Part shown: one piece after another, positions 1 through 64,000 of the stretch
Layout of the letters: each line of letters opens with the position of its first letter
Position numbering within the stretch: the stretch's first letter is position 1
DNA from: Podarcis filfolensis
Lineage: Eukaryota
Strand: one strand, 5' to 3'
DNA: 64,000 nt
NCBI GenBank assembly: GCA_964270895.1
Contig: OZ185437.1
The notes under the pieces: generated by a model
Seen by the model: only the letters and a program-made list of their open reading frames with translations
Databases searched by the model: none
Told to the model about the DNA's origin: nothing
Program-made: the position numbers and the translations under genes

Positions 1-257
1 AATACTGATGCACTTTTATCCCAATTGCTCAGACTGCATTAGGCATAATTACGCATCTTCACCATTTTTACCTAGCTAGGGTCACTCCATTATCTGCTGA
101 AGATGCTGAGACTCAAGCAGGAGATGTATGTGGCTCATGTGCTTGCAATGAATCCACAGTCGACTTAGCATCCTCTTTGAGGACAATCAGTGCTGATACA
201 GCAGGTAGTATCCTCTTTATCATTGGCTCTCTCTTGCTCTCTCTCACTTCTGAAACA

Positions 258-453
258 AAAATAAATAAAAATAACAAATTGTCCAGTAGCACCTTATAGA
301 CCAACTAAGTTTGTTCTGGTATAAAGCTTTCGTATGCATGCACACTTCTTCAGACAGCTTATACCAGAACAAACTTAGTTGGTCTATAAGGTGCTACTGG
401 ACATTTTAAAATTATTATTTCAACTGCATCAGACCAACATGGCTACCTACCTG
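258..453. mobile_element. Penelope-like element remnant: two pLTR/tail fragments in inverted orientation, 12-bp TSD
   Basis: Arms 280-328 and 356-403 are near-perfect inverted repeats (TGTCCAGTAGCACCTTATAGACCAACTAAGTTTGTTCTGGTATAA). ACTTCTGAAACA is duplicated at 246-257 and 454-465. The tail ...AGACCAACATGGCTACCTACCTG is recognised from squamate Penelope-like elements (recall). Confidence 0.8.
318..353 (-). ncRNA. Minimal hammerhead ribozyme core (Penelope-associated), probably inactive copy
   Basis: Minus strand reads CUGAAGA-A-GUGUGC(AU)GCAUAC-GAAA-GCU-UUAUACC: CUGANGA core, stem II, GAAA and palindromic AGCU stem III. Confidence 0.6.
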
Positions 454-1956
454 ACTTCTGAAACAGTTTGTTACTCTGAAATGCTGGCTATACAATAAAA
501 CCACATTCAAAAGGGAAAAAAACTGCACCATATAGTACAATGCACACAGTCAGGAAATCACCAAGCATTATATGGTTTTCTACTTTTTCTGTCTCTCTTA
601 AAAAAAAGTATTAATTTGTCATCTGAAGGAGTATGAAGAAGAACATAAACATATTTCTCTATCGAGTGACTTTCAAAGTGGATATATGCCACCGTAGAAA
701 GATTACTCTCAGTCCCTGGCAGCCTAACATGAATAGTGAGGATCATTAGGCAAATGTGAAGGTGAAGAGAGACTGGGTACAGGTTGTTTTAGTAGTTCAG
801 TGAGAGTGAAGTGCAACAGAGAATTTTAAATGAATTGTGCTCTCCTTTTCAATACCTGCAAAATATTTATTTATAGCAGAACACTCATCTATTGATACTA
901 TGGTTTAGCCATTCCTTATTTTACGGGTGTTTGTGTACATGCCTGCACATGTGAGAGAGAATGAGCTTTGTCTGTGATTTCTGGTAAAGAATTCAAAAGC
1001 GAAAACTGAGGAAAGGATATTCAAGCGTGGATTTCTTGGAAATGGTGTGAAGAATCCAGCAACATATGCAATGATGGGAGTAAGTGGTCTGAGGCTTACG
1101 ATGAACGTTAAATAGCTAACTGAAACAAAAAGACCTTGGCCATTACGTGTGCAGACTCTGATGTGTCTCTGGAAGTCTGGGATCATTAGTATTGGTTCAC
1201 TGACTTAGCCTTGGAGGTTCCTTAAGAAGAGGACGTGACACCAGGCTCAGTCCGAGACTAATGGGGAACAATGCACATCTGCAGGCTCTGATGTTGATAA
1301 TCCAGTGCCTGCTGAGGATCAACCATTGGAGCAAGGGAATATTCCCGAAGCCACTGGCAAACAGAAGTTGAGGATTAGTAGGACCTCTTGAATTTGTAAT
1401 ATAGCTCAGGTCTTCATTAGAACCAGTTGCACCAAAAAGATGGGGAGAGAGCAACAACTCAGAAATCTCATTGCTGCTACTGTTCAACTATAGCACGCTG
1501 ATGTGCTTTCATATTGATGGTTTTAGCTAAGACTTCTAAAATGGCTGTCAGTAGTAGCTGTATGCAAGCAGCACGGAAAGAGTTTTGATCTCTTGATTTC
1601 TTCATGTTCCGATTCAAGTTGTTATTAGAAGAGGAGCTGTGTCATGTCTTAAGGTGGATTACAGATGATGGCACGGTTCCCCCCAACCCACCCACCCCCA
1701 GCTCTGGAGATCAGAATGTATTGGCCTTAAAAATAAATAAAAGTATAGCAAACAATATGTTTCTTGAAGTTTATGGAGGGGGGGGGGACTATATTGCTTA
1801 GACTCAAAGGGAGTTTCAAGTTCTTTGGTTCTTTTATGAACTTGCAGCATCTCATGCAAAAAAAGAGTAAACATTATCTTTTAGAAGTCTATTTTTATAA
1901 GGGCCCTTATGTTTGTCACAATTACTGTGAAACAGATATCTTTGGAGGTGGGATTA

Positions 1957-2182
1957 CAGTGGTACCTCGGGTTAAGAACTTAATTTGTTCTGGAGGTCTG
2001 TTCTTAACCTGAAACTGTTCTTAACCTGAGGCACCACTTTAGCTAACGGGGCCTCCTGCTGCTGCCGTGCCACCGCCACACAATTTCTGTTCTCATACTG
2101 AAGCAAAGTTGTTGACCCGAGGTACTATTTCTGGGTTAGCAGAGTCTGTAACCTTAAGCGTTTGTAACCTGAGGTACCACTG
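1957..2182 (+). mobile_element. Tc1/mariner (Tigger/pogo-like) MITE, copy 1
   Basis: TIRs CAGTGGTACCTCGGGTTA / TAACCTGAGGTACCACTG flanked by TA on both sides; three more copies in the window. Confidence 0.9.
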
Positions 2183-3915
2183 TACTAGTTTGATTTTATC
2201 ACATAGCTCATCCTTATATGGGCTATAACATCGGAAAAGTGGAGCAAATTTTGAATCTATTTGACACATTTGTGTCTGGGACAGTTTTAAGCAATCCAGT
2301 TATACACAGGGGTTCAATACATTTGCATTAAAAATTGGCTTCTAAAACTTCTAAAAAACACACACAAACAAATGTCTTGTACTTGAGTGTACATCATTTG
2401 AGTGAGTTAAATTGAATGGAGATGATTTTTAATGACTACTCAGTTCTAAATCTTGTTTAACATACCTTAATAGATCACAAACACACATGCCATGGCAGGA
2501 ACAGGTGTTTTTTTTTAAAGTCCTTGCCAGAAAAGCGTGAGGTGAGGATTGGGGTAATAGTATCACTTTATGAATTGGGAATGTGCCCCAGTCCATCCCT
2601 TCTGGGATGTCATGAAGAATTATGTGTTCTTCTGTTCCATACTCACTGGAAGTAGCTCATAAGTCTGGACTTGCCAACCATTTGTAATAAGGCCGGTGAC
2701 CCTTGGATAGTCTGACTGTGTGGGAGAGACTGGGTTAGTTTTTCCCCTGTCCTCCATTTCATGACATTAGAGCTTACCTTTACTGTAAAATCCATGTACT
2801 AAGAGACGTACTGTCAGTGGCGAGTTCTCAATTCAGGAACTTCCTTGCCCAGAGGTTTGTCAAAAGCTGAACACTTTCTGGAAGTGGTAGAAGACTTCCT
2901 TGTTTGTGCCAGCTGGGTGTAGCAGGAAAGAGATACATGTAATCAGCTGTTATATAAGATATGGGCTCAGACTGATCAAATTTGGCCACAACAGCTGTAT
3001 ACAGATGGGTCCCAAAAGACTGCTATGTGACCACACAAGCAGTTTCTGGACCACCCTCATGAATGGTGCAGAGAGGGAAGGCTAGACAGCAGGCACACAT
3101 AGACCTACCATTTCCTGCAGGGACATTAGATGCAGGGGCTGTGCTCATGCACCCAAGAGCTTGAACTGGTGGAGATGTTGAGCCCTATGGAATCTCCAAC
3201 TTTCACTGGATCTAGCTCTAATGTTAACATTTTATTTTGCCTTTCTTGTTTTATATCTCCTAAATATGCCCTGAGCCTTAGGGCGTGGTATAGGGTAGAA
3301 ACTTGCATTAATAAAATGGATTAAAATGAATTACAGGGGGAAATTTTAGACAAATCCAAAGCAAAAACAATGCACTTGTGCATTAAAGTGCAATCTTATA
3401 CACGCTTACTTGGAAGTAGGTCCCATTGAACACACAGTGGGACTTACTTCTGGGTAGACATGCACAGCATTGCACTGTTAGAAGCATCTGTATTTTTATC
3501 TGTTTCAGTATCACTGAACTGAATGAGTGGACTTGGGTGGTTTTCCGTAGTTGGATAGTCTGAGCAGATTCTCACTTGCCTTGGAAGTAAACATCAAGGT
3601 TTGTTCCATTTCCTTTGCATCTCTCTCTCCCCCCCCCCCCCCATTCCTCTATTCCTTTCACTTCAGCCTCCTTTCTTTAGATTTCCCCTCTCTTCTCTCT
3701 CAACGTTGTGGGAAGAGACCATCAAGAAACAAGCTTTTCTGCTTGGTGCTCCCTTCCTTTCTTTGCAGAATAAGAGTGCCTCCTAATAAGGGAAAGATCT
3801 CTTTCTGTCTCACTAGCTCACTCTCCCTTTCTCTGCAGAGTCAATGCCAATTAGTGAACTGGAAATAGATTGTGGTTCAGAGGGCAGGGCACCAGCTTAG
3901 GAAAGTGGAGGTGCA

Positions 3916-4017
3916 AGTTCTAGTTATTGCTCAGCAAGTGTTCTGCGGATCGACCTTTAAGCAAGTTGTCTTAAAGGTCAAGGCTGCCAATCACTTGCTG
4001 AGCAATAACTAGAAACT
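3916..4017. repeat. ~100-bp fold-back palindrome
   Basis: Perfect 23-bp arms 3918-3940 / 3992-4014 plus an inner 10-bp stem 3952-3961 / 3970-3979. Confidence 0.9.
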
Positions 4018-4417
4018 CTCTCTGCTTCTGTTCTCTTGTCTTGTCTCTTTCTGTCCTTGTCATAATGGGCACATATTGTGGGGCAGAGTCAAGAATCAAC
4101 CAGCAAGTCTCCAAAGTCCCGGCCACGGTGCAGTGCTAGAAAGCTCCTTTCAACGCTGAAGTTGAAACTTAGGAGACCACTATTGATTTCTTTCTTCCTA
4201 TTTGGCCAGCATCTGCTTCCCTGCCCAGTGAAGTACTGTGTATAGAAAAGATGCACAAAAGAAAATCCTTAGTTGCCAAATGAAACTTTCCCTAGTTTAT
4301 GATTCCGTTTCTTGGTCTACTGTCCTTTCTCTATGGTATCTGCCACTTCCTGACTCTTCTCTTTACAATTCTCTTTTTCCATTCAGTGCCCTATCACACT
4401 TCTTCTGCACTACTTGT

Positions 4418-4421
<4 letters not shown>

Positions 4422-4466
<45 letters not shown>
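4422..4466. repeat. (CT)n microsatellite
   Basis: Directly visible. Confidence 0.98.
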
Positions 4467-4472
<6 letters not shown>

Positions 4473-4552
4473 CTGCCTAGCTTTGGCAAGGTGTCGTTCT
4501 ACTCTACAAATGTCTACAGGCAGAGCTGAACTTTTCTGAGGTCACACAATTA

Positions 4553-4792
4553 AGAAGAGTTTGGATTTGATATCCCGCTTTATCACTACCCAAAGGAGTC
4601 TCAAAGCGGCTAACAATCTCCTTTCCCTTCCTCCCCCACAACAAACACTCTGTGAGGTGAGTGGGGCTGAGAGACTTCAGAGAAGTGTGACTGGCCCAAG
4701 GTCACCCAGCAGCTGCATGTGGAGGAGTGGGGACACGAACCTGGTTCACCAGATTACGGATCTACTGCTCTTAACCACTACACCACACTGGC
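4553..4792 (-). mobile_element. tRNA-derived SINE with L2-like tail (probably Squam3 family)
   Basis: Reverse complement of the copy at 38771. Has a tRNA-like head (box A TGGTGTAGTGG, box B GGTTCG) and a (CTT)n tail. Confidence 0.85.
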
Positions 4793-5191
4793 ACCACCAC
4801 AAGGCCACACCAGATGTGAATGAAATGTGTCTCTCTACCTTTCTGCAAATAGCAGCTATGGAGAAAGGTTATCTGGATTGGGACCTTGGGGTGTGTGTGG
4901 AGCTGTTATTTGCCCATTGGAAAACATATGATCACTAGATAAGAGACATAAACTGTGATTCTAACCATGCTACTCAGAAGTAAGTCCCATTGACATCAGT
5001 GGGGCTTATTCCAATCAGAAGTAAGTGGGGTTAGGATTCTCGTCTTATACTACTCCACTACACAGAAATAAGCCTCATTGAGTTCAGTGTTGTTTGCCTC
5101 CCCAAAATAAGTTTCTTAAAAAAAGAAACGGCTGCAGCCATGAATGATTATGGAACCAATCAGTTCATGGCCTTCAGTCATGGATACTTTT

Positions 5192-5269
5192 GCTGAGATT
5201 TTGCTGCAGGGGGTTGGACTAGATGACCCTTGGGATCCCTTCCAATTCTACAATGCTATGATTCTATGA
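5192..5269 (+). mobile_element. CR1 LINE 3' end
   Basis: GGGTTGGACTAGATGACC...TTCCAATTCTAC...ATGATTCTATG, the typical CR1 3' stem-loop and octamer tail. Confidence 0.85.
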
Positions 5270-6058
5270 AATAAATAAATAAATGGACCTTGAAGGAACT
5301 TTGCCCTCTAAAGAATGAGGCACAGAAAAAAACTCTTAGTTCTAGTTAAACCATTTGCTTTGCCGGTTGTTTCCTTCAGGGGGAAAATGTGTTGCCTTTG
5401 CTTCCTTTTTCACTCCTCAGTGTCCTCAGCTAAAGGATAGATATGCACATGCAATGGAAGAGGTAACAATGTAGTCTACTCTACTAATATGTGCTTCCTC
5501 CCCCCCCCCCCGGCAATCCCATGGCGCGTTGCTTATTTTATTTTTTTAAAAGTTTGCAACATTCTACACCGCCCATTGTTTCTGTGTTCTCTTTACCATT
5601 TTATTTTTACCAATTTGTATAATTTCTTTTTTAAGGTTTGGTCGCTTGCACCTAGCTAACATCTCCCTGAACACATTTACATAATTCAAAAAAACAAAAC
5701 ACAAACATGCTGACTAATGTCAGCCTAAAATAGACTCTCCTGGGATATGCTAAACATATTCCCTGTTGCCGTCGCCACCGGCGAAAATCTAAGAACATCA
5801 TGGTGCTCCACTCTGTGCCCTGCAGGTCAGTTGACTGAGGCTCAAATCCTATATAGTTACCTCGGTGCAAGCCTCACTGAACACAGTGATTTCCAAGCAG
5901 GAAATCAGGCTATAATGTGCTTTGTGGGGGCTAAGTGAGGAAAAGACTCCAGAGTTATAAGGAGGCCCGTTTCATAAGTGCCACAATGCCCTGCCCGGCT
6001 GCTCTAAACACATTGGCCCATCTCATGACTGTGGTGGCTTCCCAGGATGACATTAGAA

Positions 6059-6222
6059 CAGTGGCGTAGCGTGGGTTGTTAGCACCCGGGGCAAGGCAAG
6101 TAATTTGCGCCCCCTAACCCGTGGATTTTAGTAGGGGCAGAGAGCTGCGAGTGCGAGCGCGCCCCCCCAGATGTTGCGCCCGGTGCGGCCGGCCCCCCCT
6201 GCACCCCCACACTACGCCACTG
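6059..6222. mobile_element. hAT-superfamily MITE
   Basis: 17-bp TIRs CAGTGGCGTAG(C/T)GTGGG with one mismatch; perfect 8-bp TSD CATTAGAA at 6051-6058 and 6223-6230. Confidence 0.92.
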
Positions 6223-7241
6223 CATTAGAAGAGCTTTGCAGCCAGTGGACTAGTTGACTATTATTCTCTGTGTGTGCTACACACTGTTCTGCACCCCGGC
6301 CCCCCAGCCTCTCACAAAATTTTGCAGTAGTTGAGGGCACCGTCTTATAGCTAAAATCCATCTGCTCATTGGCTGCCCTAAAATTCTGGAGCTTCCTTCC
6401 CTTAAGTCACCAAACTTGAGCTTCTCAGTCTTTCTGAGTCTGTATTTGGTGACTGGGTTGATGCTGGAGGGAATATAAATATATTAGCAGTTTCAATCTT
6501 TCCTGACCATTTTAATTTAAGTAGGGATAAAAAAAGCAAACTAAATAAATACATGCACTAGTCTGCAACAGCTTCAAGTATCTGGATCCAGCCCCTGCCC
6601 AAGAGATGATGGTGGTTGGTTGGAGAGTTTCTGTGATCCACAAGAGCTGATCTTATTTCCGTGGGAAATGTGTTACATGATATCCCAAGTCGCACCAAGC
6701 CCATTGAAGAACGGCTCGGCTCTCCTATTTTCTTTTGTGATTTTCCATTGTAATGTGTAACTTTGTAGTCTGATGTATTCGGCAGAAAAACCTTCCTCCT
6801 GACCTCACTTTTTAAGCTGAAGCATGAGGCGATATCTGACCAATTAGGCTTGAGATGCAAGCCATATGCAAATGCACTGTGTCTTCATCTTTTGATAGAA
6901 GTTAATGCCATTTCCCTTTATGTTTAAATGGCTCTTTAACCACTTAGAGATTAAGTGGATATTTAAAAGGGAGAAAGGGGGGGGGGACTTTAAAAGGTGT
7001 TAACTTTATCATGTGTCATAAAAGAGAAGATATTTAATAAGCCACTGGTACTTCTTGGGAGCTTTTTTAGTTTAGTTTTATACTTTTGAGATAAAAAGAT
7101 AATGCAAAAATATGTACAAAGTACCTTTTAGAAACTTTGGAAAAGGTCAAGGAGAAAATAGCTGGATTTCAAAAGCTGAACTTTTCAAGGATTTCTTCTG
7201 ATTTCTCTAAAACAAGATAGCCTCTTCCTCCTCTTAATAGT

Positions 7242-7590
7242 NNNNNNNNNNNNNNNNNNNNNNNNNNNNNNNNNNNNNNNNNNNNNNNNNNNNNNNNNNN
7301 NNNNNNNNNNNNNNNNNNNNNNNNNNNNNNNNNNNNNNNNNNNNNNNNNNNNNNNNNNNNNNNNNNNNNNNNNNNNNNNNNNNNNNNNNNNNNNNNNNNN
7401 NNNNNNNNNNNNNNNNNNNNNNNNNNNNNNNNNNNNNNTCATNNNNNNNNNNNNNNNNNNNNNNNNNNNNNNNNNNNNNNNNNNNNNNNNNNNNNNNNNN
7501 NNNNNNNNNNNNNNNNNNNNNNNNNNNNNNNNNNNNNNNNNNNNNNNNNNNNNNNNNNNNNNNNNNNNNNNNNNNNNNNNNNNNNNNNNN
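7242..7590. other. Assembly gap (N run) with an isolated TCAT at 7439-7442
   Basis: Directly visible. Confidence 0.99.
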
Positions 7591-10321
7591 AGCACATGAC
7601 AACTCATTAGCTGACCTGGGGAGAGACTAATTTGAATGCTTTTGATAAAAATTTCAAGGCTTTTTTTTATAACTTAAATTACATTTTGTGCACTTTTATA
7701 AATACTGTAATTTCCCCCCTAAGTTGGGGGAAACTGTTAGGAAGACTTCAAAGTCATGGAACAAAGTTTGTTTACAACATTAAATCTATTGGATGCACCA
7801 GAACTTCCAGGGGGAGTTTAAAGTTTTAGATTCATTTCTCTCCCCACAAATGTACACACGCATTTGGGCAGCGAGAATGAAACACCCCTCTGAATTCAGT
7901 CAATGCTGGGCTTATACTTCAACACAGAAGCAGAGTTGCTGCCTCGCTCTCCTTTCCCTTCCCCTCACAAAAACGCTTAAAACTTTACAACACTTAACAC
8001 TGTCAATATTTAAAAATCACTGTTAGTTACTGCAAGTTGCTCTTATCAGTTATCCTCATCAGACTAGCCTCATTAGGAATTGCTGTAATTCATTCCATTT
8101 CTCTAAACTATCCAGAGAACTTAAATGAAAGCTGATTACACAAATCTAGTTCGCTACTGTACCCATCTCCCTCAAGGCTTTCTTTATTAGGAGGATGTGT
8201 GTTAGCTCCTGTTCTGTTCAACATTGAAAAGCGCTGTCTTCCTCAGCACTGCAGACTTGCTGTCAAAGCAGCGCTTTACACTGAAGAATTCTTCGTTTGT
8301 TTTAAGTTTCAGTCACAGCCAGATCTCAGATTTTTCAGACGGTTTCTTGTTTTATGTTAAAGCACTTCTTCTCCTTTTTTTGCTCCAGACTTTTGAGGGG
8401 TGCTCTTGCCCCTCCTTCCTGCTTCAATGTTGTGTCAGTGTCTCCTCCTCAGCACCAGTATTCTGTAAGATGAATGTACTTGCGCGTGCAACTTGTAGCT
8501 ATTTAGTCTATTCCCTTTACGTGAGACTGAGGAAAACGAGTGAGCATGACATCTTGGGGGTCTTCCTTTCTGTTTTCTCCTTCTTTGTTTTCAAAATGAC
8601 AGCCAATAGGAAATGGAATAGTCTTTTCTGCAGTGCTCCTTGCCTCCTTCAAGCCATCAGCATGGTTTGAACTTGGAGCCCTCAGCACCCAAGCACAAAC
8701 CTCTCACACATGAGCTGAGAAGACTGAGTTGACAGCGTCGCTGAGGGAGAAGTTCAGATTACTTTTCAAAACACGCCCTTGAAGTCACTGGGAGACGTTT
8801 CGCTGGCTCTGGTAATCTTTGGCTGAAGTTCAAGGAGATTACTCAGTTTGTTACAAAGGATTATGGGCTGTAAATAGGGATACCAATTTAACTACTCCAG
8901 CTCCAACCACCCCCATTTATTAAAACGTGTCCTTTTAAAAGCTGTAGCTGTATCATTAACAGTCTTTGTTGTCTAGATTCCCATTGTACATGTGTATGCA
9001 GGCCTGTTCACACTTGACACTAAACACAGGTACAAACTGTGAACACAGATCTAAATGTTTGTGTGAAACAGTTGCTGATTGATCCAGCTCAACTATTGTG
9101 TATGCAGGTACACAGACTGTATGCTTATTAAACATTACATGGGAATAATGTACGAGGGTACAGTCCAACTATTTTTTGTGTACACAGGCAGTCAGACTGT
9201 ACACTTGCTTAATGTAAGACATGAAAACCTTTTATGTGATCATAGATTTGCAGCTGTTCTGAGTCAGGAGATGTGAACATGACATTCAGTCTGGTGAAGT
9301 AGTTCCAAATCAAACTTGGGCCACGGCTTCCTGCTTGCGAGAAGCTCACTCACTGACCTTAGCCCAAAGTTACACATTTCAGCTTTACATGAGGGGTGGT
9401 CACCAAACCTTGAGGGGCACATTTGCAAATAGAAGAAACTGTAGTGGGCACCACAAGTGCCACAACTAAGCACACACTGCAACCTTTTTGGTTGGCTACA
9501 ATGCAATGCTTCTTTCAAGCCAAATTTCAGAACGGGGGGCAGAGGTGACCCAGTGAACACTGGAGAATGCCTCTGCAAGCACACAAATATGCATAGGATC
9601 CATGTTTACAACCCTGGCTTAGCGTATCTCACCGGATTGTTGTGAGGATAAAATGATGATTTACTTAAAGGAAAGGCAGGATACAAAATGTGATTACTAA
9701 ACGACTCATGGAAAGAAGAGGGGTCCAGGTTGTATCTCATCCCATGAACAATCATGTTCTGCTACAAATGGATGGTAAGTAATGTTCAAAAAATGTTAGT
9801 AATGTTCAAAAAAAGAGTTTATTTTCCCCAAGTTAGCTTTCTTTTGATCAACTGCTTTTAGGCAAGGCATTACACAGACAACTAGCTGGTGCACTCTGTA
9901 ATCCTGCATTCATAGGTTCAGCAGACAATGTCAAACTGGGCAACACCAATTTATTGTTACTAAAGTCAGGTGGCTGCCCCTTTCTCTGCCTAGTGCTGGC
10001 AAGGGCCCATGGGGTATCAGGGTCTGTGCTCCTTTGAAGAATGAAGGCGCAGTGGACACTGTCATGGCTTTAAGAAATATGGTTTATTCACCTATCTACA
10101 CATTCAGTTGGCATGCAGGGAGTCCAGATCTTACTGCATGGTCATTTCAAGAGGCAGCAGTGCAGCCAGCCTCTCCCAAGATGGATCTGAGCCCTTCTTC
10201 CTGCTTCTTCTTCCCAGAAACCCTTTCCCTGTCCCCTCAAACACACACACCATCACCTTGGTAGCATCTCACTCCCCAATGGCCCATCAGCACCTTTTGC
10301 CAGGTTGCTCTTGGATAACTC

Positions 10322-10458
10322 CATACCTTCCTACATTTCACCAATGAAAATGGGGGCATCCTAAGGAAAAGTGGGACATTCCAGCATCAAATCAGAAACC
10401 GGGACGGCTTTTCTAAATCAGGGGCATCCCTGGAAAATAGGGACACTTGGAGGGCCTG
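10322..10458 (+). mobile_element. Short MITE (TIR CA(T/G)ACCCTCCA-like), copy 1
   Basis: Reverse complement of 43761-43898, with short imperfect TIRs; no clear TSD. Confidence 0.7.
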
Positions 10459-10729
10459 AAAGTGGGCATGGCTGGAGACAGAAGGGCAAGCTCTGCCAAC
10501 CTATTCAGCAAACTGGTAGGGCCAACCCCTTTCCTTTCATACTGTGCTCAGAGCTGTGTCTCCCTTGCTTTCGCAAGACCCTGGTGGCGATCATGGATTC
10601 TTTTGGGTCGAGCACAACTGATGATGAAAGAGCAGGAAGCTCCAGGAAAATAAAAAAACACTTGCATATGATGGCTATAATAGTTCAGTGCACAACTTCA
10701 GCACACAAAGTGCTTTCTTTGAGGACCAG

Positions 10730-11295
10730 ATCATAGAATCATAGAATCATAGAATCATAGAGTTGGAAGAGACCACAAGGGCCATCGAGTCCAACCCCCC
10801 TGCCAAGCAGGAAACACCATCAGAGCACTTCTGACATATGGTTGTCAAGCCTCTGCTTAAAGACCTCCAAAGAAGGAGACTCCACCACACTCCTTGGCAG
10901 CAAATTCCACTGTCGAACAGCTCTTACTGTCAGGAAGTTCTTCCTAATGTTTAGGTAGAATCTTCTTTCTTGTAGTTTGGAACCATTGCTCCGTGTCCGC
11001 TTCTCTGGAGCAGCAGAAAACAACCTTTCTCCCTCCTCTATGTGACATCCTTTTATATATTTGAACATGGCTATCATATCACCCCTTAACCTCCTCTTCT
11101 CCAGGCTAAACATGCCCAGCTCCCTTAGCCGTTCCTCATAAGGCATCGTTTCCAGGCCTTTGACCATTTTGGTTGCCCTCCTCTGGACACGTTCCAGTTG
11201 GTCAGTGTCCTTCTTGAACTGTGGTGCCCAGAACTGGACACAGTACTCCAGGTGAGGTCTGACCAGAGCAGAATACAGTGGCACTATTACTTCCC
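10730..11295 (-). mobile_element. 5'-truncated CR1 LINE (ORF2 C-terminus + 3' UTR)
   Basis: Translates [19 protein letters not shown]...[13 protein letters not shown]...[14 protein letters not shown] to an intact stop at 10820; (GATTCTAT)n tail. Confidence 0.96.
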
Positions 11296-14132
11296 AGATG
11301 CACTTCATCAGTGACATCTGATCTCTGCACTATACATGAACACAAGTCTTTAGCCTTCCTGGACTTCCTTGCTACAAGGAAGATCAGTAACTGAGCCAGT
11401 ACAGACTGATCCATACCAGGTAATTTCTCGAAGGAAGGGGCAGGTGCTGGTGGATCCTTCCAGAAGTCCCATGAACAGCAATACATATTGATCCACATTG
11501 GACTTATGATTTGTGGTCAATTGGAATGTACACATGGTTACTTAAACTGCTAAAATGAATTCTGTCCTTGAGAATAACAACATTTTAAAATGGCCACCTG
11601 TTGAACCCACAATGCCCTACTGTTCTCTCCCCCTACCCCATGCACATACCCAGAAAAAAGTGGGAATGAACCTTTTCTTTGAATCTCTTTGAATGGTTGG
11701 CTATTGGAAATGGGAGGAGATATTATGTAAGTTAGGGAGACATCTATTAGTTGCTTGTATATGCAGCCTTTCCATCAAAAGATGGTTGAAACCGAACAAA
11801 ATTCAGAATTATTTGGCAGTGAGATTGCTATCACCTCATTTCTGCTGCTATCACCAGTTTGCATAGTGTGGCTGATAAAATGATACACTTCAGACAATGA
11901 CAGAATAATAACAATGGAATAGGGAACCAAACTTCTTCGGCCCGTGTCACTCACTAACTGCTTGGCACTGAAAAGCCTAGAAGTAGTGTCATAATCAATA
12001 TCTCTCTGCTTCTTTCCCTGCCTCTCTTTCTTTCAGATTCCCTTTTAAGAAGAGCCTTGAAAGTTAATAAATAATTAGCCAACTTATCGAAAGGGGAATA
12101 ACCTCGGGTTCAACTTTCTTAAAAAAAAATAGTTAAATAAAACATAAGGTGGTTTGGCACTTTCAGATTTCAAAAGCTACTTCCAAGAGATGAAACTCAG
12201 TGCGCTTAGATATTAAAGTCTCAGACCTGCAGTAATTGCCACTGGGTTAATATAGAATGAAAGAAGGTAAGAAATTTAGAACCAACTCCAGAATTGCTCA
12301 TGGAATAAGGATAGCATACTAAATTGGTATGGTGCCACAAAAAATATGAAGTTGCATTTTAAATAAAGTCTCTCTCTCTTTTTGTAATGCCTTTTTTTCC
12401 TCCACTCTGGCAGTAATCATTCTTCCACTCTGTTTAGGGTTACAGTATAGTATGCCACATGAACTGTATATTAGTCCTTGGCTATTCTGTGAGACTTTAT
12501 GTTGAAGTTTCTTTTCCCTCGTACATGGTTGTATATGGTGGAAGGTCTGTTACATGCACACCAGTGCAGAAGGACTACCTATGGAGCAACAAAAAATACC
12601 ACCAAAATCCACAAACAGGGTCTTTTGAATATCAATATAGGGATTTTACTTTACTCATATCTTTTTTTAGAGGACACACTGTTATAACTTTTCAAAACTA
12701 AATGAAAGATGCCTTTATAGTTCTGGTCAGCAGCAGGTTTTGCAAGACGTAAACTTCAGCCCAGTTTCCAACACCCACACCCTCGAGAGCCCCACTTCTT
12801 AGGCTACCTGCCAAATATAGAAATCCTTTACATCATCTTCTGCAGCTGAGTTAATGACTGGAGGAGAAGACAGGAGCACTCTTTTACAGAGCTGGATTTG
12901 GCAAGCGGCTTCCAGTTCTTGGTCACTAAAAATTCTGCCCCTGGTCCTGCACCTAAGCTGTCCTGCACCTGCACCTAGGTCCTGCACCTAAGCTAAACAG
13001 ATAATGCAAAAAACCTACAACTGTTGTTTTGATGGCAGAACAGAGTCAATAGAAAGAGATGTACTATAGTGTTGTTGCATTTTGAGATCTAGTATGGCAG
13101 ATTTCTACTGTTTCCTGTGTCTACTTGGCCAAAGAAGCAAAATGCACATTTTGTGCAGAGCAAGTTACTCTTTGGGGCAAGTCACCTGGTAGTAATTTGC
13201 ATTGTATGACGTTCCGTGGTTTTTATTGGCTTCCACAAAAAATAAACTGCTTAAAACAAGAGCCCACTTGCGAATAAATTGCTACTCCATATCTGACAAC
13301 AAACAGGGCAGGACGCTTCACAGCCAAAAGCTTTCATTGAAAACCATTGAAAACCCATTAAGAGGATTTCTGTTTAATTTGCACTCTGGTAAAAGAAAGC
13401 TTGTGATGGAAAGAAAAATTATTATCAATCAAAGACACCCATCCAGTGACAGGACAATGAAGATTAGTTTTGAGTAATATGTAAATTTGGAGTCATTTAC
13501 ATAACAATCAAATTGCTTGCCACTGACAGCCAAATGGCAGCATGTACACTATAAACAATAAAGGGGGACAGAATGCCACTCCAGGGAGCCCCCAACATGT
13601 GCCCCCAAGATGAACAAAAAACTCCTGTGGATAAAAAAAAGACATTTGTTTGTCCGGGGTGGGGGGGGGAGTATCCTGTGAGCAAGAAAAACCCTCTCGG
13701 CAGTTTCTGAACTAGCTTACAAGATTGCTATAATAATGTATTGTAATTGATTACATACAGTGGTAAGGCACAGTGTGTGTGTTTGTATAATATCATATCT
13801 CATCACAGTCTAGGTGGAAAGAATAATGTTGGGGGAAATTTACAACTGGGAGAATTCAAAACACGAACCTGCTCATTTTGGAAATCCTCATTCCATTTGT
13901 GCTGAACTCATACCCTGTTCATATCAGGGTGTGGCTCACAGATCACACATTCCACCAGCAGCCCTAGCTGCCAGCCCACCCCCTTCCCTAACAACGCCCC
14001 CAATTCACACATACCCCATAACACCTTTGCTTTCTAGGAGGGAGGCTTTTATGGTGAAGCACTAAGGAATTCACATCCTGCCACGGAGATGGTTAAGTTT
14101 TAAGTTCTGCTTTGGATAGTCATTTCTGCAGG

Positions 14133-14133
<1 letters not shown>

Positions 14134-14176
<43 letters not shown>

Positions 14177-15490
14177 CACCCTTTATCAAAAGATCTCAGG
14201 GCAGTGTACAACATTAGAAACACATTACAAAACATATCAAGGATAAAAACATAGTAAAAAGCATACTGACAGACAGTAAAAGAATCATCACAATTACAGT
14301 CCTCTCCCTCACACTTTCATAGGCCATAGATTACTTAATATCCACAGGCCTGGGTAAAGAGGAATGTTTTTGCCTGGTGTCCAAAGACATGTAATGATGG
14401 CACCAGGTGAGCCTCTCTAGGGAGAGCATTCCACAATTGGGGAGCCACCACAGAAAAGGCCCCTTCTCTTGTCGCCACCCCTCCCTGGGAACCTCTCTGG
14501 GAGTGGGGACATAGAGAAGGGCCTCAGGTGACAAGCACAGGGTTCAGTTCAGTTTGTATTGGGAGAGGTGATTCTTAAGGTATTGAGGTCCTGAGCCATT
14601 TAAGGCTTTATATGTTAACACCAGCACTTTGAATTGGGCCCGGAATCTAATTGGTAACCAATGCAGTTGTGCCAGGATTGGTGGTATATGCTCAAACCAT
14701 CTTGTTCTGGTGAGCAATCCGACCATTGCATTTTGCAACAGCTGCTGAAGCTTCCAAACCGTCTTAAGAGGCAGCCCCATGCATAATGCATTGCAGTAAT
14801 CCAAACTAGAGGTTACCAGAGCATAAGCAGAAGTTAGGCTATCCTTGTCCAGATAGGGGCACAGCTGGGCCACCAGCTGAAGCTGGCAGAAGGCACTCCA
14901 TGCCATCGAGGTCACCTGGACCTCAAGTGACAGAAGTGGATTCAGGAGCATGCCCAACCTATGTACCTGCTCCTTAACAGGGAGTGTAACCCGCTCAAAG
15001 CAGGCAATCTTCCACCCATTTGGTCTAGGGAACCACCCACTGGCAGTGTCTGAGTATTATCTGGATTGAACTTCAGTTTATTGACTCCCATCCTGTCCTT
15101 TACTGAGACAAGACACCAGTCCAGCACTTGCACAGCCACACCTGCAGATGAGAAATGAGAAATAGAGCTGTCATTAGCATACTGCTGACAACACATGCCA
15201 AAGCTCTGGATGACTCCACTCAGTGGCTTCATATAGATATTAAACAACATGGGGGATAGAATTGAGCCTCGAGGGGCACTATAGCATCACGGGCTGAAAA
15301 CAACCATCCAAGTAGGACTGGAACCACTGCAGAGCAGTGTCACCTACCCGAACTCAAATAGCCTCTCCAGGAGGATACAATGGTTGGTGGTATCAAAAGC
15401 CACCAAGAGGTCAAGGAGGATTAATAGGGACTCATTGCTCCTGCTGTCGCTCTCCCTGTCTCTCTGTCCCTCCCTCTACTGTCAGAGGTA
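14134..15490 (-). mobile_element. Degenerate L2 LINE (RT to 3' end) with (AAT)n tail
   Basis: Broken frames give LLDLLVAFDT, LFNIYMKPL...QQYAND (YADD), LVTSSLDYCNAL and LHWLPIRFRAQFKVLVLTYKALNG; microsatellite tail at 14134-14175. Confidence 0.92.
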
Positions 15491-15577
15491 ATATGCCTTT
15501 GAATGCCAGTTGCTGGGATACACAAGTGGGAAGAATGGTGTCAACTCTCAGGTTGACTTTTCAGGCTTCCCATAGAC

Positions 15578-15746
15578 CAGGGTGGCATAGGGGTTGGAGT
15601 GTTGGACTAGGACCTGGGAGACCAGGGTTCAAATCCCCACAGCCATGAAGCTCACAGGGTTATTGTGGGAATTAAATGGGGGGGGGGGGAGGAGAACCAA
15701 GTATGTCACTCTGAGCTCCTTGGGGAAAAGGTGGGATAGAAATGCA
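15578..15746 (+). mobile_element. Older tRNA-derived SINE (Squam3/MIR-like)
   Basis: tRNA-like head (GGTTCAAATCCC box B) and a body/tail shared with 55882-56050. Confidence 0.65.
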
Positions 15747-15797
15747 GTAGGTAGGTAGGTAGGTAGGTAGGTAGGTAGGTAGATAGATAGATGATAG
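15747..15797. repeat. (GGTA)n/(GATA)n compound microsatellite, interrupted by an LTR (continues 16429-16440)
   Basis: Directly visible. Confidence 0.9.
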
Positions 15798-16428
15798 TGT
15801 GATGGCCTGGGACTTGGGCTCAGGCTCGGAACCAGAGGAGACTCAGTCTGCACCGGATCCTTTGTCTCAGGCATCATCTGAACCAAGTCTGGGGCCTGAT
15901 CCTGGAGAGTCCCAGTCTGCACAGGTTCCCCTGCAACAAGCACCAGCTGGGCCGAGTCAGGGGCCTGAGCCTGCCCTGGCTCCAGATGCGGGGATTACCT
16001 CCTTACCCTCTGCTGGGCCATCACTTACAGCTGCTCCACTACCGGTTTGGTCAGGGGAGGCTGAGGCAGCCCCTTGGTCTAGTAACCCACCAACGTCTCC
16101 CGATCTGCAGAGACTGAGGTCTGAGAGAAGGAGAGACCTGAGTACTCACAGGAGGATTGCTCACTTTTGGGAAAAACAGGGAGGTGAGTTGCCGGGGGAT
16201 CAGGACCGGCCGCTACCCCGACAAAGATAAAAGGCTGTCGGACCCTGCCCCAGGTTGTGGGAATAACATTGCTGTATGCTAGATCCTGTCTGAGATCCTG
16301 TACCTGACCTTGCCTGGTTTCCTGCCTCGTGTCCTGCCTTGGCCCGGCTGGACTGACTCCCAGCAGAACCTTTGGATTCTGGACCAGTCCTGGACCGTGT
16401 TTCATGGGTTACCCCCGGGCCCAGCACA
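15798..16428 (+). mobile_element. Solo LTR, family A copy 1 (probably Gypsy-type)
   Basis: TG...CA termini (TGTGATGGCCTGG...CAGCACA) and flanking GATAG/GATAG, though the site is a GATA repeat. Homologous to 62112-62687. Confidence 0.85.
15802..16230 (+). CDS. LTR-embedded ORF, 142 aa, acidic/Pro-rich N-part and Arg-rich C-part (hypothetical retrotransposon accessory protein)
   Basis: Open from ATG at LTR nt 5 to TAA in GATAAAA. Homologous in frame to 62116-62478, with a synonymous-biased conserved block. Confidence 0.55.
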   Translation: MAWDLGSGSEPEETQSAPDPLSQASSEPSLGPDPGESQSAQVPLQQAPAGPSQGPEPALAPDAGITSLPSAGPSLTAAPLPVWSGEAEAAPWSSNPPTSPDLQRLRSERRRDLSTHRRIAHFWEKQGGELPGDQDRPLPRQR

Positions 16429-17569
16429 GATAGATAGATAAAACTACCTATCTATCAGTCCCACCCCAGTGATGATCTATTGGCCTGATCTTCTGGAACT
16501 CTTTCAGTCATGAACTTATGTCCAACTGCAGTACTTCCAAGGTAGCTTACAGCTTAGATGGTAGAACTAATGAAGACAAGAGGACAAAACATTTTACAGC
16601 AATGACTTAAATACCCCAGTAAAAAAATGATTCAGGTAGAACTAACTTTATTTACCAGAAATTTATCCTAGCTGGAAGTTCAGAGAGATAGTTTTAAAAA
16701 AAAGTTATTGCAATTGCCATAGCACTGAGCTTTAAATTAAAATGCAAGCTGCACTGGTCATGGGTCTATGCTGTAACTCAAGAGAGACCTGCAAAAGGTC
16801 TGACACTGAGGATGGGCTTGTGGCTTTGGCATACATTCTTTCTAGACATCGTCAACTTGTACCCTATTGCTTCTGTTAGGTCTCTGACCAAACAGAGATC
16901 CCCTTTCATGAGGCACATGTGACTTTTCTTTGACTGTCAGCGCTTACTCAGTGGTTGGGGTACAGGAGGAAATGGATGTGCTGACTGAAGTCAAGATGGT
17001 TTGAAGACCATGCATAACCTGAGCAAATTCAAGGCAAGTGTTTCAGCCGTCTTTAGACTCACAGGCTTGTGATATTACTTTCAGTAGCTATTAATGTGCA
17101 TGGAATTGCTGCTAGGAGCAATGGTAAGGAAGGCTTTTCAGCACCATCTAGTGTAAAGACTGTGACCCTGAATTTGGGTCTGACAATCATGATTCATACT
17201 TTTGTAAACTTGAGAGAACAAGACTAAATTGCAATGTGCTGTGCTCTCAACTGCCTTTGAGGGCTATTCCAAAACTGTGGTTCTGAATAGTAAATAAAAA
17301 TGAAAAAACCCACTGAAATGCTAAGTATTGTTTTTAGTATTGATTGTTGGGTTCCACAAACCCATCACACGAGTGCTTCTGTGACTGTACTGGCTCCCTG
17401 TAATTTTCTCAGTACTATCCAAGAGACGTGTATCGATATATAATCCCTTGCGGTTTATGCCTCAGGTAAGACAGTTTCTTCTCTTATGTCTCACTGTGAT
17501 TTCTAGGGCCAGTTCACACATTATATGGTGGAGTTGTGAAACAACTGCAGGTATTCCTCAATGAGACGG

Positions 17570-17836
17570 ATGATCCACTACGGACTGGCTTTGAAACTGA
17601 ATCAATCTTGGTCTCCGTGGCTTTTGATACCATTGACCATGGACCAACCCAGTGGGATGGGCATCAGAAGTATCATGTTTAAGAGTAGCACCCAGTGGGT
17701 GTTCCTTGGCCTCCTGGCACTTTTGGCCTCCTGGCTCTGAAGGGTAATATCCTTTCCCGAGTGCTATTCAATATTTATATGAAGCTGTTGGGAGCAATCA
17801 CTAGGTGTTTGGGGCAAGGGATCACCAGTACACTGA
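17570..17836 (+). mobile_element. Highly degenerate internal L2 RT fragment
   Basis: Frames give VAFDTIDHG and ILSRVLFNIYMKLLGAI, matching the L2 at 14134-15490. Confidence 0.6.
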
Positions 17837-18127
17837 AAGGGAAAATATCACTTGTGCAAATCAAGAACATTTGTAATGCTGTAGATGGTTCTGGTTGCCA
17901 ATCTTATACAAAATTATTGCAAACCTGGGAAAAGTGGAGAAATGATCAAGGACTTGGAGACCCTTCTCAGCCTACAAGGAAAAGTTAAACATTTGATTCT
18001 TGGAGGGAGGGGGGCTAAAGTTTACTAAGGAAGGAGATGATTTCATTATATAAATTTAATTAAATAAAATTATTAAATATTTAAAGAGAGAGAGGGGAGA
18101 GAATTTTTTCACTAACCCTCACAACAC

Positions 18128-18176
<49 letters not shown>

Positions 18177-18250
18177 TTTATTTATATCCCGCCCTCCCCA
18201 GCCGAAGCCGGGCTCAGAGCGGCTAACAACAGTAAAATGATACAACAACT
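18128..18250 (-). mobile_element. L2 3' end with (TTA)n tail
   Basis: Reverse complement reads TGTTAGCCGCTCTGAGCCCGGCTTCGGCTGGGGAGGGCGGGATATAAATAAA followed by the microsatellite 18128-18176. Confidence 0.75.
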
Positions 18251-18544
18251 AAAACTCACCCTCCCCCATTGAACTGACTGGAAGTTGACTGAGATGTTCT
18301 TAAAATGAAAATACTTCTTTACACAACACACAGTTATAGAATTTGGTGCAACATGACAATGATCACTGGATTAGGTATTTTAAATAGGAACTGGACAAAT
18401 TCATGGAAGACGTATTTATTTTATTTTATTATTTTTAATACACTATCCAGAACTACATAGAGCAGGAGATGCCAAGCTGTGGCTGCAGATGTTGCTAGAT
18501 AAGAACTGCCATCGTTCCAGTCAACACTGGCCCTGCTGTTTGAG

Positions 18545-19090
18545 GCTCATAGGAGGAAAAGTCCAACATGTGGAGTGCCACAGATTCCCCACCCATGACC
18601 AGGCTTTAAAGATCAAGACCAAAACTTTGAATTGGACCTAGAAATCAACTGGCAAGCAGCACAGATGTTTGCAAATAGGTGGCATACGAGTGTGCCAACT
18701 CAAATCTGTCAATAGGAAAGCAATGGCATTTTGCACTAGCAGGAGCTTCTGAACAATTTTCAAAGGCAACCTCATGTAGAGCACATTGGAAGCTTGGAAA
18801 TCATCATAGCATGAATGTCAGGTTTCTGTTTTTCTGTAGCAGAAATAGATGCCCTATTAGGCAACAGTATTGAAAGACATTCCAGGCCACAGTATTACCT
18901 TGGATTTGGGGAGCAATTCAAGTTCAGGAGCACCTTTACCTAGGAACCTGATTCTTACAGGATTGTGCAGTCACACCTTGAACAGATAGTTGTCTAGCAA
19001 TCATGTTCATTGAGCTCCTCACTATTATCACCTTATCTGCCTTAAATCCTTTCCAGCTTCATCTTCTAGCTTCATCTTACAGGAAGGAGC
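18545..19090 (-). mobile_element. Old L2 LINE fragment
   Basis: AGGCTTTAAAGATCAAGACCAAAACTTTGAATTGGACC (~18601-18638) resembles the L2 segment at ~14602-14640. Confidence 0.5.
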
Positions 19091-19412
19091 AGATCCACTG
19101 CAACATGGTTTCTTCAGTCCAGAAAGGTGGTGCAGAAGTTCTGGGGACAGAAAAGGAGGGAGGGTGAAATGAATTCCTTTTGATGAACTTGGTGGGGAGC
19201 CTTACTCTTATGACTGAGGCGGCAGAAGAGATGCAATTGGCAGTTCTGTGGCAGGGCAAATATCTCCTTCAAAATGGTAGTGTTGTATTCACTGAAAGCT
19301 GCAATGTTCTCACAGGCTCACTGACCATCTCTGTAGGCTCACTTAGGGACTTGGTTTCTGCAGAATGGACATGAAAAACAGAATCCCCAGTCTGTCTGAA
19401 CAGTCAATCATT

Positions 19413-19713
19413 AGGTAAACGATAAAGGTAAAGGTACCCCTGACTGTTAGGTCCAGTCACAGACGACTTTGGGGTTGTGTGCTCATCTCGCTCTATAGGC
19501 CAAGGGAGCTGGCGTTTGTCTGCAGACAGCTTCCGGGTCATGCGGCCAGCATGACTAAGCTGCTTCTGGCGAACCAGAGCAGTGCATGGAAACACTGTTT
19601 ACCTTCCCGCCAGAGCGGTACCTATTTATCTACTTGCATTTTGATGTGCTTTCGAACTGCTAGGTGGACAGGAGCTGGGACCGAACAACGGGAGCTCGCC
19701 CCGTTGCGGGGAT
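19413..19713 (-). mobile_element. Sauria SINE (Squam1), 5'-truncated in the tRNA head
   Basis: Characteristic body (GCAGTTCGAAAGCAC, TAGATAAATAGGTACC) and (ACCTTT)n tail on the minus strand. Confidence 0.9.
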
Positions 19714-19879
19714 GCTCTGTGTGCCACCCACATCCCTCTCAATCATTAGGTACATACACTCAATAAACAAATTCTGCCAGATCAGGCATCTGGTATGCAA
19801 GTCTGTAATCAACAGTGGCTAATCAATAGTTCCAAAATGTATAAGATGGATCAGAATAATAGCCATGGAATATCCAAAT

Positions 19880-20010
19880 CTTCAGAGATAGTAGCTTTCC
19901 ATGTCTCAGACAGGATTCTCTTGTAACCCCACAATCTGAGATCCTGCCCTGTAGATGCCAGGGAATGAGTCTGGGACCCTTCCCATACACAGTGGGTGCC
20001 CTACCAGTAA
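19880..20010 (-). mobile_element. Degenerate tRNA-derived SINE head
   Basis: Reverse complement GGTCCCAGACTCATTCCCTGGCATCT resembles a tRNA box B region; a related plus-strand relic lies at ~49020-49120. Confidence 0.4.
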
Positions 20011-21914
20011 ACTAGACCTGCCAAATCCAATCAGGTTTGAATGATTTTCTATAAAAACAGGCTTGCAAATAAAGGTTATCATTTTACCACTGACGTATAA
20101 CTGCTTTTATTTTATTTTTATTTTCACAGTTTCTTTTCATTGAGGCATTGTTGAATTTTATCATTTGACAAAAGGAAGCAGACATTCTGGCAAAGTCAAA
20201 TCTAGTTCTTCTCTTTAAAGGATCTCATTAGTAGAGTAAGAATGTGCAATCTCCACCTATATTTAAGCACACTCTACTGGTCAAACAATTTCTACATCAA
20301 ACCAGTTTCTTTTCTATTTTTTTTTTTTTAAGATGAAGCCTGAAGACTTAGTTACTGCTCATCCCCTAGTCGCATCAGTCAGTAACATGGGATTTAAGGT
20401 GTCAAAATGATGGAGAACAGTTCAATTTGTTTTAACATGGTGACTGTGCTCATGCACATATTAGGCATCTCAAAGTGGCATCACCTGAAATGATGTGTGT
20501 TAAAGGAGGAAATTAATGGGTAAGATAAAATGAAAGTTATAATTATTTCATATCATATTTAATTTTTTTAAAAAGAAAATAGCTCAAATGTAATTTCTTT
20601 GTTAAAGCAGGGACTTTTGGAAGAAAAAGGGAAAGAGTGAGTAAAACTTTTCTCAGCTAATTGCTTGAGTCTAATTAGAGAAAGTAACCTTTGGAGGAAT
20701 AGTGGCTGTTGAAACTTGATTTTATTTGCATATATTAATATGTACATGGCAATTACACCCCCAGAGAAAGTACAGCCTGTGCCCCAAAAGCCTAGTTTTA
20801 AATTTAGAACCAAGGAAGAAATTTTGAAGCAACTTAAATACATTCCACAGGCACCATAGAACCACGAGACATTTTATGAAATGCTTGCACTGTTGAAATG
20901 GGAATCATCTGTCACACTGTCATTCTTTAGACGATGTGCGATTCCCATGTATGCACATCTCGCAGGTCTAAAGAAATGTGCTGCAGCTGTAGATCTTTGA
21001 TATAATTTATATTATGTATTTATTAAATTCCATCTGATAGATGCTTCGTGTGCCTTATGTTATTATAAGAGATCTTCAGTTATTTTTTGTTGTTGATTAA
21101 AATGATCTAATTAACCCCCCAAAATCATGCACTGTCAAGAGAATGGAAACAGCCAGTGTGTTTTCCCATGTGCCAGATGCCTTTTTGAAAGCTCTGTGTG
21201 TCTCCCTCCCGCCATCTCAAGGTGAGTGGTGACCATAGGCTGGACATCTTTTATTTTAGCACCCCATATTTGAAACTTCTTTCTCGTGGTTTGCATTACA
21301 TTTTTTGTTTTATGACTGAAGATTGGCAGGGGGTGGGAATCACTTAAAAATAAATAAATTAATTAAGTAAATAACAGCCTGTGTTTAACGTGGATGAGAA
21401 ATTTCAAGAGCAGTCCCTTCGGGCCATTGCCTCTGAGTGTTCACAGTACATTTTGTGCCTTTGCAACTGTTTTTCTCCCGGTCGATGGCGGCAGAATAGA
21501 CAGAATAGATTCTGAACACAAAAATGGGTATAGAGGAAAGGGATCACCACCTTCTCCCCAGCCATTCACCTGTCTATACTGCACCAGATTGCAGCCCCCT
21601 CCCCCACACATTGCTTCTCATTAAAAAGGAAGGGGAAAGCCTGGGCAAAGTTACATGCAAGTCACAGACAATTTGGGGCTTAACATAGATTGGCAGAGAG
21701 AGGTGGCTCTAGTTCTGTGAGAGGTTGTCAGCTCTTTCAGTTCTCCCCATGTTCTGGCTCACTAATTGCAGGACTAGCAAGTCAGAGGTTAAATTGAATT
21801 GTTATCCTGGCTGGATCTTCCTCATTGAGCAAAACAGAAGACAGAGAGCAGGGTGACAGTCAAATTCAGACTACTGACAGTGTTTTACCATGAGATATTG
21901 AAATATTCAAAAAA

Positions 21915-22635
21915 GAGAGATATAGTAGCCATGGGAACTACCCTGATATCTGTTGGAACTCAAATTCTGCCAATAATGTAAGGTCCAACAAATTCCTCAG
22001 CTGACTCGCGGAATTGATCAATGAAGTGGAAATCCTGGGAACCTGGGGAGGAAGTGATCGTGCCCTCTTGGTTTCATTCTACAGAGGCAAGGGAATGATG
22101 AGTGTAGCTGGACATGCACTTTGGACTTTAATACGGCTGATTTCAAAAGCTTAAGAAGCTACTGGGTGAAATTCTTTGGTTCTCAGAGAGAAGGGAGGCC
22201 AAGATGGATGGGAGTTTCTTAAAGGTGAAATACTGAAGGAACAACCGCTAATAATTCCAACATGAAAGAAAAGTGGGAGGCCATCTAAAGAAACCAGCGT
22301 AGCTGCAATAAAGAGCTAGCAGATGAGCTGAGATTTAAGAAGAGCATGTATAAGAATGGGAAGAAAGTGGAAATCATGAAGGAGTATACAAGCACAGCCA
22401 GCTATTTCAGGAGAAGGTCAGGCAGGCCAAAGCTCAGAATGAGCTCAGGCTTGGAAGAGAGGTTAGGAATAATTAAAAAGGTTTCTTCGGCTATGTCTGA
22501 AGCAAGAGGAAGAACGAGGAAGAATGACAGAGAGAAGGCGGAACTGCTCAACACCTACTTTGCCTTTGACTTTACCCATAAGCAAAAGCAATGCCCAACC
22601 TGGTGATAACAAAATAAATGATGCAAGGAGGGAAA
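21915..22635 (+). mobile_element. Degenerate internal CR1 fragment (endonuclease end to RT linker)
   Basis: Broken frames give YPDICWNSNSA, GTWGGSD, LDFNTADFK and EKAELLNTYFA. Confidence 0.8.
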
Positions 22636-22709
22636 AGAGGTCTTTTAAATTACTAAATCTTCAATTTTGCTTTCTTACCATTTATTTTACTTTATTTTAT
22701 TCATATTAG

Positions 22710-22778
22710 TAGAATCATAGAATCGCAGAATTGGAAGGGACCCCAAGTGTCATCTAGTTTAACCCCCTGCAACCCAGG
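22710..22778 (-). mobile_element. CR1 3' end
   Basis: TAGAATCATAGAATC...TTGGAAGGGACC...CATCTAG...AACCCCCTGC. Confidence 0.8.
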
Positions 22779-23426
22779 ATAACTTGCAGTATTTGTTATA
22801 TTAACTAGAGTAAGCTGGTTTTTAACTGTATAATAAATTATAGATAGATAGAATATAAATAATGTCAAAACCAGTTGGATGTGTTAGAGGCATTTGAGAA
22901 CAATATTTTAGAACTCAAGTCATTCAAATATTACACCTTTATTAGCCATTTCTCTTAGAGGCAAGATAGAAAGGGACTAGAAATGTCAAAGAATGAAGGA
23001 AGAAGATTGTACAGGATATACATACCTAACACGAGTATCATTGAAGATCAAACAAAGCATGAAATAAGGGAGATAAGAACAAGTTATTGTGGGGTAAAAT
23101 CACTGCATGCAGAACTGCTTGGTTTGGGGCACCATTCCCCGTATCTCCTGTATGGGTAGGGGGGAAAGGAGCCTAGTTGCAGAAAGCAGCATACCAAAGG
23201 CTCAGGTGGAGATCAAAAGCTGGGCATGGATTGGATAGCCTGACTCTGTTTGTTCGCAGCACCTGGTACTTAAACAGCAAGGAGATTAAGATCCATTGTT
23301 GGATAGTTGACATAAATCATGTTGGTAAGTGATTGGAGACCTGCACGTGAGAGAGCAGGAATGAACAGTTGCCCCACTAAACTTGCATTGTAAACTACAA
23401 ATGATTCCTAAATCATTTCTACATTT

Positions 23427-23971
23427 TGTTGTTGTTGTTTAGTCGTTTAGTCGTGTCCGACTCTTCGTGACCCCATGGACCAGAGCACGCCAGGCACTTC
23501 TGTCCTCCACTGCCTCCCGCAGTTTGATCAAACTCATGCTGGTAGCTTCAAGAACACCATCCAACCATCTCATCCTCTGTCGTCCCCTTCTCCTTGTGCC
23601 CTCCATCTTTCCCAACATCAGGGTCTTTTCCAGGGAGTCTTCTCTTCTCATGAGGTGGCCAAAGTATTGGAGCCTCAGCTTCACGATCTGTCCTTCCATT
23701 GAGCACTCAGGGCTGATTTCCTTTAGAATGGAGAGGTTTGATCTTCTTGCAGTCCATGGGACTCTCAAGAGTCTCCTCCAGCACCATAGTTCAAAAGCAT
23801 CAATTCTTTGGCGATCAGCCTTCTTTATGGTCCAGCTCTCACTTCCATACATCACTACTGGGAAAACCATAGCTTTTACTGTACGGACCTTTGTTGGCAA
23901 GGTGATGTCTCTACTTTTTAAGATGCTGTCTAGGTTTGTCATTGCTTTTCTCCCAAGAAGCAGGCGTCTTT
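23427..23971 (-). mobile_element. 5'-truncated RTE/Bov-B LINE with 11-bp TSD
   Basis: Intact ORF C-terminus LDSILKSRDITLPTKV...WRALVHGVTKSRTRLND* (23439-23942); (CAA)n tail; TTTCTACATTT at 23416-23426 and 23972-23982. Confidence 0.96.
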
Positions 23972-25544
23972 TTTCTACATTTAAGTCAAGCTTATATTAA
24001 GGACTGGGAAATAGGTAGCAAAACTAAGATACGTTAGGAAAATGTTATTTGTACCTGCTCCAGCTACGTGCAAATAATTTTAGAGAGAGAGCTGTCCTTT
24101 TGATTTATTTATTTTTTGTGACCCCAAAGAATGCAACGACGTTTGTTTGTCTATAAGTTGATTCCTCTACAGGATATAAACAGAAAACCATCAACTATTT
24201 CATTTTGCAAAACTGGCAATAGTTACAATAAATTGCACTAATATAGGAACCAAACTGAACAAATACACATACCCTCACACCAGCCTATCTTGTTATTATC
24301 AGTACATTTAGTTTCTCCTTAATACCTTGAGTGCTGCCATTAAAATGGAAAGTATAGCCGTGTTTTAGCAATTGCTATACCTACAAGTTTTCTTTATTAC
24401 TTTGTCCACGGATGTTTGCCTTGGGTGACTGGCTGACGATATCTAAAAGATAATTTCAGGTCTTGAAGAATTAAACACAGGTCTATTTTTATGAGGCGGG
24501 ATAGATTGGAAACCATTTTTTCGCCTTGTTCCAATGAAATTGGAAATGGAAAGGGGATGTGTGTCATCATATGAGGGGACAAGTGTTGTGAAGCCCATCT
24601 GAATTATGCTTCATACCTGACTTTATAGCCTATCCTTTTTTTCCTGGCAGTATTTTGCCCATCAAAAACAAGTTATTGACACTTATATCTTGAACATAAA
24701 TCAGATCTGGCAGTAAAAGGAAAGGTGGTGTTTTTCCAAGAAAGTGGATGATGTGGGTCTAATAACATATTTGTTTTTTACCTCTAGGATATCACTTTAA
24801 TACCATTCAGAAACAATGGCAGAAAAATCATTCCAATTAAAGGCTCTTAAAATATGAGATGTAAAGCACATTCAGGTGATCTCATTCTGTCATGTGTGTC
24901 AGAGTAGGCACCACAGAATGGAGCAGAAATAGTTTTAAATTTAGCTGTCTTAGCATATGTGTACAAGGAAATTGGATTTGCTTCAGTGGAGTCAATTAAG
25001 AAGGCCTCTCAACAAGCTAGGGTTGAAGTGCATTGACAGGGCACTGGGAAATGGGAATACTGCTGTTATTGATTAGCATAGGCTTGGGTACAAATAAAGT
25101 AAAGAGTCTGCTTTCTGACATTCATTTCCACCATAAATGAGAAATCACAGTAATATATAAAATGATAATAGATAAGAGAGAGAGAGAGAGAAGAAGGAAA
25201 TTTAGCTGAGAGGTGACCCTTTTCAGATATTGATTATTTAGCTCACTCCTCACAGTATCTATATTGGCTTTTATGGGAATCCATATAAAGTTGTATTATG
25301 TGCTTTAATTAATAGAGGGACTCTTATTCAACTTCCATCTTTAATTTAGCATGCACAACTCCTAATTTCACTTAGAATCAAAGTGCATCCATAACCGGAA
25401 GCATGTTTTAGTTGAGGGGGGCACTCGTTTTTACCGTCCTGTAGTACCTGGAGAGTGGGGTGGGGACAGAAATGTAAAAAATTGTAGAATGTTTCCAATG
25501 GATTTACAAATGGGGTTTACCGTAAAAAAAATTAGTTTTAAAAT

Positions 25545-25654
25545 TGGGACTTGTCTTATACACAGGTAGTGCTGAGGGGTATTTTCTTAATTTGGAGTTC
25601 CCCAAAATAGGGGGCGTCATATACAGGGGGCGTCTTATACACGGAAAAATATGG
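25545..25654. mobile_element. Right end of a Tc2/mariner-like non-autonomous element
   Basis: CGTCTTATACACGGAAAAATATGG + TA is the reverse complement of the TIR at 53355. Confidence 0.65.
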
Positions 25655-26032
25655 TATTTGCTTTCCCTTCCTTATTGGCTAGGGCATCAAGAGGAAACCT
25701 GGCTTTACACTAAAGAAGCTTTGTTTGTTCTCAGTGACAACCAGTCACCAATTTGCTGTATTGTGTCATGGATGTCATCACCTTAATACTCTGATCCCTG
25801 AATGTCTTGAAGTATAAGTAAAAAGGAACCATCCAGGGAAGACTTGGGAGGGAAGAGCTACTGCTGCCTTATGTTCCTCTGCCAGGATGTGTGACGGAGC
25901 CTGAGGCCTGTACTTGCAGCCCCATGCAAGCCCAGCAATTCATTGAAAGTGTAGTGAGGAGTGTGAGCCCCCCAAAGGGTGTGGTGTCTCCAGCCCACCA
26001 GCCACATGTTACCTGAAAGCAGAAGGGGGAAA

Positions 26033-26047
26033 CCACCAGGGGGCAGC
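26033..26047 (+). promoter_or_regulatory. CTCF-core-like motif within an LTR-like segment
   Basis: CCACCAGGGGGCAGC fits the CTCF core consensus; sequence match only. Confidence 0.3.
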
Positions 26048-26289
26048 TGTATAGACTAGGTAAAACAGCAACAACTCACACTTATTTAAAAGGGAGTGGA
26101 GAAAAAGGAGTAAGAAACAGAAATTAACTTTGGTGGGAGTGGAGCATTCAGAGTCTCTTTGACCTGGTAATAATCCTGGGTAATTGTGGCAAGTGTTGCG
26201 GTGAGACCTGGAGACTGACCTCCTGTGTTGTGGGTGGGTTGAATTGGTTAGCCACAACACCCGATTGGTAGGTCCCTCGAAGTTGTGTT

Positions 26290-27510
26290 CAATCTGGCCC
26301 CGGGGTACATCAGTAAATGATGCTATCCCTCCTGAGTTGTGTTCTGTCAAGTATGCTGCCTTTGACCAAGCGATCAGGCTGATCAGGAGCTTTGGGAAGG
26401 GTGCTCTTTTGGTGAAGTGTGATATGGAATCTGTGTTCCGCTTACTTCCTGTCCATCGACTTGATTTTAAGTTGCTTGGCTTCCAACTGTACGGAGCGTA
26501 TTATGTGGATAAGGCCATGCCAATGGGCTGCTCTATATCTTGTGCAGCTTTTGAAGCCTTTAGTACATTTTTGGACTGGGCCTTGCGTACCAAGACAGGT
26601 TTGAGGGGTGTGACCCATTACTTAGATGACTTTTTACTAAGTTCTGCAGCCAATTCTGAAGAATGCTTGCTATTGCTGCATGCATTTAATGAGCTAACCA
26701 AGGAGTTGGGTGTTCCCTTGGCGGAAGATAAAACTGAAGGCCCAGTCACGAGGTTGTCTTACCTTGGAATCCAGTTGGATACTGTGGCACAAACTTCCTC
26801 TTTGCCTGAAGGGAAATTGGTGGCATAATGAGTGACATCATTATGGAGTTTTTGCCATGGGAAAAGGTTACCTTGAGGCAGATTCAGTCTCTGTTGGGCC
26901 ATTTGAATTTCGCTTGCAGGGTGGTTGCCCCTGGTCGCCCTTTTTGCACATGCTTAGCAAGACTTTCTGCAGGCTGTGTGTTTGCCCAGCGAGTTTAGGG
27001 CAGACCTCGAGGTATGGCTCGAATTCCTGAAGGAGTTCAATGGCGTATCCTTGTGGCAGGATACCTTGAATCTGCATTTTGATTTCCAGGTCCATTCGGA
27101 CGTTGCTGGATTCTTGGGTTTTGGGCTCTATTTCTGTGGCTGTTGGTACACTCAGCAGTGGCCTGAGCATTGGCAGGGTACAGCCATTACCTGTGATTTA
27201 ACGTTTCTTGAGTTTTCCCCATTGTAGTAGCAGTGTACATCTGGACCATGGAGTTCAAGGACCGGCGGGTCTGTTTCTGGTCCGATAACCAGGCCGTGGT
27301 GAGCGTTTTGGCAAGGCAGTCACCACGCTCCAGCAGAGTCTCTGCCCTTTGTGCTGCGGTGCCTCAAGTTTAATATTGTGTTTTCTGCCCAATTTATTCC
27401 TGGCACTACTAATGACATTGCTGACGCCCTATCCTATTTTCAGATGGAGCGCTTCAGACCCCTGGCTCCAGATGCCCAGCAGCTTCCGGAATATTTCCCT
27501 GTTCAGCTTT
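26290..27510 (+). pseudogene. Ngaro RT + RNase H (frameshifted)
   Basis: PRGTSVNDAI, KCDMESVFRLLPV, MPMGCSISC, HYLDDFL, LSYLGIQLDT; RNase H motifs VHSDVAG, FWSDNQAVV, IPGTTNDIADALS. Confidence 0.9.
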
Positions 27511-28430
27511 GGAACCTTGGCAGCAGCTAGTCCTTCAGGGAGTAGTAGCTTCTGTTTCTCCTTCCACTTTGAGGTCCTATAAGAAGGCCTGGATGGACTT
27601 TTTAGCTTTCAGAGCAGAGCACTTGATGATTGACAGTTCAGTGTCACCATCCACACATCCGGTGTTGCAGGATCTGGCTCACCTGTGGTTTCTGGGTCGT
27701 GCTGTAAAGTCTATCAGAATTCAGTCTTCTGCTATTTCATTTTTCAGCAAATCCCTATATTCTAGAGACCCTTGTGCAAAGTTTGTAGTGTGCAAGGCTC
27801 TCGAGGGTTGGGTCAGGTTGCAGCCACCAGCATCGCCAGGTAGGAGGCCAGTCACATTTGACATTTTATTCTCGGTGCGCAGCAAGACTTGTCTGCTGGT
27901 CTACTTATGAGGCGAGACTCTTTGCGGCAGCTTTTTCGATAGCCTTTTTCAGTGCACTGCGTGTGGGCAAAGTGGTGCTGGAGTCAGCACAGGGAAGGGC
28001 TCCCAGGAGCTTGCTTTTGCAGGACGTTAAGCCTTTTGATGCTGAGCTGGTGCTCACTATTTGAAATTCCAAAACGGACCAGTTGAGCAGAATCGCCTTG
28101 ATGAGGCTGTCTGCCACTGGTAAGCCTGGCCCTTGTCCAGTGAAAGATGCCAAGAGATATTTGTCACTTCGCCCGCCTGGGGATGATCACTTCCTGGTTC
28201 ATGAGGATGGGTCCCTGTTAAAGAGGCATCAATTTGCTGCAGTAATGCACAAGGCACTTGCAGCGTGTGGCCTGCTGGCCAGTGAGTTTGCACCTCATTC
28301 TTTCCGTATTGGTGCAGCTACTACTGCTGCAGACTGGGGTCTGTCCGTCGACAGGATCAAAGATCTGGGCTGCTGGAAATCTGATGCATACAGGGGCTAT
28401 GTTCGGCTGTGGCACAGAGGTGCAGTTATT
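27509..28430 (+). pseudogene. Ngaro tyrosine recombinase (frameshifted)
   Basis: SPSTLRSYKKAW N-terminal region; catalytic-type motifs FSALRVG, PHSFRIGAAT and LGCWKSDAYRGY. Confidence 0.9.
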
Positions 28431-28454
28431 AATGTAGTTTTGTTCACTCCTATG

Positions 28455-29462
28455 TCCACCTACCCTGCACGTCTGGATAGTTGGGCACAGCATTGCCCAC
28501 TGGGCCGGCAGGAGGGTGGCAGAGTCTGGATTCGGACGCAGGCTCAGACTCCCCGACCATGTGTGTGTCTCTTGGGTGTCCAGATGAGGAATGCGTTGGG
28601 AGGAGCTTCTCCCTGTTAAAATTCATCTTGTTTGTTTTGGCCCAGTTCTCTAATCTGTCAAGGTCGTTTTGAAGTGTGATCCTGTCCTCTGGGGTGTTAG
28701 CCACCCCTCCCAGTTTGGTGTCATCTGCAGATTTGATCAGGATGCCCTTGAGTCCATCATCCAAGTCGTTGATAAAGATGTTGAATAAGACAGGGCCCAA
28801 GACAGAACCCTGTGGCACCCCACTAGTCACTCTTCTCCAGGATGAAGAGGAACCATTGATGAGCACCCTTTGGGTTCGGTCAGTCAGCCAGTTACAAATC
28901 CACTGAGTGGTAGCATAGTCAAGACCGCATTTTACCAGCTTCTTTACAAGAATATCATGGGGCACCTTGTCAAATGCCTTGCTGAAATCAAGGTAGGCTA
29001 CATCCACTGCGTTCCCTTCATCTACCAGGCTTGTAATTCTGTCAAAAAACGAGATCAGGTTCGTCTGACATGACTTATTTTTCAGAAATCCATGCTGACT
29101 ATTGGTGATCACAGCATTCCTTTCTAGGTGCTCACAGACTGTTTGCTTAATGATCTGCTCCAGAATCTTCCCTGGTATTGATGTCAGACTGACTGGGCGG
29201 TAATTATTTGGGTCCTCTCTTTGGTCCTCTCATTGGCATGGTAGCCAATGCCCAGCTGCCACCGAAAGGTTCCAGGAGGCATGTGCAGAGCGCAGTGGTC
29301 AAGAAGGTTCTGGCCATGGGCAGGACGGTGATCCGTCACCCGGGCATTACCTTCCGTGATGCGTCCCTTTACAGGCTTGGTGGGGTTCATCTATCTGTAA
29401 TTGGGAATGATTTGTGGCTGACTGCCATGTCAGCGAGGTTAAGGGGTTGGTTACAGGTGTGA
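28455..29462 (+). pseudogene. Ngaro SGNH-type hydrolase ORF, split by a CR1 fragment
   Basis: 5' part VWIVGHSIAHWA...SR*GMRWEELLP (block I-like GHS at 28483-28491, TGA at 28585). 3' part IRHPGI...LYRLGGVHLSVIGNDLW (block V-like) ends at 29462. Confidence 0.75.
28607..29222 (-). mobile_element. Internal CR1 RT fragment without a 3' tail
   Basis: Open frame KREDPNNYRPVSL...SQHGF...YLDFSKAFDKVPH...SGVPQGSVLGPVLFNIFINDL...SADDTKL...MNFNREK. Confidence 0.95.
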
Positions 29463-31879
29463 GTGGTTGGCGGTGAGCGCGGTGCTCGTGTGGCGGATAA
29501 GCACTGGTTCAGGTGATAGGGATAGGAGAGTGGTCTCGCCATCCCTATGTGAAGGGTATTCCGTTAAAGGAATCCAGGGACTCAACTGGTTTGGTCAACC
29601 CCCGAGAGGGGGTTGTGCCCGTGCCTGAGTCCAGGGGGGCATCTGGGTGGTGACCATAGTCTGTTCCCGGCTTTTTGCCTTCCCAGGTGTTCACCCTTGG
29701 CTGACCTATGCTGGTGCCCTGGGTCAGTGCTGCCTGTAAGGGTGCAGGGAGCTAGTCGAACCAGAGCCTATGCTCTGTAATCTTACCTTCTGTAATCAAT
29801 AGAGTTGTGGCCTAAATCCTGCCAAAAACCAAAACTAAAATTTGAGTCATGTGTGAATTTATTTAGGGGGGAGGTCTCTGGGTCTGAACATGCAACAGTT
29901 ACAGTAAAGTATAGTCTGAAGGAGGGTGATGGAGGACCCCAACAAACGTGCAACTTTGGTGGTGGAGCTGCTACTGAATAAATGCTGCTTTGTGAAGGCA
30001 GAAAATGGTGGCTACTTCTCTCCTGCAGGGTGGTGGTGCTTGTCTGTATGCATGTGTCACATAGAGTCAGGCGTGAGTTGAGTGGTGGGGAACTGTATCA
30101 AAATTATAATGTGATCTGGTCCTGAGAGTCTTCCAGTACTTTTGCAAAACTATTCTTATTTGGAGTTGTATTCATGGTTCTCAGGCATAACACTTTTTTA
30201 TTTCATGAGATTAAATATCTAGATGATCTGTATTTTTAACCTGAGAGATGATTTAGAAGTCGAAAGACCTAATTTAATTTAATTTAATTTAATCTTATTC
30301 AGGAACCACTCTTCATATCATTTAATCTTCCTTTACCTTCTTCTATGAAGATGCTTATCTGGGTGCTACAGCCAAAAAAAGCTGAATTCAAATAATAATA
30401 TTAAATTTTGATGGTTGTACAAATCACCTTTTAAATATTCATTTGAATCTTTTTAACGATAGGGGCATTAATGGCTCACTTGCTTGGGAAGGATAGATTA
30501 CCTTTGATCTAATAAAGGTTGGTCAAATACCTTTGATCAAGTAACAGCAGCATGTGAAAAGCACAGTCTTGCTAGTTTGTCCAGGTAATTTCAAGAAATT
30601 TAAATATTCTTTGAGTCTGAAAATTGTAGTTAATGATGCTGACTGAATATCTTCAGTGGCTTAGAAATTTAAAAATAACTTTAAAATATAAAAGTGAAAG
30701 GTACTTAAAAAAATGTGTACATGGTTTTGAACACCAAAAATATATGGGTGTTGTTTAAACATTCTGAAAAACAGGATGTAGAAGCTGATTTTCAGATGTC
30801 TGTTTTTTTAAAAAAACACACCCCCAAAAACAAGAGAATAACCACTTGGAGTCTGCTGCTAGTGAAATGTGGAAGAAGAGCTGCCAGGATTGCAATAATT
30901 TACTCCAGGAGACATGCTATAAAACCTCAGTACATGCAAGTCCCCAAATACAAAATGTTCACTGAAAATGTTAGGTGAGCATTCACATAATGAATCAAAT
31001 TTCCTATGGGGAAATTTGTAATGACCATGGAATTTTGACCCCCCGCCAAGTCCAGGAAAACCCTCTGAAATCTTACTAAAGTACAGATCACTGCAGTTCC
31101 TCAGCTAGTAAGCAAAAGGCAAACAAGGAAGTAAAAAATGCTCTCTATTTGGATATTTGAATCTGTGGTGCGTATAGCAAGCTTTTGGTACTAATTACTC
31201 ACGTTCAAATACATGAATTTTTGCATAGCAAATGTTCAGAAAGCAGAACCAGGGTGCATGTGCAAAGACCAGTTGAAGGAACAGTTTTCTTCAGGCATTC
31301 ATAATGTGCTGTAATTATGAGAGGGGCACCCTGGAGGGACAAGCATGCTGGTTTCACCCTCTCATTGTTCTCATCTCCTTCCATGTGTTGCAGGACAATC
31401 TTCTCAAGAAGGGAACCCCCTGTACTCATTGAGTTTCCCCAGGCATTTTAGAACCTTGGTAAACCCAAGTTTTTGGAAGCTTCCTGCCTCACACACTCAA
31501 AATCTAACTCACAGAGGGTGATGAGAATGACAGCGATCACAATACAGAAATTGCAACACCTGCAGAGGGCTCATTTCGCTCTTCAAACCCAGATCTGTCA
31601 ACGCTAAACACCACGGTTCCTAAAGTGGGTGGTTTAGGGGGCGGCAGCGGGGCACTGGAGGTGTAAATGACTATCAGACTTTGAAAAGCTGATACCACTG
31701 GATCAAGTTCATCAGTTTTATTGGATGAATTAAACCTGCCTAGAGGCAGCAGGTTTATTCAGCAGCGGACCTAGCAAAGATGGGGAGGACTTTTGTACAG
31801 CTGCAGTGCAATTCTCTAGGTTGCAGTTCAGTGGTCCTGCTTAGGGGGGAAATTGGGTACAACTGTAATTAACAGTACA

Positions 31880-31946
31880 TTGCCTTGCAGTGGGTTGGAC
31901 TAGATGACCCTTGGGTCCCTTCCAACTCTACAATTCTATGATTTTA
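31880..31946 (+). mobile_element. CR1 3' end
   Basis: GGGTTGGACTAGATGACC...TCCAACTCTACAATTCTATGATT. Confidence 0.8.
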
Positions 31947-32571
31947 TAAATTATCTTGCTATAATATGTGGGATTTGATTTGCAAATATTTACTTTTATA
32001 TTACGGATTAATTTATTAATTTCTGGAAAAGAACAGTGGACCCACAATAATGGGTGGTGACATGACATTAAGCCCTTCACTAATTAAAAATGTTCTCACC
32101 TGTTCATAATTTTTATCCTCACATTTTGGAAATTTTGTCAATAACGATGTAGAAATGAGTGGTTGCTTATTTCTTAGCGCTGTATGAGTTACTTCTTTTA
32201 GGAAAGAAAAGCTCAGTGGAGAGCATGGAATAAAGCAGGGTGGGGAAGTAATTGCAGGAGTGGGGAGAGAACTCTTCCATGGGCAAATGAAAGATTTCTC
32301 ATTTTGCTCGCTCTGCCGTTGTCTTTGGTATCAGCCTCCACAGTGGTTGAGAAAGGAGGGAGCTTGCTGGTTCTCTTGACCTCGGGCCTTGAGAGCCCTC
32401 CATAGGTTGGACTTCTCTCATCAGCCTCAGCAGGCATGGCCAACGGTCATGTAATCCCGGAATATCTGGAAGGCCACAGGTTAGCCACCCCTGGCTTTGG
32501 AAATGAGCACCACAGTGGTCATCCTCTCAGGCCAAGGCGGCTAAAGAACGTCCTGGAACAGACACCATGGC

Positions 32572-32943
32572 CAGAGCCATCTTTCCCATTGGGCTTACTG
32601 GTGCATTGCACCAGGGCACCGGCCTCTCAGGGTGCCCCGGCAAGTGGGGGAGCTGCGCGGCTTTGCCGGCGGCCTCCCCTTTCCCTCCTGCACGCCCGCC
32701 AGCTGCGCAACGTCAACCATATGGCTGGTGGGCGTGCAGCTTGCCTCCCAAGCCTCCGCGGGAGGAGAGAGCTCCCCACATAGGTTTAGGATGGAAGCTG
32801 CGCCCTGCCAACTGGCAGATGTACAGCTTCCTTCCCAAGCCTCTGCAGGAGGACAGCGATCCCAGCAGAGGCTTGGGAAAAGGTAGACAACTCTGGGAAA
32901 TGGAGGGTGGGGGGGCCGGCGGGATCTTTGCACCACAGCCCTG
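32572..32943. mobile_element. GC-rich hAT-like MITE
   Basis: Termini CAGAGCCAT / ACAGCCCTG. 8-bp flanks ACCATGGC and ACCGCGGC differ only by two CpG-type transitions. Confidence 0.7.
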
Positions 32944-35351
32944 ACCGCGGCACTTGTTTTGCCATGCTGAAATGGCAGGTGGCTGCACTGTGCACAATCA
33001 CAAAGAGATGATGACCAGATACAGTACATATAACTCTTGGCAAAATGTGTCACTATTTTGATGGCTTTTCCATCCATAATCCCATGGGAGAAATCTGCAC
33101 CATCCCCATTTTATAGATGGGAAAGTGTGTGAGTGAAATGGGATCTGGAGCTTCATCTATGATGGAGACTATTAATGAAGCAGTAATGAGGTTAAACCAT
33201 GTTTTTTAAGGGGGCCTGCTCATTCTCGTCCCAGAGTGAGCATTCTTTGCAATGTGTTCCCCTCTCTCTTGCTTTTCCACGATGACTGTCCCCATTTTCA
33301 GCTTCAAGCTAGTTCTATTCAACAGAGATTTCCCTTATTTTTTCCGTTCTCTCCCTCTCCTGTGATGTTTAGTTTTTAATTTGCACTTTTCCTACACCCA
33401 GAAGCAAGCATCTTTCTGATAGAAAATAAAACAAAATTCTCAAAGTGACGCTAAAGTAGCCTCTGTAGGAGGGGTGGTGGAAGAACCCAAACACAACACA
33501 ACTGCTCTGTGCTGGCGGAGGAGGGGTTCTCTGTGGTGCATCTTCTTGCTGCAAAATGTAATGCTTGGCAGAACAAAGAAAAATTCCACATGCCCAGCAG
33601 AAATTCTGGCAAGTAACATGTTCATTGTTTTAAATAATCATAGTTCTAATTTTTAGAACTTTGACAACACAGATTGTCTAAAGCCTTGTAAAGCCCGAGG
33701 AGAGCAGATCTGTAAATAAAAGCAGAGATGTTTCCCCCTGATATTTGCTTAGAAAGAAACCCATTTTAATGCACTGACTTTTCTACTGCTGCCACATTTC
33801 TTTTCTCCCAATTGCACACCCCCCCGTGCCAAAATCTTTCTTTCCTCTCAGTTACAGAATTGCTCTCTCCTTGACAGATAGCAGCCATATGATAATGCTG
33901 TGTTTTTGCTAGCAGTTCGGAAAGCTTTGTTTTCCACAGAAGAGCCCCACCAGGCACAATTTGGGACTAGTTATTAAACACAAACTAACATCCCCCAAAG
34001 ATTTTCAAGCATGTCATGCCAGAATCTGGTATTTTAAAGCATTTCCCACTTCCCATAATTGGAGGCAAGTGGCCTAGCAAGAAGGAAGACTGTTTCAGCA
34101 AATATAAGAATTAATGCAATTTATTTGAGAGGGTCTCACAGGAGGGAGATATAGATTTTATGCAAAATTTTGCAGACTAAATCGGTTAGGACTCATGCTT
34201 ATTGCTTCTAGTCTACTGACCCAAGTTTATAGACAAGAATGCAATATAGAAGAAGAAAAATATCCAGATTAGTATTCAACCTGTGAGTCCAAATGAGCAG
34301 TTTAATAATCATTTGGGAATAGGCACTCCATCTCTATAATTTCCTGGGACATTTAATCAAATAATTAGTCAGAAGTATTTTTTTATGTTTGTACAGTATT
34401 TTTAAAAGGTCCTTATTGTGATAAAAGAAAAATTATGAAGATTCAGCTCAGGTTCCTTTACAGAACAGAAACCAGCTGACATGGTGAGATGCCAGATTAG
34501 ATATCTGATTCCTTCCGCAGTGTGATACAACCCAAAAACCCTTAGGAAAACTTTCTCCCCCACTTTAAAGATCAAGAGCAGAGTCCCCTCTGCCAAAGAA
34601 TGACAGTCGTCAGTAAGGCCTGAACAGGAGCAGCAGGGCCTTTTTCATTGGCTGTATCACATCTCTGCATAAACCCAACTCTCCATTCTTTTGGGAGACT
34701 TTTAATATAGATACATTTTTATGCGGGAAGGTGTTCCATTGATTTTATCACTTCCATCTTTAGAATTTGTCTTTGTTTAGAACATTGCCTGTCACTAGTG
34801 CTTTAAATTGAATTTTCTTTTCTTTTCGTTCATTTTATTTAAAATGGGAGTGATTCTATCATATTGTGAGCTACTTCATTAGGCTTCATTAGTAGAGAAA
34901 AGTAAAACACAAATTAAACTAAATAAATATTAACTTCACCTTTTCTTCAGATGAACATGAATGTTTGTGTTAATTAAATATTTGCTTGGTGATATCAATT
35001 ATACTATTGCATTTTTTTTAGTGACCTAGCAACCATGGAACAATGTACTCAAGAAACACAAAAGTACTTATTTATTCTTAAGAAGACTGCCTTGAGTCTG
35101 CGAGGTGGCATTACAGGGCACCCTCTTACCATGTATGTATGGTGGAAACTTGCTGTGTATGGTGCAGTATTCACCCAGTTTCCACTGATCCATAATTACT
35201 TTGCATTCAGTTCTTCTAGCAGGCAGTGAATGGGTGGGAATGGGATTATAGAGCAAGTCTTCTCCCCTGTCTGATATCCATTAATTTGATTGTCTGCAAT
35301 GTTCCTACAAATAGACAGCTCTGGTATCTATGTGCAATTGTCACACCTCAC

Positions 35352-35651
35352 AGAATCATAGAATTGTAGAGTTGGAAGGGATGCTGAGAGTTATCTAGTC
35401 CAACCCCCTGCGATGCAAGAATCTCAACTAGATCATACATGACAGATGGCCATCCAACCTCTGCTTAAAAACCTCCAAGGAAGGAGAGTCTATCATCTCT
35501 CATAGGAGTCTGTTCCACCGTCAAACATCTTTTATCCACCAGAAAGTTTTTTCTGACATTTAGTCAGGATCTTCTTTCTTGCAACTTTAATCCATTGACT
35601 TGGAGTCCTACTCTCTGGAGCAGGAGAAAACAAGCTTGCTCCATCCTCCAT
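35352..35651 (-). mobile_element. CR1 3' fragment
   Basis: AGAATCATAGAAT tail and sequence similar to 10730-11040. Confidence 0.85.
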
Positions 35652-38003
35652 CCTCACAACAGTGCAGTCCTCAACTGAGCAAGGTTGATTCAATTTCCAT
35701 ATCTGAGTGTAGTAAAGTACAATAAGGAAGATTACATTTCCCCTGTATGACCATTCTTTTGTTTTCCATTAAACAAGCAGCTTCTACTAGCATTTATAGC
35801 TGTGATTTCTATTTTGCAAAATTGTTAATTACTTGCACATATTGGACTTTCATATCAAAATCAATATTATACATGTTTGTTTCTCCCAAACAGGTTGAAT
35901 CCAAGTACAGATTTTGGTCCATTTGACCAAGGAGGAATTTAGACAGTTTAATGAGAAGCATGACCTACTGATGTGTTTCTGCAGGAAGCTTCTGTCCTAC
36001 AGTTTTCCTCCAGAACATTAGAATCATTGCAGAAGATCTAGTACCATGTCACTGAAGTCAAATTGTCCTGATGGGGACAGTTTTGGAGGTTGATGCACGC
36101 TATCAGAAGTAGACTTCAGCAATGGTCCCATTTGCAATACACAGGTGGAATTTGACACAAGGAGTGCCTTCATGTGAGTACACCCTGGTCTTTGGAGTAA
36201 TTATAGCTCAATGCAATCCTGAGATAGTTAATATGTAGGTTACCATGATGTATAACTTTTCTCTATCTATGGGGGTGGGGTCGGGGGACTACAATACCTT
36301 TGCTAGTAATATAGCAATACTCCAAGAGCCTTGAGCAGCAATCAAAAGTAATTTGGGTTCCAATGTTTTTATGCACAAATTGACATGTATAAAATTTAGT
36401 TATGTTCATACCACAGTCACGCACATGCTGATTTTATCTCTTTCACTGGGGTGGAAATCCTTTTGTCATTTTTACCAGCATTCCTGACATTTGACTCACT
36501 GCTTGGATTACGAGATTCTTCAGAGGACAGAAATAAATAACTGGTCTCTTTTAAGAACAAAGGCTGAAGTGAATATATTTAAAAGCTGCACTGTGTTTTG
36601 ATGTTATTATAGCAATCAAAGTCATAAAATCATAGTACCCAAGCAATAAAGCACGACTTCAAAGAAAAAACTGACTGAAGGCAGTATGACAGCTCAACAG
36701 TTCGGCTGTATTTATGGATGTAATTTATGATATTACATATGCAAAAACACACAGCACATCTACATATGCCATGAATGAAAGTATTGTAAGATAAGCCAGT
36801 TTTTGTTTTTTATCTTAAAAACCAAGAAATCCAAATTTTAGAAATTTTGAACCAGTCATGCTGCATTTGCTATATGTTGTATAAAACACTTTACAACACT
36901 GACAGAAGGAAATGAAGCCAGAAAGATAAGTTATGGGTATTGAAAATAATATTCATTATAGACATTGAATATCTGTGGTGGAGATTGTTGCTATAAAATG
37001 TAGTCTGTGTTACAAGGATGCTTAAAACTCAACTGAGGCATACAATTCAGAAATTATCTCTGAGAAGATGAAAGGCAAAAGTGATGGGTGGAGGGCCGGA
37101 GAAAGCCCTTTTCTAGCAGAATACAGGAAGGTATGTGTGTCCAAGCAAGAGTGTTGACCTTGAACATGGCGGCTGTGTCGCTGGACTGAATAGTTTCTGT
37201 CCTCACAGTACATGCACTGACAGCCCTTTTAAGACCTAGCCTTCTTTTTTGGCCCAATTCCTCTTCTACTACTTTGTGGTGAAAGCTGTGACAGATGCAA
37301 GATGCCGCTTCCATTTAGATTCAGTGAAAAGATTTGGATTGAGACCATGTTTGGTGTATTGTACTCTCAGCAGCACTGGGCAGCAAGCTGGGACAGTGGT
37401 GCTTGCCTGACCCCGCGGCAGGCGAGTCGCTGCTGCTGCTTACTGGGCGGGAGAGTGGGAGAGGCAAGACAGAGGGGAGAGGGGCACTGCCATACCAACC
37501 ACCTGCTGCTGACCCTTTGCAGTGCTGTGTGCGTGAGACTAAACTCCACTGAACACAGTGGGACTTTCTTCTGGACAAATATGCATAGCACGGAACAATG
37601 ACCCTTAATAAACCCTTGACAATTCCTCACTTTAGGAATTAGGCAGATGGCACAACAATGCAGCTAACAGGAAATATCAAAACAAGGTAACATGGGAGCT
37701 ATATGTCCTGCGTGGTTCTATGGGCATACCCGGGCTACACCTGAAATGAAAATATTTCCATTTGAATCCATCCGAAATGAAGACAGGTGGACAATACAAC
37801 AAAAAAGAAACTAGCAATTGTTCATTTAATAAATAAAATATGAATGGCTATTGCTTGCTTGAATAATAAGTAGCTTTTGAAAAATGCCTGCTTAATCTTT
37901 GAACATCTGAGGAGCTAAACTCTATGTTGTGAACTGCCCTGTGATCTTCGGATGAAGGGTAGTATACTAATTTAATAAATAATAATGATAATAATAATAA
38001 TGG

Positions 38004-38138
38004 TCCAGTAGCAAACAAGGTCCCCTCCAGATGTTGTTGGACTACAGCTCCCATCATCCCCAACCGTAGGCCATGCTGGCTGGGGATGATGGGAGTTGGA
38101 GTTCAACATCTGAGCAGCATCCCATTGGCTGCCCTTGC
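38004..38138. mobile_element. Palindromic hAT-like MITE (family also at 48204-48292, 50160-50277, 61424-61545)
   Basis: Internal hairpin GACTACAGCTCCCATCATCCC / GGGATGATGGGAGTTGGAGTT. Confidence 0.7.
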
Positions 38139-38199
38139 TCTAGCCGATGAAAACATGTATACACAACAAACCTTTAAGGTGTCACAAGATGCTTTGTGT

Positions 38200-38640
38200 T
38201 GTAGCAAACTAGAATGACAATGACCTGTGGCCCATCTGTGCAGGAATCCAATACCACAGGTTTTTTTGTTAACTCCCTTAATAATGTGACCGTATCTAAC
38301 CGTCTGTTCTCTAAAGCCAGATACAATGCTGAAGGGAACAATGACTGGTGCCCCATACCAAGATAGTCTGTGCCCGTGTTCCCAGGATGTTGAATGTATG
38401 GAACACATTTTATTACACTGTAGCCTTTATAAACAGGTCAGACAGCATCGAATAAATCCAATTTTAACAGAACAACCTGGAATTGCTGACTCTTTTCATG
38501 TCAAGGTTCTCCTTGAGGATAAGACTGATACTATTACACTGGCTGTAGCAAAATTCCTCTCGGAGGCAGTAAAAATCAGAAATCAGTATGTACAGGCTAA
38601 AGCTCCTCCATTGGCTAGCAAGGCTGCTCTTACGCCTTAA
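38200..38640 (+). mobile_element. Non-LTR retrotransposon ORF2 C-terminus with a CCHC-type knuckle (RTEX-like, clade uncertain)
   Basis: ORF 38326-38640 contains LCPCSQDVECMEHILLHCSLYKQVR...VAKFL. Confidence 0.6.
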
Positions 38641-38770
38641 TAACTGCTGATATATATTACTGTTCAACTTTTGGGTCTATGGACTGCAATCAAGCTGTGT
38701 GTGAGAATGACAACTGCTGTGGAATGTCTATTATAAAACAGAAACTCTAAGTGGGGATCTAGCATGGTGA

Positions 38771-39044
38771 GCCAGTGTGGTGTAGTGGTTAAGAGTGGTG
38801 GACTCAAAATCTGGTGAACTGGGTTCGCTTCCCCGCTCCTCCACATGCAACTGCTGGGTAACCTTGGGCTAGTCACACTTCTCTGAAGTCTCTCAGCCTC
38901 ACTCACCTCACAGAGTGTTTGTTGTGGGGGAGGAAGGGAAGGAGATTGTTAGCCGCTTTGAGACTCCTTAAGGGGAGTGAAAAGGCGGGATATCAAGTCC
39001 AAACTCCTCCTCCTCCTCATCCTCCTCCTCCTCCTCTTCTTCAT
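38771..39044 (+). mobile_element. Full-length tRNA-derived SINE (probably Squam3) with a (CCT)n tail
   Basis: Box A TGGTGTAGTGG at 38778-38788 and box B-like GGGTTCGCTTCCC at 38821-38833; homologous to 4553-4792. Confidence 0.88.
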
Positions 39045-40259
39045 CTATATTTCTACAGTAGTTCTCTTTCCAGGGAGCACACATCGCATTGTCCTGCCTG
39101 AGCTGGGCCACTGATGCTGCTTCCAGTGAACGCTCTTATGCACTGGAGGACCAAGCAAACTAGATGCTTAGAAATTTGCTATGATGAGAAAAAAATGATT
39201 TTGAGTTTCAAAATGATTTTGAGTTTCAGAATTACTTCCACATAGCAAAATGGTATGATTTTTAGGATCTACCACACTACAAATTTAGAGATAATTTATT
39301 ACACAATTAATTGACAGTGAGTCACTGGCAGTTTCCCCCAGTTAGTTCAATCACTGTTTTAAGAAATTACTAGCAATTAAGAAATTTCACTTCTTCCTAG
39401 TGATTGTTGAACTCAGATATCTATGACAGATAATTAGTTTTAGAGAAAACATGGTCAGGAACTAATATTAGGGGGCGAGATGTTTATTTGCACACTGCGG
39501 GTTTTAGAATTAGCAGTCACATTAGATGGAATCTGATAAATAATTCATAGTGAAAGAAGACACAAATCAACTTGCTATGGTTAGGGAGATACATGCACTA
39601 TAAGTCATCCACTTGCCCAGTGGGAAAAGTAAGGAAATATAGAGTTCTCCCAAGATGGATATATTGACTGCACCTTCAGTCCCACACAGAGGGCGCTAAG
39701 CCTCCATTGAAGTAAATGACCACATTCATTGGTGAAAAGGTTGTGGACAGTGACCCAGATAGACAGGGCACTGGAACATCCATGTGCTGCTTGTCAGTTG
39801 CTTTCTAGGCCTGGGTCTGAGCAGTTTTTCATTTATTTCACTGCTTTCCCAGGGAAAACTCACAGTTTACCACTGAATCAAAACAAGCAACAATCCTCAG
39901 GAAACCCAATTGATGTTTAGTGGAAGTGTGGATGAGCCCTAAGTCATGCAATATTTGTCCATTAAACATGACAGGAACTTTAAACTTCAAAATGTGCATT
40001 TTCCATCAAGCAGAAAATGCATCGCTTTGCTGTTAGAAATCCATATACTGCTGCGTAGTTCCTTTCCATGGAGCATAATAAATATATTAAGCTTCCAAAG
40101 ATTCCTGCTTGGATCTAAAAGTGCCATTGGCATAACCGGAAGCTGGTTCCCGTTGTGCGTGGTGGGAACCATTTTTTATCGATTCCACCTTTTTCATGGA
40201 CAGCTGCCCCCCCAATCCACAAATTGATTGAAAAGTATTGAAAGTACTAAAAAAAACCC

Positions 40260-41342
40260 TGAGGTTCTGCACTGCCCCGGAGAAGCCTGCCCCCTGTAAT
40301 GTCTGCTTTTGGGGGGTGTATTTACCCTTGATTTTCCCAAAAAAGCTCAACAACTTGGAAAAGCTCAACAACTTTGGCTGCCACCCCAACAAAAATTCTC
40401 TGCCATTTTGGGTCCTGCGCCCAATGCACAACAGCGACCTTGGAGTGTAGGGTGGGGAGGAACAGCTGAGGTCAGAATGACTGCTCCCAACATTAAATGG
40501 GGGGGTGACCTTTGCGTGGTCACACGCAGCCCCCTGGACCCTATGCGGTTCTATTAGCACAGGCTTGCTTTCGCCTTCTCTGGGTGGGATACCTGGAGGT
40601 CTCTGCCTACCTCAGCCAGTCGCCCAATCCTACCTGGGGAGGCATTGCCAAAGTGACCAGGCCACGTAGGGTGAGGGACCACCCTGCCCACACAATAGGG
40701 GGAGGATATTATCTGGGAATCATCAGTTGGCACCAGAGCTTCTCCCACCCTACCCACCCTCAGTTAAGCCCTCTTTTGCAGGTTAACCTCTTCTCCACAG
40801 GTACGCGGGTGCTGCTATATCAAGGTCGCTGTTGAAGGGCCGGAAAGGAATTTTCCTGCATTGGCAGGTTTTGCCTTTCCCATAGCAAAATGTCACAACT
40901 TTGGCGGTTTCAGGCCTTGGGCGGAATCCTTTAGTCTATATTCCCTAAATAGGGGTGGGCATGTATTAGTGACCCACGCCCCCTTCCTTTTTGCGGTGGC
41001 GATATCAGGGTTCCCCATTAAAGGGGTTTTTGAGGGGAGGCTTTGACCGTATGCCTAGAGGTCGTCATTGATCTCCCCTGTGATGGCGGCGTAACGGGGG
41101 CGGGCTCTCTCTGCTTCAACATATGTTCTCCAGAGCCAGGCCCCCCCCCCGGATAACCCTGATGTTCCCCAGATCCCCGGCGGGGGACTGGGAGGGATAA
41201 ACGCTCAATGCCTGAGCCAAGGTCTACCCACATCTGAAACATAATAAAGTTGTGTCCCATTTTAATCCCATAGCACATTGTCTTGAGTCGTTATTCCACT
41301 TGGGGGCTGCCCAGGGTTTGGGGGACTCCGCCTGTCCATGCA
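40260..41342 (+). mobile_element. Unclassified GC/CpG-rich element, possibly a Ngaro/DIRS terminal-repeat relic
   Basis: 3' end AATAAAGTTGTGTCC...TTGAGTCGT...GGGGG...CATGCA parallels 29798-29894; internal 14-bp inverted repeat. Confidence 0.45.
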
Positions 41343-43760
41343 GTTATGATTCCCCACCCCATAGACATCACTCACCATGAGGAAAAGTTGGGGATGTGAG
41401 ACTTTCTTCCCCCTCTTTCTCTCTCTCTTTAAACACGTTTGACTCACTAGCTCTGTAACTCTCAAATAAGATTAGTATTATCAATAAATCACCACCTTCA
41501 CAGATGAAAAACAAGACAGAACGCCTTGTTTCTGAGGTGCATATAATAGCAATAAGTGCTTCAGCAACAGTTAGAACTGCAGCAACAGATTGTGCCCTAA
41601 AGCAGTAAATATCCTGCACACAAGAGGTTATTCAGTTCTTTTTTAGGGGGAGGGGATTAAAAAAGTTTAGTCATCATTGCTAATGTGCCTTTTAGTTGAG
41701 GAAAGCAACAAAGAGCATGGAAAGGGCTGGCAGGCACTGAGGTAAAATGGAAAGAAATGCTTTTGGTGCTCTCAGGATTAAGACAATTCAACCAGCTGTC
41801 AGTATAATCAGTCAGAATTCTCTCATATGAGGCATCTTTGAGAAAATCACCAGGGCATACCATAGACAGAGCGACACTTGCTCATGCTGCAAAGTCCTAA
41901 TGACATATATATGCTTGCATGTTTGTGTGTGTCCATAATCAGGCTGATTAGCTCGCTGACAACACTCTTGTCTTTTGGTATCTTGGGGGTGCTTGGAAGT
42001 AGGCTGCATTCCAGGCCCGTTCCTGTTTATCTTAATGAGAATTCTGCAATTGACTTTAATAGCAGCAAGGTCAAGCCCCAGTAGTGCGCTGACTGCAAAG
42101 GCAGCTGTTTACCTCAGGGCCTGATCCACTGATATGCTGCTCTAATTTTATACCAGCGTAATTTCCATCAGAAATCAGACTACTGCAAACCTGAAGTAAT
42201 GAAGTAATAACTCTCTTATTTCATTTCAGGCCATCTCTTATTTCGTTTGAGGAAATTCCACTCTAATTAATGCCAGCACTGATCCAAACCCAGGGACGTA
42301 GTGAGCATTGGTGCTTCAGAACAAAACAAAATGCTGCTTGCCAAAACAGAGACCGAGTGCAAGCACACATCCAGAATAGCTTTCAGTGTCATTTTTGCAG
42401 CCCTGCATAGCTTATTATCCACATGAAGCATCACTAAATGCCAATGCAACAGTTATCAAATTAATAAATTAACAAATCGAGATAAGCCAATTGTTGCTAG
42501 ATTTTTTCCTTTTTTTGCAGGTTACAAAACCTGAGAAGGTAGGTGTGAAAAATATATGGGAAATATCAGAAACCAGAATAAGATTTTGTTGAGATGCTCA
42601 GGAGAAGGGAGAGCTTGAGTGCTGCACAGTACTCATTCTTTCTCTTCCAGGTTTAAGAGAAGCAGAATAGATTTTGCAAATTAGCAAATATATACAGATT
42701 TGCTCAATTTACATGCAGTATCCAGATCACACAATTCAGTTTTTCTTGAGTGTCTTTGCAGACAAGTTTTTATTTTTATTATTACTTCAATTCACAATGT
42801 CAGCTATTGCCAACTGATATATTCCAGCAATACAATGATGCAATGTATATAATGTAATTGTCACTGGGAACAAATGCTGATTAATTCTCACTGCTACACA
42901 AAACAAAGTGGTGAAAGTAAACACATTGTAAGCAGTGAAGACTCTGTCATCGTTGTAATGAATTTAACAAGGAAGTGTGCCCTGTGTACAAGGTCCAGCT
43001 GCCGATAAATATATGTGAACTCTCAGAGGAGTGTCTACAAACACACGTTAAGATTGCCATTCTATATCATAGGTGTAAGCTTCACGGAACGTGCTCCCAA
43101 GTAAGATGTGCATGCAACTGTGCTGTCAGACTTTTTAAAAGGTGCTCAAAGCAGCTGTCATGAGAGTAAACCCCATTGATTTACTTCTGAATAAAAATAC
43201 ACATAATTGTGAGGTTGTTATTATGACATAATAATCTTAGCATTGGTTCCTGAAATATCTTGCACCCATTGATATAGCGTGAGCTTATCATTCTACTTCT
43301 AGTAAACTAGAAATATTTGCCTCATAGCTCATTACCTTGACTCTTCTCTCCATTCTGTTTACTAAATAACTCCATACATAGATATCCAATATTTACTAGC
43401 TTGACCAGCTATCACTGGACTGAATTTAAAATTAGACAGGTGGATTGCGACCTGGGAAGAATAACCTTGGTTCTTTCTTTTTATTATGCATTCAGTTTTG
43501 CCTCCTTAAGTTTTAGACTTAAAAAATAATGAAGGTAAAACAAAAAATAGGAAGGAAAAATAGTGAGAAAACCCCTCTAGCTGCTCTATGGGAGTCCAGC
43601 ACTTTTAGCTGATGGCAATTAAAAGAATGTAATGCCATTTTCACGTACTTTCTAGAGACATATGAGCAAACTTGATCTACTTAAAAATAAGTGTGTATTT
43701 TAAAACTTGAACATTAATTTTTCCCTATATTTTGTTTCCTCTTCACAAGTTGATTGGTAA

Positions 43761-43898
43761 CAGATTCTCCAAGTGTCCCTATTTTCCAGGGACAGTCCCA
43801 GATTTACAGAAGCCGTCCCAGTTTCTGATTTGATTCTGGAATGTTCCGCTTTGTCTTAAGACATTCCTATTTTTATTGGAGAAATGTTGGAGGGTATG
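43761..43898 (-). mobile_element. Short MITE, copy 2 (family of 10322-10458)
   Basis: Reverse complement of 10322-10458. Confidence 0.7.
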
Positions 43899-46800
43899 TG
43901 TTAATCTTGTGTCTTTCTATCTCTAAGACTGAATCTTGAAAATATTTTGACCAGGGCAAAAAGAAAGCTCAGGGCTTTTAAGAACTTCTATATGGAATTT
44001 TGGGAGGCATCTATTAACTTACTTTCCAAACCATAAACTAGTTTCAGAGTTGAAGTACTGTAATTTGAATTTTAAATCCAGTATACCTCTTAATGGGATT
44101 TCATGGCATTCTGGAAAGCCTAGACTTTGCTTAGTGATATGGTAACTTCTTAAGTGTTTCTGTGGCTTGCTTCAAGGTTCCTTCTAGCTGGGTAGTTTAT
44201 TGCTTTACTCGTTTTGATGCTGCTGGTGGGCTGTTAGGATGACCTGTGACAGACACCCTCACTTAAAATGGCTGCTGCGTAACATGACTGCTGTTATCAG
44301 TGTGTTGTTAGATAAATTTCTCCCAGTATTTGTCCAAAACAACTGTTTAGTTTGGTGAAAGGAACCCCATGACCACTTAATGGTCACTTTTAGAACAAAA
44401 CAAGAGCTTAATTTGTTTACACTCAATGAGGTTATAGCTTTGTGGTTACTTTTGAAAGGCAGTATCTTTTGAGGCCAGCAGGTTTTTCTTTTAGGTTATT
44501 GATTGCCGATTCTAGTGTTGATGGGTTTGTTATTATTTCTGTTACTTCTTGAAAAATACAAATATATCAGTGTTGATAAATATCAACCCAGAAAACTTCA
44601 GTACACCATAATAAGAAGATGTTATTAGGAAGGAAAGTAATAAAATAATTATTATGAAATAATGTGACAATGAGCAGCATGCTTAGTTGCATGATTTGCC
44701 TTTGTTGCAGTTCCCAGGGTCTCACACACTACACAGGACTCAGGGCAGCGGCTCCTTCCTTCCTTTAAGCAAACAGGCGGTGTCCTTTTTCTGCCATTCC
44801 ATCAAAGCAGAGAAGACCAGCTCATCCTGGGGTAGAGGTGAGGAGTAGACAACCCAAACTGCCTCTTCCGGCCTTCATCCTCCAGCATCCTCCACCTTCT
44901 TTTGGATTCTCCTCTGCCTCCCAATCATGACTCCCTCAGAGGCTTATAAACCACTATGGAGAAGAAGAGCCTGTAACCTTGTGGCCTCACCTGAATAAGT
45001 AGCTGGTTCAGGACTTCTTGTCCATGGCCTAGGCCAGGCTGAAGCAGGAATGTGGCTGAAACAATCACATTAAGATTGTTTCCACAGTGATCTTTTGTTA
45101 GCTGGGATGGAAGAATCATCACTTTGGAGTAGCAAACGAAAGGGTCGTCTAGTGGGAACAATGGCGTTCTAGTTCAGGCAGGCGGCAGCGTTTGCCATAC
45201 TCCCTGCCAGATGCAAGAAGAAAAACAACAGCTGTTTGAGACCATGGCATCCTGAAAAACATTGTTAATGATAATTAGGTTGGGAGCATGTTGGGTTAAA
45301 AACTGAACATTGCTGTTCTTACAGCAGAATACTAGTTGCAACATTATCAGTGTAACGATAATTAATATCCTATTGGCAGCTGTTCCTTCAAACAAAACGG
45401 ATGTGCACCTAATAGAAATTTCAACATTACCGTGGGGGGAGAGAAAAGGTGCGCAAAACCAGGCATGACCAAAACTCACTGAGCATATGCAATTCAGGGT
45501 TATGTCTACTTTGTGCCTCCTCAACCCAAAATTTGCACTGCCAAAATTCTACAGCTTGAATAAAGTACATATATATTCATGTACTAGAGTGATTACTAGC
45601 ATGATCTAATCTCTGCTAAATTGTTGATTATGTCGCTTCAGGCAAGCTGCTATCTCTTATCACTAGCTCTGATTCTGTAAAATGGGAGTAATATGCTACT
45701 AGTCCAATTTAAGGGATTGGTTTAGAGATTACTGTGATGATGCACCTAACATTCTGGTACAAACATGCCTGCAAATGAGTACATCATGCAGGTGTGTTTG
45801 CTGGGGAACTGGGATTGGTTGCAGCCTCCTGTTGAGTGAACAAATCCTGGGTGTGTTTTGCCTTCATTTAGGTTGCACAGGTTTGTTCAATATTTTGAAC
45901 TTCTTGCTCTGCCCTCTTTGTTTGATGTTTGTCTACTCTGTAACTGCATTGTGTGCTTCTGCTTTGAGGGCCCTTTTGGGGGCCAAAAGGTGAAATATAA
46001 AACATTGTGGGAATATATAAGTATCCAGGTGATATCTCGGCAGAACTCAAATGCAGCAGAGCAGAAAATGTCACTGAATGTGAGACGGGTTTTCCCAAAA
46101 CAAAAGCAGGCACACTTACACAAGCCTTGTTGGCCCAACTGAGTGAAACCTGGCATGAAAATGGCCTGTCCTTGATCTCTGGAGTTACACTTGAAAACAC
46201 TCAGCTTAACAGCACTGGAGCAACCCTCTACAAATACTTCAGACACCTCTATCATGCCACACCATCCACTCCAAAACCCCATGCTCTGGTTTGTACAGGT
46301 TCCAAAAACAGCATAGTAAATATATCAGGAGTGGTTAAGAACAGATTATTGGAAGCCACAAAGTCTCACTGGAAGTAATCCTGCCCACCTCTTAATGTTT
46401 TTTTTATTCACACTGCCTAAAGAGAGAAAAACACCAGCATGATTTGGCATTTCAGATTTGCATCTTATCTCACTGCTCTTATTTCCAAAAGGACCTTTAA
46501 AACACTATATTATTAGACGTTGGAGACGGGCTTCTTTCTTCTCTTGTGGCTGCATTCTATGGGTTGGAGGTTTGGCTGCCCTATGGTGTAATACTTTCAT
46601 TATGTGCAAAGTTTCATATAACTCAACTGCCTTTACTGTGAAGAGAGTACAGAATAGGTCACCACCACATTTCAAGAAGCAATGGGCAGACAAGGTACAT
46701 GGTGGTGCTGGTGGCAGAGCAGGCGGAAGATACTTTGGCTCCTGCAGTGAACCAACAAATGGTGCACATACCCTGCCAGGGAAGAAGGGGTGAGTGAAGA

Positions 46801-47124
46801 TCAACATCAGGAGCAAAGGGGGAATCAATATCTACATCAGGAACAAGGATGGGAAAAGACAAGCAGCACCTCCTATTCGCCAAGAGGATGCTGTAGAGGT
46901 GGCACGGGGCGTGGGGGCTGCTGAGAAGGCAGAAGATACGGACTCCAGAGAGCACTCCTCAGCTGCTGCTGCCACCACTGCAGCAGTAGAAGCAGCAGCG
47001 GGCAATATGTTTGTTGAAGGCCAGATCTGCTGCCCCTTTGGATCCTGCTGCCCAAGGCAGTTGCCTCACCTTGCCTCATGGTGGGCCAGCCCTGCCTGTT
47101 GGGCCCTTTCCATACTCTCGAGTT

Positions 47125-47663
47125 TGTGGGATGTGATACATAGGTAGCAGTCAAATACAACATTCCTTGTCTTCCTAGAGTGGACATGCAAGGGGATGTT
47201 TGGTCCAGCCAGTCAGAACTTCCTGTTTCCTCCTGGGCTAGGACATACTTCCCCTTGCATGTGACTAGAGGTGGGTGTGGCCTTACCTGTGCAGTCTGCC
47301 AGTCTGCAGTCACTGGGATTAACCCCCCATATGGGGTAGATCCACATGTATACACTTTGTAACTAAGTCTGCCATCTGGGATCCAACTGTGAACAGAATG
47401 TGAGTAAACTACTTTTATATACTTTACACAAGATTGTGGCGTGCTTATTCTTTTAAGAGGGATATAAGGGAACTTACCAGGAACATACAATTCCGTATTG
47501 AATTGCATGATATTGAGAGGCTTATACAAGGCTTACACAAGCCTGAAACCAGCTATCTGCTGTGTGTTTAAAAGGGGAATGTAAAACTCTGCTATATTAT
47601 AGAAAGTTAGGAAGGATATTAATATACAATATATTCTCTCCTGCCTCCCTGAACATTCCCACA
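47125..47663 (+). mobile_element. Solo LTR, family B copy 1
   Basis: TGTGGGA...TCCCACA termini; 5-bp flanks GAGTT/GGGTT; homologous to 56119-57046 and 62718-63361. Confidence 0.8.
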
Positions 47664-48203
47664 GGGTTCAGTGTTGCGTTCCAGAAAAGCTACTTTTAAG
47701 GGCTTCTCTCTGCTTCTGGCCACTAGATCTCAGTTAGTTCCTACAGGTGATGAGGGAAGCCTGTTGTACATTCAGCGGCTTTTTTGTTTCCTAGCACGTA
47801 GCTCAGTAGGAAGGTGCTATTTGTCTCTTCTCTCCACAGGTGAACTGCTCATCTATTCCACAGGTGTTCTGCTCAGTAAGAGAAGAGAATTGCCTCCAAT
47901 GCTTTCATCTTCTCATGAACTTTGGGCACTTAATGTTAACTTTAATCCTGAGTACAGAAGCTCCTTGGACATCAGGCCTGGTTGGGAGTATTTTCTAGTA
48001 GTTATGATTCATTCTGAACATTTCAGAAATTGCACAGCCATTGTTCATTACAATGAGGCTTAGTGTATTGATACAACTTGCAAAGTTTTAGTATTTTACA
48101 CAACCAGAAATTTCCCAGGAGTTTTATGCAGTCTTATTAGGTTTGACAGAGCTAGATACAAACAAATTTTAAATTGCCACCAAAGTCCTCAGCACAAAAC
48201 TAA

Positions 48204-48292
48204 ATGTTGTAGAACTCCAATTCCCATCAGGCCCAGTCAGCATGGTCAGTAGTCTGTGATGATGGAAGTTGTAGTCCAACAATAGCAGGAGG
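48204..48292. mobile_element. Palindromic MITE relic
   Basis: AACTCCAATTCCCATCA...TGATGGAAGTTGTAGTCCAACA. Confidence 0.6.
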
Positions 48293-49294
48293 ATTCCTAC
48301 ACACATAACTTCACCAGTGAAAAAAGCAGGAAGCCATTCTTTAGATGTCTATAAAGTGTCCAGGGAAAACCTTTGGCATCTGGCAAATGAGGACAATCGG
48401 CAGTAAAAATCGTTGCCTCATGTAAGGTTTGAAAAATAATCTTTTATAAGGGAATCTGGCCCTCGTTGAGATGTGTCCTTAAATTGCAAAAATGATCTGC
48501 ACTCAGGGTGGCCCCCTCTGCCTGCACCGTGTTGCTTAATCACATCACTCAGTAGCTTTCGTTTGCTCTAATTTTCCTTCAGCCGGAAGCTTTTCCCAGT
48601 CTGGATGGAACATTTGCAATATGCCTTTTTACTGTGCATGCAAAAAGAAGCATGTTTTTAACTTCTGAGAACTCATTCAAGGAGACAGCATCCTTTTTGT
48701 ACATGGTGTTCACTGGGAGTGCTGTGCATCCTGCATGCTTCGTTGGTAGCAGTTTAATGCTGTCGTGGTTCTCCTGGGGCTTGTCCCATGTGGTTATAAT
48801 TAACTTTTAATGTCTGCCTTCAGGGCAAAACACTTAAGGGGTTAACCAGTTTTCTCCAAAAGAATGAATAGTTAAATGCTAACATACGTTTATCAATACA
48901 TGCCAGAATTTGGATTAAAATTGCTAGTTTTTTTAAATCTTCCCCTCTAACATTTCTATCATTTTGCAGCTTATGGAAAAATTAAGGGGTCAAAGCTCAC
49001 TGATGTGCATCGACAAAGCTCCAGGTTCCCATAGCTGAACTGGAAAGACCCCTGTCCAAAGCCTTGCCCCTTAGAACAGGCAATCCAGGGCTAGTGGACC
49101 AACGACCTGACTCCGTATATCAGTGGTGAGTGAGAAACACCTGTTGCAGGATGCGGTGTGTGCTGCAGGCCACACACACCCCTAGGTCACACCCCTCACA
49201 AACCCTGCTTCACACCCTGAGTGTTTTTGGCTCACTGGAATATGTCCATGAACACTTACAATGCCTCTTTGTTGTATGGCTGGAGGACAGAGAA

Positions 49295-49345
49295 CAGGGC
49301 CGGCCCACACATGAGGCGGACTAAGGCAACTGCCTTGGGCAGGAG
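49295..49345. mobile_element. hAT-like terminal fragment
   Basis: CAGGGCCGGCCCACACATGAGGC...GCAACTGCCTTGGGCAG resembles the reverse complement of 47047-47094. Confidence 0.45.
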
Positions 49346-50159
49346 AATTCTAGGGGGAAGCGCCTCTGCCCATTGCTACTGCTGCTGGAGAAGATAGGAG
49401 AGCATCTGATGAGATCTTGTCAGAAGCCACTTCTGTGCGACCTCGAAAAACAAGACGTCAGTTGGTTGGGTGGCAGCTTCCCATTTTGCTTCAGGTGGCA
49501 AAACAGAACAGGCCACCCCTGATAGAGAATGGAGTGCGAGTCTGGGAAGAAGCCAGCCTACTGAACAATGCTACAATTTCTTTTTTTCTTTTTTCTTTCT
49601 TTTTTAATGTATTTTTATTAAAGATTTTCTTGATTTACAAAGGTATGTGCAATGTCTCTCTCTCGTATTTTTTTCCATGTAACACTTTTTTTTAAAAAAA
49701 AATGGTTTCATTTGTTGAGACATTAGGAAGAATAGGGGTAAAGAGGTGGGGGAGAGATGGGGGGGTCAGGTTGTGATGTTAATAATGCTACAATTTCAAT
49801 AAATTGCTCCACCACTTTTATCTCTGTCCCTGCCTGTGGCCCCTGGAAGGTTGCCCAGATGGGAATGTGGCCCTCAGTCTGAAAAAGGCTCCCCATTTCT
49901 CCTGTGCTCATAAGGGTTGCATAGTAACAGTCTCATACATTGTTCCTGCGTTTATTGTATAGTACTTTTTAAAATATAAGTTAGCACAATACCCTGTGGT
50001 GTAATAATGGCATTGTTAATATGCGTATAATAAATGAGAGACTACAGAAAGCAATAGGAAATTTGGCCATTATGATAAGTTGGTCATTACAATAAGGCCA
50101 TTGGAAGTTCTTTCCCAATCTCTTCTCCATCTTTCCCCATTTCTATCACTACATATAGA

Positions 50160-50277
50160 GAGAATGAGACTCTCCAGATGTTGTTGGACCCTTGTTCCCA
50201 TCAGTCCAAACCAACACAGCCAATTATGGGGGCAGAAGTCCAACAACATCTGGAAGGCCACAGGTTGCATGTCCCTG
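50160..50277. mobile_element. Palindromic MITE relic
   Basis: Perfect IR CCAGATGTTGTTGGAC (50174-50189) / GTCCAACAACATCTGG (50238-50253). Confidence 0.65.
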
Positions 50278-52838
50278 ATACACAGAATACCTCTGTGCAT
50301 GGATGGTTGTTTCTCATATCTGTTCATTCAGTGATATCTTCCTGGTGTGTTACAGTGCAGCGCTAGTATTGATACCACCCTTCACTCCATTGAAGAAATT
50401 GCAATACTCACTAGAGCTCCCACGACACCCCTTGGGATGCAAAAAAAAGAGATGAGTCTCTCTACCCCTTGCCTCTGCCTTGAGCTATGTCCAGCATGAC
50501 ACTCTTCTGGCCCTTTCCTGACACCGCAGGGGTGAATTCTTCAGCGTCTGGTTCTTCTCTCTTCCTTCTCCTCTCCCAGAGCTAACTGCCACTACATAAT
50601 GTGTGGGGAGTTAGTTTGGAGTTGTTGCTTTGTTTTTGGCAGAACTGCAGTTTGGGAAAACCTTGCTTGCCTTCACATGTGATTTTTTCCACTTGTGAAA
50701 TGTGAGGTCCGTAAGACTTCACAATGGCTGTTAGCTCACAGATACACTTGGACTGAAATATCTGCATATATTAAGTAGCATCACACAGATTTAGCAACAG
50801 TTTTGCACAGGCTATTTATTTGCTCTCTTGAGTTAAGTTTTTTGTTCAGGATTTACACATCTTCTACTGCTACAATAGATCCATCAGCAGCATCTTCAAA
50901 GTCTATTTTCTTCTGTTCCAAACTGTTAAATATAAGTGCACCAGCAAAGGAATCTTAGTGGATAAATAATGCAACACAATAATACCTCTCAGGCAGTGTA
51001 AAAATGTCATTTTCAAAAGTACGATGAACTGTTGGCCCCTACTTTGTTTTATGCTGACCTGGCAAAAGGGCTGGTGGCTGGCATTAACATGTTTTGGCTG
51101 AGGATATCTGAGGATATCTAAGGGGGGGGGGGGGAACCAGGTGTGAAGGGAACAATGCTGTCACAATCTATAGCCCCAGCAACAGGTATTCATTACTATA
51201 ATACCTCTGAACGTGAAGGTTCCATAAATGCTTCATTTTAAATATCATCCAACAAGGAGACCAGCAACAAAATATTGCCGTGTATTCCCAACTTCCTTTG
51301 AACTCCAGCCAGCTTAGAACAGGAGCCTTGTAGTACTTCTCGGGTCTCTCCTGGAGTGAAGCATTAAGGAGTGGGATGGAATCCTGGTGTAGACCACATC
51401 ATCTGGCTCTGGCCCTTTGGATTCTTGCCTGTGTGACTTTGACCCTGCTGGGTTCCTATCATGGGCAAGGTTGCGAATGAGCCGCTCTTTCCAAAAAATA
51501 TAAATGGCCATGAAACTTAGTACAGACGAGTAGCCTAAAGACTGATCAAGAAACTTGGAAGCCCCTAGTTCCAACAGTATCTCTGTTCTGAACTATGTGG
51601 CAGTTAACCAGTGAACACAAGGGGCCATCTCTAGGCTCTGCAGAAGGGCAGGAAGTCTCACACATATTCAGCTGGCTTCACTGATACTTGGAAAGCTCAT
51701 TACATTCGTGTTTCTCCAAAGTCGGCCTGATGTCAAGCTGTTGGGAGGTGTGGATGCTCTCCTGATAAAGTATTGAACCTTAGAGCTATTTAGAAAACTT
51801 CTTGCTGCTCTCTGGGTGTATGTGAAGCTCCGTGTGAGGACACCCAACCATCATCTCAGCTCATATGTTGGGAGGAAGCTACGAAGTCCCCCTCCACAGT
51901 GAAGTTCAGCTGGTGTGATGTCAGATAAGAATCCACCACTCTCTCACAGGTGGGCCCAGGGCTGTGATGAGAACAAATGGTGCTTGGTTATTAAGAGTCA
52001 TCAGGTGTGTGGGTCCTGCTGATCTGCAGTATGGAATAATAACCCCACCCTGCTTTACAAGGTTGTTGCAAGCATTACTGAGATGCTACACATTAACACT
52101 CTAAAGTGCTATGTAAATTATATCAGTTACAGCAATGACCACACCAACTGGGAACCATTCTCTGAACTTACGTTGCACATTTAGGAGCTGAACTAAACTC
52201 TTAGAACCACCATTTGTTGTAGGATATTTCTGTCACTATGTAGCATATAGAGAAGCTTTGGATGACTTTCTATTCATATTAGTTTCCTTTTGACTGCAGC
52301 AATATTTTCCTACACTTCAATGGCTTTAACTTAAGCAGTTGGTATAGAAACCAATTTACATCTGAGAAAAGACATTAGCAAGAAGATGGAGACCAATGGT
52401 TTTGTGTTCGAGCCAATGCACATAGCTGAACCTAATTTATTTCTGCGACAGGGCATGCTGTCAGCCAAGACACATGCACTATATTTATAGTATGTTTATT
52501 CAAAGCAGCAGTTGCAGCAGAAATGAAATCATTTAGCCATTGCAAGACCAATAGACTTCAAATGTGCTTTCCACGCATTTAGCTTGTTTAGCTTCTAATC
52601 GATACTAGAATACAATATCCTTTAACCATGGAATTTGCTGTAATTAAAATTTGAGAAGTGAGCCATTGTGCTTTGCAAAGTTGTGACTCAAAATGGATAA
52701 TTCAATGATGATTCAAATTAGCATCTTTTGAAATGTTATCTTTAAATTCACTTTGGAAATTGGGAAACTTGTTCACTAGGATTGGTACAGGAGTGTTCTT
52801 TCTTTTCTCAGTCTGCATCTGCAATGGAATGGTTTTTA

Positions 52839-52886
<48 letters not shown>

Positions 52887-53093
52887 TTATTTCTACCCCG
52901 CCCATCTGGCTGGATTTCCCCAACCACTCTGGGTGGCTCCCAACAGAATTAATGAGAATAATAATCATAATAAAGTGATAAAACATCAGACATTAAAAAC
53001 TTCCCTAAACAGGGCTGCCTTCAGATGTCTTCTAAAAGTCAGATAGTTGTTTATCTCCTTGACATCTGATGGGATGGCGCCACTACTGAGAAG
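52839..53093 (-). mobile_element. L2 3' end with (ATT)n tail
   Basis: Microsatellite 52839-52886 followed by the L2-type terminal stem region CCCCGCCCATCTGGCTGG...GGGTGGCT. Confidence 0.75.
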
Positions 53094-53354
53094 TGGAATT
53101 GTTTTCAAGTGTTTGTATTGTTTTTGTTTTTACACTTTTCTTGTTTTAGGGTTGCACCTGTTTATTTATTTGATAATTTTATATGTTATTACTGTAAAAC
53201 AATAAGGTAAGAAATCTAATTTTTTTCATTACATTAAATACTGGTGAGCTATGCCATTGACAAAATCACCCACAAATCTGTGAATACATGGGAATGCCAA
53301 ATATAAATAGACAGCAAAGTGAAAAACAGCTCTGCAAATTTTACATGCAAAATA

Positions 53355-53444
53355 CCGTATTTTTCCGTGTATAAGATGCCCCCATGTATAAGACGCTTCC
53401 TATTTTTTAATAAAATAAGCTCATCTTATACACTGAAATAATTA
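53355..53444. mobile_element. Tc2/mariner-like miniature element
   Basis: TA|CCGTATTTTTCCGTGTATAAGATG and a degenerate right TIR CATCTTATACACTGAAATA. Confidence 0.65.
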
Positions 53445-54152
53445 TAAAGAGCATGCAGTTTAAACTCAGGCACTACAACAATGAAATTCAGAGTGGATAG
53501 TGAAATGAAAAATTATTAAATTTGATCTGATCTCATGCTAGTACCAAGAATAGGTGGTGCTCTATTGCTTTGCCCCCAACCCTGTAGGAAATATATTAAA
53601 ACATGCTGTCCAGGATAATACCAAAACAACAACATGACAACATGGTCATAGCATCAGGTAGCATTGTTCTGGGGGCTTCTTAGGAAAAATGACAGCTACT
53701 AGTTATTGGCTGCCAGGAAGCATTCTGATGACAGTGGAGAGTTTTACCTTATCATCTCCAAATGGTGTCCTGTTCTCAAAATCCCCCAAGTGCTCCCTTT
53801 CACAGCCCACAATCGCACCCATGAAATTTGTGGAGACCCTTCTAACTTCACTAGCCATCCCTTCATTAACACTTTGATACTTGTCTCAGCTGCTGGGTTT
53901 GCCCCAGTGACTTGAAGGTATTGTGCCTGCACCCTTCTCAGAATGGCTTGTGGAGAAAGCAGAAGGTAATCACCTCCAGCCTTAGCATACACAGTTCCTC
54001 TGAGGCACTATGGCTTCATCTTCTGTTCTGCACAGTTGCTCATGACACCATTGCAAGAATGCAATAAAACCATGAAGGGACAGTTGAGGCTGCACCACGT
54101 GCAAGAATTCGTTTTGCTCTTACAAAAAATGCATGGAGAGATGGGCACTCTC

Positions 54153-54283
54153 TATGGGCATAGACAAGAGGGGGGGGCAGCTGCCCTCCCCCCAGATCAA
54201 GTAAAGCAGTAGAAATACTTAACTAACTGACCAATCACGTCGGTCCTCCCCCCCCCCCCACAAAAATCCTGGCTACACCCATG
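54153..54283. mobile_element. hAT MITE
   Basis: Imperfect TIRs TATGGGCATAGACAAGA / TCCTGGCTACACCCATG; perfect 8-bp TSD GCACTCTC (54145-54152, 54284-54291). Confidence 0.85.
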
Positions 54284-55881
54284 GCACTCTCCTATCCTCA
54301 GCATGGCCCCAGCTTTCACTGAGAAGGGCATGATAGTGAACTGTGGAGGAAAAGGAAGTACATGATAGCCCTGTTCAGGCATTTTTTCTTTCTTAATAAA
54401 GAATATTATCAGGTGGAGGTGGCATGGGGAAGCACATGTCATCCCCTCCCCCTAACATCCTCATCCTGTTTCCATCCTTGCCCATGAGCTACCCTACTCA
54501 AGACATATGATAGGCCATTAGCTAGTCAGATTTTTCCTCTTCTTAAAGTGAAGTATTACGAGAAGCACACTATAGAATTCTTTGAATTGTTCATTCCTCC
54601 GTTGTCCCTTAGAAATTGAATTCTGATTCAGAGCTACTGAGTACTGCTTGGCTTTCCCCTCCACTCTTTTCTTCCTGGGCATCCCCAAAGGAAAGAAGAG
54701 TGTAGAGTTTAAAGAAAGATGGTTCAGCTTCTAGTAATTAAACTTTGGTGGGAGAACTGAGAGAATATTTAATGCCATGAAGCTTTCTCAAAGACAGATC
54801 TGGAGACTTCACAATGGAATTACAAGAAGTCGATTTAGTGGATCCAGTGCAGGAAGCCTCTCAGATAACTTCTGATAATAGAGAAACCTCCCCACCCCCC
54901 ACCCCCAGCATACTGTGGTGGGGAAATCTGAAGACATGAAGGCAATTCTCATTTATTCTCTGTCATGGCCCCCCACCCGCCAACTCCTCTGCACTCAATT
55001 TCTATTGCATGCCTTGCCTCTCAAATGAGCTTGAGAAATAATTTTGGAAATGGAAGGACTTTCTGTCTGCAGCCAGCAGGGTCAATTCAGTGTGGCAGCT
55101 GTGAACTGGTGACATAGACTTATATTGACACAAGCCCCTTTTTGCTGCAGAATCACAAAGCGAAAACACCCGGGGCTCTTCTGCCTTTTTCAATAAGATA
55201 CGAATTTTTTGTCTCCCTTATATTAAGCAGAGATCTGTCATCTTGACTTGTACACTAAATGGTCCATTCTGACTGCCTTGTTTTGTGTCCAATCCCAGCC
55301 AGAATCTGGAAACATGTGTTAACATTGGCATGTTTGGGGGAAAGTTGGAAGGGCCTCAGGCTAGCCTCCCTGAAGTCTGCTGGAGGGTAGTCAATAATCA
55401 TTAGCCCTTCAAGTGGTAGATGCCCAACCTAAACTGTATTTATTTATTTAAAAAATCTTTACTTTAAGCCACAGGGAAAGGCATTTTAGAGAGCATGGCT
55501 TCCCTGAAGTAATAAAGCTATAATATATATGGTGCCAAAGAAAAGCAATGCTAACACATTGAATGGTGGGGGCCAGGAGAGAGAGGGGGCTTTTAACACC
55601 ATGCCATCCGGCAAAGTGATAGGAAGCTTTTGCAAGTAATTAGCCCATCCTTGTCTGTCACTTGAGATTCTCACATGAGTGAGGTGATTAAGGGATAGAA
55701 TCTGTTCTTAATTGCCATTGTGCATTGTCACTATCCACTAAGGTGGACCTGTGGCTATAAGGAAATTTCAAAATACAAACAGACAATATAAAGCAAGTTA
55801 AATTAGACATTTTCTGAGTGGTCAAAAGGAGCAAAGTTTCTGCCAGTTATGTGAGATAATCTGTAGAACGACAGAAAAGGA

Positions 55882-56050
55882 AGCCATGAAGCTCACTGAG
55901 TGACCTTGGGCCAGTGGCAGTCTCTCAGCACAACCCACCTCCCAGGGTGGTTGTGAGGATCAAAAATGGAGAAGAACCATGTATGCCACCTTGAGCTCCT
56001 TGGGGGAAAGGTGGGATATAAGTGTAGTAACAAATTAAATAATTAAATTA
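55882..56050 (+). mobile_element. Older SINE body/tail (Squam3/MIR-like)
   Basis: AGCCATGAAGCTCAC...GAGCTCCTTGGGG...GGTGGGATA shared with 15578-15746. Confidence 0.6.
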
Positions 56051-56118
56051 AGCCTGCCAACCCCTGTGGCCTACCCATGAGAATTTTACTGACATTTTCT
56101 CTCCCTTTTGATAATACT

Positions 56119-57046
56119 TGTGGGAATCTTCAGGGTGGCAGGAGAGGATATATTGTTTATTAATATCCTTCCTAACTTGCGCTAGCAAGTTCCTTTACTT
56201 AGCAGAGTGCATTCCCCTCTACACGGCAGAAAACTAGTTGCAAACTCGTGTGAGTTTCTTAAGACAATACGCAATTCCATCTGGCTTTTCCAGATTGAAA
56301 TGTGTTCTAATATTTTCCTGGTAAGACCCCTTGAATCCCTCCGAAAAGAATAAAGACACCACAGTCTTATTCATAAACAATAAAAAGAAAGTTTACTCAC
56401 GATCAGGCAGAGCACAGTGTGATCCCTGAAGGCAGGCTTAAGGCTTAAAGTTACAAGCATATACAAACAGGTTTGCCCCATACAGTGGTACCTCGGGTTA
56501 AGAACTTAATTCGTTCTGGAGGTCTGTTCTTAACCTGAAACTGTTCTTAACCTGAAGCACCACTTTAGCTAATGGGGCCTCCTGCTGCTGCTGCGCCGCA
56601 GGAGCACGATTTCTGCTCTCATCCTGAAGCAGAGTTCTTAACCCGAGGTACTATTTCTTCAGTCTGTAACCTGAAGCGTCTGTAACCTGAAGCGTATGTA
56701 ACCCGAGGTACCACTGCAAGATGAGTGCCGCAACCCCAGAATCAGTCACGACTGGACCTAATGGTCAGGGGTCCCTTTACATTTACCTAGCGACTGCAGT
56801 TAGCAGTCTGGGAAGTTTGCAGGATGAAATGAAGATGGAAAAGAGAGGAGAGAGTGGCAGTATGCCTTGGCCTTTTACCAAGTCTGGAAAGGTCATGCCC
56901 ACCCACTAGTCACATGCAGGGAAGGATGCTCCAGGCCAGGAGGGACAGGAAGTTTTGACTGGCTGGACCAAACATTCCCTTGCATGTCCACTCTAGCAAA
57001 ACAAGGAATGTTGTGTTTGATTGCTCCCAGTGGATTACATCCCACA
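56119..57046 (-). mobile_element. Solo LTR, family B copy 2 (contains a nested MITE)
   Basis: TGTGGGA...TCCCACA termini; flanks ATACT/ATATT; reverse complement of 47125-47663. Confidence 0.8.
56483..56716 (+). mobile_element. Tc1/mariner MITE, copy 2 (nested in the LTR)
   Basis: Same TIRs as 1957-2182; TA on the left, CA on the right. Confidence 0.9.
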
Positions 57047-57457
57047 ATATTCAAATACAATTTGTTTCTGATTAATAGATGGTGAACGGATGGTGGGAAA
57101 TGTGGCATAATATTTTGGTACAGCACTAACAGCTTCCAGCAGAGGCAGAAATATTTATAGAGTGGACCTAGTGGTTTCCAGTGGGTTCTGGTCCCACTCC
57201 AGAAAAAAATATGGAGGCCTTCCATGTAAGGAAGAATGGCTACCCATTCTAATGCATCTTGGGGACATATCCAGACTGTGGCCCCTGACATTGAAAATAC
57301 CAGTGAAAGTTGTATTTGCTTTCTCCATTGGATGTCACATGCATGGGACGCTGAGACCTAGATTGCCCCAAGACATTCCTGTTTAATGACCCCTCAATGC
57401 ATTGGAGGCCATCAATAATAGGAAGCAAAATCCTAGAGTCCCTGAGGTGGACCAGAG

Positions 57458-57715
57458 AAGGGGTCAGCAAACTTTTTCAGCAGGGGACCGGTCCACTGTC
57501 CCTCAGACCTTGGGGGGTACGGACGGACGGACTATATTTTTGGAGAAAAAAATGAATGAATTCCTATGCCTCACAAATAACCCAGAGATGAATTTTAAAT
57601 AAAAGGAGACATTATACTCGTGTAAAAACACGCTGATTCCCAGACTGTCCGTGGGCCGGATTCAGAAGGCAATTGGGCTGGATCTGACCCCCGGGCCTTA
57701 GTTTGCCTACCCACG
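57458..57715. mobile_element. hAT/Charlie-like MITE
   Basis: Termini AAGGGGTCAGCAAACT / AGTTTGCCTACCCACG; TSD degenerate. Confidence 0.7.
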
Positions 57716-57951
57716 GGCTACAGCATCACAATCATGTCCTGTGACATTAATTATCAGATACAGTGAAAGTTCAGTTAAAAAACAAAATGAAAAACACCAA
57801 CTCCTTGCTGTTTCAGAGGCCTTCAGACTCGTGGAGAGAGGCATAGATACGCTAGGCATGACTGTGCCCACCTAGACAGAATAACAGAAGCTATCCCTGT
57901 TTTTGCAATCTGTTCTAGAGTCTCGATGGAGGAGAGTTTCATTCCATTCTT

Positions 57952-58127
57952 CAGAGATGGATTTAGGGGAGTGCGGCCGGTTCAGTCAAATTGGGCGCAG
58001 AGACCCAGGGGTGCCACTGTAGGCGCTGCAACTAGGATTTAGAATGGAGAGCAATTGGTTGAGGGATGCTGAACTTTGACATTGTACAGGGCACCGCTGA
58101 AATTTGAGACCCCAAGTTCCGCCACTG
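57952..58127. mobile_element. Degenerate hAT-like MITE
   Basis: Right end TCCGCCACTG; the left end CAGAGATGGA is a degenerate match; no clean TSD. Confidence 0.5.
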
Positions 58128-59402
58128 CACTCCTCCCCAACAGAACTGCCTGGTTTTGCTTTCTTGTACTCAAAATGAGGGATGTTAGCTGAGGTGAAAA
58201 CATATTTCCAGCATGCTTTATTGATCAGTATGTGAAAGGTAACCTATTTGCAGGGGGAGTGCTGTGTTAATTTGCTGAGCACTGAGAGGGGATGGGAGAC
58301 ATCATTTCTTCATCCCTAAACACGCCCTAAACTTCAAAATGTAATTCTGAAGAATGAAAATATAAAAGACTAAATTAGTAAAAATTAAACAGTGGTGGTT
58401 ATTTTAAAACGCAGAGCGAGATGGTCAGATATCCTTTGTTTTAAAGAATGCCGCTTTATTTTAAAGGAACATCTGAGCCACCATAAATGAGGGAAAATGC
58501 TAGTTTCCACTCACTAAATTATAGCTCCGAGACTGCTAACTGGAAGCAGTAGGAGTTCAACAAATCTTGCGTAGGTTTTTAATAACCCAGCTTGCTTTTA
58601 AAAAAATCCTTCAGCTATCTTTCCTGATATTCCCTCCTCACCTCTCTCTCACTGACCCCCCTGGAGCAGGAACTTTCTGTCTTAAAAGCTATTGGGGGCT
58701 AATTATAACTAGCTAATTCCAACTTCAGGTTTTACTTTTACTGTTTTGTGGAGTTTTATAATAAACCTGAAACAATCCCCAAATGTGAACACATTTATTA
58801 TTTAGAAACACTTCCTTGGATTTTAATTCCATGTTTCCTACTCACTGTAAAAAGACTTGCTGAGGTGATTAAAAAAGAAGTAGCTGTTCAGACACACACA
58901 CAATTTCTGTAAACAATAAATGAAAATAAATGCTATCCTTGCATGTGCTCATTTGAATAGATAGGGCTGGCAGAAGAATGCCACATAGAGGGCTGCATTT
59001 GGCCCCCAAACCTGAAGTTCCCCACCCCTGCTATACTAGCTCTCATTCTTATGCACGTCTTGACTCTTCTTTCTCCTTGTAAAAGCTGCATTCCAGAAAA
59101 CACAGCTTTTCTAGAATCAAATCCAACTGAGCAGTGCATGACAGTGCAAATTTTGGAGCTTTGCAGTCATCTGGTTGACAGCGTGGAGAAGGAGAAACAT
59201 GCAGTCTCTGCGAGTTTCTTTCTCCCCTCTTACTGTCACCCTCCTCACACTTTTGGCAACCCTGGGTTGCCCTGAGTGACTTTGATCTGACCCAGGATAA
59301 TCCAGGGTTTGCTCCACCTGATCTGGTCAAACGATAGGTTGACCTGGCCCGATTCAGTTTGGGATCCACCTGGATCTGGCAACAGCCCTGGGAACCAAGT
59401 CA

Positions 59403-59462
59403 TACTCAGAGTAGACCTATTGAAATCAAGCCCATTTGATTTCAGTGGGTCTCCTCTGAGTA
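59403..59462. repeat. Old palindromic relic (related fragments at ~3400-3480, 4960-5040, 60490-60570)
   Basis: TACTCAGAGTAGACCTATTGAAATCAA / TTGATTTCAGTGGGTCTCCTCTGAGTA. Confidence 0.65.
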
Positions 59463-60227
59463 CGTCTTAGCCAGATATCACCACCTGGACCTTTAATTAT
59501 TTGGTTTTATTACCCACAGGCAAAGGGGAAACAAGATGGTGCATGCTCTTCTGATAGTAGCAGTTCAGTTTATGCTGAACTGCTTGTTTTCGTCTAGGGC
59601 AAGAGGTGTGATGGCAAATCCAGTGTGAGACTACTTGGCAATTAACTTGTGGTTCACACATAATAAGGCCTGGTTTAGGGCTTCACCTTGGGATGACACT
59701 GATAATTTGTTGTGTCTAAGGGTTTGTTCTCTGAGCTGTGCAAATGTTCTGACAAATGATTATACGATATGAATTGTTCATTTGGCCCATGAAAGCTTAT
59801 GCCACAATACATTCCTTCCTTTTCATAATATCACAATACTCTTGTTTCCTGCAACAGACTAACACAGTCAATTCTCTAACGTTTGTGTCATGCGTCGTAA
59901 AGACTTAATTTAACTTGATTCCTGTTTTCAAAGGATGAATAAATGGAGTGTATGAACCTTTTGTGGCATGCAGCCATAGTATGTCTCATTTCAGCTAGGA
60001 GATGTACGAACTGGACATCTTGATGTAACCTCCTGTATCCACTGTTTCATGTGCATATTTTTACTTGAAGGTTTCATACTTTTACTAAAGTGAGAAAGAA
60101 GAGCAGCAAAATCCCGGGAAGCCCATTGCTAGGCTACCATTCCAACATTCTGAGACAAGAGACAGAAAGCATGTTCATTCATATGGTACAATTGTGAACA
60201 TTTTTTGCTGTTGATGGCTAAGCAGTA

Positions 60228-60453
60228 CAGTGGTACCTCGGGTTACATACACTTCAGGTTACAGACTCCGCTAACCCAGAAATACTGCTTCAGGTTAAGA
60301 ACTTTGCTTCAGGATGAGAACAGAAATCGTGCTCTGGCGGTGCAGCGGCAGCAGGAGGCCCCATTAGCTAAAGTGGTGCTTCAGGTTAAGAACAGTTTCA
60401 GGTTAAGAACGGAACTCCGGAACAAATTAAGTACTTAACCTGAGGTACCACTG
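60228..60453 (-). mobile_element. Tc1/mariner MITE, copy 3
   Basis: Same TIRs with TA on both sides; internal sequence reversed relative to copy 1. Confidence 0.92.
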
Positions 60454-61545
60454 TATATAAATCCTGTTAGGCGAATCAATTATGGCTGTAATTCTAACCC
60501 CGTACCTGGGAGTAAGCTCCATTGAATTCAGTAGGATTTACTTCTGAGCAGACTTGCTTAGGGTTTCAATTTAATTATTGCAACCTGAATTTTGCCCTCT
60601 TAAAACTGGGCATGGTAGTGATCGGGCTCTTTCCAGTTGAGCCCTCTTTTGAACTGATAATGGATATCTACACACAGCCGTTGTTTCACATCTTGCAAGT
60701 CAAGTGTACTGGCAGATAGAAATTTAATGACTTGAAGATCCAAAATTCATAAACTAGTGGCCTCCTTTTTTAGCATTCCTATTTTAAACTATTCCTTTTA
60801 AGACATGAATATTCCTTAATTGTGGTTTTCCAGGCAGGTTTTAGTTATGTCTATAATTTCACAGGTTTCCTTATGCAGACATGCCTCTAGCTCTTCCATC
60901 ATTCTTGTCTTTGTATTTAGCAATTTAATAACCCTCTGTTTTTAAATACAAGTTCTCTCTCCCTGTACGTAAATCCCAAATATAATCTGTTATTTAGCTC
61001 ATTTCCACTGTAAGTGCATCCTCCCCCTTTATCTAGTCATTAAATATGTATCATTCTACAGGAGTTTTTAATCACCACAGGGATCTATTCCATTTCCATG
61101 TGAATGACTTGTTCTTTTTTCTTCTGTGCATTAAAAGGGTGGAAAACATGCTTTTATGCAGAGAGAGCAGTACATGGTTTAGGGGCTGACTACATCTCAC
61201 CCCACAGTCCCTCTTGAGCATATGCTTCCTTCTTTTCCCATTCCCAACACGCCAGGTCCAAACTGGCTTCCCCTTTCCCCCCAACGTCCTCTTCTGAAGA
61301 AAGCATTGTAATATTTATTCTGATCAACTATCAAAAATGGAGATTTTTTTTATTAAAAAAATGGAATGGTGAGAATGTGATAAAGTTGGACATAGAAAGC
61401 TATGTCCAAGACATGGTGTAAACTAGGGGTAGCCAATGTATGGCCTTCCTGGTGATGAGGACTACAACTCACATCATCCCTGATGTTTGGCCATGCATGT
61501 TGGTCTTAATGGAAGTTGTAGTCCACAAAGTCTGCAAGGCACCAC

Positions 61546-61620
61546 ATTCTATTCTATTCTATTCTATTCTATTCTATTCTAATCTAATCTAATCTAATCT
61601 AATCTAATCTAATCTAATCT
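61546..61620. repeat. Compound pentanucleotide microsatellite (ATTCT)7(AATCT)8
   Basis: Directly visible. Confidence 0.97.
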
Positions 61621-62111
61621 ATGGCTCATAATATAGTTGTACTACAAAAGCTAAGCAAGCCCACTGCTTCTGTAAGGTGCCTAGTGTAGTCATACATAAA
61701 TCAGTCTGATGGATGCAAGTCTACTCCTTAGAGGAAGAATTAAGATGATCTAATTTAATTGATGGTTTAATAATGTGTTTTGATGCTTTTGTGGTTTATG
61801 TGAACTGCTTTGGGTAAAGGAGTCAGCATATAGTTAATGTGAATAAATAAAAGAAGTAAGCAAGGGAAGGATGGAAGGAAGACATTCAAGGGAACATAAC
61901 AGACAAGTTCTGTGGGGAAATCTTTAAGGTTCAGTTTAGCCAATTAACCTTACAAGGAGGAAGCTTGAAATGGCCCACTTGTCATGGTCTTCCAGGTTAC
62001 TGCTGTAACATACAGTGATGCACAGTCATCTTTCTGTAGAGGCTGCCCATGCCATTGCTGCCCATTCTTGGCTGTGGTTGGTGCTGGGAGGCCAGTGCTC
62101 CACAAGACATG

Positions 62112-62687
62112 TGTGATGGCCTGGGAATCCAATTCAGAGGCTGAACCGGAGGAATCCCAGCCTGCACAGGAGTCCCCGCCTCCAGGGCCGGCTGAACTGG
62201 GGCAGGGCCTTGATTCTGAAGCGCCTGCACCTGTGCCGGATCCTCAGGAGCAGGCACCAGGTGAATCCACTCTGGCTCCAGAGGTGGTTGAGGACTCAGT
62301 GCCTACAGGTGAGTCCCCCCCCCCTGGGCCCAGTAACCCTTCAGCCTCTCCTGAACTGCAGAGGCTCAGGGCAGAGAGGCGAAGGGAACTGGTTTCTCCC
62401 AGGAGGAGTGCTTGCCTTAAGGCCAGGAGAGGCGGGTCTCCTGGGGGCCGGGACCGCCCCTGGCCTCAGAGAAGATAAAGGCCAGTCAGCCCAGTCCCAG
62501 GTTGCGGGAGCAATGTCGTTGAGTACCTGTTCCTGCCCGGACCCAGACCTGACCCTCCAGTGTTCCTGTCCCCGCCCAGCTTCCTGCTTCAGACCTCGCC
62601 CCGCTCCTTGTGAACTGTTTCCAGGCTAGTGACCCAGGACCGGACTTTGACTACGCCAACGGTAACCTTTCCCCCGGGACCAGCACA
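62112..62687 (+). mobile_element. Solo LTR, family A copy 2
   Basis: TG...CA termini; perfect 5-bp TSD ACATG (62107-62111, 62688-62692). Confidence 0.9.
62116..62478 (+). CDS. LTR-embedded ORF, 120 aa (homolog of 15802-16230)
   Basis: MAWESNSEAEPEESQ...SPELQRLRAERRRELVSPRRSACLKARRGG...DRPWPQRR*; open frame. Confidence 0.55.
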   Translation: MAWESNSEAEPEESQPAQESPPPGPAELGQGLDSEAPAPVPDPQEQAPGESTLAPEVVEDSVPTGESPPPGPSNPSASPELQRLRAERRRELVSPRRSACLKARRGGSPGGRDRPWPQRR

Positions 62688-62717
62688 ACATGGCAGAATG
62701 TGTGGTGATATGAGACA

Positions 62718-62901
62718 TGTGGGATGTGAAACACAAGAGCAGTCAAGTACAACATCCCTAGAGTGGACATAAAAGGGGATGTTTGGACCAGCCAGTCGGA
62801 CCTTCCTGTTTCTCCTAGGCTGGGAAAGACTTCCTCTCTGTATGAGACTAGAGATGGGCATGACCTCACCTGCCCAGGTAACAAAAGAGCAGGACTGGTC
62901 A

Positions 62902-62956
<55 letters not shown>

Positions 62957-63361
62957 GCATTTGTCGAAGAAGCAACATCTGCTTAGCCCAAGATGCTCTC
63001 TTGGCTTCCAGCCAAGAGAGGACAAAGGAGCTATCTCCTTATCGGATAGTTTCCACATGTATATTACTTTTGTAACTTAAGTCTGCCTTCTGGGATCCAT
63101 TTGTGAACAGAATGTGAGTGAGTAAACTCTTTTCATACTTTTATAGAAGACTTACTTGTGTCTATCTTTTTATGAGGGACTAAATGGGGAATTACCAAGG
63201 AAACGTGTTTTAGAGGCTTTAGCGAGCCTGAGCAAACGCATCCGCTGTGAAAGTTTAAAAAGGGGAATGTTACTCCGCTAAATTGTAGAACTTGTTAACA
63301 CAAGTTGGAAAGGATATAATCAAACAATATATCGTCTCCTGCATCCTTGAACATTCCCACA
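62718..63361 (+). mobile_element. Solo LTR, family B copy 3, with an internal (CT)n at 62906-62952
   Basis: TGTGGGA...TCCCACA termini; flanks AGACA/AGGCG (degenerate); shared blocks with the other two copies. Confidence 0.8.
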
Positions 63362-63821
63362 AGGCGTTACACAATAGAAACATGTGGAGAAGCCAATATG
63401 CAGAGGTTGTTTTCTACTTCTCCTGCATGGGAGAAAAACTATGTTATGACCTGCCTTAAAGGTCTGGTTTCACCAGCACTTGGTAGTTCTTTCCCCACAT
63501 AAGTTTTACTAGAAGCAGGAATGCAGGGTTTTATATGTGTGATAGAAATGCGTCTAAAATCCCTACACCACTATTGCTGTGGCTGGCATGGAACCTGAGC
63601 TCTTAACCCAATGATTTCACCAGTGCAAATGGTCATAGAACCAACTCAGGCTGATCATGTTTGAAGGTATGAATAACACCTGAGGGAGAGAAACATCTTC
63701 ATGATAATAAGACAAAGCAAATTCTAAGAACAGATGTCACCAGAGGAACTCCAGCCATCAACATATATGTTAAATGCATTTAAAATGTCAGTGCAGGGTA
63801 CATTATAATGGATACTCGCTA

Positions 63822-64000
63822 CAGTGGTACCTCGGGTTAAGAACTTAATTTGTTCTGGAGGTCCATTCTTAACCTGAAACTGTTCTTAACCTGAGGTACC
63901 ACTTTGGCTAATGGGGCCTCCTGCTGCTGCCGCACCGCCACTGCTGTGAGATTTCTGTTCTCATCCCGAAGCAAAGTTCTTAACCTGAGGTACTATTTCT
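63822..64000 (+). mobile_element. Tc1/mariner MITE, copy 4 (runs off the window end)
   Basis: TA|CAGTGGTACCTCGGGTTAAGAACTTAAT. Confidence 0.9.

Follow-up and report, generated by a model that had tools for sequence, protein, structure and literature searches.

A reading frame in solo LTRs of Podarcis filfolensis as the probable Gag-Pol tail of a Ty3/Gypsy chromovirus with a candidate nucleosome tether

The long reading frames in the two solo LTRs of the analysed window, a stretch of 64,000 nucleotides of Podarcis filfolensis DNA, very probably encode the tail of Pol. The coding signal is real and the stand-alone LTR gene is not, and the arrangement varies one known from plants and leads to a concrete chromatin-tether hypothesis. 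We lean towards the fuller reading, in which the frame is the C-terminal Gag-Pol (integrase) tail of a self-priming Ty3/Gypsy chromovirus, lies in U3 and carries the motif RRSARL as a nucleosome tether. No new gene is then needed to account for the coding signature that solo LTRs carry by the thousand in lizards, and caution is due with ORFs in solo LTRs of chromoviruses, which can be fossils of Pol.

Solo LTRs of the window and selection on their frame

The features of the two LTRs are as follows.

15793..15797: left copy of the 5-bp target-site duplication of the subfamily A LTR; the right copy is 16429-16433
15798..16428 (+): solo LTR of subfamily A, 631 bp, ends TG..CA, of a chromodomain Ty3/Gypsy element
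15802..16230 (+): 142-codon frame of subfamily A, filling U3, read as the remnant of an integrase C-terminal tail
16096..16140 (+): conserved basic block with synonymous divergence
16150..16167 (+): RRSARL position in the subfamily A window copy, decayed to RRIAHF
16226..16231 (+): GATAAA, a TATA-like box with the stop codon of subfamily A, putatively part of the promoter
16257..16266 (+): complement of the primer-binding site known from full-length copies, the predicted transcription start and U3/R boundary (self-priming)
62112..62687 (+): solo LTR of subfamily B, 576 bp, ends TG..CA, with the 5-bp duplication 62107-62111 / 62688-62692
62116..62478 (+): 120-codon frame of subfamily B, the equivalent tail
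62401..62418 (+): RRSARL position in the subfamily B window copy, one residue decayed (RRSACL)
62474..62479 (+): GATAAA box with the stop codon of subfamily B
62504..62513 (+): self-priming site of subfamily B and predicted transcription start

Both frames begin at LTR base 5 and stop within the GATAAA box, and in 20,000 base shuffles a stop-free frame of equal length appeared in 0.7% (A) and 3% (B) of cases. The 142-codon tail consists of an acidic linker rich in P, S, E and A followed by the basic block. The initial annotation had described two solo LTRs with uninterrupted ORFs of 142 and 120 aa, a length difference that preserves the frame, and a block (16096-16140 against 62347-62391) with 12 of 15 residues identical, 6 of them by different codons. 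The TG..CA ends and the 5-bp duplications confirm the LTRs, the recount of the block is exact, and the length from ATG to stop is a multiple of three in 108 of 127 LTR copies (main classes 357, 387 and 426 nt); in the LTR part after the stop, the same 127 copies are spread over the three phases as 61/13/53. A first look at the genome gave 1534 (A) and 1991 (B) candidates for the family, of which 40 each were scored. A perfect 5-bp duplication flanks 21/30 A copies and 24/30 B copies, and the ORF is still open in 15 of the 30 best A copies and 25 of the 30 best B copies. In subfamily A, a 69-nt internal duplication in the linker (window 15838-15973, +; 23 codons, 75% identical) accounts for much of the linker's extra length.

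For the analysis of selection, 129 LTR copies were sorted into six groups, with subfamily A about 34% from the rest; the A and B sets hold the 30 copies that match the respective window copy best and are no random sample, and one 709-nt copy with an insertion and duplicates recognised by their flanks were dropped before grouping. The dN/dS values are Nei-Gojobori estimates (kappa 4, Jukes-Cantor), not codeml, and two blocks of 16 and 33 codons were picked as ungapped. Between A and B, the differences in these blocks, counted column by column, are distributed over the codon positions as 11/4/22 (p=0.001), with 20.5 synonymous and 16.5 nonsynonymous differences and a dN/dS of 0.23, and A against each other group gives 0.16-0.24, the SH3-chromodomain part of Pol giving 0.13-0.19 for comparison. 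The median copy by copy is 0.31 (2310 pairs), and the contrast of the between-group differences with rare variants (60 S/165 N) has a p of 0.0017. The other frames of A against B576 contain stops and show dN/dS of 1.7-7.0, with the exception of the antisense frame that shares the wobble positions (0.42, one stop). When the whole ORF is taken, dN/dS is 0.39-0.46 for A against the rest and 0.60-0.89 between the three younger types, which points to a loosely held linker and a nearly free middle of the tail. Rare variants within the groups are neutral in the ORF frame (pN/pS 0.92-1.62), and stops make up 7/191 of them (3.7%) against 3.5% expected. Thus, the frame is under purifying selection between subfamilies and decays neutrally within them, which places the selection in replicating lineages and not in inserted solo LTRs. 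The purifying selection on a protein that the initial annotation had proposed is therefore supported by the dN/dS of about 0.2 in the alignable blocks; the value near 1 between subfamilies, named there as an argument against it, was not found, and the comparison of all frames that it had suggested shows the excess at third positions in the ORF frame, the other frames being stopped or unconstrained.

It might be supposed that there is no protein at all and that DNA constraint on a GC-rich promoter mimics coding. The frame is of low complexity, a Pfam scan of both window ORFs returned 0 families, a PDB sequence search with the basic block gave 0 matches, and a search of the ESM Atlas gave no usable match. 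This explanation is very unlikely in view of the third-position excess, the frame-specific dN/dS, the frame-keeping length classes and the continuity with Pol described below.

The parent element and the Pol-to-LTR junction

A pattern of polypurine tract plus LTR matches 28 places in the genome, 25 of which have integrase-chromodomain sequence upstream, and a pattern of the primer site matches 53 places. Full copies are about 5.5 kb long with one gag-pol frame, which fills the internal region of about 4.36 kb and leaves no room for env. Their LTR pairs are 94-99% identical and every inspected copy is damaged; no intact copy of the window's LTR family was seen in the genome, and the internal region of subfamily A was found once elsewhere (locus L092). 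The domains of protein P0015 follow the order of Ty3 (Gag, protease, RT, RNase H, integrase, SH3, chromodomain), the chromodomain PF00385 at residues 1373-1420 scoring above the cut-off, and the nearest solved relative in the PDB is Ty3 Gag-Pol (E 1e-140), with retroviral RTs scoring far lower. By its LTRs, domain order and chromodomain, the element is a Ty3/Gypsy LTR retrotransposon of the chromovirus type. The guess of a Gypsy-type LTR in the initial annotation was thus right, and the full-length elements that it had advised to look for were found. An endogenous retrovirus was also considered and rejected, because env, a tRNA primer site and a retroviral RT were not found. Contig C19 (43 Mb, 3% of the genome) holds 27/53 of the primer-site matches and 16/28 of the polypurine-tract matches; survival of full-length copies there is what might be expected of a low-recombination region such as a W chromosome.

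In 21/34 5' LTRs, the best pairing of the primer-binding site is with a stretch of the LTR that lies 30-33 nt past GATAAA, and in a sister family 11/11 nt of the primer site pair with a different sequence. This complementarity agrees with the self-priming described for the Tf1/Sushi group (PMC6317226), and would put the start of the RNA at this site. Since the predicted start lies downstream of the ORF, the ORF would belong wholly to U3 and could not be expressed by a solo LTR's own promoter. In two RNA runs there are LTR reads with flanks on both strands, no position where many molecules begin or end, and, at low depth, no splice joints listed; one run has thin coverage of pol, on one strand, with 2-3 reads across the junction. 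A peptide that solo LTRs produce autonomously or for the benefit of the host would draw on thousands of copies and on these reads of both strands, but it is hardly credible given the neutrality of the rare variants, the bare half of A copies that are open (15/30), the damage to both window copies at the motif and the position of the ORF upstream of the predicted start; for the family as a whole this reading is largely refuted. As the tail of Pol, the frame may be understood in the following way. Transcription of the genomic RNA would begin some 30 nt past the GATAAA box in the 5' LTR, and the tail would be translated only from the copy in the 3' LTR, as the end of Pol. Reverse transcription would place a copy of U3 in both LTRs, and recombination between LTRs would then leave thousands of solo LTRs with the frame as a silent remnant.

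Continuity of the frame with Pol is seen in database proteins and in some copies of the genome. In two Podarcis muralis proteins (1559 and 1551 aa), gene predictions known as protein only and retrieved with a query that contained the tail, a single frame runs from Gag to the end of the ORF, and 6/7 of the chromodomain-bearing P. muralis database proteins are continuous from Gag through chromodomain and polypurine tract into the ORF. In the P. filfolensis genome, 37 junctions of decayed copies could be counted, leaving aside two rows in which no LTR start was recognised and the copies that have lost the anchor: 11 are in frame, 16 have the stop of Pol over the ATG of the LTR and 10 are in the third frame. 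That no more than 11/37 junctions are in frame is the main point against the tail of Pol. The length differences sit in a homopolymer-rich stretch ahead of the polypurine tract, and the two most frequent out-of-frame forms, with 8 and 7 copies, each lack a single base compared with the in-frame form. On a tree of rough resolution the junction types are dispersed and sister copies differ; the only junction of subfamily A, the outgroup, is in frame. With the in-frame form as reference, the one-base loss makes up 907/9997 and 199/7839 of the depth in two short-read runs, which is contig depth and not copy number and may come from other species; the other losses stay under the 8% listing limit in the short-read contigs, and 0/2 RNA reads show the one-base loss. 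In a very young family a G-run of similar length also varies (4/10 copies, three of them chosen for a short frame). Error of the assembly at homopolymers was considered as the source of the out-of-frame junctions and was not supported, as 6/30 one-base indels lie at homopolymers in 14 internal regions, without general enrichment. The A junction, the scatter on the tree, the short-read depth and the sister families favour the in-frame form as the working state.

The junction counts bear also on the idea of a separate small protein made by stop-start coupling, with the stop of Pol overlapping the ATG at LTR base 5. The stop over the ATG is the commonest junction class in the genome (15/37 at the modal length, 16/37 in the frame class), all subfamilies retain the ATG, and predictions from Rhineura, Naja, Salvator and Anolis have a Met in the corresponding position. 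We regard it as improbable, however, because the in-frame form dominates the short-read contigs and the P. muralis proteins, the outgroup junction is in frame, the two leading out-of-frame forms are one base short and dispersed on the tree, and three sister families have no ATG there. Moreover, this ATG lies within the attachment end for integrase, which is under constraint in any case (PMC3601003).

The initial annotation had proposed that the LTR itself codes for a protein, and had pointed to MMTV Sag. The selection stands and the stand-alone U3 gene does not: the frame continues Gag-Pol (in 6/7 database proteins and in most of the short-read depth), lies upstream of the predicted start and is selected only between subfamilies. 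The genes for MMTV Sag and lentiviral Nef likewise extend over U3 of the 3' LTR, so that coding sequence reaches both LTRs by copying, and each is a separate gene with an mRNA of its own; unlike them, the lizard ORF is most likely the end of a polyprotein.

The RRSARL motif and predicted nucleosome docking

The linker of the tail carries 12-16 D/E, and its first 62% is free of K and R. The basic block closes with RRSARL, which at each of its six columns gives the most frequent residue of every one of the six groups and is exact in 70/101 copies. The CpG-bearing arginine codon decays in inserted copies (RRSACL in 12/101, RRSAHL in 4/101). The motif recurs at the C-terminal end of a chromodomain protein with 47% identity (1/92 tails, 11,008 residues). 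According to PMC12487698, HMGN proteins bind the acidic patch of the nucleosome by RRSARLSA, and Dsup by PPRRSSRLT. The tail has the HMGN core RRSAR(L), the following SA not being kept, so that RRSARL equals the first six residues of RRSARLSA; its context is likewise disordered and preceded by proline, and the predicted contacts are the same. The two differ in that there is no homology outside the motif and that the candidate motif sits on a transposon enzyme. Yeast Dot5 (PMC13347269) is noted beside the HMGN/Dsup nucleosome-binding motif.

A docking model of a 39-residue natural piece of a B copy with H2A/H2B of the same genome scored 0.66 against 0.01 for the best of 3 controls, among which there was no arginine-rich decoy; the runs agree in at least 82% of contacts and the partner pLDDT is at least 63. 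The mark used is reached by 51/78 solved pairs and 2/108 mismatched pairs, a calibration that does not extend to peptides. The confident contacts of the model join PRRSARL residues to the H2A/H2B residues named for Dsup and HMGN2. Because a like complex is already solved and the model may remember HMGN/Dsup-like complexes, the pass shows likeness and not binding. If the frame is the tail of Pol, binding of the tail to the acidic patch is fairly likely. An acidic, disordered linker, predicted at 70-90 residues, would then separate the chromodomain from a basic helix and RRSARL, the last arginine of which is predicted to serve as the arginine anchor in the acidic patch of H2A-H2B. The element might in this way hold the nucleosome at two points, with the chromodomain on the methylated H3 tail and the motif on the face of the disc, and the basic block may double as a nuclear import signal.

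A tail of Pol could also serve as nothing more than a nuclear import signal, a basic end that binds nucleic acid or a spacer, with RRSARL held by DNA constraint or chance. At the DNA level five of the six RRSARL codons are invariant as well, and a recoded arginine codon was seen in only 2 stray copies and in no subfamily, so a motif of the promoter DNA could contribute. Furthermore, sister families have a basic end without RRSARL, and a C-terminal NLS is established for Ty1 integrase by works cited in PMC3605345. We consider this account unlikely, though of some weight, because of the exact six-residue match to the HMGN core, its recurrence in a distant relative, the modelled docking to the acidic patch, and the CpG-bearing arginine codon, which is preserved between LTRs that diverge by 34% but decays after insertion.

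If the motif of the tail does bind, it would be the first acidic-patch anchor on the integrase of a retrotransposon, none having been found in the literature searched, and would give a handle on the choice of insertion sites by vertebrate chromoviruses. No report of an HMGN-like motif on a transposon or integrase was found in that literature, the coverage of which excludes older subscription papers and supplements. Viral tethers to the acidic patch are listed in PMC9040877 (foamy virus Gag CBS, KSHV LANA and HCMV IE1). The lizard motif is like these in being a short arginine-anchor peptide and a proposed chromatin tether of an integrating or persisting genome, and unlike them, which sit on Gag or nuclear antigens, in being on integrase and encoded in the LTR.

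Related squamate elements and comparison with known systems

In a young sister family (RT 52% identical), Pol reads 100 codons into the 3' LTR in 12/12 copies, with a tail that has no Met, and in two further families Pol likewise runs into the 3' LTR. In Vipera latastei, Rhineura floridana, Naja naja and Salvator merianae, predicted proteins have a chromodomain, a junction of the G-D-x-V-M/V type and an acidic tail; being proteins only, their LTR boundary is placed by the junction motif. Five further tails were profiled, and like the two of the window all are acidic first and basic last. The sister-family tails end in other basic motifs, without RRSARL. In fish-type proteins (P0041 of Labeo, P0044 and P0057), the end comes about 20 residues past the junction motif, and squamate tails measure 55-140 residues. 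A U3 with double duty, as promoter and as protein, would extend across squamates.

Two observations on single relatives may be added. The very young chromovirus family of L209-L220 has 409-bp LTRs in pairs 98.8-100% identical, many long open Pol frames, 100 Pol codons in the 3' LTR, a self-priming site and a different basic end motif. The protein P0096 of Rhineura floridana has the same junction, an acidic linker and a similarly spaced basic block, and ends in SLRPKR instead of RRSARL, which we take to be possibly another type of arginine anchor, resembling the motifs of foamy Gag and LANA.

Sister chromoviruses also carry, between the chromodomain and the polypurine tract, an exact match to the LEDGF-binding consensus D/E-x-E-x-F-x-G-F, which is defined in PMC9915587 and PMC8022399. 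It was found in 10/27 loci scanned:

LEDGF-consensus loci: L197-L200, L206, L212, L221, L223, L224, L227

A helix with Phe and an S/T-acidic linker stand before the motif, which often occurs twice in tandem; in the young family, Leu replaces the first Phe in most copies, which have a second FxGF. The window's family is without this consensus. LEDGF motifs on a transposon were not reported in the literature found, again outside older subscription papers and supplements. We tentatively suggest, as a possibility below even, that squamate chromoviruses use the end of Pol, in part LTR-written, as a swappable cassette of host-mimicking chromatin tethers, of HMGN type here and of LEDGF type in the sisters, reached independently of the tethers of foamy virus and HIV. 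If so, promoter and targeting peptide would evolve in the same DNA.

Among known systems, the gag-pol ORF enters the 3' LTR in the plant CRM group A (with the CR motif in the LTR) and in Bingo1-4 and 7 of the Reina clade, and the LTR-encoded part of CRM is a proposed targeting domain (PMC3059260 and PMC3605345). As in these plant chromoviruses, the lizard Pol frame extends past the polypurine tract to a stop within the 3' LTR, and the duplication is of 5 bp; unlike them, the element is of an animal and self-priming, not tRNA-Met-primed, and it adds 120-142 residues that fill all of U3. Ahead of the tract it has retained a canonical chromodomain, as Reina has and CRM A has not, and this chromodomain and the self-priming site exclude it from CRM group A. 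The lizard element resembles the Tf1/Sushi group in its single gag-pol frame, integrase SH3 and chromodomain, self-priming site and the lack of any env seen (PMC6317226 and PMC3601003 for that group), and differs from the fish-type proteins by its long tail. A Pol that enters the 3' LTR in vertebrates was not reported in the literature found; older surveys of Tf1/sushi elements and chromoviruses and Repbase reports, which may mention such an overlap, lie outside this coverage.

The window also contains, at 26205-28616 (+), broken frames that resemble reverse transcriptase and tyrosine recombinase. We presume that they belong to an element of DIRS/Ngaro type, interrupted near 28453-29229 by a CR1-like fragment.

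Follow-up and report, generated by a model that had tools for sequence, protein, structure and literature searches.

A lizard Ty3/Gypsy chromovirus with an LTR-coded integrase tail that ends in an HMGN-like motif, a candidate nucleosome anchor

The open reading frames in two solo long terminal repeats (LTRs) of the lizard Podarcis filfolensis are the remains of an integrase tail that, in related Podarcis records, ends in RRSARLxA, an octamer matching seven of the eight residues of the HMGN nucleosome-binding core RRSARLSA (position 7 is K or Q). The window, by which we mean the whole stretch of 64,000 nucleotides that was analysed (contig OZ185437.1 of GenBank assembly GCA_964270895.1), holds one LTR from each of two subfamilies, and in these the match to the core is six of eight residues (copy 2) and three of eight (copy 1). 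The features on which the argument draws are the following.

62112..62687, + strand: solo LTR copy 2 of a Ty3/Gypsy chromovirus-type retrotransposon; 576 bp, TG...CA ends, of a subfamily distinct from that of copy 1
62107..62111 (left) and 62688-62692 (right), + strand: 5-bp target-site duplication of copy 2
62113..62478, + strand: open frame of copy 2, the C-terminal tail of the integrase/Pol if read from a 3' LTR; ATG at 62116, stop at 62476-62478
62116..62349, + strand: acidic, proline-rich linker, predicted to be disordered; 78 aa with 16 D/E, no K/R and 18 P
62307..62313, + strand: splice-donor-like AG/GTGAG, the point at which gene models P0003 and P0025 depart from the LTR frame
62350..62388, + strand: Arg-rich predicted helix, kept between the subfamilies with mostly synonymous change
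62401..62424, + strand: HMGN-like octamer site of copy 2; RRSACLKA here, RRSARLKA in relatives
62475..62479, + strand: ATAAA, putatively TATA-like, overlapping the stop codon; this overlap is present in both copies
15798..16428, + strand: solo LTR copy 1, of the second subfamily; 631 bp
15793-15797 and 16429-16433: 5-bp duplication of copy 1, within a GATA microsatellite and hence less telling
15799..16230, + strand: open frame of copy 1; ATG at 15802; 81% identical to the P. muralis model P0027
16150..16173, + strand: motif site of copy 1; RRIAHFWE, unlike the RRSARLQA of P0027 at five of eight positions
16182..16188, + strand: splice-donor-like AG/GTGAG directly past the copy 1 motif, where the RefSeq model P0027 departs from the LTR frame

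Both LTRs start with TGTGATGG and finish with CCAGCACA, and the terminal inverted repeat of copy 2 spans 8 bp with one mismatch. The two align end to end, with 378 of 550 columns identical (68.7%), and nhmmer recovers their homology at E values of 4e-37 and 1.2e-41. A sensitive search of the 64-kb window turned up no copy of the LTR beyond these two, gag and pol matches were absent from it, and a full Gag-Pol used as tblastn query aligned to nothing but the two LTR frames; both elements are therefore solo LTRs. For copy 2, one contig of run X8 represents the empty site, skipping 62107-62687 with five letters that fit on either side, which confirms the ends of the element and its duplication, and a contig of run X1 passes from the left flank into the LTR. 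Across the part of the LTR that bears the frame, contig depth sums to ~60,000 to 1.5 million versus 48-83 in the flank; these figures are not a copy number, and the LTR family is plainly abundant and high-copy in lacertid DNA. The window copies are dead remnants of this Ty3/Gypsy chromovirus family.

Other repeats share the window. A second solo-LTR-like family, with TGTGGGA...TCCCACA ends and degenerate flanking 5-bp duplications, is found at 62718-63361, 47125-47663 and 56119-57046 (-), and one of its copies lies 30 bp from LTR copy 2 and contains a (TC)n run. An element of ~235 bp occurs in four copies that are 87-88% alike (1955-2186, 56480-56716, 60224-60456 and 63820-64000), with inverted ends TACAGTGGTACCTC...GAGGTACCACTGTA and TA flanks, and presumably resembles a non-autonomous element of the Tc1/mariner type. 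Short near-palindromic elements, seen as self-complementary BLAST matches, lie at 263-420, 3918-4014 and 38035-38108.

The identity of the LTR frame emerges from its longer relatives, which are automatic gene models and the sole source for the full-length element. Queried with the copy 2 peptide, the databases yielded Podarcis records only (one near its own length, six longer proteins and seven from a representative library), and adding cluster members brought the number examined to 26. Seven of the 26 (P0003, P0005, P0016, P0021, P0022, P0023 and P0026) continue from a chromodomain, by way of a Gly-rich stretch that we infer to be the translated polypurine tract, into the LTR peptide in one unbroken frame. 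Specifically, P0021 (1559 aa) matches the copy 2 frame at 81% over its last 117 residues (1443-1559) and carries Retrotrans_gag, RVP_2, RVT_1, RT_RNaseH, rve, SH3_Tf2-1 and Chromo domains, with no env family among its 16 hits. The junction records and the P0021 match together identify the frame as the last part of Pol, coded by the 3' LTR; the pol frame of these models passes the polypurine tract and continues for ~120 codons into that LTR. The sequence-only reading had envisaged a stand-alone LTR-encoded factor, and that idea gives way here to a C-terminal run-on of the chromodomain integrase. In each window LTR, the frame opens at LTR base 2 and closes at a TAA that aligns between the copies; for sequence of the LTR's own composition under an order-1 Markov null, the P values for a frame staying open this far are 0.011 (copy 1) and 0.058 (copy 2). 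Pfam placed no families on the LTR frames (0 for each of P0001, P0002 and P0027). An ESM Atlas query with chromodomain plus tail returned only chromodomain clusters, under 0.9, and one with the last 60 residues gave no usable match; a scan of viral_contigs produced 20 pattern matches and 0 confirmed relatives.

As predicted from the intact relatives, the order is chromodomain, acidic disordered linker, Arg-rich helix and RRSARLxA, whereupon the protein ends. In an AlphaFold2 model of P0022 (12-row alignment, mean pLDDT 63), the chromodomain is confident, residues 326-408, the equivalent of the linker, stay under a pLDDT of 50 nearly throughout and are read as disordered, and residues 409-421 form a helix at modest pLDDT, with the motif itself low-confidence. 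The acidic disordered arm that had been hypothesized for the LTR protein thus keeps its acidity and its predicted disorder and loses its independence, being a linker between chromodomain and motif and not a separate arm. The chromodomain matches PF00385 at an E value of 8.5e-16, and its three cage aromatics are present as Y, W and Y, aligned to Y, W and F of HP1. The cage aromatics are defined in PMC3350952, where group I retrotransposon chromodomains, such as that of MAGGY, are described as binding H3K9me2/3.

The motif at the end of this tail is recoverable in full only from the relatives. It had been noted that 62401-62418 reads RRSACL and 16150-16167 reads RRIAHF, and that the codons TGC and CAC at the fifth position are the two deamination products of CGC, so that the ancestor probably had Arg there. 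The codons are as quoted, the sites are homologous, and Arg occupies the disputed codon in all nine of the Podarcis records that span it. RRSARLxA is present in eight of these, x being K in six and Q in two that are isoforms of one locus; the ninth, P0024, reads RRSVR and then goes out of frame. Arginines at positions 1, 2 and 5 are together present in nine of nine spanning records and in neither window copy. The motif is present in both subfamilies although their tails share just 37-42% of residues.

Counts in natural copies agree. Reads and contigs related to the window were aligned at 80% likeness and cover four of the 24 listed runs; in the related DNA, C at 62413 accounts for 503,700 of 553,056 depth units in X1 (62 contigs; 91%) and 786,779 of 817,925 in X8 (92 contigs; 96%), and in RNA reads for 58 of 94 (X23) and 45 of 54 (X21). 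The RNA reads come from dispersed family copies, with 2 of 316 and 0 of 162 at >=99% identity to the window, and reveal neither a start site nor translation. A search of sequencing runs listed no match catalogued as RNA, which has no bearing on expression. Support for Arg comes from such counts in natural copies. Further, TG-versus-CA pairs are found at five columns of the LTR alignment, alongside six CG/TG and five CG/CA pairs; opposite-strand CpG decay is ordinary in this alignment and not special to the motif. Around the motif, 62395-62412 and the relatives place it within S-P-R-R / R-R-S contexts, which we take to resemble CDK and Aurora/PKA sites. In HMGN, binding is proposed in PMC12487698 to drop upon serine phosphorylation in the motif region.

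The earlier identification of RRSARL with the HMGN core is borne out by the relatives, anchor Arg included. HMGN proteins contact the acidic patch via RRSARLSA, with R26 as the anchor (PMC12487698), and the Arg missing from both window copies is the equivalent of R26. By our own count, the motifs of two experimentally tested binders, Dsup RRSSRLTS and Dot5 RRSARIAT, each match RRSARLSA at five of eight positions; yeast Dot5 is reported to bind via RRSARIAT (PMC13347269). The chance of RRSARL arising from the composition of the tail is 1e-4 to 5e-4, a post hoc figure. We found no report of an HMGN-like motif in a retrotransposon integrase in the literature consulted, mostly at the level of titles and abstracts and with few subscription journals.

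The motif is not a general property of chromovirus tails. A metagenome set of 80 loci included 63 with a chromodomain frame (66 rows), and after 34 of the 66 rows were left out as open, duplicate or without an integrase motif, 32 remained; RR[ST]xR occurred in 0 of these 32 complete integrase-chromodomain tails (shuffled expectation 0.15), and we reject the notion that RRSxR is general in such tails. The median tail past the chromodomain in the sampled metagenome chromoviruses was 13.5 aa. Among 17 other Pol proteins, one of which was left out when the pattern missed its chromodomain, RR[ST]xR was found in 2 of 16 tails versus 0 matches in 19,021 body residues. The amphibian record P0028 is without RRSARL, and the databases hold few squamate elements. 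Elsewhere, RRSxR repeats, described with no assigned function, occur in the N-termini of the plant chromomethylase CMT2 (bioRxiv 2024.07.11.603080). Across chromovirus tails, the sequences suggest that a basic second contact may have been added repeatedly.

The same comparison yielded several observations on other elements. AT-hook-like RGRP stands directly behind the chromodomain in L036, L047, L050, P0032 and P0044. An extra module of 60-110 residues, rich in Trp and charge and with a recurring 'TAKLLYGW'-like stretch, lies past the chromodomain in metagenome Gypsy elements (L011, L023, L029, L033, L034, L045, L056, L060 and L069). The Pol of P0030 has a chromodomain, a polypurine-coded Gly stretch, a long acidic tail and a basic end but no RRSARL, and provides a natural comparison for tail function.

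The best reading of such a tail, to which we give an even chance, is that the chromodomain, through H3K9me, and an acidic-patch anchor jointly tether the integrase to nucleosomes. The tail would remain attached to the integrase, the chromodomain with its three cage aromatics would read H3K9me2/3, and RRSARLxA would dock in the H2A-H2B acidic patch through an arginine anchor of the HMGN type. The flexible linker would allow both contacts to retain the integration complex at nucleosomes, mitotic chromatin perhaps included, and the two contacts could raise the efficiency of integration or bias it to heterochromatin; the basic stretch may additionally act in nuclear import. Counting against this reading are the narrow range of the motif and the occurrence of RRSxR in proteins, such as CMT2, that are not known to bind the patch. 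Among viruses, an acidic-patch anchor on foamy virus Gag sets integration sites, and acidic-patch tethering has been suggested for MLV p12 (PMC9040877). Modelling the peptide on H2A-H2B with AlphaFold-Multimer, as had been proposed, would be a weak check because AlphaFold 3 itself returns low-confidence, wrongly oriented models of HMGN2 on the nucleosome (PMC12487698).

The strongest competitor, unlikely in our judgement and nonetheless to be taken seriously, retains the integrase tail and explains its basic end as a nuclear localization signal (NLS) or a non-specific DNA- or RNA-binding patch, with the HMGN match incidental. Consistent with it, 14 of the last 42 residues are K or R, the most conserved part of the tail is the Arg-rich helix and not the octamer alone, and other chromovirus tails have the AT-hook-like RGRP or plain basic ends. 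However, an NLS needs no S, A, L or final A, and these are kept though the linkers are at about 40% identity.

The pattern of substitutions bears on whether the frame was maintained as protein or as DNA. Across 120 codons compared between copies 1 and 2, dN/dS comes to 0.35 (Fisher p 3e-6), a whole-frame value that the protein-guided alignment biases down, while post-insertion decay would push all such values up. An ungapped 28-codon block gives a dN/dS of 0.34 (block p 0.049), the five remaining frames giving 0.58-4.3, and the value for residues 79-94 is 0.145. The LTR frame was formerly under purifying selection, with a dN/dS of about 0.35, on a comparison of two subfamilies that both come from Podarcis-like lizards. 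Among the variant rows listed within the frame, 11 of 21 fall at third positions (p 0.056), a lean that we give no weight because the 21 come from a set with 114 further rows. In the six codons of the hexamer, the third positions are all identical between the window copies (P about 0.02-0.05 versus the neighbouring block), so constraint at the DNA level fits too. It is therefore conceivable, if improbable, that the motif was kept as a promoter or enhancer element of U3, ~60-75 bases upstream of the TATA-like box, with RRSARL as a by-product. Loose-end fragments of more distant copies seem, by eye and unaligned, to share the codons, and contig depth is high throughout 62340-62521. Against this, six codons are a small sample, and the adjoining 22 codons change mainly synonymously, with dN/dS near 0.35 in this frame only.

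A further possibility, which we rate as slight, is that translation from the ATG at LTR base 5 yields a small protein in its own right, with a trans-acting role in anti-silencing or tethering. This ATG is flanked by G at -3 and +4, several gene models begin at it (P0004, P0006, P0007, P0008, P0009, P0024, P0027 and P0045), and RNA reads cross the LTR start into upstream sequence (in X23, with 47 loose ends at 62112). Yet the ATG lies within the terminal inverted repeat and may be kept for integrase recognition, and 75-81% of the RNA reads continue into unlike sequence. The gene models, for their part, join the frame to gag or to host exons at varying points, as automatic annotation would. Further, if the ATAAA is the promoter TATA, the entire frame sits in U3 and precedes the start site of the element itself, and the promoter of a 5' or solo LTR should then be unable to transcribe it; the RNA reads aligned gave no transcription start peak at 62475..62479. 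A neutral read-through tail without function, which short polypurine-tract run-ons in other chromoviruses (L004, L007 and L022) and a GC-rich LTR with few stops might bring to mind, has a negligible claim, since the reading is already largely refuted by the dN/dS of the frame and has to contend with in-frame length differences, a common stop and the far shorter tails found elsewhere.

Some host gene models take up parts of the LTR. The RefSeq models P0027 and P0045 (XP_077791897 and XP_077791896) contain the LTR frame as an exon, one RefSeq model retaining the RRSARLQA tail complete and splicing it to further exons; pieces of the linker occur in a CEP63/Deup1 model and in one for a GPCR (P0025; P0009). 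Exon capture and annotation artefact are both possible origins of these models.

On the features tested (domains, cage and LTR ends), the integrase-tail element appears to belong with the group I chromodomain Gypsy elements. Like the fungal and vertebrate group I chromoviruses of the Ty3/Gypsy type, MAGGY among them, it has their domain order, a C-terminal chromodomain, a TG...CA LTR, a short target-site duplication and no env family; unlike the sampled chromoviruses, it adds a tail of ~120-140 aa, coded in U3, that ends in the HMGN-like octamer. The best solved-structure match is Ty3 Gag-Pol, and we rejected an endogenous retrovirus on the Gypsy-type domains and the lack of an env family on the Gag-Pol model. 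Ty1 integrase carries a long disordered module at its C-terminus (PMC8487063).

The closest parallel for the run-on itself is in plants. In CRM group A, the coding region reaches into the 3' LTR and there holds the targeting CR motif (PMC3059260), much as the lizard frame enters the 3' LTR with a putative targeting motif. In CRM group A, however, the CR motif replaces the chromodomain, whereas the lizard element keeps both a chromodomain and an LTR-coded tail; with a canonical chromodomain present and only the run-on in common, membership of CRM group A was rejected, the two being set apart by descriptions.

The motif invites a different set of comparisons. HMGN is a small stand-alone protein with a basic N-terminus and an acidic C-terminal region, whereas the lizard motif ends a retrotransposon polyprotein and has the acidic part ahead of it. 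No Pfam HMG family is among the hits of P0021 and P0022 at E values up to 10, the whole-protein family of HMGN being, we assume, HMG14_17, and we rejected membership of the HMGN family for a Pol tail with its acidic segment ahead of the motif and no HMG family match. What the lizard relatives share with the HMGN, Dsup and Dot5 motifs is local: seven of eight core residues of HMGN, all three arginines, a disordered context and, in one lizard subfamily, a proline before the motif, as in Dsup PPRRSSRLT. By function, the proposed tail would stand beside foamy virus Gag, MLV p12, KSHV LANA and HCMV IE1, foreign proteins that anchor a genome at the acidic patch. The acidic-patch tethers reviewed in PMC9040877 are retroviral Gag products and herpesvirus proteins, and the foamy virus intasome itself is described there as being without an arginine anchor; unlike these, the lizard candidate anchor is on the integrase.

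The chromatin choice of chromovirus integrases in vertebrates has been little studied. A wider reading, plausible but tentative and on balance somewhat doubtful, is that a vertebrate LTR retrotransposon integrase convergently gained an HMGN-type anchor coded by its 3' LTR and paired it with an H3K9me chromodomain as a two-point tether, and that thousands of solo LTRs have since spread ATG-bearing, splice-donor-flanked copies that lizard host genes could take as exons, as P0027 and P0045 suggest. If binding fails, a more modest result is left, a Gypsy family of lizards with an integrase that extends into the LTR, as in plant CRM. If the proposal is true, an arginine anchor on a retrotransposon integrase, coupled to a methyl-lysine reader, would amount to a new design of integration tether, and the HMGN motif would have a further independent origin, after Dsup and Dot5.
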